Source of the DNA: Eubacteriales bacterium
GTDB taxonomy: Bacteria > Bacillota > Clostridia > Oscillospirales > CAG-272
Direction: 5' to 3'
Length of the DNA stretch: 41,291 nucleotides
NCBI GenBank assembly: GCA_045580585.1
Contig: JAZNOD010000053.1
Location: 1 to 41,291, forward strand
The translations under genes were made by a program, and so were the position numbers. Below are positions 1 to 41,291 of the stretch, piece after piece. The stretch's first letter is position 1. The number at the start of each line of letters is the position of its first letter. The notes below the pieces were generated by a model that searched no databases, was not told where the DNA came from, and saw only the letters and a program-made list of their open reading frames with translations.

Positions 1-249
1 ATTGCCGAGTCGGTAAAAAAAATAGCCTCTGCCATAGTCAGAGACGAGCATACAATACTCCCCGTTTCCACTCTTGCTGACGGGCACTACGGAATTGAAG
101 GGGTATGCCTTGGACTTCCCTGCATTATCGGACGGCGCGGCATAGAGCAGGTTTTGGAAATTCCGCTAAACGAGGATGAGGAAAACAAACTGCGTGCATC
201 TGCCAAAGCCTTAAAAGGCGTGATAGACGAGTTGGAAGTAAAAATATAA
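1..249 (+). CDS. ldh: L-lactate dehydrogenase, C-terminal fragment (5' end outside the window)
   Basis: Manual translation of frame 1 gives IAESVKKIASAIVRDEHTILPVSTLADGHYGIEGVCLGLPCIIGRRGIEQVLEIPLNEDEENKLRASAKALKGVIDELEVKI*, a typical LDH/MDH-family C-terminus. Not in the ORF track. Confidence 0.85.
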   Translation: MAESVKKIASAIVRDEHTILPVSTLADGHYGIEGVCLGLPCIIGRRGIEQVLEIPLNEDEENKLRASAKALKGVIDELEVKI

Positions 250-257
250 AAATTGCA

Positions 258-292
258 AATACCCCGATGAATTAATACTTCATCGGGGTATT
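258..292. terminator. Probable bidirectional intrinsic terminator between convergent ldh and GNAT
   Basis: Perfect 14-bp inverted repeat AATACCCCGATGAA-ttaatac-TTCATCGGGGTATT between two convergent stop codons, with A/T-rich flanks. Confidence 0.8.
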
Positions 293-300
293 GTTGTCTA

Positions 301-783
301 TTATAACGGACGCTCCATATAACCGCAAGTAAATGGAAAGAAATCAAATTTTTGTGTTCCAATATGCTTAAAGTCAAAGGATTCATACCATTTTTTGAGT
401 ATTTGATTTTCTTCAACAATGCCTATGTTCATCTTTGAGCAACCCAAATTTTTTGCCGTTTCAAATGAATGAAATAGCAGCTTCTCGCCTATTTTTTGAT
501 GCCTGAATCGAGGTAATACGCATAAATTATTAAGTTCGCATTCACCGTTTTTTTGTAGCAACAATGAATAATATCCTACGATCATATTGTCAATAACAAA
601 GGCATACATAGGTCTTTTTTCATCATTGAATTGCCATGATAAACGCTGTTCCGTTGTAGCAAAGGCAGTAAAGCGAGGCGCATTTTCCACAGTAAAGCCA
701 AACTCGTTGGCTACAGTCAAAAAACTCTCCTTGATTACACGAACACATTCTTTAATGTCATTATCTTTCACAGCCTGTATCAT
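301..783 (-). CDS. GNAT-family N-acetyltransferase
   Basis: 160 aa; acetyl-CoA motif A in LCVLPRFRHQKIGEKLL, and the C-terminal N..LKKWYESFDF motif. Confidence 0.85.
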   Translation of the reverse strand: MIQAVKDNDIKECVRVIKESFLTVANEFGFTVENAPRFTAFATTEQRLSWQFNDEKRPMYAFVIDNMIVGYYSLLLQKNGECELNNLCVLPRFRHQKIGEKLLFHSFETAKNLGCSKMNIGIVEENQILKKWYESFDFKHIGTQKFDFFPFTCGYMERPL

Positions 784-801
784 ATATTTATCATCTCCTT
801 T

Positions 802-2667
802 TTACATAAGAGTTTTGACAAGAGAATCCTTGTCAACGCCCGTGGCTTCGAAAATGCTCTGACCCGCATTTGGGGTAACGAAAGCATTTTCAACTGCGCG
901 GACAGCGATATCGTTAGCGCAACCGAGCGTGCGCAAGGAAGCCGAAAGATTCATTGCAAAGCCGCCCTGCAAGATCTCCTCCTCGGCGATAAGAACCTTC
1001 GCACCGCACGGAAGAATCTGCATAATTTCTGCGGCAAGCGCGGAATACGGTGCGATATACTCGCAAAGTATCACACCGCAGGAAAAGCCTTTTTCTGCTA
1101 AAGCATTTCTCGCATCAAGAGCAGTTGATGCCATTCTGCCGTGGACGATGATGATCCTGTCGGTATTTTCCTCAACAAAGGCTGTACGAACGCCTATACA
1201 AGTCTCCTCTCTGCCTTCATAAAACGCCTTGACCACACGCTCATCCTCGACTCCGTTAGGATAACGAATTGCTGCGGGCGCATCAAGCACGAGAGCTTCA
1301 GTCATAGCATGACGTAAAGCGCCGTAGGTGGCAGGCGTATAAATTTTAAGGTCAGGAATTCCCGACAAAAACGAAACGTCGAACGCGCCGTGGTGAGTAG
1401 CGCCGTCGCCGGAATTTAAACCCGCGCGATCAATGCAGAAAAGTACGGGCAAGCCTTGAAGAGCAACGTCATGCAAAACATTATCGTACGCGCGCTGTAA
1501 AAAAGTAGAATATATGGCGCAAATCGGGCGCATTCCGTCAGCCGCGAGACCTGCAGCAAAGGTGACGGCGTGCTCCTCGGCAATACCTACGTCAAAAAAT
1601 CTATCGAAAAAAATTTTTTCAAACCTTGTAAGCCCCGTTCCTTGACTCATAGCGGCAGTTATTGCGCAGATCCTATCGTCTTTTGATGCAAAATCACAAA
1701 TAAAATCTCCAAATGCACAAGAAAAGCCACCAGCAGGCTTACTTCCTTTTTGTGGAACGGAATGAAATCTGTCCGGGTCTGTCTCTGCGGGCGCGTATCC
1801 TTTTCCTTTTTTTGTTTTCAGATGAACTACCGCGCTTTCGCCGCATTTCTTTGCCTCGCGCAGAAGGTTCTCGACGTCCTCGAGATTGTTTCCGTCAACG
1901 GGACCGAGATAATAAAGTCCAAGATTTTCAAAATAATTAGAGCCGTACAGAAGATTTTTAAGCGATTTTTTGACTCCGACAGCAAGTGAAACGAGTGGCT
2001 TGCCTATGAGAGGTATCTTTTTCAAAAATCCGCGTGTTGCCGCTTTAGTTCGAAAATATCCCGGGCGCATACGAATCTTTGAGATACTTTTGGCAAAGCC
2101 GCCTATGTTTTTAGAGATAGACATCTCATTCTCATTGATAACTACGATAAGCCGAAGCCCACTATGCTCGTCGCAATTATTGAGCGCCTCGTGAATCATA
2201 CCGCCCGTAAACGCTCCGTCGCCAACAACGGCGATAGCATAATTATCACCGTTTTTTATCCTTTGCGCTTCCGCGATACCGAGTGCGGCTGAAATCGAAG
2301 TAGAGCTATGCCCCGCCCCAAAGGGATCGTGCACGCTTTCAGTTCTCTTGGTAAACCCCGAAAGACCGCCCAACGTGCGTAAGGTGTCAAACTGTTCACG
2401 TCGGCCCGTAAGAATCTTATGAACGTAGCTTTGATGACCTACATCCCACACGATCTTATCGTTTGGACTGTCAAAAGTGCGATGAAGCGCAAGAGTTAAT
2501 TCAACGACTCCGAGATTTGAGGCGAGATGTCCGCCCGTAACGCAAACCTTGTCTATAAGATATTCCCTTATCTCGCTCGCAAGCTGTTCCGCTTGCTTTG
2601 TAGTAAGCGCCTTAACATCGCTCGGAGAGTTTATTGTCTCCAAAATGGGATATTTTTTATCCTGCAT
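802..2667 (-). CDS. dxs: 1-deoxy-D-xylulose-5-phosphate synthase
   Basis: GGHLASNLGVVELT, WDVGHQSYVHKILTGR, ThDP motif GDGAFTGG..HEALNN, FDVGIAEEHA, YSTFLQRAYD, DGATHHG. Start placed at ATG 2667, which follows a GGAG RBS. Confidence 0.96.
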   Translation of the reverse strand: MQDKKYPILETINSPSDVKALTTKQAEQLASEIREYLIDKVCVTGGHLASNLGVVELTLALHRTFDSPNDKIVWDVGHQSYVHKILTGRREQFDTLRTLGGLSGFTKRTESVHDPFGAGHSSTSISAALGIAEAQRIKNGDNYAIAVVGDGAFTGGMIHEALNNCDEHSGLRLIVVINENEMSISKNIGGFAKSISKIRMRPGYFRTKAATRGFLKKIPLIGKPLVSLAVGVKKSLKNLLYGSNYFENLGLYYLGPVDGNNLEDVENLLREAKKCGESAVVHLKTKKGKGYAPAETDPDRFHSVPQKGSKPAGGFSCAFGDFICDFASKDDRICAITAAMSQGTGLTRFEKIFFDRFFDVGIAEEHAVTFAAGLAADGMRPICAIYSTFLQRAYDNVLHDVALQGLPVLFCIDRAGLNSGDGATHHGAFDVSFLSGIPDLKIYTPATYGALRHAMTEALVLDAPAAIRYPNGVEDERVVKAFYEGREETCIGVRTAFVEENTDRIIIVHGRMASTALDARNALAEKGFSCGVILCEYIAPYSALAAEIMQILPCGAKVLIAEEEILQGGFAMNLSASLRTLGCANDIAVRAVENAFVTPNAGQSIFEATGVDKDSLVKTLM

Positions 2668-2709
2668 TTTATACTCCAAAATATTTTCCCCAAACGAGGA
2701 AATTTATAA

Positions 2710-2892
2710 TCACTCTGCGTCAAATCCGAGATCGTCAAGAAGCTCTGCGGTCTTTGCAACATCCGACTCTTTGACAGTTACGGTTTTCGCGCCAAGGTCT
2801 ATATCTGCTGTAATGTTTTCTGCATCAAGTGCTTTTTTTATGCGGTTTACACAGTTGATGCAATGCATATCGGGTACTTTAAGTGTTTTCAT
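2710..2892 (-). CDS. copZ: Copper chaperone (HMA domain)
   Basis: 60 aa with the metal-binding motif MHCINC, directly downstream of copA. Confidence 0.88.
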   Translation of the reverse strand: MKTLKVPDMHCINCVNRIKKALDAENITADIDLGAKTVTVKESDVAKTAELLDDLGFDAE

Positions 2893-2908
2893 TTTTAGTC
2901 TCCTTGAA

Positions 2909-5158
2909 TTATAGTTTTATTCTTCCAAGCCGCAGGGCATTTCCTACTACAAAAAGTGAGCTAAGGCTCATAGCAAGACCGCCAAGCATTGGGGTAAGGG
3001 TGATGCCGAGAGGATAAAGGACACCTGCGGCAACAGGAATGGCAAGAATATTGTATATAAATGCCCAAAATAGATTTTGTCTGATATTGCGTATGGTTTT
3101 TTTACCAAGTATAATAGCACGGCAAACGTCCTCTGTATCACTGCGCATAAGCACTATGTCAGCGGAATCAATCGCTATATCGCTACCGTTTCCGATAGCA
3201 ACGCCTATATCCGCCTCGGTAAGTGCGGGGGCATCGTTAATACCGTCGCCTATCATCATAACAGTCTCCCCGTCACGCTTATAGCGCGATACGACATCTG
3301 CTTTTTCGGTTGGAAGCACGTCGGAGATGACCTCATCAATGCCTGCCGCTTTTGCTATTGCATTAGCCGCGGCAGAGTTGTCACCAGTCAAAAGAACTGT
3401 TTTTACCCCCATATCGCGCAAACGCGCTACGGTTTGCGGCGCGTTATCCTTTATCGTATCCGCAACCGCGGCTATTCCAACGATAGCACCGTCAACAGAG
3501 ATACAAATTACCGTTTTTCCCATTCCCTGAAGCGAGAAAATCATTTCACTTACGGCAGATATATCTATATTTTCGCTCGACATAAGCTTCGGGTTACCAG
3601 CCAGCAAGTATTTTTCATCTTCGGTCACGGCACTAACACCAAGCCCTGTGAGAACACGCATATTGTGTAATGATACATCCGCGCGAATGCCGTTCGTGTC
3701 TCCCCATTCGACAATGGCACGCGCTATCGGGTGGTCAGAAAGCCGTTCTACACTATAAAGCATAGTAGCAAGCTCGTTTTTGCTGACATTTCCAAGTGGA
3801 ACAAGGTCTGTAAGTGACGGTTTTCCCTCTGTGATAGTTCCTGTCTTATCAAACACGGCAATCGTTGTGCGGTGGGTTATCTCAAGCGCCTCGCCGCTTC
3901 TGATAAGCACGCCGTGTTGTGCCCCAAGTCCCGTTGCTACCATTATGGCAGTGGGTGTCGCAAGCCCCATGGCGCACGGACAAGCGATAACAAGGACAGA
4001 GGTGAATATTTTGATAGCAAACGAAACGTCACCGTTAATAATAAGCCACACAAGTCCCGCAAGAGTTGAAATAGCAATAACTACGGGAACAAACACACCC
4101 GCAACACGGTCTGCGGTCTTTGAGATCGGAGCCTTCTTGCCTTGCGCATCCTCGACGAATTTAACTATCTTCGCAAGTGTTGTATCGCTTCCCGTATGAG
4201 TTACGCAAACGTATATAACTCCGTCAGAAAGCACACTTCCGCCTATCACACGCTCGCCTGCCGTTTTTTCTACAGGAAGGCTCTCGCCCGTGATCATAGC
4301 TTCATTGATGCTGCCCGCACCTTTTGTTATCTCTCCGTCAAGCGGAATATGCTCCCCCGCCCTAACAATAAAAATGTCACCAACGCGCACCTCACTAATG
4401 GGGAGCGTTTTTTCGGTATCACCCACTACTACGTTTGCGGTGTCAGGGGAAAGACTCATCAGCTTTGTAATAGCAGATTTCGTTTTTTCGCCGCTACGCG
4501 CCTCAAGATATTTTCCGACAGAAACAAGCGTTATAACGGTTGCCGCCGCCTCAAAATACAGTTGATGCACGAGGTGGGGATGGTCCGCAATAAGAAACGT
4601 CACAACAAGGCTATACGAAAACGATGCCGCAGAGCTGATCGCTACGAGCGTATTCATATTAGGACTTCCGTGCAGGAGCGAACCAATACCGCCAATAAAA
4701 TAATCCTTTCCTATAACGAGTACGGGAATAGCGAGAATGAGTTGTAAAAGCGCAAAATTTTGGGGATGTGTTTCCGGGGCGAAGATGCTCGGAAGCGGAA
4801 AATTCGAAAACATCATATGCCCCATCGAAACGCACATGAGCAAAGACGCAAAGATTGCAGATGTTATAAGACCTATTCTCTTTTGTCTGAGCTTTTTTCC
4901 ACTATCGTCATTTTCGACCGGTTTGCTTTGCTCCTTTTTTTCTTCAAGGTGGAGCTTGGCTGAAAAACCGGCCTTTCCGACCTTATTTATTATCATTTCT
5001 TGAGTGGTCTGCGACTCGTCATAAACTATAGTGAGCCGCGCAAGCGTAAGATTGACATCACTACGCTCAACTCCGGGTAGCTTGCGTGTTACTCGCTCCA
5101 CAGCCGCAGAGCAAGCCGCGCAATGCATACCGCCTATATCGTATACTTCTTCTCTCAT
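2909..5158 (-). CDS. copA: Copper-translocating P1B-type ATPase
   Basis: N-terminal GMHCAAC HMA domain, TGES, CPC, DKTGT, HP, GDGIND, YN and MSLSS (Cu+ P1B-1 signature). Start placed at ATG 5158, after GAAGG and downstream of the promoter. Confidence 0.95.
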   Translation of the reverse strand: MREEVYDIGGMHCAACSAAVERVTRKLPGVERSDVNLTLARLTIVYDESQTTQEMIINKVGKAGFSAKLHLEEKKEQSKPVENDDSGKKLRQKRIGLITSAIFASLLMCVSMGHMMFSNFPLPSIFAPETHPQNFALLQLILAIPVLVIGKDYFIGGIGSLLHGSPNMNTLVAISSAASFSYSLVVTFLIADHPHLVHQLYFEAAATVITLVSVGKYLEARSGEKTKSAITKLMSLSPDTANVVVGDTEKTLPISEVRVGDIFIVRAGEHIPLDGEITKGAGSINEAMITGESLPVEKTAGERVIGGSVLSDGVIYVCVTHTGSDTTLAKIVKFVEDAQGKKAPISKTADRVAGVFVPVVIAISTLAGLVWLIINGDVSFAIKIFTSVLVIACPCAMGLATPTAIMVATGLGAQHGVLIRSGEALEITHRTTIAVFDKTGTITEGKPSLTDLVPLGNVSKNELATMLYSVERLSDHPIARAIVEWGDTNGIRADVSLHNMRVLTGLGVSAVTEDEKYLLAGNPKLMSSENIDISAVSEMIFSLQGMGKTVICISVDGAIVGIAAVADTIKDNAPQTVARLRDMGVKTVLLTGDNSAAANAIAKAAGIDEVISDVLPTEKADVVSRYKRDGETVMMIGDGINDAPALTEADIGVAIGNGSDIAIDSADIVLMRSDTEDVCRAIILGKKTIRNIRQNLFWAFIYNILAIPVAAGVLYPLGITLTPMLGGLAMSLSSLFVVGNALRLGRIKL

Positions 5159-5180
5159 AACTTTACCTTCTTCAATGGAG

Positions 5181-5194
5181 TTAGTCAAGACTAA
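5181..5194. promoter_or_regulatory. Palindromic putative repressor operator at the copA promoter
   Basis: TTAGTC-AA-GACTAA, a perfect 6-2-6 inverted repeat immediately downstream of the -10 box, over the expected transcription start. Confidence 0.6.
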
Positions 5195-5222
5195 TTATAC
5201 ATTCATTTTCCTAAAAAGTCAA
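5194..5222 (-). promoter_or_regulatory. Sigma-A promoter for copA-copZ
   Basis: Minus strand reads TTGACT-N17-TATAAT (-35 at 5217-5222, -10 at 5194-5199). Confidence 0.8.
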
Positions 5223-5223
5223 G

Positions 5224-7602
5224 TCAATTTTTATGGTAAACCTCTGTGGCAAATTTGACGATTGCCATAGCATCAGGGGAGTATTTATCTGCTCCGATGC
5301 GTTTCGCATACTCCTCTGTCAACACCGCGCCGCCAACAACCACCTTGACCTCAGGCAAAGCCGCACGCAGTGCTTTTATACTTCTTTCCATAGCGGGAAC
5401 GGTGGTTGTCATCAGCGCAGAAAGTCCAACAATGGCCGCACCCGTTTCTTTTGCGGCGGCAACGATTGCATCGGCAGGAACGTCTCTGCCAAGGTCGACA
5501 ACCTCAAAGCCATAGCTTCGAAGCATTACGCAAACGATGTTTTTGCCTATATCGTGGACGTCGCCCTCTACGGTAGCCATAATGACTTTCCCCGCGTTTA
5601 CACTCTCTCCGCCTTGGGCGAGAATTTGCTCGGAAACAATTCCGAGGGCGGCAACAGCCGCGTCGGCGCAAGACAAAAGTCCGGGGAGGAATATTCTTCC
5701 CGCTTCAAACTCCCGTCCCGCCTCCTCAAGCGCGGGAACTATTTTTGTATCTATTACGGCTTTGGGTGAGATATTATTGCATTCCTCTATCGCAAGCGCG
5801 ACGGCACGGCTCTTCATACCTCCGTATATCGCACCGGTAAGGTCATCGCCCCGTGCCTTAACGACCGTAGCGGCGTTAAGGTGTGCTCCAAGTCTGTCAA
5901 GCGCACCGCCATCGTTGACGCTCTCCCCTCTCGCGACACTCATCATAGATGCGGAATTGGGGTTAAGAATCGCGGCAGAAAGCCCGGCGGCAATAGCGGC
6001 GGTAAGAAAATCGGTATTTACCTTATCTCTGTCGGGCAGCCCAAAGGAAATATTCGACACGCCAAGAGAGGTAGCAACACCAAGCTCCTCTTTTATAATT
6101 TTGACTGCGCCAAGTGTTTTTTGGGCGGCAAGAGGATCGGCTCCGAGTGTAAGTGTCAGAGGATCTATAAGTATATCCTCCTTGGGGATACCGTATTCTG
6201 CCGCTTTTTTGACAATGCGTTTTGCTATCTCAAATCTTCCGATAGCGCTATCGGGGATACCGCTTTCATCAAGCGTGAGCGCAACTATCATTCCGCCGTA
6301 TTTGGCGGCAAGAGGCAAGATTGCGGACATAGATGCCTCACTTCCGTTAACGGAATTTATTAGCGCCTTTCCGTGATATCTGCGAAGCGCCGCTTCCATA
6401 GCTGTGGGAAGCGCGGTGTCGATCTGCAACGGAAGGTCGCATACCGCTTGAATGCGCTCAACGGTTTCGGTGAGCATAGCGCATTCGTCTATCTCGGGCA
6501 ATCCAACGTTTACGTCAAGCACATCCGCACCTGCCGCCGCCTGCGTATGAGCCTCATTCACTGCGTAATCAACGTCGCCGCGTCGGAGCGCATCCTTGAA
6601 TTTCGGTTTACCCGTGGGATTTATTCTTTCACCGATTATTGTAAGTCTATCTTCGCCAAGATCACAAACACGAGTGGCTGAAGTTATTATTGAGCGTTTT
6701 ACAACCTCACGCCGCGCCACAGAAAGTCCGGATACTTTTTCGGCAAGGCGAGCAATATATTCAGGAGTAGTTCCGCAACAGCCCCCGAGGAGCGATGCTC
6801 CTGCCTTTGCCATCTCAATCATCGCATCTGCAAATTCATCGGCTGAAACGTCATATACGGTCTTTCCATCGTCATCTGTGCGAGGAAGTCCCGCATTGGG
6901 GTTTACCGCGATTGGCAACGATGTCACCGAGGCAATATTGGGAAGTATTTTTAACATTTCGCGAGGGCCGAGCGAGCAGTTCATACCTACGGCATCAGCG
7001 CCAAGCCCCGACAAAACCGTCGAAACCACAATTGCGTCAGAACCGGTAAAAAGTCTGCCATCCGCGCCGTAAACATTTGTTACGACAACAGGAAGATCGC
7101 AGTTCTCCTTTACAGCAAGAAGCGCAGCGCGCGTTTCTGCAATATCTCCAAAGGTCTCAAGAAGAACGAGATCTGCCCCGTCCTTGCCCGCATTTACGGT
7201 TCGCGCAAACGTGGAAACGGCATCCTCAAAATCTATCCTGTCCGCTCCGTCTCCGACAAGCTTGCCGAGAGGTCCTATATCAAGTGCGACAAACACCGAT
7301 TTACTCGCTGTATCTGCCGCCTCGCGCGCGCACGAAACAGCCGCACCAACGATCTGCTCGACGCTGTATTTTCCGCCATCGGGGAAACGAAGCGCGTTTG
7401 CGCCAAAGCTATTGGTTTTTATTATATCAGCGCCTGCTGATATGTACTCCTTATGCAACGCGATAATATCGTCAGCACGGTCAACACACCACACCTCGGG
7501 TTTTTCGCCGGCTGCAAGTCCGCGGGATTGAAGCATTGTGCCTGCCGCACCATCGAATATCAATATACGCGTGCCTAATAATTGTTTAAAATTTGATTTC
7601 AT
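5224..7602 (-). CDS. metH: Cobalamin-dependent methionine synthase (homocysteine, pterin-binding and B12-binding domains; no AdoMet reactivation domain)
   Basis: FDGAAGTML, GMNCS and GGCCGT Zn ligands, IIGERINPTGK, B12 motif DVHDIGKNIV, SALMTTT, GGAV. The protein ends right after the B12 domain at 792 aa. Confidence 0.92.
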   Translation of the reverse strand: MKSNFKQLLGTRILIFDGAAGTMLQSRGLAAGEKPEVWCVDRADDIIALHKEYISAGADIIKTNSFGANALRFPDGGKYSVEQIVGAAVSCAREAADTASKSVFVALDIGPLGKLVGDGADRIDFEDAVSTFARTVNAGKDGADLVLLETFGDIAETRAALLAVKENCDLPVVVTNVYGADGRLFTGSDAIVVSTVLSGLGADAVGMNCSLGPREMLKILPNIASVTSLPIAVNPNAGLPRTDDDGKTVYDVSADEFADAMIEMAKAGASLLGGCCGTTPEYIARLAEKVSGLSVARREVVKRSIITSATRVCDLGEDRLTIIGERINPTGKPKFKDALRRGDVDYAVNEAHTQAAAGADVLDVNVGLPEIDECAMLTETVERIQAVCDLPLQIDTALPTAMEAALRRYHGKALINSVNGSEASMSAILPLAAKYGGMIVALTLDESGIPDSAIGRFEIAKRIVKKAAEYGIPKEDILIDPLTLTLGADPLAAQKTLGAVKIIKEELGVATSLGVSNISFGLPDRDKVNTDFLTAAIAAGLSAAILNPNSASMMSVARGESVNDGGALDRLGAHLNAATVVKARGDDLTGAIYGGMKSRAVALAIEECNNISPKAVIDTKIVPALEEAGREFEAGRIFLPGLLSCADAAVAALGIVSEQILAQGGESVNAGKVIMATVEGDVHDIGKNIVCVMLRSYGFEVVDLGRDVPADAIVAAAKETGAAIVGLSALMTTTVPAMERSIKALRAALPEVKVVVGGAVLTEEYAKRIGADKYSPDAMAIVKFATEVYHKN

Positions 7603-8495
7603 TATAATTTACCCGAAAACAGCTCTGCGCCGAAATAATTTGAAAGGGACGTGCCTATTTCAATTGCGGTTTCGGGGCTGTTCATTGAATACAAATGTAT
7701 GAATTTAAATCCGTGATTATAAAGGTCAGCAATCTGAAGTGTTGCAAAATCCAAACCAAAGCGGCGCATAGCAACAGGATCGTCTGCGTACTTTTCAGCA
7801 CAGCACTTCATGGTGTCGGGGATTACCGAGCCCGAAAGGCTCTCGATCCTGCCAAACTGCTTAATGCTCGTTATTGGCATGATTCCCGCTGTAATAGGAA
7901 CGTTGATCCCTTTGGCAAGCGTTTTTTCATAAAAACGGTAGAAAACGGAATTATCAAGAAAAAGTTGTGTCGTCAGAAAATCGCATCCCATATCGACCTT
8001 CATTTTTAGAAAATCAAGGTCACTATCCATCGTTTCTGCCTCGGGGTGTCCCTCAGGATAGCAAGCCCCTCCAATACAAAAATCGCTATACTTCTTTATG
8101 TAGGAAACAAGGTCGCTTGCGTGCTTAAAATGCCAATTTTCGGGCTTTTCGCCCTCCGGCATATCACCGCGCAGAGCCAGCACGTTCTCAATACCCGCAG
8201 CTTTCATAAGATCAAGACGTTCTTTTATATTCTCAACGCTAGATCCAACACAGGTAAGGTGGTGTACAACAGGAACGTTATACTTTTTTTCAATATTTTC
8301 AGCAATTGGCAGAGTAAATTTCGATCCCGTTCCGCCTGCACCATACGTAACGCTCATATAAGCGGGGGCGATGGCTGCAAGCTTTTCGGTAGCTACCCTT
8401 ACCTTTTCAAACGAATCACTCGTTTTGGGTGGAAACACTTCTATCGAGAGTGTTTTTTTATTTCTTGCAAGAATTTCGCTTACTTTCATATCCAT
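7602..8495 (-). CDS. metF: 5,10-methylenetetrahydrofolate reductase
   Basis: SIEVFPPK, SVTYGAGG, HLTC, LALRGD, YPEGH, TQLFLDN, HLYSMN. Stop overlaps the metH start; alternative ATG at 8489. Confidence 0.93.
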   Translation of the reverse strand: MDMKVSEILARNKKTLSIEVFPPKTSDSFEKVRVATEKLAAIAPAYMSVTYGAGGTGSKFTLPIAENIEKKYNVPVVHHLTCVGSSVENIKERLDLMKAAGIENVLALRGDMPEGEKPENWHFKHASDLVSYIKKYSDFCIGGACYPEGHPEAETMDSDLDFLKMKVDMGCDFLTTQLFLDNSVFYRFYEKTLAKGINVPITAGIMPITSIKQFGRIESLSGSVIPDTMKCCAEKYADDPVAMRRFGLDFATLQIADLYNHGFKFIHLYSMNSPETAIEIGTSLSNYFGAELFSGKL

Positions 8496-8505
8496 AAACT
8501 CCTTG

Positions 8506-9525
8506 TTAAAGGTTTATTATGCTAAGTGCAGCTTTTAATTTGAGGATTCGGTAAACGGATTCGTCTATCCTTTCCTCGGTTATCTCTGCATTGTTTACAG
8601 CATCTATTATTGCCTCAATCTGTTCGGGGTAAGAGGTACAGCAAAGCATATCGTTGCCCGCTGTAACAGCCATAACCGCGGCAGAATCCTCACCTACAAA
8701 GCGCGTGATTCCGCCCATATCGAGGGAATCTGTCATAATAACTCCATTAAATCCCAAATCCTCTCTGATGAGCCTATGTGCTGCGGGAGAGAGGGACTCC
8801 GGGGTAGTGGGGTCGATTCCTCTGACGATATTATGCGCAACCATGATTATTCCCGCCCCCGCTTCAATACCCGCGCGGAATGGGAAAATATCAGCCTTCA
8901 TAAGATCTTCAAGACTTCTGTCATCATGGGCAACAAACTGATGCGTGTCAACGTTGTCACCGTACCCCGGAAAATGCTTTATAGAACAGCCGAGATGGCT
9001 TTCGTTCATCTGATTTACAACTGCCGCAACGTATTTACAGGTCGTTTCCACGTCCTGACCGAGAGTTCTGTGGTGAATATAATTTTCGTGGCTGTACGTC
9101 ATATCGCACACGGGAGCAAAATTGAGATTAAAGCCGAGATCAAGCAAAAACGCCGCCTTTTCCTTAGTATCCGCAACGCATCTTTCAATACCGCCCTCGG
9201 CGTAAAGCGCGGACGGTGACTTGAAGGTCTCGTGACGAAACTGCGGATAGCGCGATATTCTGCAAACTCTGCCGCCTTCCTCATCAACAGCCATAAAAAG
9301 CGGTATTTTTGATTTTGCCTGCTGTGCTCTGACATCGGCACGAATGCTTTCGGGAGTTTCATTCTCAAAATTCTCCGCATACCAGGTAAAACCGCCAAGA
9401 TGGTATTTTTCAACAGCCTCGCTTCTATTGTATCTGCCGTCGGTTGGGTATCTGACGATAAACATCTGACCGACCTTTTCGCGAAGCGTCATATTTGAAA
9501 TAATACCTTTTATTTTTTCGTCCAT
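8506..9525 (-). CDS. Glycoside hydrolase family 3, NagZ-like beta-N-acetylhexosaminidase
   Basis: MTLREKVGQ, AVDEEGGRV, NFAPVCD, KHFPGYGDNVDTH, MVAH, IMTDSLDM. Start placed at ATG 9525 after GGAGG; no signal peptide seen. Confidence 0.85.
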   Translation of the reverse strand: MDEKIKGIISNMTLREKVGQMFIVRYPTDGRYNRSEAVEKYHLGGFTWYAENFENETPESIRADVRAQQAKSKIPLFMAVDEEGGRVCRISRYPQFRHETFKSPSALYAEGGIERCVADTKEKAAFLLDLGFNLNFAPVCDMTYSHENYIHHRTLGQDVETTCKYVAAVVNQMNESHLGCSIKHFPGYGDNVDTHQFVAHDDRSLEDLMKADIFPFRAGIEAGAGIIMVAHNIVRGIDPTTPESLSPAAHRLIREDLGFNGVIMTDSLDMGGITRFVGEDSAAVMAVTAGNDMLCCTSYPEQIEAIIDAVNNAEITEERIDESVYRILKLKAALSIINL

Positions 9526-9529
9526 ATTG

Positions 9530-10279
9530 TCAATTCCTCCGAAACGCAAGCTTCATAGCAAACGACATCTTACCGTCAGCAACAACCGAGCCTTTGTATA
9601 TTACCGCATCGCCCGTAAGCGCGCGCTCCATATTGAAATGCATTCCATCGGTAAGCTCCGAAGTGAACCACACATCAAGTCTGGCAAGCTCTCCAAGTCT
9701 TCCTCTCTCTGCATCCGTCATTGCGTCGTAAACATACTCACCGTAATGGGTATTATTTACGTGTCCCACTCCGTCTATCATGCTCGGGCGCACTTTGCGC
9801 TCCTCTACAAGTTCAAAGCTCTCCTTGCAAATAAATCTACGGTTTATCTCAAGTAAACACTCGCCACTGCCGATATCGGCAAGGGCGATCTTTGACCTAT
9901 CCATGCAGAGCTTTCGGTCCGCGGTAAAAAAGAGGGCGGACAGCGTTGCTCCAACGCAGAGTTGGTTACCATTTTCGTCAAGTATTTCAAAATCTCGTCT
10001 GAAATACGGAGGGAGCGTTTGAGAATGCCAGGTGCGGGCGGTTAGCTTCATATTCGGACTTATATGGCGCTTTATCTCAAGTGCCATATAAAGCAGTATC
10101 CACGAGAGTCCATGCTTTTCCATAAAAGCCTTTTCCCCCATTTCAATACTGTCAAGATGCTCCTCGATCATATTTATCACCATTCGCTGATACGCACTCG
10201 GAACAAGCTCTCCCTCGGCGTTATACATTGAAATGTCGATATGAATATCGTGAAGCATTTCTCTTTCGTTAATTTCCAT
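9530..10279 (-). CDS. Acyl-ACP thioesterase family protein (double hot-dog fold)
   Basis: 249 aa; WIL, TW and RRDFEI in the N-domain; catalytic-region motif IDGVGHVNNTHY. Confidence 0.82.
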   Translation of the reverse strand: MEINEREMLHDIHIDISMYNAEGELVPSAYQRMVINMIEEHLDSIEMGEKAFMEKHGLSWILLYMALEIKRHISPNMKLTARTWHSQTLPPYFRRDFEILDENGNQLCVGATLSALFFTADRKLCMDRSKIALADIGSGECLLEINRRFICKESFELVEERKVRPSMIDGVGHVNNTHYGEYVYDAMTDAERGRLGELARLDVWFTSELTDGMHFNMERALTGDAVIYKGSVVADGKMSFAMKLAFRRN

Positions 10280-10287
10280 TATAATCC

Positions 10288-13200
10288 TTAAAACAAATCA
10301 AACATTGATATTTGGTCGGTCTCGGAGAGTCCGTCAAACGCGCCGTTGGCGCGAAGGATCTCCATTACCGATTTGTTGACCTTTGCTCTCTCCCGTACGT
10401 CCTCTACGGAGAAGAATGGCTCTTCATCTCTTGCCTGAGCTATGCTTATTGCGGCGTTAACGCCAAGCCCGGGAAGCGAACTGAGTGGCATTCGAATGTT
10501 TCCGCCTTCGGGCAAAAACTCCTTTGCATCGGAATATTTAAGGCTGACGGGCAAGAATCTGATACCGCGCATTATCGCCTCGTTAGCAAGCTGAAGCGCT
10601 GAGAAGGTCGCCTTATCCTTTTGCGTGGCGTCCTTTCCAAGCCCCTCGATTCTTTGCATTTCCGCAAGCATATATTCACGTCCTCTTGATACTATCTGAC
10701 CGTCAAAGCCATCCGGCGCAACCGTAAGAATAGAGCAATAAAACGCAACAGGCTCATGTACCTTGTACCACGCAAGTCGGATCGCCGACATAACGTATGC
10801 GGCGGCGTGTGCCTTCGGGAACATATACTTAATCTTTTGCAGGGAATCTATATACCATTGCGGAACGCCGACGGCGTGCATAGCATCCTGCATTTCGTCG
10901 GGTATCCTGATACCCTTTTTATTTTTACGAACGAACTCCATTATCTTAAACGACAACAGCTTATCAACGCCGTAGCGAATAAGGTCAAGCATAATACCGT
11001 CGCGCGTTCCGACAACCTCGGAAATGGTGCAAACGCCGTCCTTGATAAGATCCTGCGCGTTGCCGAGCCAAACGTCCGTACCGTGCGTAAGTCCCGATAT
11101 CTGCATAAGGTCGGCAAAGTTTTTGGGCTTTGCATCCATAAGAACCCCTTGAATAAAGTTAGTGCCAAACTCGGGAAGTCCGAGGGTCCCGACGGACAGA
11201 CCGAGCATTTTTGTCTTGCGGTCTTCCCTGTCCATTTGCGGAATGCCGAGAGAGTCGGTTGACTCAAATATAGCGTAAACGCTCGGATCGTTCATCGCCA
11301 CATCCATGACCGAAATACCGCTATACTTTTCAAGCATCTTATACTTCGTCGGAATATCGTGTCCAAGCTCATCAAGCTTGAGTATGGTGTCGTGAAGATA
11401 CGAGAACGCAAAGTGCGTTGTTACGATATCAGACTTCGGGTCGTCCGCGGGGTGCTGAACGGGGGTGAAATCGTAGACCTCATACTCTCGCGGAACGACT
11501 ATGATTCCGCCCGGATGCTGTCCCGTGGTGCGCTTAACGCCCATACAGCAAGTAATGATACGGTCTATCTCCGCACGGCAAAGGGAGCGTCCCTTGCTCT
11601 CGTAGTATTTCATTACGAAGCCAAAGGCGGTCTTGTCCGCGAGCGTTCCAAGCGTTCCCGCGCGGAAAACGTTCTCCGCACCGAAAAGCTCCTCAGTAAA
11701 TTTATGCACCTTGCCCTGAACGTCGCCCGAGAAGTTAAGGTCTATATCAGGGGACTTATCTCCTTTAAATCCCAAGAATGTTTCAAAGGGAATGTCCTGA
11801 CCGTCCTGCTCAAGCTTTTCGCCGCAAACGGGGCAATATGCCGTGGGCAGATCAAATCCGGAGCCTACTCGGTTGGGATTTGAAAAATCATTGTACTGAC
11901 ATTTTTTGCAGTAATAGTGCGGCGGAAGCGGATTTACCTCGGATATACCCGCCATTGTAGCAACGAAGGACGAGCCGACAGAGCCGCGCGAGCCAACGAG
12001 ATATCCCTGACTTTCACTATATTTTACAAGTCTTTCCGCAATTATGTAAAGCACCGCAAAGCCGTGCTTGATAATAGATTCAAGCTCGGTCTCAAGTCGG
12101 TTTTTTACAAGCTCGGGCAGATCCTCGCCATACATGGCGCGAGCTCTCGCCCAGCACTTTTCACGCAGCTCATCATCAGAGCCTTCGATGTGCGGAGTGA
12201 ACGTACCCGGCGGTATTGGGCGTATGCGCTCAATACTGTCAGCTATATCGTTTGAGTTTTTAACGACTATCTCGTAAGCCTTTTCAGAGCCGAGATATGA
12301 GAATTCCTCAAGCATCTGGTCAGTCGTTCGCCAGAATATCGGAGTAGGCTTGTCCGTGTCCTTGAACTTCATTCCCGCAAGAAGTATCCTGCGGTATATT
12401 TCATCCTCGGGATCAACGAAATGCGCATCAGATGTGGCAACAACAGGCTTGCCAAGCTTTTCGCCAAGAGCGCATATCTTTCTGTTTATATCGCGCAGAT
12501 CCTCGTCGCTCTCAACGGTTCCTTCTGCTACAAGGTATCCGTCGTTTGCAATAGGCTGTACCTCAAGATAGTCGTAATACGATGCGATATCCTCAAGCTC
12601 CGTATCGGACTTACTGTCAAGTATCGCGGAATAGAGCTCGCCCGCGGAGCAAGCAGAGCCGATGATAAGTCCTTCGCGGTACTTATCAAGCTGTGTTTTT
12701 GGGATACGCGGATTTCTGTGATAATAGTTTAGATAACTCATGGAAATAAGGCGGTAAAGGTTCTTGAGTCCCGTCTTATTCTTAACGAGGATTATCAGAT
12801 GATACGGTTTTAATTTAAGCGGATCTGCGTTAGCTTGGACTTCGCGCGTCATATCAGCGAAGGTATTAAGCTCGAACTTGCGCATCTTTTCTACCATGCA
12901 GAAATATATTTCCGCAAGTATTGCCGCGTCATCAACGGCACGGTGATGGTGGAAATCGGCAAGTCCAAAATACTTTGCTACAACGTCGAGCTTGTGGCTC
13001 TTAAGGTCGGTGTTTAAAAAGCGCGAAAGTCCTACCGTGTCAAGGTACGGATTTTTAAATTCATATCCGAGTCTTGCACATTCGGCGCGGATAAAGCTTG
13101 TATCAAAGTCCGCATTATGCGCAACAAGCAAACAACCATCAATAAAATCAAGAAATTTAGGCAGTATCTCCTCGATCTTCGGCGCACCCGCTACGTCCTC

Positions 13201-14751
13201 GTTTGTAATTGAGGTAAGGTTTGTTATCTCCTCGGAAATTGGCGTTTCAGGGTCAACAAAAGTTGAAAAGCGATCTATGACCTTGCCGTCCTTGACCTTG
13301 ACAGCTCCTATTTCTATGATCTTGCATGTCTTTGCGGAAAGTCCCGTTGTTTCAAGGTCAAAAATAACAGTTTCTCTGTCAAAATCACCGTCATACTTAC
13401 CGTAAAGGGGACTTGCCGTATCGTTTACAAAATACGCCTCCATACCGTAAAGCACTTTGAAGCGCTCTTCCTCGGGGATTTCACAATCTCTGCCATATAT
13501 TTTTTCAAGCGTGAGCATAGCATCGGGAAATCCCTGAACGTTTCCGTGGTCGGTAATGGCTACCGCACGATGTCCCCATTTCATTGCCGTCTTTATCGCA
13601 ACGTCGGGAGCTATCAGCGCATCCATAGCAGACATATTGGTGTGCAGATGGAGCTCCACTCGTTTTTCGGGAGCATTATCCTTGCGCGCAAATTTTTTTA
13701 TAGCCGCAAAGGATTTGGGTTCAAGATACATGTCCCCCGATTTTACGTCCTTCTTTACGTCACCGTACGCCGCAAGACATTTACCGTTTGGGAACTGTCC
13801 CGCTATCTCTCCCGCTTCTTCCTCGGAACAGAAAGGAAAGCGCACAAGCATCGTAGCATTTGAGTCAAACAAGCCAAACGTTACGAGGAATTTGCCCTTG
13901 AATCTGTCCTCACTCTTACAATTGCAAACCGTGCCGAGAATAACGGCGTTACGTTTGCCCATGCGTATGGTAGAAATCGAATCGGGAGTTATCTTAAATT
14001 CCTCCCCGTAGAAGTATTCGGGGGTGGATATATCAAAGCTCGTTGAGCCTATCGTACAAACTCCGTCCTCAATTATCGCAATTGCGTTCTCGTCGTACGG
14101 TGACCACAGTCTTTCAAGGTCCGGCTTATCGTTTGCGACACTATCCTCGCCTGCGTCATCAGCACGTTGAGTTTCTCTTGTATCATAGCTTTCAAGAGCT
14201 TGCTTGCATTTTTTGTCAAGCTCCGCCTTGAAGCTTTTGGCGGCTTCACTTTCGAAATAAGAAAGTGCGTCGCCGCTCTCCTTTATCTCGACTTTTACGG
14301 AAAGTCCAAACTCACTCTTTATTATTTTGGAGATAAGAGACTCCGTTTTTCCCAGCATGAGAAAATCAACTCCGCCCTGTCCAAAGCGAATGGTTATGCT
14401 AATAGCATCACCGCACAGCGAATACTCACAGCCTGTGAAAAAACCGCGCGCGAGACCGCCGATCCTTTCCGTTTCGGCGATAAGCTCTTTTATATAATCG
14501 TAGCCGAAAAGCGACTGCGGATATTTTGGCATAAAGCGCACAAGGTACTGCCCCTCATATGCGTCTCTTATTCCCTCCTCGGTCTCGTAAATGACAGACT
14601 TTGGCACTATGGAGTCCATTGTAATATCTATCTCGAAAAACTCGCGTCTCTCATTTGAACGGCGGACGGTGTATTCACGAACCGAATCGAGAAAATCGCC
14701 GCATCTGTCAGCGGGGGAATATTTAGTAAAAAGCTCTCGTAAGGTTTTCAT
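10288..14751 (-). CDS. polC: DNA polymerase III PolC-type
   Basis: PHP motifs VELHLHTNMS and AITDHG, inserted exonuclease (FDLETTG, AHNADFD, HHRAVDDA), GSRGSVGSS, CKKC..CPVC Zn finger, PDIDLNFSG, RTTGQHPGG. Confidence 0.98.
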   Translation of the reverse strand: MKTLRELFTKYSPADRCGDFLDSVREYTVRRSNERREFFEIDITMDSIVPKSVIYETEEGIRDAYEGQYLVRFMPKYPQSLFGYDYIKELIAETERIGGLARGFFTGCEYSLCGDAISITIRFGQGGVDFLMLGKTESLISKIIKSEFGLSVKVEIKESGDALSYFESEAAKSFKAELDKKCKQALESYDTRETQRADDAGEDSVANDKPDLERLWSPYDENAIAIIEDGVCTIGSTSFDISTPEYFYGEEFKITPDSISTIRMGKRNAVILGTVCNCKSEDRFKGKFLVTFGLFDSNATMLVRFPFCSEEEAGEIAGQFPNGKCLAAYGDVKKDVKSGDMYLEPKSFAAIKKFARKDNAPEKRVELHLHTNMSAMDALIAPDVAIKTAMKWGHRAVAITDHGNVQGFPDAMLTLEKIYGRDCEIPEEERFKVLYGMEAYFVNDTASPLYGKYDGDFDRETVIFDLETTGLSAKTCKIIEIGAVKVKDGKVIDRFSTFVDPETPISEEITNLTSITNEDVAGAPKIEEILPKFLDFIDGCLLVAHNADFDTSFIRAECARLGYEFKNPYLDTVGLSRFLNTDLKSHKLDVVAKYFGLADFHHHRAVDDAAILAEIYFCMVEKMRKFELNTFADMTREVQANADPLKLKPYHLIILVKNKTGLKNLYRLISMSYLNYYHRNPRIPKTQLDKYREGLIIGSACSAGELYSAILDSKSDTELEDIASYYDYLEVQPIANDGYLVAEGTVESDEDLRDINRKICALGEKLGKPVVATSDAHFVDPEDEIYRRILLAGMKFKDTDKPTPIFWRTTDQMLEEFSYLGSEKAYEIVVKNSNDIADSIERIRPIPPGTFTPHIEGSDDELREKCWARARAMYGEDLPELVKNRLETELESIIKHGFAVLYIIAERLVKYSESQGYLVGSRGSVGSSFVATMAGISEVNPLPPHYYCKKCQYNDFSNPNRVGSGFDLPTAYCPVCGEKLEQDGQDIPFETFLGFKGDKSPDIDLNFSGDVQGKVHKFTEELFGAENVFRAGTLGTLADKTAFGFVMKYYESKGRSLCRAEIDRIITCCMGVKRTTGQHPGGIIVVPREYEVYDFTPVQHPADDPKSDIVTTHFAFSYLHDTILKLDELGHDIPTKYKMLEKYSGISVMDVAMNDPSVYAIFESTDSLGIPQMDREDRKTKMLGLSVGTLGLPEFGTNFIQGVLMDAKPKNFADLMQISGLTHGTDVWLGNAQDLIKDGVCTISEVVGTRDGIMLDLIRYGVDKLLSFKIMEFVRKNKKGIRIPDEMQDAMHAVGVPQWYIDSLQKIKYMFPKAHAAAYVMSAIRLAWYKVHEPVAFYCSILTVAPDGFDGQIVSRGREYMLAEMQRIEGLGKDATQKDKATFSALQLANEAIMRGIRFLPVSLKYSDAKEFLPEGGNIRMPLSSLPGLGVNAAISIAQARDEEPFFSVEDVRERAKVNKSVMEILRANGAFDGLSETDQISMFDLF

Positions 14752-14771
14752 TATATTTCAAAACCAAACGC

Positions 14772-15845
14772 TTACTTGAGAAAATTCTCCTTTATATAGG
14801 AAATAAGCGTTGGAATTATCTCATCCTCATTAATTTTTTTAATCGTCTCACCGCGCGCAAAGAGTAAAGCCTCGCCCTTGCCGCCTGCTATACCTACATC
14901 CGCTTCTCTCGCCTCGCCGGGACCGTTCACAACGCATCCCATAAGCGCAACCTTTATCGGCAAGTGAGTAAGTCCCTGCGTCCTTGCGGCATCCTCAAAT
15001 GCTGATACAAGCGGCACAAGGTCTATCTTCGTTCTTCCGCAGGTCGGACAGGACACCACGTCCATTCCCTCGTATCCCTCACATCCGAGAGAGCGAAGAA
15101 TATCCTTGGCGGCTCTTACCTCCTCGGTGGGTTCCTCGGTAAGCGAGATGCGCACCGTATCACCAATGCCCGAGCTGATGAGTGAGCCCAACGCGGCGGC
15201 GTTTTTGATAATACCCATCCTGCTGCTTCCCGCCTCGGTAACTCCTATGTGGAGAGGATACTCGCAACGCTCCGCAACGTATCTGCAGGCGGCGATAGCA
15301 GAAGAAACGTCTGACGATTTGACCGAAATAACTATATCGTCAAAATCAAACTTGTTGAGCAGGCGTATATGTCCCGCCGCACTTTCAAAAAGTGCCTCTG
15401 GGGTTGGTGCGCCATATTTGGCAAGAAGATGCTTTTCAAGAGAGCCGCCGTTGACGCCTATCCTTATGGGGATATTTCTCTCACGGCACGCGGCGCACAC
15501 GGCGCGCACTCTCTCCTCGTCACCGATGTTGCCCGGGTTTATGCGTATCTTATCAATGCCGTACTCGGCGCATTTAAGTGCTATTCTATAATCAAAATGA
15601 ATATCCGCAACAAGTGGCATTTCGGGTACATGATTCTTTATATCCCTTACCGTTTCTGCTGCCTCTATATCCGGAACAGCTATGCGAACGATATCGCATC
15701 CCGCATTTTTAAGCGAGAGTATCTGCGCCACGGTAGCCTTGGCATCATGGGTGTCGGTATTGGTCATAGACTGCACGGAGATCTTTGCTCCGCCGCCTAT
15801 TTTTACGTTGCCTACCATAACGCCCCTTGTACTTCTGCGAACCAT
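14772..15845 (-). CDS. ispG: 4-hydroxy-3-methylbut-2-enyl diphosphate synthase
   Basis: VQSMTNT, ADIHFDY, RINPGNIG, RIGVNGGSL, HIGVTEAG, SCPTCGRT, MGCVVNGPGEA. Confidence 0.97.
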   Translation of the reverse strand: MVRRSTRGVMVGNVKIGGGAKISVQSMTNTDTHDAKATVAQILSLKNAGCDIVRIAVPDIEAAETVRDIKNHVPEMPLVADIHFDYRIALKCAEYGIDKIRINPGNIGDEERVRAVCAACRERNIPIRIGVNGGSLEKHLLAKYGAPTPEALFESAAGHIRLLNKFDFDDIVISVKSSDVSSAIAACRYVAERCEYPLHIGVTEAGSSRMGIIKNAAALGSLISSGIGDTVRISLTEEPTEEVRAAKDILRSLGCEGYEGMDVVSCPTCGRTKIDLVPLVSAFEDAARTQGLTHLPIKVALMGCVVNGPGEAREADVGIAGGKGEALLFARGETIKKINEDEIIPTLISYIKENFLK

Positions 15846-15865
15846 TTCTTATCTCCTTTGATAAA

Positions 15866-16903
15866 CTAAAATAGATTTATTATATCCTTTATTCCGACAA
15901 GGATTATCAATCCAAACAACAGCATTACGAAGATGGCGTTGATATACCCCTCAAGCTCTCGATTAAGGTGCTTTCCCGTTACGGCTTCGATAATAAGGAA
16001 GAATAACCTACCGCCGTCAAGTCCGGGTATGGGTAAAAAGTTCATTACTCCGAGATTAATCGAAAGCAGTGCCAACAGATATACGAGGCTCTGTATCGGG
16101 AACGCGCTTTTTGTTGCTTCTCCAACCACCTCGGCAACGCCTATCGGTCCGGAGATACTCTGCAAACCAAAGCGTCCCGTGAAAATCCCCTTGAGTGAAT
16201 CCCACACCATTTTTACGGTTGAAACAGAACGCCAGAAGGAATGGTAGATAACGTTTCCAAAGCTCTTTTCAGCCGCTAAAACATAAAAATCATACTGACC
16301 GAATTTTGCTCCCGAATCCTCGAAGGTGGGAAAAGACACATCATCAAGGACAACAGTATTACCGTCCCTGATAACCGTTATATCAATGGGCTCGTATCCC
16401 TGGTTCATTATCTCGTAGGTAAGCTCGTTTCCCGTGTGAACTCTTGTTGAGCCGACCTTAATGACCTCGTCGCCTGCCATAAGCTTGACGTTGCTGACCG
16501 CGCCCTCCGCGGCGAAGCTGTGTATCTCGGTAGATGCAAGCTTTGCTCCCATAGAAACGAGAACGGTCATGCAAAGGAAACCGACAAGAAGGTTTACCGC
16601 AGGACCTGCAAAAACAGTGGATATCCTGCGCCAAACGTTTTTCTTTAAAAAGGAATTTGGATCTTCAGACTCGCTATCCTCACCCTCCATGCTTACGTAT
16701 CCGCCGATGGGCAAGACGCGAATGGAATAGCGGATGCCGCTTTTCTTTGAAACGCGCGAGAATATCTTTGGGCCCATGCCTATCGCAAACTCGTTTACGG
16801 TAATACCGTTGAGCCTTGCTATAAGAAAATGTCCTCCCTCGTGCAGTGTCACAAGCACTCCAAAGAGAAGAAGCGTTAAAATCAAATAAACAATCGTCAT
16901 CAA
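15866..16903 (-). CDS. rseP: RIP metalloprotease RseP/RasP (M50 family)
   Basis: HEGGH zinc motif, FAIGMGP, PIGGYV, AGP, NFLPIPGLDGG; canonical position after dxr. Confidence 0.93.
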   Translation of the reverse strand: MMTIVYLILTLLLFGVLVTLHEGGHFLIARLNGITVNEFAIGMGPKIFSRVSKKSGIRYSIRVLPIGGYVSMEGEDSESEDPNSFLKKNVWRRISTVFAGPAVNLLVGFLCMTVLVSMGAKLASTEIHSFAAEGAVSNVKLMAGDEVIKVGSTRVHTGNELTYEIMNQGYEPIDITVIRDGNTVVLDDVSFPTFEDSGAKFGQYDFYVLAAEKSFGNVIYHSFWRSVSTVKMVWDSLKGIFTGRFGLQSISGPIGVAEVVGEATKSAFPIQSLVYLLALLSINLGVMNFLPIPGLDGGRLFFLIIEAVTGKHLNRELEGYINAIFVMLLFGLIILVGIKDIINLF

Positions 16904-16921
16904 TAAAATACCTTTCGGCGT

Positions 16922-18088
16922 TTATTTTGTGTCTATAAAATAGGCAGCTCTGCGCCTTGCCTCTCCATCGCACTCCATTATATCCTCAAAAGACGTACAT
17001 TCGCGCGCATACGCCATGTCGCCGCACACACGGCAAAGCGTGTCAAATATACCGAGGAAAGAGAGCTTGCCCTCGATAAAGCGTTCTACCGCAACGTCAT
17101 TTGCGGCGTGAAGAACGGCAGGCGATGCACCTCCTGCGGCAAAAGCCGCTTTCGCAAGCTTCAAAGGAATGAACGTGTCCTCGTCAGGAGTTGCAAAGGT
17201 GAGACTGCCAAGCTTTGTAAGGTCAAGTCTATCTATCACGGCTTGCCGTCTCACGGGGGCTTCCACACCGTACTGTACGCAAAGGCGCATATCGGGCACG
17301 GAGAGCTGTGCTATTACAGAATTATCGCAATATTCCACCATAGAGTGTATGACACTCTCACGGTGAACTATTACATCTATCTTAACTGCGGGAACATCAA
17401 AAAGATGCGCCGCTTCGATAAGCTCAAACCCTTTATTCATGAGCGTGGCACTGTCGATGGTTATCTTCGCCCCCATCTTCCACGTTGGATGCGCGAGCGC
17501 CTGTTCCACCGTTATGACAGCAAGCTCCTCGCGCTTTTTGCCAAAGAACGGCCCTCCCGATGCGGTAAGAATAAGTCTTTTAATTTCGTTTTTCTTTCCG
17601 CTTCTGAGGCATTGTGCTATTGCGCAATGCTCGCTATCAACAGGGGAAATAGTAAGCCCTTTAGCCGCCGCGCGTCGCATAACGATATCGCCTGCTATAA
17701 CAAGAGACTCCTTGTTCGCAAGTGCAAGGCTCATTCCCGTATCGATAACGGCGAGCGTGGGCTCAAGTCCCGACATACCGAGAATTGAGTTCACCGCAAC
17801 GTCAGCATTGGTTTCCGATATCATTTGGCAAATACCGTCGATGCCGGAATAGACTTTTATTTTGGTGTCAGCAAGCCTGAGTTTTAACTCTTCTGCCGCA
17901 TTCTTATCCGACATAGCGGCGGCGCTAACACAAAATTCTCTTGCTTGCGCCTCAACAAGCGCAACATTGGTGTTTGCGCACACAGCCTTCACGTCATAGC
18001 CTTGCGCGCGCGCAACGTCTATTGCCTGAAGCCCTACCGAGCCCGTAGAGCCAAGTATAATAACTGATTTTTTGTTTTCCATATTCAT
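16922..18088 (-). CDS. dxr: 1-deoxy-D-xylulose-5-phosphate reductoisomerase
   Basis: LGSTGSVG, LALANKESL, PVDSEH, LTASGGPF, HPTWKMGAKITIDSATLMNKG. ATG 18088 overlaps the cdsA stop. Confidence 0.96.
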   Translation of the reverse strand: MNMENKKSVIILGSTGSVGLQAIDVARAQGYDVKAVCANTNVALVEAQAREFCVSAAAMSDKNAAEELKLRLADTKIKVYSGIDGICQMISETNADVAVNSILGMSGLEPTLAVIDTGMSLALANKESLVIAGDIVMRRAAAKGLTISPVDSEHCAIAQCLRSGKKNEIKRLILTASGGPFFGKKREELAVITVEQALAHPTWKMGAKITIDSATLMNKGFELIEAAHLFDVPAVKIDVIVHRESVIHSMVEYCDNSVIAQLSVPDMRLCVQYGVEAPVRRQAVIDRLDLTKLGSLTFATPDEDTFIPLKLAKAAFAAGGASPAVLHAANDVAVERFIEGKLSFLGIFDTLCRVCGDMAYARECTSFEDIMECDGEARRRAAYFIDTK

Positions 18089-18912
18089 CACAGCAAATCT
18101 ACACAAGATTCGATAGCGAGAAGTATTACCGCCACCGCAAGCGCTGAATCAAATCTATCAAGCACACCGCCGTGCCCGGGGAATATCTTTCCATAGTCCT
18201 TGATTCCGCGGCTCCGTTTGATCGCAGAGAACATAAGGTCTCCGATTTGCGAAACTATTGCGGCAAGAAGTCCGCCGATAATAAGGGGGATATAATTGAC
18301 GCTGACATCAGAACCGATAAGGTCAAGTATCACGCCGTATACAACGAAGGCAACCGCGCAAAACACCGTACCGCCAATTGCACCTTCGACAGTTTTTTTA
18401 GGGCTTATCTCGGGAATTAGCTTATGCTTTCCAAAAAGCATTCCCGTAAAATAAGCAAATATATCGGTTATCCACGCGCCGATGAAAATAAACATATAAA
18501 CGTATTTTCCCGTATTTGCTATATCTCGCAAAAGCACGATAGCGGCAAACGCCACAGCAACGTAAACACATGCCGTTCCGGCGCCGCCGGCTTGCTCAAG
18601 AGTTATCTTACCCTTTGAGAAGGTGTAAGCCGCCAGCATCCACAAAAAGCAAACGCCTATTGCAACGAATGCATACTGCATAAACTGCCCATCTGTAATA
18701 TATCTTGCGCCAAATGGCAATGCCAACGAAAGAATATATGCGGGAATGGATATAGCTATGTTTTTCTCAAGTCCGAGACAATGGAGCATTTCATACTCGC
18801 CCGCGAAAGCAAAAAGTGCTATCATTATCACAAAAAGCGGTGTATGCGAAAAAATCAGAGTGGGAATAAGAACAGCGGTCAGTGCTGCACCCGTTATTAT
18901 CCTTGTTTTCAT
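18088..18912 (-). CDS. cdsA: Phosphatidate cytidylyltransferase
   Basis: Hydrophobic protein with ISPKKTVEG and GDL..SAIKR..GIKDYG.IFPGHGGVLDRFDS. Confidence 0.95.
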   Translation of the reverse strand: MKTRIITGAALTAVLIPTLIFSHTPLFVIMIALFAFAGEYEMLHCLGLEKNIAISIPAYILSLALPFGARYITDGQFMQYAFVAIGVCFLWMLAAYTFSKGKITLEQAGGAGTACVYVAVAFAAIVLLRDIANTGKYVYMFIFIGAWITDIFAYFTGMLFGKHKLIPEISPKKTVEGAIGGTVFCAVAFVVYGVILDLIGSDVSVNYIPLIIGGLLAAIVSQIGDLMFSAIKRSRGIKDYGKIFPGHGGVLDRFDSALAVAVILLAIESCVDLL

Positions 18913-18915
18913 CGT

Positions 18916-19623
18916 TTAGACCTTTCCGAAACGTCTCTTTCTTTTGTAAAATTCCTCAACTGCGAGATCTACCTCATCAGGACCCATATCGGGCCAAAGT
19001 GTATCCGTAAAATAAAACTCGGAATACGCGGACTGCCACATCAAAAAGTTTGAAAGCCGCATCTCCCCCGCCGTTCTGACAATTAGATCAGGATCCGGCG
19101 CACCGGCAGTATACAATGCGCGGCTGATATCCGCCTCGCTTATCTGCGTATATCCCTCTTTTATCAGTTGGTTGCAAGCGTGAACTATCTCTGCTCTGCC
19201 GCCGTAATTCAAGGCAACGTCAAGAAGAAGCCCTTTGTCCTTTGTCATTTCCTCAACGTATGCTATTTTCCTTTTCATCGTATCATCAAAAGGCGTCATA
19301 TCGCCCACAAAGCGTAAGCGCACATCATATTCATTCATATTTTCCGCGCATTCGTCGATGTATTTATCAAGAAGCTCGATTATCGAATCTATCTCACCTT
19401 GCGGTCTGCCCCAATTCTCCGTTGAAAAAGCGTATACGGTAACGTGCTTTATTCCTATCTTGCCGCAGTAATCGACCACCTTTCGAAACGCCTTCGCACC
19501 GTATTTGTGTCCGACGCTCCTTGGCATACCGCGTTTTTTAGCCCATCTTCCGTTGCCGTCCATAATAAAGGCAATGTGGCTGAGCCTTTCATCAACGGTT
19601 TTCACACTACTCTTACTGTTCAT
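18916..19623 (-). CDS. uppS: Undecaprenyl/isoprenyl diphosphate synthase
   Basis: HIAFIMDGNGRWA, YAFSTENW.RP, NYGGR, RTAGEMRLSNFL.WQ.AYSE. Confidence 0.96.
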   Translation of the reverse strand: MNSKSSVKTVDERLSHIAFIMDGNGRWAKKRGMPRSVGHKYGAKAFRKVVDYCGKIGIKHVTVYAFSTENWGRPQGEIDSIIELLDKYIDECAENMNEYDVRLRFVGDMTPFDDTMKRKIAYVEEMTKDKGLLLDVALNYGGRAEIVHACNQLIKEGYTQISEADISRALYTAGAPDPDLIVRTAGEMRLSNFLMWQSAYSEFYFTDTLWPDMGPDEVDLAVEEFYKRKRRFGKV

Positions 19624-19655
19624 AACAAAGCACTCCCCCTTGGGAAATATTGTGT

Positions 19656-19684
19656 ATCGGGGCAGGTGTGTGACCTGCCCCGAT
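19656..19684. other. Strong intergenic stem-loop between frr and uppS
   Basis: Perfect 12-bp stem ATCGGGGCAGGT-gtgtg-ACCTGCCCCGAT with no U-tract 3' of the stem on either strand. Confidence 0.75.
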
Positions 19685-19703
19685 CAAAAAATATTAGCTA
19701 CGG

Positions 19704-20258
19704 TCAGATGCTCATTATAGCCTTGGCCTTCTTGTCGGTGATGTCGTCCAAAAGTTTGATGTACTTATCTGTCATATCCTGAACAGACTTCTCGGATGCT
19801 TTCTGCTCATCCTCGGTCATCTCTCCATCCTTCTTAAGCTTCTTGCACTGCTCATTTGCATCGCGGCGAATGTTTCTGATAGCTACTTTAGCTTCCTCAC
19901 CACTCTTTTGTATCTGCTTTACGATCTCCTTACGGCGTTCCTCAGTGGGCTGGGGGAATACAAGGCGGATAACTCTGCCATCGTTGGCGGGAGTAATGCC
20001 AATGTCCGAGGCAAGTATTGCCTTTTCAATAGCCTTGAGAGTAGAGGGATCAAAAGGAGTGATGGTAACGGTCTTGGCGTCTGTTGCCTTAACGTCTGCC
20101 ATGGTGTTTACGGGAGTGGGGGCTCCGTAATACTCAAAATTGATCTTGTTTATAAGTGTGGGGTTTGCCTGACCTGCGCGGATGTTGGCAAGGTTAGCTT
20201 CGTAAGCGGCGATGGATTTTTGCATTTTTTCTTCGTAGGTCTTAACATCAAGTTTCAT
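19704..20258 (-). CDS. frr: Ribosome recycling factor
   Basis: IRAGQANP, YYGAPTP, TEERRKEIVK, KVAIRNIRRDAN. Confidence 0.97.
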   Translation of the reverse strand: MKLDVKTYEEKMQKSIAAYEANLANIRAGQANPTLINKINFEYYGAPTPVNTMADVKATDAKTVTITPFDPSTLKAIEKAILASDIGITPANDGRVIRLVFPQPTEERRKEIVKQIQKSGEEAKVAIRNIRRDANEQCKKLKKDGEMTEDEQKASEKSVQDMTDKYIKLLDDITDKKAKAIMSI

Positions 20259-20296
20259 AACTGTATCCTCCGTAAAGTTGTATTTTAATTTAAATT

Positions 20297-21001
20297 TTAT
20301 TTTGTGATCGCCGTGCCGCGGCTCTCGCCGCTGATAGCGCGCAGTATATCGTCGGTATCCTCAAGCTTAAAGGCAAAAGCATCAGGACCAAACTCGGCTC
20401 CCATTGCGGAAGCGGTAAGGTCTATTCCCTTGAGGTTCATTCGCATCATCTCGCTGTATGAAACACTTTCAAGGAAGTTAGCCGCACCAAGCCTCGGATC
20501 GCTGTCGTAAATACCATCGATGTTTTTAGCAAGCAGGAACACATCCGCCTTTATCTCAATAGCGCGAAGAATACCCGCTGTATCAGTCGAGAAATAGGGA
20601 CTTCCCGTTCCGCCCGCGAAAATAACTATTTTACCGTCAGAAAGTGCTTCGTTTGCTCTGTCTGTGGTGTAATGCTCCGCATATGGCTCCATCACGGTAG
20701 AAGTCAGTACAAGAGCTTTTCCGCCCGCGCGGATTATCGCATCCTTGGCAGCGAGGGAGTTTATAACGGTAGCGAGCATTCCCATGCGGTCAGCGGTAAC
20801 TCTGTCCATATCACCGCCGCTTCTTCCGCGCCAGATATTTCCCGCACCGAAGATAACAGCTACCTCGACACCTGATTCAACCGCCTCAATAAGAGTTTTG
20901 GCAATACGGTCAAGAAAATCAAAATCAATTATACCATTTTTGCCGGAAATCGCCTCACCCGAAAGCTTCAGCAAAATTCTTTTATATTTACTCTTTATCA
21001 T
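20297..21001 (-). CDS. pyrH: UMP kinase
   Basis: KRILLKLSGEA, GNIWRG, DRMGMLATVINS, PYFSTDT; lies between tsf and frr. Confidence 0.95.
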   Translation of the reverse strand: MIKSKYKRILLKLSGEAISGKNGIIDFDFLDRIAKTLIEAVESGVEVAVIFGAGNIWRGRSGGDMDRVTADRMGMLATVINSLAAKDAIIRAGGKALVLTSTVMEPYAEHYTTDRANEALSDGKIVIFAGGTGSPYFSTDTAGILRAIEIKADVFLLAKNIDGIYDSDPRLGAANFLESVSYSEMMRMNLKGIDLTASAMGAEFGPDAFAFKLEDTDDILRAISGESRGTAITK

Positions 21002-21034
21002 AGTCCATTCCTTTCGTATTATATTACTCTATAT

Positions 21035-21063
21035 ATTTTATAATATTTTAAGCGATTTGTAAA
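21035..21063 (-). promoter_or_regulatory. Putative sigma-A promoter for the pyrH-frr operon
   Basis: Minus strand reads TTTACA-N17-TAAAAT, located after the tsf terminator. Confidence 0.55.
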
Positions 21064-21095
21064 CACTAATTTTAAATTTTTGCCGATTTTTGTAT

Positions 21096-21134
21096 AAAAA
21101 ATCGCCGCCAAAGCAATTTTTTTGCTCCGGCGGC
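21096..21134 (-). terminator. Intrinsic terminator after tsf
   Basis: Minus-strand GCCGCCGGAGCAA-loop-TTGCTTTGGCGGC (two G-U pairs) followed by gaTTTTTT. Confidence 0.8.
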
Positions 21135-21144
21135 TATATTTTTA

Positions 21145-22065
21145 TTATTTGCTGGTGAGTTTAGCAATCTCTTCTGCGAAATTGTCCTCTCTCTTTTCGA
21201 TGCCTTCACCCTTTTCATAGAGAACGAAGTCAACAACCTTAACGGATGCGCCGAGTTCCTTGGATGCTACGTCGATGTACTTGCCAACGGAAAGATCGTC
21301 GTCAAGAATGTAGGACTGATCGAGCAGACATGCTGCCTCGTAGAACTTGCCCATTCTGCCGAGAACTATCTTCTCAAGAATGTTGTCAGGCTTGCCTGCA
21401 TTCTTAGGATCGTTCTTAAGAGCTGCAACCTGAATGTTCTTCTCTTCCTCGAGAACTGCTGCGGGAACATCCTCACGGCTTACGTAGGTAGGAGGGCTTC
21501 CTGCTGCTATCTGAAGAGCGATGTTCTTGGAGAGCTTTGCGAAAGCATCAGATGTGGTATCAGCGTCGGTCTCAAAACGAACGATAACGCCTGCTACACC
21601 ATTTCCGTGTACGTAGGTGCTGGTGATACCCTCTTTGATAACAAAGCGGCGGATGCTGATCTTTTCACCGATGGTGAAGATCATTTCCTTAAGCTTTGCA
21701 TCAACGGTAACACCGCCGCAATCAGCGGCGAGAAGCTCGTCAATGTTAGAGGGCTTGCAGGCAACGATAACCTCGAGAAGAGTGTTAACGAATGCACGGA
21801 AGGTCTCGTTCTTTGCAACGAAGTCAGTCTCGGAGTTAACCTCGATCATAGCGGTAGTAGTACCGTTCTTAAGGATAGCAACAACGCCGTCAGCGGCAAT
21901 TCTGCCTTCCTTCTTAGCGGCAACTGCGAGTCCTCTTTCGCGGAGGATCTTCAGAGCCTTATCCATATCGCCTTCAGCTTCAACAAGTGCCTTCTTGCAC
22001 TCCATCATGCCGATACCGGTCTTTGCGCGAAGGGCAGCAACGTCTTTTGCGGTAATATTAGCCAT
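21145..22065 (-). CDS. tsf: Translation elongation factor Ts
   Basis: LRAKTGIGMMECKKAL, EVNSETDFVAKN, GKPDNILEKIV.G. Confidence 0.98.
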   Translation of the reverse strand: MANITAKDVAALRAKTGIGMMECKKALVEAEGDMDKALKILRERGLAVAAKKEGRIAADGVVAILKNGTTTAMIEVNSETDFVAKNETFRAFVNTLLEVIVACKPSNIDELLAADCGGVTVDAKLKEMIFTIGEKISIRRFVIKEGITSTYVHGNGVAGVIVRFETDADTTSDAFAKLSKNIALQIAAGSPPTYVSREDVPAAVLEEEKNIQVAALKNDPKNAGKPDNILEKIVLGRMGKFYEAACLLDQSYILDDDLSVGKYIDVASKELGASVKVVDFVLYEKGEGIEKREDNFAEEIAKLTSK

Positions 22066-22092
22066 TTTATTTCTCCTGTGAATTTATTTTAA

Positions 22093-22833
22093 TTACTCTG
22101 CGTCAGCCTCAGCAGCCTCTACTTCTTCCTCTGCCTCGGGAGCGGTCTGCTCACCCTGGTTACCCTCGATAACAGCGTCAGCGAGAACGTGGGAGATGAG
22201 CTTGATAGCGCGAATAGCGTCATCGTTACCGGGAATGATGTAATCAGCATCATCGGGATCGCAGTTGGTATCAACGATAGCAACAACGGGGATACCGAGC
22301 TTTTTAGCTTCCTTAACGGCATTAGCTTCCTTCTTGGGGTCAACGATGAAAACAGCAGCGGGGAGTTCGGTCATGGTTCTGATACCGCCATAGTTCTTCT
22401 CAAGGTCGAGCATTTCCTTCTGGCGTGCAGCGGCTTCCTTCTTGGGAAGCATATCGAACGTGCCGTCCTCGCTCATCTTAGCAAGGCTGTTAAGACGGCT
22501 GATGGATCTCTTGATGGTCTTGAAGTTGGTCATCATTCCGCCGGGCCAACGTACGTTAACGTAGTACATGCCGCATCTCTCTGCCTCTTCCTTGATGGCA
22601 TCGGCAGCCTGCTTCTTAGTACCTACAAAAAGAACGTTCTTGCCGGAAGCTGCTACGTCACGAATGAACATATAAGCCTCTTCAAACTTCTTAACGGTCT
22701 TCTGAAGGTCGATGATGTAGATACCGTTTCTCTCGGTGTAGATGTACTCCTGCATTTTAGGGTTCCATCTTCTGGTGTGGTGTCCGAAATGGACGCCTGC
22801 TTCAAGCAGCTGCTTGATGGTGATAACTGACAT
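22093..22833 (-). CDS. rpsB: 30S ribosomal protein S2
   Basis: [48 protein letters not shown]. Start is ATG 22833 after AAGGAGG. Confidence 0.98.
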
Positions 22834-22935
22834 TTTAATGTCCTCCTTTTTGGTTTTTCCACCACGGTAAAAAAGGGACCGACCTGCCACTCGGCAGGCA
22901 CCGTGACCCCTGCGGTCACCGTGTGTGTTTTTTAT
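22834..22935 (-). ncRNA. rpsB 5' leader (S2 autoregulatory RNA, t44-like)
   Basis: Minus strand has ACACACGG...outer stem...CCGTGGTGGAAAAACCAAAAAGGAGG, with an inner hairpin CCTGCC-gagt-GGCAGG preceded by GGTG. This resembles the general layout of bacterial rpsB leaders. Confidence 0.7.
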
Positions 22936-22972
22936 TGCGCCGTCCACCATTAAGTCCGACGCAAACATTGGG

Positions 22973-23001
22973 ATTATACCACAATATTTACAATATTGCA
23001 A
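22973..23001 (-). promoter_or_regulatory. Sigma-A promoter of rpsB-tsf (extended -10)
   Basis: TTGCAA-N17-TATAAT with a TGn extension (TGGTATAAT). Confidence 0.8.
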
Positions 23002-23028
23002 GACGTTTTTTGTGTGTTAATAAAAAAT

Positions 23029-23334
23029 TTACATTTTAAAGAAGCCGTCATTGTCTCCCGCTCGCTTTTTTCCCTCGGAAATCGCGCAAAGCTCCCCCTC
23101 GGGCACTCTTACAAGCACAGCATCTTCACCGATGCATTCGATCCTACACCACGGGATAACGTATATGGAATCTTTGCCAAAGCTGAAAAGTCCGCGCTCC
23201 TTCCCAACAAGTAAGGCGCATATCTTCCCGTCGCAAGCATCAAATTCAATATCGCACACGCTGCCAAGCACAGTGCCTCCGCAAAGATTTATTACGTCCT
23301 TTTCCCTAAGGCACGCCGTGTTCATCCTCTTCAC
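23029..23334 (-). CDS. YlmC/YmxH-family sporulation protein (PRC barrel)
   Basis: LREKDVINL..G..LG.V.DIEFD..DGKI.AL.V and IPW..IE.IGEDAVLV. GTG start at 23334 follows GGAGGTGA; alternative ATG at 23325. Confidence 0.88.
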   Translation of the reverse strand: MKRMNTACLREKDVINLCGGTVLGSVCDIEFDACDGKICALLVGKERGLFSFGKDSIYVIPWCRIECIGEDAVLVRVPEGELCAISEGKKRAGDNDGFFKM

Positions 23335-23352
23335 TCTATCACCTCCGTAAAA

Positions 23353-23382
23353 ATTATATGGCGGTGATACGGATATTAGGAT
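23353..23382 (-). promoter_or_regulatory. Possible sporulation sigma-E-type promoter for the ylmC-like gene
   Basis: Minus-strand CATATAAT (23353-23360) resembles the sigE -10 element, with an ATA-containing element upstream; the -35 match is weak. Confidence 0.4.
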
Positions 23383-26057
23383 CGATCCTTGATAAAGCCC
23401 GAGCTTATCGCTCCGTTTATCAGCTTTTGGACAAATAGCAGGACTGCAGTAGTAAGGATCACACTCACAGGCACGCAAAGCATAACGAGCTTGTGCGCCG
23501 AAGCCAAGCCAAAAAACATCGACAGGGGTGCCGCTATCGCGGATGGAATTGCGAAATAAGCAATAGTATAAGGGAGAATGCACACAAGTGCGGTTACAAC
23601 GGTATACGCTGCAAACGGAACACCAAAAATCTTGGCGTGAGATTTATAAAGAGAAACACCAAGAACAGAGAGCTGGACAAAGCAAACGGTCGGTAAAGCA
23701 TAAGAAGCGTAGGATTGCGCACACAAGACTCCATTTGCGGCAAAAAGCATACCTATACCACTCGCCGCCGCACCGACAAAAATACCCGTGCAAACCGAGA
23801 GCAAACGTGATATCCTATCACTATTTTCATTCGTTTTAGGCGAGAAAAAATTCGGTGTCTGCGCATTTGTTGATTTGGCAAGAACACACACTGCGGCGAT
23901 ATCGCCAAACAGTCCTGTCAGCAAGATCAACGGGACACGAGGAACCGCTATCGGCGCCCCAGAGACTACGGGCATCAGGGCAAACACTGCCCTGAACGCG
24001 GCGCAAGTGATAAAATATTCTCCGCAAGCTTTTAGCCTTGCTTTGGCATTTCTTGCGGCATTTACAATGGCAAAAAACATTCCAAAGCCGCTTTTTTTAT
24101 CATTGCGGTCTGCGGCTCTTATGGCGGCAGACGCGGAAAGCCGTGCTGAGTCAGGAGACTCGCCATCGATAGAGACTGCAGGAGTATTCGGCACAACGTC
24201 GCGCAGATCAAAGGAATCGAGCACGATTGCCGAAAGCTTTGCACCTTTTTCGGCAAGTATACGGGATATCTCCGCTGTGCCTTTTTTGCCAAATCCGACA
24301 AAAACCGAGCATGAAGCAACAAGCTGCTCCATATCCGCGCCATCGGGATAATAGCTCGCTATAGCAATACCGCCGTCGGAAAGCGAAGAATCTGATATTC
24401 CGCATGATTGGGCTGCAAAAACGCTTTCCTCGTTTTCCTCCGTCATAATGAAGACGGGGCGTATCCCTATACTTCTGAGCGATGTAACAGATGCTTTATT
24501 GTGCTCGGGAACAGCAATTCCTGTGGCAATGACGCCCTCAAGTACCATTCCCTCGGATGAGGATACTGTTGATGTGATAACGTAAGGGGACAAACCAAGA
24601 CTGCGATACTCATTGAACGCCGCCACCGCCTTCAACGCTGTGGGCTGATCCATCGGCTTGATATCTCCCTTTGATGAACGGTATTTACGGCAATTGCGTA
24701 TCAGTGCCGCGTTCTGCGCACAAGAAATTATTTCTTTGCTGACGGGCGCAGTCTTTTCATCGATAACTATAGCGGAAAAAGCACCTACTGAAGGAAAATC
24801 CAGACGAGGCGTAGAGCTTTTTCCCTCGCTGATATTCCATCTTCTGTTTATCCCCATGCTTTTTACATAAGCTGAAAAAGCATCTCCATCCGCAATTGGT
24901 GAATTTGCTCTTAAAAGTTCAGCGGCGGCAATCAATTTATCAAGCTTCTCGGCAAGCGGCTTCAACGAACCCGATGTCAAAGAACCTCTTTTGTCAGCGC
25001 CATTCCAAAAGATGCGGCGAATATATCTATCTGTATCGAGAACTGCAGATTCACATAGTATAAGTAACGTATCAGTATCTGCGAGCGCATCGGATTTTGA
25101 GGCGATAGCAATACGCGCCCCATCCTCTATCTCGGACAGGCTGCCCAAAACTATGCTTTCTGCAGCAGAAGCGGAGATCTCACTGAATGATGTAAGCGAT
25201 AGCGCGACAGCAAGAAAAAACACACTGACTATGCCAAGTCCGTCCAGCGGCTGACAAACTGTGCCGATCATGGTAACCGGTAATACCGCTATAAGCATCG
25301 CGGTAGCAAAGGTGCGCCCACTTTTCGAAAAAGTAATAGCCGACGGCGGCATAGGCTCGGCCGACGTAAGTGATATTTCAGAATCGACCATGGCAACACG
25401 GGTATCCTTGCCAATAGCAACTACTAAAGCCTTGCATTTTCCCGAGACAACGGCAGAGCCTGCATATATCATATTATCATAGCTTTCGCGTTCATCAGCT
25501 TCGCTATATACGGCGTTGGCGTTTTTCTCTGCCACTCGTGCACGTCTTTTTGCCGTAGTCACATCGGTAAAATACTCCACGACCTTAAGGCGGGATGAAC
25601 GAATGAGTCGGCAGTCCGCGGGAACAACGTCGCCACGCAAAAGAATGATAACATCGCCAACAGCAATATCACGGCAATCAGCATCCTTAACGTTGCCCTC
25701 TGATAACAAATTTACCGTTGGAAGCATTTTCTCTGCAAGATGAAATAGCTTTAGGCGAGATGAGAATTTTATGCGCCCCGCAATGATACATGCCGCAAAA
25801 AGCAATCCAAGCGCTACCGCGGACTCGCACAATTCCCCCACGAGCATAGAGACAACAGCGGTGATAAAAAATATCATCACCGCCGCATCGGTCATCGTTG
25901 ACATAACGCATTCGCGAACATCCGCGCGCGGTAAAAGAAAGACTGACTCTCTGCGCTTGCGCGGCGGTTGTTTTTTCTCTGCGGTGCGTCCCAGCGAAAT
26001 ATCTGTATTCAGTTTTCGTGCCGCCTCCTCGGCGGTAAAACGCTGCCAAGACTCCAT
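23376..26057 (-). CDS. Degenerate P2-type (Ca2+-pump-like) ATPase homologue, predicted catalytically inactive
   Basis: Scaffold retained (W..FT.EEA..KL.TD..LG, GDVIILLRGDVVPADCRL, NMIYAGS.VVSG...ALVVAIG.DT, multiple hydrophobic helices), but no TGES, PEGL, DKTGT, DPPR, TGD or GDGxND. Confidence 0.8.
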   Translation of the reverse strand: MESWQRFTAEEAARKLNTDISLGRTAEKKQPPRKRRESVFLLPRADVRECVMSTMTDAAVMIFFITAVVSMLVGELCESAVALGLLFAACIIAGRIKFSSRLKLFHLAEKMLPTVNLLSEGNVKDADCRDIAVGDVIILLRGDVVPADCRLIRSSRLKVVEYFTDVTTAKRRARVAEKNANAVYSEADERESYDNMIYAGSAVVSGKCKALVVAIGKDTRVAMVDSEISLTSAEPMPPSAITFSKSGRTFATAMLIAVLPVTMIGTVCQPLDGLGIVSVFFLAVALSLTSFSEISASAAESIVLGSLSEIEDGARIAIASKSDALADTDTLLILCESAVLDTDRYIRRIFWNGADKRGSLTSGSLKPLAEKLDKLIAAAELLRANSPIADGDAFSAYVKSMGINRRWNISEGKSSTPRLDFPSVGAFSAIVIDEKTAPVSKEIISCAQNAALIRNCRKYRSSKGDIKPMDQPTALKAVAAFNEYRSLGLSPYVITSTVSSSEGMVLEGVIATGIAVPEHNKASVTSLRSIGIRPVFIMTEENEESVFAAQSCGISDSSLSDGGIAIASYYPDGADMEQLVASCSVFVGFGKKGTAEISRILAEKGAKLSAIVLDSFDLRDVVPNTPAVSIDGESPDSARLSASAAIRAADRNDKKSGFGMFFAIVNAARNAKARLKACGEYFITCAAFRAVFALMPVVSGAPIAVPRVPLILLTGLFGDIAAVCVLAKSTNAQTPNFFSPKTNENSDRISRLLSVCTGIFVGAAASGIGMLFAANGVLCAQSYASYALPTVCFVQLSVLGVSLYKSHAKIFGVPFAAYTVVTALVCILPYTIAYFAIPSAIAAPLSMFFGLASAHKLVMLCVPVSVILTTAVLLFVQKLINGAISSGFIKDRS

Positions 26058-26073
26058 TTTGATTCCTTAAAAT

Positions 26074-28389
26074 TTAATTACATTCTACTTTTATTGTTCC
26101 TTCGGAAACAGACACCTTAACATTGGTTATCCGCTTACCGTAACCCGAAACGATCTCGTTTGCGATCTTATCCTCGATCTCACGGCTGATAAATCGGCGC
26201 ATATTGCGCGCTCCGTACTTGACTGAATAAGAGCTCTCCGCCACAAGCTCCGCAGCGGGGCGCGTGAATGTCATTTCTATGCCCTTATCTCTCAAAACAC
26301 CGACAAGGTCCGAGAGCATGATGGCAGCGATCTCAGTAAAGTTTTCACGGGATAGCGCATTGAATGTTATGACCTCGTCAACGCGGTTTACAAATTCGGG
26401 GCGCAAAAATGAAAGCAACGCCTTTTCGGTCTTGTTCTTCTCCGCTTCCTTGGCAGACGCGGTAAAGCCAAGTGCGGCGGCGGAAGTTGTCGAACCGGCG
26501 TTTGTTGTCATAACTATAACGGTGTTTTCAAAGTTCACGGTTCGTCCCTGAGCATCAGTTATTCTGCCGTCGTCAAGTATCTGGAGCAGGATGTTCAGTA
26601 CGTCGGGGTGGGCTTTTTCTATTTCATCGAACAAAACCACGGAATAAGGTCTGCGCCTGATCTTTTCGGTAAGCTGACCTGCCTCATCGTAGCCGACATA
26701 TCCCGGGGGCGAGCCGATGAGCCTTGATACCGTATGCTTTTCCATAAACTCTGACATATCAAAGCGAATGAGCGTTTCGGGAGTGCTGAAAAGGTCAGCC
26801 GCAAGCACCTTTACAAGCTCGGTCTTACCTACACCCGTAGGTCCTGCAAAAATAAACGAAACAGGCTTTCTCTTATAGGAAATGCCGGCGCGACTGCGCT
26901 TGATGGCGCGGCTGACGGCGTCTACCGCCTCATCCTGTCCAACGATGCGCGCCTTTAGCCTTTCGTCAAGACGGTTTATTCTTTCAAACTCATTTTCTTT
27001 AATAGAAGTAGCGGGAATTCCCGTCCATATCTCTATAACGCCCGCGAGGTTTTCAAGAGTCATTACGACCTTGTTGCTATCGGATTCAAGCAAAGCAAGA
27101 CGGTCGGAAAGCGAAAGCTCCTTTGAACGAAGTGTCGCTATTATCTCATATTTTTTATTTTCGTTATTATCGATCTCTGCCTCTGCTTCCTCGCGCTGTT
27201 TTTTCAGTTTGAGAAGCTCGGCGCGAATCTCATAGGATTCGTTAATAACAGCACTTGAAAGAGAAAGCTGTGAAGCGGCCTCGTCAAGCAGGTCTATCGC
27301 TTTGTCGGGAAGATATCTGTCGGTGATATAACGCTCGGAAAGCGTAACAGTACGGCGAAGCACGTCGTCGGGAACACTGATACGGTGATATTCCTCATAG
27401 TAATGCTTAATTCCGCGAAGCATGTCTACTGCTTCCTCAACGGACGGTTCATTTATCATAACAGGCTGGAAACGGCGTTCAAGTGCAGAATCCTTCTCAA
27501 TATACTTTCGGTACTCCTTGAGTGTAGTTGCGCCAACCACTCTTATTTCTCCGCGAGAAAGCGCAGGTTTCAGAATATTGGCGGCGTTTATGCTGCCCTC
27601 GGCATCGCCCGCGCCTACGATATTATGCACCTCATCGATAACGAGAATAATATTACCTGCCGCTTTTACCTCGTTGATTAGAGTGAGCATTCTTTGTTCA
27701 AACTGACCTCTGAACTGAGTACCCGCAACAATGGCGGTAAGATCGACGAGATAAAGTTCCATTCCTTTGAGACGATAGGGAACGTCGCCTGCCGCTATTC
27801 TTTGTGCCAGAGCCTCAGCCACGGCGGTCTTACCGACACCGGGCTCGCCTATTAGGCAGGGGTTATTCTTCTGGCGGCGGCAAAGTATCTGGATAACTCG
27901 GGCAAGCTCGTTCTTTCTGCCCACGATGCGGTCAAGCCCGCCGCGACGGGCGATCTCCGTGAGGTTCTTGCAGTACTTATCAAGAAATTCCCTGCCCGTT
28001 TTGCCGTCCTTTTCCCTTTTGCTATTTTTCTTTTCCTTATCCTTTTTTTCAGGATCTTTTTTCTCCTCGAGCGAACCAAAGGCAGACGAAAACAGCTTTT
28101 GCATATCGATAGATGTGGCTCCGCCATCGTCACCGAGGACGGGAGCTTCATCATCAGAGAGCAGTCCCTCGATATTGTCCGAATACTCGGTAACGTTATC
28201 CTCCAGCTCCTCCATCTGCTCGGGAGTAAGCCCCATTTTTTTAAGGTGATCCCCCATCATATCCTCAATGGGAAGCCCCAACTCTCGGGCGCAGTGCATA
28301 CAAAGACCTTCCGTCTTTTTTTCTCCGCCCTCCATTTTTGTCACGAAAATCATCGCAAGACGTTTCTTGCACCTTGAACATTTGATCAT
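26074..28389 (-). CDS. ATP-dependent Clp protease ATPase subunit with N-terminal C4 zinc finger (ClpC/ClpE-like)
   Basis: CSRC...CMHC N-terminus; NBD1 GEPGVGKT and IDEVH; NBD2 GPTGVGKT and FDEIEKAH; ClpP-docking-like ALGF loop. Confidence 0.93.
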
Positions 28390-28428
28390 TACTTAAAACA
28401 CTTTCCTTTCCCGCTTGGGATCAAATCA

Positions 28429-29148
28429 TCATAGACCTATATGGATAAAATCAACCGGCGAAAACTTACAAAAGAAGTTAAACAAATGTGAATCTCTCAC
28501 CATAAGAACAAGACTGTCGGTCGTCTGACCTGCAATTCTATATTCGATAAGCATACTAAGAACAAGACAAATTATCCATATGTAGATAAAACCGCTTGCC
28601 GCGCCAAAAACAGCTCCGAGGAATGAGTTGAGAGTCTTGACGACGGGAAGCTTTGCAAGCAGGTCAACGACCTTGCCAACTATATAAAGAGCTATCATCG
28701 AAACGAAAAATACAACAACAAATCCCAGAACGGTAGAAAGCGTATCTGCAATAGGCTTTGCGATAAATTCAGCCATCTCGCGAAGAGTATCCTGCGTTGC
28801 ATTAGCAAGCTCACCGTATTTGTACTGCAGACTCTCCGCAGTGACGCCAAAGCGCGACAAAAGCTCGGTAAAGCCTGCGTTTCCTTCAAATGCCGCAGAA
28901 ATATTGTATGAACCGTTTGTAAGACCAATTACCGGCTCAAGCGCTCCGTAGACGGTATTGGTAACGGTCTTGAGAACGAATATCTTATTAAAAAGCGCGC
29001 CCAATACGCTCCCGAACATTAAAGACAGTATAACGGATGCCGCGGCTCTCGCGAATCCCCAGACTGCTTTAACAAAACCGCGTTTTGTATCAAGAAAAAC
29101 TATCAGAGCAAAAAAAACAACCAAAATAATGTCAAAAATCCAATTCAT
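28429..29148 (-). CDS. CvpA (colicin V production)-family membrane protein
   Basis: MNWIFDII...KRGFVK N-terminus and KLPVVKTLNSFLGAVFGAA.G motif. Start ATG 29148 after GGAGAGG. Confidence 0.75.
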   Translation of the reverse strand: MNWIFDIILVVFFALIVFLDTKRGFVKAVWGFARAAASVILSLMFGSVLGALFNKIFVLKTVTNTVYGALEPVIGLTNGSYNISAAFEGNAGFTELLSRFGVTAESLQYKYGELANATQDTLREMAEFIAKPIADTLSTVLGFVVVFFVSMIALYIVGKVVDLLAKLPVVKTLNSFLGAVFGAASGFIYIWIICLVLSMLIEYRIAGQTTDSLVLMVRDSHLFNFFCKFSPVDFIHIGL

Positions 29149-29162
29149 AGCAAACCTCTCCT

Positions 29163-30398
29163 TTATTCTATCTCTATAATTTTGGCACTTGACGCACCGC
29201 AATAGTAAAGTCTGTCAGGAGCATAGGCGATGATCTCGTCGCCTGACAAAGCTCCTTTTATTTCAGTAAAATTATATTTGTTTTCACCTAAAGTATATAT
29301 ACCCGTTTCCGTGAGAACATAACCGTTGCCACCGTAAAGAGTTGCTGATATAACAGTGCCTTCGGTTTTGCTCTCCGCGCGCTTTCCGCTTGAATCGATC
29401 ACGAGCGCGGTGTTTTCTTTTTTCATAGCATCGCCTTTTATAATCGCAAGAACCGCGCCTTGGGATATTTCAAGCTTTGCAAGCTCCCCTTGCGGATAGC
29501 TATGCTCTGCGGCCTTTGTTGCGTTTTGGTCAAAAAACACAACACGGTCCTCACAAACAAGCATCAAACCGTTGTCAGTAAACACTGAACGCAGCGGAAG
29601 AGCTCCGGCATACTGCACTGTGGAGATCACATCTGTCTCTCCGATTGCCGAGATCGTTATCTCGGTAAGGAAGCCTCCCGAAGAATCTACCCCCAGCGTT
29701 GTGACGGCAACCCGTCCGTCATCTGAAATGTCGACTGACACAACAGGTGCATTTTTAAGATAACGGTTTATCATTTTAAAAGACGAATCATAAAGAGCCA
29801 CCGCACCGATATATTCATCTGTACGAGTTATGATCGCGTAATATCCATCATCCGAAACACAAATTCCCTTTATCGGGTATTGAAGCGTTTCCGAATACAC
29901 CTTTGAGAAGGTATTGTAGACGGAGTATTCGGTGCCGTTTTCCTCGTAAGCGATAACGTATTTATCGGAAACCGCAAGGCGCGCAGAGACATAGCCGTGA
30001 CGTTCCGCACAAGTCTTTCGCCCCGTGGCGGAAAATATCTCCACCTCCGAGTCGGAGCAAACAACGATGCCCCCGCCAAACAGTGAAAATACAGCCTCAT
30101 CATCGGGATTATAAAAGATCGATGACGTATAATCGGAATTTTCATCCAATGAGACGGCAAAATTTCTGATTATATAATCAAATTTCTCGTATGTTATATT
30201 ACCGACGTTTGAGATCGCGGAATAAATTACGTAGAAAAGAAACACAGCCAAAAGCGCAAACTCCGCAACACGGTAAGCGGCGGAAACGGCGTCGTAAAAT
30301 TTATTATATTCCCCCTCCTCGCCAAAAATGTTGCGTATGGCCTCTTTCTTTTCAGCTTCGGAGACGGTCTTTTTCTTTTTCCAACCGATAAGTGCCAT
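29163..30398 (-). CDS. Membrane-anchored beta-propeller-like protein (DUF5711-like)
   Basis: Basic N-terminus, one TM helix, then repeated beta-rich segments (VSDDGYYAII, ISDDGRVAVT); adjacent to the CvpA-like gene. Confidence 0.6.
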   Translation of the reverse strand: MALIGWKKKKTVSEAEKKEAIRNIFGEEGEYNKFYDAVSAAYRVAEFALLAVFLFYVIYSAISNVGNITYEKFDYIIRNFAVSLDENSDYTSSIFYNPDDEAVFSLFGGGIVVCSDSEVEIFSATGRKTCAERHGYVSARLAVSDKYVIAYEENGTEYSVYNTFSKVYSETLQYPIKGICVSDDGYYAIITRTDEYIGAVALYDSSFKMINRYLKNAPVVSVDISDDGRVAVTTLGVDSSGGFLTEITISAIGETDVISTVQYAGALPLRSVFTDNGLMLVCEDRVVFFDQNATKAAEHSYPQGELAKLEISQGAVLAIIKGDAMKKENTALVIDSSGKRAESKTEGTVISATLYGGNGYVLTETGIYTLGENKYNFTEIKGALSGDEIIAYAPDRLYYCGASSAKIIEIE

Positions 30399-30414
30399 AA
30401 AAACTCCTTAAAAA

Positions 30415-31173
30415 TCAATATTTCACATCGTGAAGGTAAAGTCCGCATGCAGGTGCTGTACGACCTGCCGCGCGGCGATCCGCGGCGGCGGTGATCAGCG
30501 GTATATCCTCTGCATTGCGCGCTCCTTCCATGACCTCTACAAGCGTGCCACACATGATGCGCACCATGTTGTAGAGAAATCCATCGGCTGTGACGGTAAA
30601 GGTAATGATATCCCCACTCCTTGCCACAAATGCGCTTTTTACCTCTCGAACGGTATCCGCAACCTTGGATCCGGACGCCATATAGGACGAAAAATCGTGC
30701 TTACCGCAAAACATCCTCGCGGCTGCATCCGCCGCCGCAACAGCCTCGTCGGAAAAGCGTTTTGGAACATGCCACGCCCTATTACGCAAAAACGGATCTC
30801 TTGCGGGGGAATTGTGGATCTTATAAATATAAGTTTTTTCCTTTACACCGTATCTTGCATGAAAGCTGTCGTCAACCCACTCCGCAAAAAAAACGGCAAT
30901 ATCGTCAGGCAGTCTGACATTCATGGCAAGAGGAAGTTTTTCGACAGGGATAGAGGTAACAAGCCCCGATTCGCCTTTTTTTGAGACAGTCGCACAAAAG
31001 CATTCGGCGTGAACGCCGGCATCGGTGCGGCTGCAGCCGGTAACGTCACATTCATAGCCAAAAAGTGAGTGTGCGGCATCATTGAGCATTTTTTGAATTG
31101 TTGAACAATTTTTTTGCACCTGATAGCCGCCGTACGCGCTCCCGTCATACTTTAATTTCAAAAAAATCTTCAT
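30415..31173 (-). CDS. truA: tRNA pseudouridine(38-40) synthase
   Basis: YDGSAYGGYQ.Q, GCSRTDAGVHA, FHARY, GKHDFSSY, GFLYNMVRI, TAPACGLYL. Confidence 0.96.
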   Translation of the reverse strand: MKIFLKLKYDGSAYGGYQVQKNCSTIQKMLNDAAHSLFGYECDVTGCSRTDAGVHAECFCATVSKKGESGLVTSIPVEKLPLAMNVRLPDDIAVFFAEWVDDSFHARYGVKEKTYIYKIHNSPARDPFLRNRAWHVPKRFSDEAVAAADAAARMFCGKHDFSSYMASGSKVADTVREVKSAFVARSGDIITFTVTADGFLYNMVRIMCGTLVEVMEGARNAEDIPLITAAADRRAAGRTAPACGLYLHDVKY

Positions 31174-31994
31174 GCCATTTTATAAATAAAATCAACGTTG
31201 TTCAGCAACACGAGCCCGACGCTGAAAACTACCATAAGCCCGAGAGATACAAAATCCACCGCATGGAGATGGGGAACGGTCATTTTGGTTCTTCCCTCTC
31301 CTCCATGGTAACAACGGCATTCCATCGCTGTTGCAAGCTCATCGGCACGTCTGAAAGCTGAAACAAAAAGCGGAACAAGAACGGGAATTAGAGCCTTTGC
31401 GCGCTTAACAAGCGAGCCTGTTGTAAAATCAGCTCCCCTTGCCTTTTGCGCGGTCATTATCCTCTCGGTCTCATCAGAAAGCGTAGGGATAAATCTCAGC
31501 GCGATAGACATCATCATTGCAAAATCGTGAACGGGAACCTTTATTTTTTTCAGCGGGGACAAAAGCGATTCTATTGAATCTGTAAGCTGAATGGGAGTAG
31601 TCGTGTAAGATATAAAAAGGCTTGTTCCGAGTATGAGCGAGAGTATGCGCAACGCCATAAACGCCGCGTTCCAGATGCCCTCGGTATAAAGCGTGAATAT
31701 CCATACCGAAAACAGTGGCTCACCGCTGCCTACTGTTAAAAATGCGTTCAAAATAAAGGTGATTATGAGGATATATACGATCGCCTTGACCGAGCGCATT
31801 ATAACACCTATCGGTATCCTTGTTATCAAAACAAGAACAAGAGTTCCCGCAAAAAGAAATGCAAAAGAAGCAAGACTCTTGCAAAGAAACGAGGATACTA
31901 TGTGTATAATAGCAAGGATCAGCTTTATCCTGCCGTCAAGCCTGTGGATAACGGAGCCTGTGGGATAATACTGTCCAAGTGATATATTTTTCAT
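31170..31994 (-). CDS. ecfT: ECF transporter transmembrane component T
   Basis: LGQYYP..S.IHRLD.R.K, ALRFIPTL, AQKARG, AMECRCY. Confidence 0.94.
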   Translation of the reverse strand: MKNISLGQYYPTGSVIHRLDGRIKLILAIIHIVSSFLCKSLASFAFLFAGTLVLVLITRIPIGVIMRSVKAIVYILIITFILNAFLTVGSGEPLFSVWIFTLYTEGIWNAAFMALRILSLILGTSLFISYTTTPIQLTDSIESLLSPLKKIKVPVHDFAMMMSIALRFIPTLSDETERIMTAQKARGADFTTGSLVKRAKALIPVLVPLFVSAFRRADELATAMECRCYHGGEGRTKMTVPHLHAVDFVSLGLMVVFSVGLVLLNNVDFIYKMA

Positions 31995-32857
31995 TTTCCA
32001 TCACCTCCCGAAAGAGCATGACAGAGAACGTCCGCAGCGTCGGAAACGGTATATACGGTTTTGCCAAAATCAAATCCTCGCGCAGACAAAAGCATTGCAA
32101 GCCTTGTTATCTCGGGAACGTCAAGCCCGACGGATACGAGTTTGTCTGCGTTTGAAAAGACCTCGTCACGAGTGCCCTCGGCAACAACTTTACCGTCTGA
32201 CATCACTATTACACGGTGGCAGCGTACAGCCATGTCCTCCATGCTGTGCGATACGACAATAACAGTCGCCCCCTCCACGGTGCGGTATTCCTCAATAGCG
32301 TCAAAGATGAGATTTCTGCCAACAGGATCAAGTCCTGCCGCAGGCTCATCAAGAACAAGCACCTCGGGATTCATTGCCATTATTCCCGCTATCGCGGCAC
32401 GCCTTTTTTGTCCGCCCGAGAGCTCAAACGGAGATTTTTGAAGGTCGTCCTCGGAAAGTCCGACGAGTGCGGCGTATTTTTTAACCCTAGCCTCAACAGC
32501 GTCGTCATCAAGTCCCATATTTTTCGGACCGTACGCGATATCCGCGGCAACAGTCTCTTCAAAAAGCTGATACTCGGGATACTGCATCACAAGTCCGACA
32601 CGAAAACGTATCTTTCCTATTTCCTTAGGCTTTTGCCAGATATCTTCGCCGTCAAGCAAAACACTGCCCGAAGCAGGTCTTTCAAGGCCGTTAAAAAGAC
32701 GTACAAGCGTAGATTTTCCGGAACCGGTATGTCCGATTATTCCCGTAACCGAGCCTGCTTCTATATTCAGACTAACATTTTTCAGAGCCGTTATCTCAAA
32801 CGGAGTTCTTTCGCCGTAAACGTAGGAAACGTCTCTGAGCTCGATTTTTTTGTTCAT
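31991..32857 (-). CDS. ecfA2: ECF transporter ATPase A2
   Basis: TPFE..AL, GHTGSGKST, QYPEYQLFEETV, SPFELSGGQKRR, LDEPAAGLDP. Confidence 0.94.
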   Translation of the reverse strand: MNKKIELRDVSYVYGERTPFEITALKNVSLNIEAGSVTGIIGHTGSGKSTLVRLFNGLERPASGSVLLDGEDIWQKPKEIGKIRFRVGLVMQYPEYQLFEETVAADIAYGPKNMGLDDDAVEARVKKYAALVGLSEDDLQKSPFELSGGQKRRAAIAGIMAMNPEVLVLDEPAAGLDPVGRNLIFDAIEEYRTVEGATVIVVSHSMEDMAVRCHRVIVMSDGKVVAEGTRDEVFSNADKLVSVGLDVPEITRLAMLLSARGFDFGKTVYTVSDAADVLCHALSGGDGK

Positions 32858-33741
32858 TCTTCTTCTCTTTTGTCAAGTTTTTTCATGAGTATGTCGGCGC
32901 ATTCGTCGGGAGTTATACCCGCGCCATCAATTTGAAAGCCTCTTGTACGAAGCTCTCCGAGCAGTGCGGCGCATTGCGGAAGCTCAAGCCCTGCCTCAGT
33001 CACAAGGGCGGTGTTCGTAAAGATTTCCTTGGGTGTTCCCTCGCCGATAACCTTGCCCTCGTTTATAACGATAACACGGTCTGCGCGCGCCGCCTCGTTC
33101 ATAAGGTGCGTTATATTTATAACGGTAATTCCCTTTTCCCTGACGAGCTTTTCCATTACGCCCACGACCTCTGCCCGTCCCGAGGGATCGAGCATTGCGG
33201 TGGACTCGTCAAAAATCATACATTCCGGCATCATAGCGATAATACCCGCTATGGCTACTCGCTGTTTTTGACCGCCCGAAAGTCTGTGAGGCTCGTGGTG
33301 CGCGTATTCGGTCATTCCCACAAGTTCAAGGGCGGCATCAACTCTCTCTCTGATCTCCTTGGAAGGGATTCCAAGATTTTCAGGACCGAAAGCAACGTCC
33401 TCCTCCACGATAGTGGCGACAAGCTGGTTATCCGGATTCTGAAAGACCATACCCACCCTGCGACGCAGATCAAGCAGTTCCTCGTCGCTCATATCCGCAG
33501 ATACGCGTCTGCCGTCGATATAGACCTCGCCCGAGGTCGCCTCAAGCACAAGATTGAGCAGCTTTGCAAAGGTGGATTTTCCCGAGCCGTTGCGCCCGAC
33601 TATGGCAACAAACTCTCCCTTGTCAATGGTAATATTTACTCCGCAGAGAGCATATTTGCCCTCGAGTCTGTTTTTTGAATCCTCGCTTTCCTCGTCATCA
33701 TAGGAAAAGCAAAGATCCTTGGTTTCTATCAGGTGGCTCAT
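32854..33741 (-). CDS. ecfA1: ECF transporter ATPase A1
   Basis: GRNGSGKST, FQNPDNQLVA..VEEDVAFG.EN, LSGGQKQR, FDESTAMLDP. Confidence 0.94.
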   Translation of the reverse strand: MSHLIETKDLCFSYDDEESEDSKNRLEGKYALCGVNITIDKGEFVAIVGRNGSGKSTFAKLLNLVLEATSGEVYIDGRRVSADMSDEELLDLRRRVGMVFQNPDNQLVATIVEEDVAFGPENLGIPSKEIRERVDAALELVGMTEYAHHEPHRLSGGQKQRVAIAGIIAMMPECMIFDESTAMLDPSGRAEVVGVMEKLVREKGITVINITHLMNEAARADRVIVINEGKVIGEGTPKEIFTNTALVTEAGLELPQCAALLGELRTRGFQIDGAGITPDECADILMKKLDKREEE

Positions 33742-34616
33742 TGCGGTTCACCTCCAACAGCGCACCATCGAGCTGACGAACCGCAGGGTAAAAGCCCACC
33801 CGATTCACTCACGGGAAGCACAAGCTCACCCGCAAGACAGCTTCCGCCGCGCACCGACGTGATGCGGGCATCAATAATGTACTTCATCGTAAGAGGGGAA
33901 AGCCCTGTTGTGTATGAGTTTATGAGGAAAAACAAGGGCTTGTCCGACAAAAGTCCCGCGGTGAGCGTTACGAGAGAATCAATAGAGTCCTCGATTTTCC
34001 AGACCTCGCCTGACGGTCCTCTTCCGTAAGACGGCGGGTCCATAATCACCGCATCATATTTATTTTCGCGGCGCAATTCTCGCTCAACAAATTTTTTACA
34101 GTCGTCGACAATGTATCTTATCGGCGCATCGGCAAGTCCCGACAGCGCAGCATTTTCCTTTGCCTGCGCCACCATACCCTTCGACGCGTCAACGTGGCAT
34201 ACAGATGCGCCCGCGGCGGCAGCGGCAATAGTTGCACCGCCCGTATACGCAAAGAGGTTGAGAACCTTTATAGGTCTTGCGCTTTCCTTAATGAGTCGGG
34301 AAAACCAATCCCAATTCGCAGCCTGCTCGGGAAAGAGTCCCGTGTGCTTAAATCCCATGGGGCGAATGACAAATCTCAAATCACGATAGGAGATATTCCA
34401 TTCTTTTGGAAGCTTGTTAACACGCCACGAACCGCCGCCTGACGAGGATCTGCTGTAAACAGCGTCCGCGCTTCTCCAGCCCTTGTGCTTTTTATCGGTA
34501 TGCCAAATCACCTGCGGATCGGGGCGAATAAGAACGTATTTGCCCCATCTTTCAAGTTTTTCACCATCCGCTGTATCTATAAGTTCGTAATCATTCCATT
34601 TATCTGCGATCCACAT
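33738..34616 (-). CDS. Class I SAM-dependent methyltransferase (RlmI/RlmK-like, probably RNA-modifying)
   Basis: FKHTGLFPEQ, VLNLFAYTGG SAM motif, HVDAS, MDPPSYG. Confidence 0.85.
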   Translation of the reverse strand: MWIADKWNDYELIDTADGEKLERWGKYVLIRPDPQVIWHTDKKHKGWRSADAVYSRSSSGGGSWRVNKLPKEWNISYRDLRFVIRPMGFKHTGLFPEQAANWDWFSRLIKESARPIKVLNLFAYTGGATIAAAAAGASVCHVDASKGMVAQAKENAALSGLADAPIRYIVDDCKKFVERELRRENKYDAVIMDPPSYGRGPSGEVWKIEDSIDSLVTLTAGLLSDKPLFFLINSYTTGLSPLTMKYIIDARITSVRGGSCLAGELVLPVSESGGLLPCGSSARWCAVGGEPQ

Positions 34617-34618
34617 TT

Positions 34619-35122
34619 TTAAATCCGTCCGTTATAATATTTTGCTATGCGCGAGCCGCCCGTATGAGCGTGACATACGGCGATGGCAAGTGCATCGGCA
34701 GTGTCATCTGGCGTTGGTGGTTTTGGGAGCGACAAAAGCATAGTGACCATTGTAATGACCTGCTTTTTTTCTGCTCTGCCATATCCGACAACCGCCTGCT
34801 TTACTTGCAGCGGTGTATACTCGGCAAATTCCAGTCCGCATTTTTCAGCGCAAAGAAGTATGACTCCCCTTGCCTCAGCCACACGTATGCCCGTTGTAAT
34901 ATTGGTGTTGAAGAAAAGCTCCTCCACAGCCATGACCTCGGGCTGATATTTTTTTATTATAGCCTCAAGCTCCGAAAAAATTTGAGCAAGTCTTTTTTCT
35001 GTCGGAGTGCCCGCAGGGGTTATGATCGCTCCGTACGCAATCGGCTTATGTCTTGTACCGGTGGTATCTATAACACCCCAACCGATAGTTGCAAGTCCGG
35101 GGTCTATACCCAAAATCCTCAT
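34619..35122 (-). CDS. ruvC: Holliday junction resolvase RuvC
   Basis: MRILGIDPG, AVEELFF, EYTPLQVKQAVVGYG.A.K.QV, DDTADALAIA.CH. Confidence 0.96.
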   Translation of the reverse strand: MRILGIDPGLATIGWGVIDTTGTRHKPIAYGAIITPAGTPTEKRLAQIFSELEAIIKKYQPEVMAVEELFFNTNITTGIRVAEARGVILLCAEKCGLEFAEYTPLQVKQAVVGYGRAEKKQVITMVTMLLSLPKPPTPDDTADALAIAVCHAHTGGSRIAKYYNGRI

Positions 35123-35156
35123 AATTGCCTCTTTCAAAAATAATAAACCAATTTAT

Positions 35157-35185
35157 ATTATAACACTAATCAATTATAAAGTCAA
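35157..35185 (-). promoter_or_regulatory. Sigma-A promoter for the ruvC operon
   Basis: Minus strand reads TTGACT-N17-TATAAT with extended -10 (TGTTATAAT). Confidence 0.75.
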
Positions 35186-35234
35186 ATATTTTCCTATATA
35201 TTTTGCAATATTTTTATTTTTTACAATTTTTTTG

Positions 35235-35263
35235 TTTACTATTATGTTTATTTATGGTATAAT
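35235..35263 (+). promoter_or_regulatory. Sigma-A promoter for DUF951-yfhO-ruvAB
   Basis: TTTACT-N17-TATAAT with extended -10 (TGGTATAAT) and an AT-rich upstream tract. Confidence 0.7.
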
Positions 35264-35297
35264 ATATTAAATTTATGTTTTCGATGAAAGGCTATTT

Positions 35298-35501
35298 ATG
35301 AAAATCGTAAAATTTAACGTCGGTGACACGTTGATTTTTAAAAAAAATCACCCGTGCGGCGACAATCGCTTTAAGGTGCTTCGCACAGGAAGCGAGGTCC
35401 GTGTCATCTGCTCGGGCTGCGGCCGTGATATGACACTGGGACGTGAAAAGCTTGATGGGCTGATAAAAAAAGTCATTTCCGACAAAGAAAATAACATTTA
35501 A
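35298..35501 (+). CDS. DUF951-family small protein (YyzM-like)
   Basis: 67 aa with the pattern GD....KK.HPCG...F.VLR.G..VR..C.GCG. Confidence 0.85.
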   Translation: MKIVKFNVGDTLIFKKNHPCGDNRFKVLRTGSEVRVICSGCGRDMTLGREKLDGLIKKVISDKENNI

Positions 35502-35520
35502 AAAGTTAAGGATGTTGATC

Positions 35521-38469
35521 ATGAAAGAAAAAAACGCTATAAACAAAGAACAAACCTTTGAAATCGACGAGGCGGCTTTTTCCAAATCCGATGCAAACCG
35601 CCGTTTTAAAAACAAAATACCAAAAACGCGCTGGGAACGCTTCAAGGCGCGCTTTTTCCCGCGCGAATACTCTTATCTGATATACGCCTTCCTCATACCC
35701 GTTATCCTCAATTATCTCATATACGTCGCTATGGAGATACATCCGTTCGGAGACGGTTCGGTGCTTGTTCTTGACCTTAACGCTCAATACGTTTATTTTT
35801 ACGAAGCACTGCGAAATGCTGTACTCGGAGATGAGTCTTTTCTGTATTCATTTTGCCGATCTCTCGGCGGAGAATTTGGCGGAATATACGCTTATTACGT
35901 CGCAAGCCCTCTGTCATATATAGTCTGTCTTTTCCCGCAGGAGAGGATACTTGAAGCGCTCCTTTTCATCTTTTTGCTTAAAACGGGACTTTGCGGACTT
36001 TCATTTGGATATTATCTGCACAAAATATCCTCAAAAGCCAAAAAGATACCGATTGTCACGTTCTCAATCCTCTACGCGCTCTGCGCCTATGCCGTGGTGC
36101 AGCAGCACAACTCGATGTGGATAGACGCACTCATCTGGCTTCCCCTGCTTACCCTTGGCATTGAGCAGCTTATCAAAAATTACAAGTATAAATTGCTTGT
36201 GGTATCGTTGGCAATGTCCCTATTATCCAATTTCTATATTGGATATATGGTGTGCATATACACCGCCCTTTATTTCTTTTATTATTACTTTGCTCACAAT
36301 GAGGACGGTCGCAACAATCCCCACGGGGAAAAATCGCATTTCCGCCGTTCCTTTTTCCGTATATTCGGATCAGCCGCATTGGGTATTGGAATTTCCGCAA
36401 TAATTGTTTTTTCCGCTTATTATTCTCTTCAGTTTGGAAAAAACACTTTTTCAAACCCCAATTTTGATCTTACCTTCCGCTTTGATATTTTCGACTTTTT
36501 CACAAAATTTTTCCCCGGCTCATACGATACCGTACGTCCCGAGGGACTACCGTTCGTTTATTGCGGTGTTCTTACACTTTTCTGTGTTCCGCTGTTTTTC
36601 TGCTCTAAAAAATTCAGCGTTTCTGAAAAAGTAGCATCTGTTGTTCTCATTTCCGTTTTTGTTCTTAGCTTTTTTGTTAACACGCTTGATATGATCTGGC
36701 ATGGCTTCCAGAAACCGAACTGGCTGAACTATCGTTACAGTTTTATGCTTTGTTTCTTTTTGCTTGTGCTGGCTTACAAGGGGTTTGGCGAGATACGAAG
36801 GGCGTCGACACGCTTTATCGGTGCTATCGGAGCAGCTCTTGTCGGTTTTATCTCTATTGCTCAAAAATTTGAGTTCAGTTCATACGTTGAGCGTGAAAGC
36901 TCGGGCATCGTTGAGGGACAATATCTCAAGGAGCTTGAGAACGTATGGTTTTCTATAATTGCCATCATCGCAATAGGCGCCGCGCTTGCTGTTTGCACAA
37001 GGACCAAACGACGCGCGAACGCCTCATTGGTTCTTTGCATACTTGTTTGCCTTGAGGCGTTTGGAAGCGGTCTTGTTTGCTGTGTAGAGCTTGGCGATGA
37101 CGTTATTTATTCATCTTATAGCTCTTACAACGATTATATCAGTGCATTCAGACCTCTCACAAACGAGATCCTTGAGACGGACACTTCATTCTATCGGTTT
37201 GAAAAAACTTCACACAGAAAAACGGGAGACAATATGGCTCTCCGTATAAGAGGACTTACCAACTCCACGTCGACTCTTAACAAAGATACGATAGACTTCC
37301 TCAACAGGATGGGATATTCCTCCGTTTCGCATTGGACTCAATATCAGGGCGGAAATCCCGTTTCGGATTCTTTGCTTGGACTGAAATACATCATAGGAAA
37401 GACAAGTGATGAATCCTTACTTTCCTATTACGGCGCCACGGATTTTCGCACCATATCTCAGGGCGGTGCAAATTATTCCGCATTTCTTAACCCTTACGCA
37501 CTGTCAATCGCTTATGGCGTAGATGATATGGTACTTGATTACGATATGACCCCCGGCTCAGCTTCCACAAGTAAATCTCCGATGCTCCGACTCAATGAGC
37601 TTCTCGGCGCTATGCTCGGCGAGGAAGAGATAACCGTGTTTGATCCATTGCAGGTAACCAAAACCGAGGAAACCAACTGCAAAGGTCCATCGACAATTGC
37701 GGGACATTCAAAATATGAGCCTTCCGATTCAAGCCAAAGCGCAAGCGTCACCTACTATTTCACAGCACAGCGTTCGGGCGAGGCATTCTTCTATATGCCT
37801 TCGGATTATAATCGCCGAATATCTATCACCGCTAACGGAAAATCCTATGGAACAAACGAGTATTGCAGAATAATGTCCATAGGCTTTTATTCCGAGGGTG
37901 AAGAAATAAAGGTCAACGTCAAGCTTGAAAGCGACGTTCTCTACGTTAAAAACAATGTTGATATCGTCTATATGCTTGATAAGCCCGAGTTTGAGAATGC
38001 CATATCGCGTCTTGCACAGACTCAAGTAGATATACGCGGAGATTGGTCAAGCGACTATCTGCCCGGAACGGTAACTACAACGAAAAACGATCAGCTCATC
38101 CTCACCACTATCCCCTATGACAAAGGTTGGAAGATAACGGTCGACGGTGAGGAAGTTGAAACGCAGGAAACCTTGGATGCGCTCGTAGGCTTTGAAATAA
38201 AAGACGCGGGATATCATCAGATAGTAATGAACTATCGCCCGACGTCATTTGTGCTCGGACTAACGATTTCTATTTCATCTGTTATAATATTCGCGCTTAT
38301 GATCGTTTTTGATCAAAAAATACGCCAACTCCTTGCGTCGATCGCAGCAAAGAATGACGAAATCGCAGCAGGGCTTCACGGCGGAAAAAAGCGTCTGAGC
38401 CTGATGCGTAACACTATCGATGAAACCAAAAAGAAACACTCTCAAAAAGAATCTCAAAAACACAAATAA
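35521..38469 (+). CDS. YfhO-family multi-pass membrane protein (putative GT-C glycosyltransferase)
   Basis: PFGD.SVL..DL..QY, YY.ASP, NFYIGYM.C, WHGFQ.PNW..YRYSF, large soluble loop, IPYDKGW..TVDG, final TM helix. Alternative start at 35512. Confidence 0.88.
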   Translation: MKEKNAINKEQTFEIDEAAFSKSDANRRFKNKIPKTRWERFKARFFPREYSYLIYAFLIPVILNYLIYVAMEIHPFGDGSVLVLDLNAQYVYFYEALRNAVLGDESFLYSFCRSLGGEFGGIYAYYVASPLSYIVCLFPQERILEALLFIFLLKTGLCGLSFGYYLHKISSKAKKIPIVTFSILYALCAYAVVQQHNSMWIDALIWLPLLTLGIEQLIKNYKYKLLVVSLAMSLLSNFYIGYMVCIYTALYFFYYYFAHNEDGRNNPHGEKSHFRRSFFRIFGSAALGIGISAIIVFSAYYSLQFGKNTFSNPNFDLTFRFDIFDFFTKFFPGSYDTVRPEGLPFVYCGVLTLFCVPLFFCSKKFSVSEKVASVVLISVFVLSFFVNTLDMIWHGFQKPNWLNYRYSFMLCFFLLVLAYKGFGEIRRASTRFIGAIGAALVGFISIAQKFEFSSYVERESSGIVEGQYLKELENVWFSIIAIIAIGAALAVCTRTKRRANASLVLCILVCLEAFGSGLVCCVELGDDVIYSSYSSYNDYISAFRPLTNEILETDTSFYRFEKTSHRKTGDNMALRIRGLTNSTSTLNKDTIDFLNRMGYSSVSHWTQYQGGNPVSDSLLGLKYIIGKTSDESLLSYYGATDFRTISQGGANYSAFLNPYALSIAYGVDDMVLDYDMTPGSASTSKSPMLRLNELLGAMLGEEEITVFDPLQVTKTEETNCKGPSTIAGHSKYEPSDSSQSASVTYYFTAQRSGEAFFYMPSDYNRRISITANGKSYGTNEYCRIMSIGFYSEGEEIKVNVKLESDVLYVKNNVDIVYMLDKPEFENAISRLAQTQVDIRGDWSSDYLPGTVTTTKNDQLILTTIPYDKGWKITVDGEEVETQETLDALVGFEIKDAGYHQIVMNYRPTSFVLGLTISISSVIIFALMIVFDQKIRQLLASIAAKNDEIAAGLHGGKKRLSLMRNTIDETKKKHSQKESQKHK

Positions 38470-38496
38470 ACGCAAATATAGCGGAGGCAAAAATTA

Positions 38497-39105
38497 ATGT
38501 TTTATTTTATCAGAGGCGAGCTTGTTCTCATAGAACAAAATTTTGCCGTTATTGATGCGGCGGGTGTTGGGTACAAGCTGACCGTAAGCGGCCACACCCA
38601 CGCCGCACTCCCACGTGCCCCCGAAAAACAAAAAAACGTCACCCTTTACACCTATCTTTCGGTCAGGGAGGACGGCGTTGAGCTGTTTGGATTTGCCTCT
38701 CTTGAGGAACTGAATATCTACAAGCTCCTCATCTCCGTCTCAGGTATAGGTCCGAAAGCGGCTCTATCACTTCTGTCTTTTCTCTCGCCCGAAAAAATAG
38801 CTCTTGCGGTCTGTTCCGAGGACAAAAAGCTGATTGCCAAAGCCCCCGGTATCGGCCCCAAAACTGCGGCAAGGATAATACTTGAATTAAAGGACAAGCT
38901 ACATGCCGATGCCGCATCGGACGAAGGAGAGAGCTTTGTTGCCTCTAATAATACCTCCTCTGCCAATCATTCTTCGGAGGCACTTGACGCGCTTATGGTG
39001 CTTGGTTTTAACCGTTCCGCTGCTCTTGATGCGCTCAAAGGCATTGATCCCGCGACTGAACTTGAGGATATTATCCGAGAGGCGCTAAAAAAGCTTATGA
39101 GATAG
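38497..39105 (+). CDS. ruvA: Holliday junction DNA-binding subunit RuvA
   Basis: [15 protein letters not shown], HhH motifs VSGIGPK and [25 protein letters not shown]. Confidence 0.96.
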
Positions 39106-39118
39106 CTTGGAGTTTAAA

Positions 39119-40189
39119 ATGAATAACGATTTTGATTTTGAAAACCGCATAATGAGCGCAAGCTATGATGCCGTAGCTGATGAACCCGATAATTCATTGC
39201 GTCCGCACAGACTTGAGGAATACATCGGTCAAGAAAAGGTTAAGGAAAACCTCAAGGTCTATATCGAAGCCGCCAAAATGCGCGGAGATACACTCGATCA
39301 CGTGCTTCTCTACGGCCCCCCAGGTCTTGGAAAGACCACACTTGCCGCTATTATTGCCGCAGAAATGGGTGTAAACTTCCGAGTAACGTCGGGACCCGCG
39401 ATAGAAAAGCAAGGAGATCTCGCCGCATTGCTCACCAACCTTCAAGCGGGAGATGTGCTCTTCATCGATGAGATTCACCGCATGCAGCGTTCTGTGGAGG
39501 AGATCCTCTATCCCGCAATGGAAGATCATGCGATCGATATAATTATCGGAAAAGGTCCCGCTGCACGCAGTATCCGAATCGATCTTGCGCCATTTACCCT
39601 CATCGGTGCGACCACTCGCGCAGGACAGCTATCTACTCCCTTGCGTGATCGTTTTGGCGTCATCTCTCGCCTGGAGCTTTATACGCCCGAGGAACTTGCC
39701 GGAATAGTTACAAGAAGCGCGGGAATACTCGGTCTGCCTATAAACGAGGATGGAGCGCTTGAGATCGCGTCACGCTCCCGCGGTACACCGCGTATTGCCA
39801 ACAGACTTTTAAAACGTGTTCGCGATTTTGCGCAAGTCTCGGGAAAAGATACTATCGACGACGAGGTTGCCGCCTATGCTCTTGGCAAGCTCGAGATCGA
39901 TGAGCTTGGTCTCGATAACACCGACAGACGAATGCTTGAGGCTATAATCGATTTCTACGGCGGGGGTCCTGTTGGACTCGATACTCTCGCCGCGACTGTT
40001 GGTGAAGAATCGATAACGCTTGAGGATGTTTATGAACCCTATCTTATCCAGATAGGCTTTCTCGCTCGCACACCGCGCGGCAGAGTAGCTACAAAGCTCG
40101 CCTACGAGCATCTGGACAGGAAATATCCCGAGATAATTTCACCCGCAGAACAACTTAACATTGACTGTATTGACACGTCAAACCAATAA
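39119..40189 (+). CDS. ruvB: Holliday junction branch migration helicase RuvB
   Basis: [55 protein letters not shown] 39119 follows GGAG. Confidence 0.97.
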
Positions 40190-40210
40190 CCTTCCCACGG
40201 AGGAAACATA

Positions 40211-40993
40211 ATGTCCCGTTCTTACGATAAAAGTGTGATACGCGCTTTTATTCTTCTTGCCATTGCAACCCTTTGCGTGATTCTTTGCACATTTGTGTTC
40301 GCACCGCTTGAAATCTCAACTGTGACAAATATTTTATATAAGGATTCGCCGTTGCCCGCGCTTTTCTATTATTTGAGAAAAATACTTGAGACGATATATT
40401 TGTTTTTACTTTTTTCTCTCGTTTCCTTTTCTGAATATTTTTGGCACAACAACAAGCCATGCCGCAATGCTTTTCTCGCCCTTGCGGGAGGTGTTGCTTG
40501 CTTTAGATGGATACTTAATTTTATTGCATCTGCCCTCTTTTCGGGAGTCGTCAATTTCCTAAAGGAGCTTGGCGTTACCATTGCATACGCACTGCTTGAT
40601 ATTGCACTTATTTGTGTTGTCTGTTTCGTTGCAGCCGTATTGTGCAGAAAGCATTATGAGCGTGCGGAAAAACTCAAACGAGCTAAACGCCGTCTTTCGG
40701 GCATCGAATATGACGAGCGCGCAGAGGTCTACCCCTTTAACAGCTTTTTATCCTCGACTAATCCCGTGCTTTTCCCATTGCTCATCGGAAGCGCGATTTA
40801 CACAGCCTTCCTTGTTATTTCAAGAATATACTACGATTTTTCTTTCGGCGCACCCGATGGTATAGCAGAAGTCTTCTCCATCATCTTTGGATATACGGGT
40901 GATATTCTGACCGGCGCGCTTTGCTACGTACTTTGTTATTTTACCGTGATATTTTTATTTTCCGAAAATGATAGGTCAATGGATAATGAATAA
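40211..40993 (+). CDS. Hypothetical multi-pass membrane protein
   Basis: 260 aa, about 6 hydrophobic segments, AGGA RBS, co-directional with ruvB; no family recognised. Confidence 0.75.
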   Translation: MSRSYDKSVIRAFILLAIATLCVILCTFVFAPLEISTVTNILYKDSPLPALFYYLRKILETIYLFLLFSLVSFSEYFWHNNKPCRNAFLALAGGVACFRWILNFIASALFSGVVNFLKELGVTIAYALLDIALICVVCFVAAVLCRKHYERAEKLKRAKRRLSGIEYDERAEVYPFNSFLSSTNPVLFPLLIGSAIYTAFLVISRIYYDFSFGAPDGIAEVFSIIFGYTGDILTGALCYVLCYFTVIFLFSENDRSMDNE

Positions 40994-41011
40994 CAAAAAA
41001 GCCGGCGTCAC

Positions 41012-41291
41012 TAATGTGCCCCCTGTCAAGTAGACAGACTAAAAAACAAAAGAATTTACAAATTGAATAGATTCATACATCTCCCCCTGCTGCGCACCAG
41101 GGGGCGATTTTCGTCACGCCGCGGTGCGGAAATAATACTCCCACGGTCTGATACAGTTCAGACGTTTTTGGTAGCGACGAGTATTATAAAAGTGTATGTA
41201 ATTTTCAATGGCGGAAACGAGTTCTTCTCGGCTCGTAAACTTTTTAAGATAGTACATTTCAGACTTCAAAATGCCCCACCAACCCTCCATC
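41012..41291 (-). mobile_element. IS3-family (IS150-like) insertion sequence, right end (truncated by the window)
   Basis: Terminal-repeat-like TAATGTGCCCCCTGTCAAGTAGACAG at about 41012-41037, plus a transposase C-terminus reading toward it. The exact end is uncertain (41012 or 41015). Confidence 0.8.
41114..41290 (-). CDS. IS3-family transposase OrfB, C-terminal fragment
   Basis: Manual translation gives MEGWWGILKSEMYYLKKFTSREELVSAIENYIHFYNTRRYQKRLNCIRPWEYYFRTAA*, matching the IS3 integrase-core end (E.....LK.E, YI..YN..R....L....P). Confidence 0.88.
   Translation of the reverse strand: MEGWWGILKSEMYYLKKFTSREELVSAIENYIHFYNTRRYQKRLNCIRPWEYYFRTAA

Follow-up and report, generated by a model that had tools for sequence, protein, structure and literature searches.

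A P2-type ATPase homologue without catalytic motifs is kept under selection behind a clpE-like gene in uncultured Clostridia

The aspartyl-phosphate cycle is the defining feature of P-type ATPases. The window examined here (the whole stretch of DNA that was analysed, 41,291 nucleotides) encodes a long protein that resembles a calcium pump and seems to have lost the residues of that cycle, and the locus raises the question of whether such a protein can still pump and, if it cannot, what it is kept for. The frame of this protein, referred to below as the pseudo-pump, is uninterrupted, with 0 stops and 0 frameshifts across 893 aa. Coordinates of the features discussed are collected in Table 1.

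Table 1. Positions in the window of the pseudo-pump, its motif equivalents and the genes considered with it.
Feature	Position	Strand	Details
Motif-less P2-type ATPase homologue (pseudo-pump)	23376..26057	minus	893 aa + stop, ATG start
Actuator (A) domain core	25350..25727	minus	residues 111-236
TGES-equivalent loop EYFTDVTTAKRRARVA	25530..25577	minus	residues 161-176; TGES gone, 5-residue insertion
M4 PEGL-equivalent SEIS	25173..25184	minus	residues 292-295; Pro gone, Glu293 retained
Phosphorylation-site equivalent LCESA	25044..25058	minus	residues 334-338; Leu334 at phospho-Asp position
DPPR-equivalent IAVP	24507..24518	minus	residues 514-517
TGD-equivalent MTE	24438..24446	minus	residues 538-540
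Hinge GDGxND-equivalent VLDSFD	24207..24224	minus	residues 612-617
C-terminal membrane block M5-M10	23379..24041	minus	residues 673-893; omega 0.21-0.25
Arg689 in M5	23991..23993	minus	Ca2+-binding Glu position of intact pumps
Asp719 in M6	23901..23903	minus	conserved M6 Asp position of intact pumps
YlmC/YmxH-family PRC-barrel gene	23029..23334	minus	TIGR02888, 49.7 bits vs 44.2 cut-off
Spacer, clpE-like stop to pump ATG	26058..26073	minus	16 nt; AAGGA ribosome-binding-like site
ClpE-like Hsp100/Clp AAA+ protein	26074..28389	minus	771 aa
CvpA-like membrane protein (PF02674)	28429..29202	minus	part of conserved block
DUF5711 protein (PF18975)	29163..30398	minus	part of conserved block
CopA-type P1B pump, internal control	2909..5188	minus	every motif intact

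A Pfam scan of the pseudo-pump returned PF00122 (E1-E2 ATPase) as its sole match, at residues 113-270 and 56.8 bits, above the cut-off; PF00702, PF00689, PF00690 and PF13246 were not matched. Against the NCBIfam P-type models the protein fell far under every cut-off, including those of the Ca2+-ATPase equivalogs (TIGR01522, TIGR01116 and others), and its best score was 64.4 bits for IIA2_Ca compared to a cut-off of 798.3. When PDB chains were searched with the single sequence, the pseudo-pump resembled Listeria LMCA1 at residues 50-305 only (58 bits). A profile of 76 family members matched LMCA1 full-length (351 bits, positions 7-891) and also matched SPCA1, with 295 bits, and profile-profile comparison by hhalign with 32 intact P2 pumps gave a probability of 100 % and an E-value of 5.2e-89 over 855 aligned columns. 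The predicted layout comprises an N-terminal segment, an A domain, remnants of the P and N domains, and hydrophobic segments as for ten membrane helices. The A domain core is the best-conserved part of the protein (omega 0.06-0.17), with G134, D135, G142, D143, P146, D148, R150, K178, N195, G206, G216 and T219 conserved. These data show that the predicted pseudo-pump runs colinear with P2A-type Ca2+ pumps over its full length, which confirms the original prediction of an intact 893-aa reading frame of this kind; the colinear A, P, N and ten-helix architecture supports membership in the P-type ATPase superfamily, with the fold itself predicted from sequence.

None of the residues required of a functional P-type ATPase (the Asp of DKTGT, TGES, TGD, DPPR, GDGxND and the KGAPE Lys) was found in the pseudo-pump, nor was the required set of the PEGL break plus Glu, Asn and Asp as cation ligands in M5/M6. 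The register of the motifs agreed between a MAFFT alignment with intact pumps, the profile-profile alignment and the alignment of the family profile to LMCA1. The original prediction had listed TGES, PEGL, DKTGT, DPPR, TGD and GDGxND as replaced, and this proved exact, including LCESA at 25044..25058; an Asp at the phosphorylation site, named there as an observation that would speak against it, is absent in the profile alignment, where Leu334 stands. Among 130 full-length family members, the six commonest residues of the phospho-Asp column were Leu (56), Ile (15), Met (12), Phe (12), Val (11) and Cys (5), and the column of the KGAPE Lys, occupied by Cys446 in the pseudo-pump, was hydrophobic across the family. 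The CopA-type pump of the window, proposed earlier as an internal control, serves as one, with TGES300, CPC403, DKTGT447, TGD601 and GDGIND647 all intact; three more pumps with DKTG are present in the same genome besides CopA.

Taken together, these alignments show that the predicted protein has kept no residue of the phosphoenzyme cycle. ATP hydrolysis through an aspartyl-phosphate is thus very probably impossible, and with it pumping, so that the pseudo-pump would be a pseudoenzyme rather than the product of a pseudogene. It should be noted that 79 % of the family share Asp341, seven residues past the old phosphorylation position, with Gly as the next residue in 64 %, and that what remains of the P and N domains evolves under constraint, both of which could be expected of a protein that still acted as an ATPase or phosphatase through non-canonical residues. 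However, the four HAD-type catalytic motifs are jointly gone (DKTGT as motif I, the Thr of TGD, the Lys and the two acidic residues of GDGxND), the Lys that binds nucleotide is gone too and PF00702 is unmatched, and a residual activity of this kind is very unlikely.

A gene without catalytic motifs could also be a decaying relic that is still free of stop codons, and the pseudo-pump is both the fastest-evolving gene of its neighbourhood and patchy in presence even inside its genus (9 of 23 other genomes), as decay would have it. Against this, pairwise Nei-Gojobori dN/dS was 0.16, 0.18 and 0.18 in three orthologue pairs with unsaturated dS (0.56-0.87), and omega ranged from 0.06 to 0.37 in the eight domains, staying under 0.4 in each; the ClpE-like neighbour gave 0.016-0.049 in the same three pairs. 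Furthermore, the frame was uninterrupted, at 801-1183 aa, in 22/22 complete orthologous loci fetched, with identities to the query of 23-66 %, and hundreds of diverged family clusters retain length and architecture. No close relatives with intact motifs were found, the nearest intact pumps being a different, canonical paralogue, and the combination of intact close relatives with a dN/dS near 1 was not seen. These data show purifying selection on the gene across all of its domains; decay is already contradicted and extremely improbable. The original prediction that the long open frame reflects selection for a non-pumping role is likewise supported by dN/dS, by the open frames, by the single clade described below and by the lack of intact close relatives. 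Since the residues for ATP use are lost while selection is maintained, the protein is best read as a repurposed, non-pumping membrane protein.

An exhaustive search gave 825 matches at E <= 1e-10, and 146 of the 150 matches listed among those 825 were without DKTG. Similarly, 123/149 new cluster representatives were 780-1000 aa long and without DKTG, and the top ESM Atlas cluster, of 1543 members, has PF00122 in 100 % of them and does not list PF00702. The family-profile score does not split dead from live pumps, as intact pumps reach 340-420 bits, and matches were therefore classified by their motifs; the locus search used a generic A-domain pattern and returned 80 loci, mostly ordinary pumps, from which only the motif-less ones were kept. 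In the FastTree phylogeny, 34/34 motif-less rows fell into a single clade (SH-like 100), and IQ-TREE recovered the main family, 27 rows, as a single clade (SH-aLRT 98) with the lineage L124/L127 as its sister (100). The motif-less proteins sampled are one clade, separate from intact pumps. The rows nearest to the pseudo-pump were P0003 (66 %) and P0006 (48 %); the members next in order are at 23-29 %. Characters derived in the clade, an M5 Arg and an M6 Gly-x3-Asp, are present as R689, G715 and D719, and the Gly-Gly insertion before M5 (residues 656-657; Gly in 85 % and 95 % of the family) reads S656-G657. Long family members carry low-complexity tails of 161-321 aa that have no Pfam match, and no informative fused domain was found in them.

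These data show that the pseudo-pump belongs to a large, rapidly diverging clade in uncultured Clostridia, mostly from gut and rumen according to record titles. No library searched names the clade, and public records label its proteins "hypothetical protein" or "cation-transporting P-type ATPase". Literature searches, with subscription journals outside their scope, found no account of a motif-less P-type ATPase family in bacteria nor of a ClpE-pump operon, and neither turned up in a term search of a P-type ATPase review (PMC10654040).

If the protein does not pump, the state of its membrane domain becomes the next question. Hydropathy segments lie at the expected M1-M10 places, those of the M5-M10 block being residues 682-726, 755-803, 810-850 and 858-889. 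The ten-helix block is still there and evolves under constraint (omega 0.21-0.25), the M6 acid is present in 114/130 family members (Asp in 102, Glu in 12) and the pseudo-pump retains Glu293 of M4. This would suit a protein that employs the former transport route without ATP, either to pass ions as a channel or uniporter or to sense cations. However, the M5 position that is Glu in 7/7 intact pumps is Arg in 104/130 family members, the M6 Asn has become Gly (95/130; Gly715 in the pseudo-pump), the M4 Pro is mostly gone and only 54/130 retain the M4 Glu. The M5 base and the M6 acid also go together: of 130 members, 106 have both, 15 neither, 8 the acid only and 1 the base only. In a phylogeny-aware test with 8 independent contrasts, 5.4 changed in the same direction, 0.2 in the opposite direction and 2.4 were unchanged (median sign-test p 0.06), which is no more than suggestive of pairing. 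A tendency of Arg and Asp to be lost jointly fits an internal ion pair and not an open cation site, and a channel, uniporter or sensor is accordingly improbable.

SERCA numbering for M5 and M6 was taken from the available text of PMC5387105 together with the alignment to intact bacterial pumps; in that text, Arg655 of AHA2 corresponds to SERCA Glu771, and Asp684 of AHA2 to SERCA Asp800. Since the M5 Arg and the kept M6 Asp occupy the positions of a built-in counter-ion pair, the former ion site looks self-neutralised, with Arg689 in place of the M5 Glu and probably paired with the retained Asp719. Given such a site, the membrane domain would be a closed, cation-free scaffold and not a channel or carrier.

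The neighbouring genes offer the main lead to what such a scaffold may do. The protein encoded directly upstream has the characters of ClpE: two AAA modules with Walker A at 181 and 516, an N-terminal domain with a C4 Cys cluster (C4, C7, C30, C33) and a ClpP-docking xGF loop, here an LGF tripeptide at 640 in AAA2. The AAA modules are separated by a charged, heptad-looking stretch, a putative ClpC-like coiled-coil M-domain. The four cysteines are invariant and xGF is present in 11/11 full ClpE orthologues of pump-bearing loci. The protein scored under the ClpA and ClpB cut-offs of NCBIfam, and no ClpE-specific model was returned; ClpP is present in the genome. A scan of the spacer between the two genes found no terminator-like site, and the clpE-like gene and the pump would be in the same transcription unit. 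Downstream of the pseudo-pump, the YlmC/YmxH gene likely starts with GTG at 23334, preceded by GGAGGTG; the mechanical open reading frame for this gene, which extends to 23583, is too long and overlaps the 3' end of the pump. A reading of the locus as a defence system was dropped, as PADLOC matched neither the pump nor CvpA nor DUF5711, and ClpE drew only generic AAA matches.

The synteny of orthologues, a check proposed with the original prediction, gave a constant result: in 23/23 main-family loci with upstream sequence, 15 of them found without reference to ClpE, a ClpE-like gene lies directly upstream of the pump on the same strand. The adjacency holds even at 23 % pump identity, the gap from clpE stop to pump start is <= 40 nt in 15/18 loci, and across loci the upstream neighbour is constant while the downstream neighbours change. 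Gene order that survives such divergence is usually functional, and these observations argue against an accident of position. We therefore lean, by a modest margin, towards a catalytically dead membrane scaffold likely partnered with ClpE-ClpP, the evidence for the ClpE link being gene order. The narrower claim, that the pseudo-pump works with the ClpE-like unfoldase encoded 16 nt upstream and hence with ClpP, draws on the same gene order and is advanced tentatively, at slightly less than even confidence. In such a partnership, the pseudo-pump may serve to position ClpE-ClpP at the membrane, as an anchor or adaptor there, or ClpE may instead engage it as a client or regulator in the membrane.

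Several observations fit instead with an autonomous non-enzymatic membrane scaffold, be it structural, sensing, or lipid- or protein-binding, that has no tie to ClpE and owes its place behind clpE to historical accident. In same-genus genomes without the pump, ClpE is intact, as is the truA-DUF5711-CvpA block upstream, so the pump was lost without change in either. A class-wide ClpE-pump pairing was rejected, since 0/40 genomes had a pump behind the ClpE-like gene, and ClpE therefore does not need the pump. Identity across loci is 57-98 % for ClpE versus 23-66 % for the pump; a slow ClpE with a fast pump is unlike the usual tight co-evolving partners. The sister lineage L124/L127 is located elsewhere and does not adjoin ClpE, and, in the available text of PMC13125188, ClpE acts autonomously in vitro with no adaptor needed and its gene is typically monocistronic. 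Set against the conserved adjacency described above, an autonomous scaffold is a serious but rather unlikely alternative. The same losses among close relatives that keep ClpE and the block suggest that the function of the pseudo-pump is accessory.

A more specific form of the partnership with ClpE-ClpP is that the pseudo-pump, itself no longer using ATP, is a membrane-embedded docking and gating subunit that the AAA+ motor drives in trans. To be extracted and degraded, membrane proteins, or a disordered cytoplasmic tail of the pseudo-pump itself, would be presented or released by this subunit. We regard this as a speculative and distinctly unlikely version; if true, bacteria would have a two-component equivalent of the P5A transmembrane-helix dislocases, and ClpE its first known adaptor or anchor.

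These results bear on how the P-type ATPase fold is used, as a populous clade has dropped the cycle and keeps the four-domain, ten-helix architecture under selection, pointing to a second, non-enzymatic use of the fold. In this family a "frozen" pump is available from nature, its ion site apparently closed by a built-in Arg-Asp pair, and this closure bears on how counter-ion pairs stabilise cation-free states. For ClpE, the available text of PMC13125188 gives no known anchor and one suggested candidate adaptor, and the constant place of the pump behind clpE is a concrete lead to a membrane partner. On the practical side, the label "cation-transporting P-type ATPase" makes metabolic reconstructions of gut Clostridia count a non-working calcium pump.

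Compared with the P2A Ca2+-ATPases (LMCA1, PDB 6zhf/9euq; SPCA1; SERCA), the pseudo-pump has the same domain order and full-length colinearity, and it shares the A-domain core GDxxxLxxGDxVPADxRL and the M6 Asp; it differs in the absence of TGES, PEGL, DKTGT, the KGAPE Lys, DPPR, TGD and GDGxND, in the replacement of the M5 Glu by Arg and of the M6 Asn by Gly, and in forming a separate clade. Plant AHA2, a P3A pump, has a counter-ion pair of Arg655 (TM5) and Asp684 (TM6), as described in the available text of PMC5387105, and the pseudo-pump family carries Arg and Asp at the same positions. However, the family is phylogenetically not P3A, its best PDB matches being P2A, and AHA2 pumps actively, its pair cycling along with phosphorylation; without a phosphorylation cycle, the pair of the pseudo-pump, as judged from its sequence, would be static. 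In ZntA, a Lys693/Asp714 pair has the same role as the counter-ion pair of AHA2.

Degenerate modules are also found in the alveolate guanylate cyclases, whose P4-ATPase-like modules (P4GC), for example in Cryptosporidium, have degenerate DKTGT/LDGET according to the available text of PMC13466520. In some P4GC lineages, as in the pseudo-pump, the phospho-Asp motif is gone and the module is retained, suggesting a non-catalytic role; P4GC, as described in that text, is eukaryotic, P4-type, fused to a cyclase and degenerate in some lineages only, whereas the pseudo-pump is bacterial, P2-type, free-standing and part of a clade that is degenerate as a whole. Finally, the ClpE-like neighbour shares two AAA modules, a Cys N-domain and an AAA2 xGF loop with Firmicutes ClpE-ClpP as described in the available text of PMC13125188; the clpE gene of that description typically stands alone, whereas in the pseudo-pump clade a dead pump follows within tens of bases behind clpE.

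The sole Pfam match of the pseudo-pump was PF00122 (actuator/TM part; residues 113-270, 56.8 bits), and the Pfam scan found no PF00702 hydrolase, Cation_ATPase_N, Cation_ATPase_C or Cation_ATPase domain. NCBIfam P-type models remained far under their cut-offs (IIA2_Ca at best, with 64.4 bits versus 798.3), and solved structures, compared with the pseudo-pump as a single sequence, were matched over residues 50-305 only, with Listeria LMCA1 at the top (58 bits). A profile of 76 family members was aligned with one built from 32 intact P2 pumps over 855 columns (probability 100%, E 5.2e-89), and matched LMCA1 over positions 7 to 891 with 351 bits; because of these two alignments, the pseudo-pump can be regarded as securely homologous to P2 pumps along its entire length. 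The motif register was read from the profile alignments and from MAFFT alignments with intact pumps, and every motif replacement listed in the original prediction stood in register in the comparisons with the P2-pump profile, LMCA1 and the MAFFT alignments. CopA, which had been proposed as an internal control, indeed carries TGES, CPC, DKTGT, TGD and GDGIND, and DKTG is present in the three other pumps of the same genome. Phosphoenzyme formation or pumping by the pseudo-pump is very probably impossible, and there is very little likelihood that the protein is instead a cryptic enzyme.

Coordinates and motif equivalents of the pseudo-pump and other features (window positions unless a locus is named)
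Feature	Position	Strand	Remarks
Pseudo-pump ORF	23376..26057	-	uninterrupted, 893 aa, ATG start
TGES equivalent			loop EYFTDVTTAKRRARVA, 5-residue insertion
PEGL equivalent			SEIS
DKTGT equivalent	25044..25058 (residues 334-338)		LCESA
DPPR equivalent			IAVP
TGD equivalent			MTE
GDGxND equivalent			VLDSFD
ClpE-like gene	26074..28389	-	AAA+ neighbour
CopA	2909..5188	-	intact P1B pump
DUF5711 and CvpA-like genes	28429..30398	-	
YlmC/YmxH gene	GTG start most likely 23334	-	behind GGAGGTG, 101 aa
Mechanical ORF	23029..23583	-	184 aa, overlaps final 208 nt of pump gene
Methionine-synthase-like ORF	5224..7602	-	792 aa; homocysteine S-methyltransferase, pterin-binding and B12-binding domains
ORF downstream of ruvA-ruvB	40211..40993	+	260 aa
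Sister-lineage degenerate pump	L124:1468-4134, and L127		two genomes, another family of same order
Long family members	L026:7923-11306, L029:7989-11294, L037:7959-11507		

The closest orthologue obtained as DNA was 66% identical to the pseudo-pump of the window, and dS against the window was saturated (1.8-2.3); dN/dS was measured by the Nei-Gojobori method among three mutually closer orthologues (L007, L008 and L018). These pairs gave values of 0.16, 0.18 and 0.18 at dS of 0.56, 0.76 and 0.87, with 0.016-0.049 for ClpE, 0-0.06 for YlmC and 0-0.11 for rpsB. Omega was 0.06-0.37 over all eight pseudo-pump domains, including the dead N domain (0.12-0.15) and the dead P domain (0.12-0.20), and an open frame of 801-1183 aa (stop to stop) was found in 22/22 complete orthologous loci. 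The dN/dS values, the constraint in every domain and the open frames together indicate that this is a fast-evolving yet selected coding gene, as originally predicted, and rule out simple pseudogenisation; decay, against which both the dN/dS values and the open frames speak, has next to no likelihood. Altogether, these data demonstrate that the pseudo-pump is a selected, full-length pump homologue that lacks any catalytic residue.

The pseudo-pump is no isolated accident but belongs to a family. When 1.84 billion cluster representatives were searched exhaustively with phmmer, 6536 matches reached E <= 1e-3 and 825 reached E <= 1e-10; DKTG was absent in 146 among the best 150, with one of the remaining four carrying it out of place, and among the best-listed matches 123 of 149 new representatives had 780-1000 aa and no DKTG. 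When 130 family proteins were aligned with seven intact pumps (MAFFT), the phospho-Asp column most commonly held Leu (56), Ile (15), Met (12), Phe (12), Val (11) and Cys (5), the Lys of DKTGT was mostly replaced by Gly, and the KGAPE Lys column was hydrophobic. The family has kept an A-domain core (G134, D135, G142, D143, P146, D148, R150, K178, N195, G206, G216 and T219), as well as a handful of structural Gly and Cys residues and three M5/M6 positions. The closest ESM Atlas cluster (score 0.98) consists of 1543 members from Bacillota named "hypothetical protein", with PF00122 in 100% and PF00702 not listed; public names of family proteins are this same one or "cation-transporting P-type ATPase [Clostridia bacterium]". 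Some members reach 1076-1256 aa, among them P0170, P0238 and P0247 and three locus ORFs (Table). In the former three, the extra length is a C-terminal low-complexity cytoplasmic tail (161-321 aa) with many E, K, P, S and D residues, in which no Pfam match was found; the latter three showed no Pfam domain past the pump's C-terminal block, and the pseudo-pump of the window has no such tail. AAA+ unfoldases typically grasp disordered tails, and the tails are in this respect a lead, not evidence, for a link to the ClpE-like neighbour.

The motif-less family probably has one origin, apparently followed by stepwise decay. In a FastTree phylogeny of 34 motif-less proteins and 35 intact pumps with CopA as outgroup, all motif-less rows formed one clade (SH-like 100). 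After the five longest branches (ps_P0188, ps_P0147, ps_P0137, ps_P0164 and ps_P0150) were dropped, a short IQ-TREE search (LG+G4) grouped the 27 rows of the main family together (SH-aLRT 98) and placed two odd sequences, L124 and L127, beside them as the sister lineage (support 100). Given the long branches and the uneven amino-acid composition, long-branch attraction may have influenced these groupings. The main family also shares derived characters that argue for its common origin: Arg in M5, Gly-x3-Asp in M6, and a Gly-Gly insertion ahead of M5. The basal members P0015, P0197 and P0171 have these characters and have already lost the phospho-Asp, and their A-domain loop, with no insertion in it, still contains "LTG" or "LTS". 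In P0015 and P0197, both metagenomic, the DKTG equivalent still has its Lys and Gly, Pro or Met replaces the Asp, and an Asp follows two positions further on; together with the retained "LTG" or "LTS", this suggests that the phospho-Asp was lost earlier than the other motifs. L124 and L127 have Asn at the phospho-Asp position, M4 "PE" (as PES) and the hinge QGLDDA, have neither the M5-Arg/M6-Asp pair nor the insertion, and lie not beside ClpE but beside a lipocalin-like gene, TrmK and a Na/Ala symporter; they may represent a separate, younger and possibly independent loss of catalysis.

The minus-strand gene order in the window is truA, DUF5711, CvpA-like, a 771-aa Clp/Hsp100 AAA+ gene, the pseudo-pump and the YlmC/YmxH PRC-barrel gene, followed by rpsB-tsf-pyrH-frr-uppS-cdsA-dxr-rseP-ispG-polC. 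In the AAA+ protein, four Cys residues cluster at the N terminus, two Walker A sites are present, and the AAA2 loop contains the tripeptide LGF; PMC13125188 ascribes these features to ClpE. In 11/11 ClpE orthologues from pump-bearing loci the Cys cluster does not vary and an xGF tripeptide (LGF, VGF, AGF or PGF) occurs, and a ClpP gene was found elsewhere in the window's genome. Between the stop codon of clpE and the ATG of the pump lie 16 nt that include AAGGA and show no terminator-like site; none was seen either in the ~40 nt between the pump stop and the likely YlmC/YmxH start. Directly upstream of the motif-less pump, on the same strand, a ClpE-like gene was found at 23/26 loci, 15 of the 23 having been retrieved through pump similarity alone; the exceptions were L015 (whose contig begins inside the pump), L124 and L127. 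At 15 of the 18 loci where it was measured, the gap did not exceed 40 nt. In ten loci with long flanks, DUF5711 and CvpA were each upstream of clpE in nine, and the downstream YlmC-rpsB-tsf neighbours of the window were found only in the closer relatives (L018 and L019) and not in the other eight. Across the same genome pairs, identity was 57-98% for ClpE and 23-66% for the pump. DUF5711 and the CvpA-like gene diverge at roughly the pace of the pump (22-35% identity where ClpE is at 57-72%) and remain upstream of clpE with or without it; six genomes of other families did not show the truA-DUF5711-CvpA-clpE block upstream of their ClpE-like genes. Elsewhere in the window, Pfam scans at E <= 1e-5 found no C-terminal reactivation domain in the methionine-synthase-like ORF and no match for the ORF downstream of ruvA-ruvB.

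ClpE and pump are paired only within a restricted clade, and the pump can be dispensed with. A search with the window's protein found a full-length motif-less pump in 9/23 other genomes of the genus, and in a family-level sample 5/12 genomes had one above 550 bits. In four same-genus genomes (95-98% complete), DKTG was present in 14/14 P-type matches; three of these have a ClpE orthologue (69-70% identity), followed there, and in a fourth genome (79% complete), by an unrelated ~375-aa ORF. This ORF is 65-84% identical among these loci (L168-L171; G002, G020, G016 and G012) and absent from the window and all pump-bearing loci examined, and therefore local gene order differs, rather than reflecting simple deletion. 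The truA-DUF5711-CvpA block was intact in 2/2 pump-less same-genus genomes examined. ClpE-like genes that have the Cys N-domain occur widely across the class, and no pump-like gene lay within 3.4 kb downstream of ClpE, on either strand, in 40 genomes of ~36 other families, with a pipeline that recovered 7/7 positive controls. Since many genomes have ClpE without the pump, ClpE does not need it; if there is any functional tie, the pump is accessory to ClpE and not the reverse. Purely from gene order and spacing, we tentatively propose that the pseudo-pump may act with ClpE-ClpP in one of two ways, as its anchor or adaptor at the membrane, or as a membrane protein that is its client or regulator; an autonomous scaffold with no relation to ClpE would be a less likely role.

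At the former ion site, the M5 Ca2+-ligand Glu, present in 7/7 intact pumps, is Arg in 104/130 family members; the M6 Asp position holds Asp in 102 and Glu in 12, and Gly replaces the M6 Asn in 95. Most members have lost the M4 Pro, and the M4 Glu remains in only 54. The M5 base and M6 acid occur together in 106 members, with neither in 15, acid only in 8 and base only in 1. Independent contrasts were used because relatives within the family are not independent; over eight contrasts in the base on the family tree, the acid on average followed the direction of the base in 5.4, went against it in 0.2 and stayed unchanged in 2.4 (median sign-test p 0.06), which is only suggestive of linked change. 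We read the cation site as permanently neutralised by its own Arg, which would argue against a channel, carrier or cation-sensor role, and a passive carrier or sensor is accordingly improbable; the membrane domain is rather likely to be locked through the internal Arg-Asp pair.

No published description of such a motif-less P-type family was found in a literature search that covered few subscription journals, and a term search within the 2023 review PMC10654040 gave no mention of it. According to PMC5387105, Arg655 and Asp684 of the plant H+-ATPase AHA2 correspond to SERCA Glu771 and Asp800, and the Arg is called a "built-in counter-ion"; mapped through that paper and the alignment with intact bacterial P2 pumps, these would be the same two positions as the Arg and Asp of the pseudo-pump family. 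The closest published precedent found (PMC13466520) comes from alveolates, some of whose guanylate cyclases carry a degenerate P4-ATPase module.
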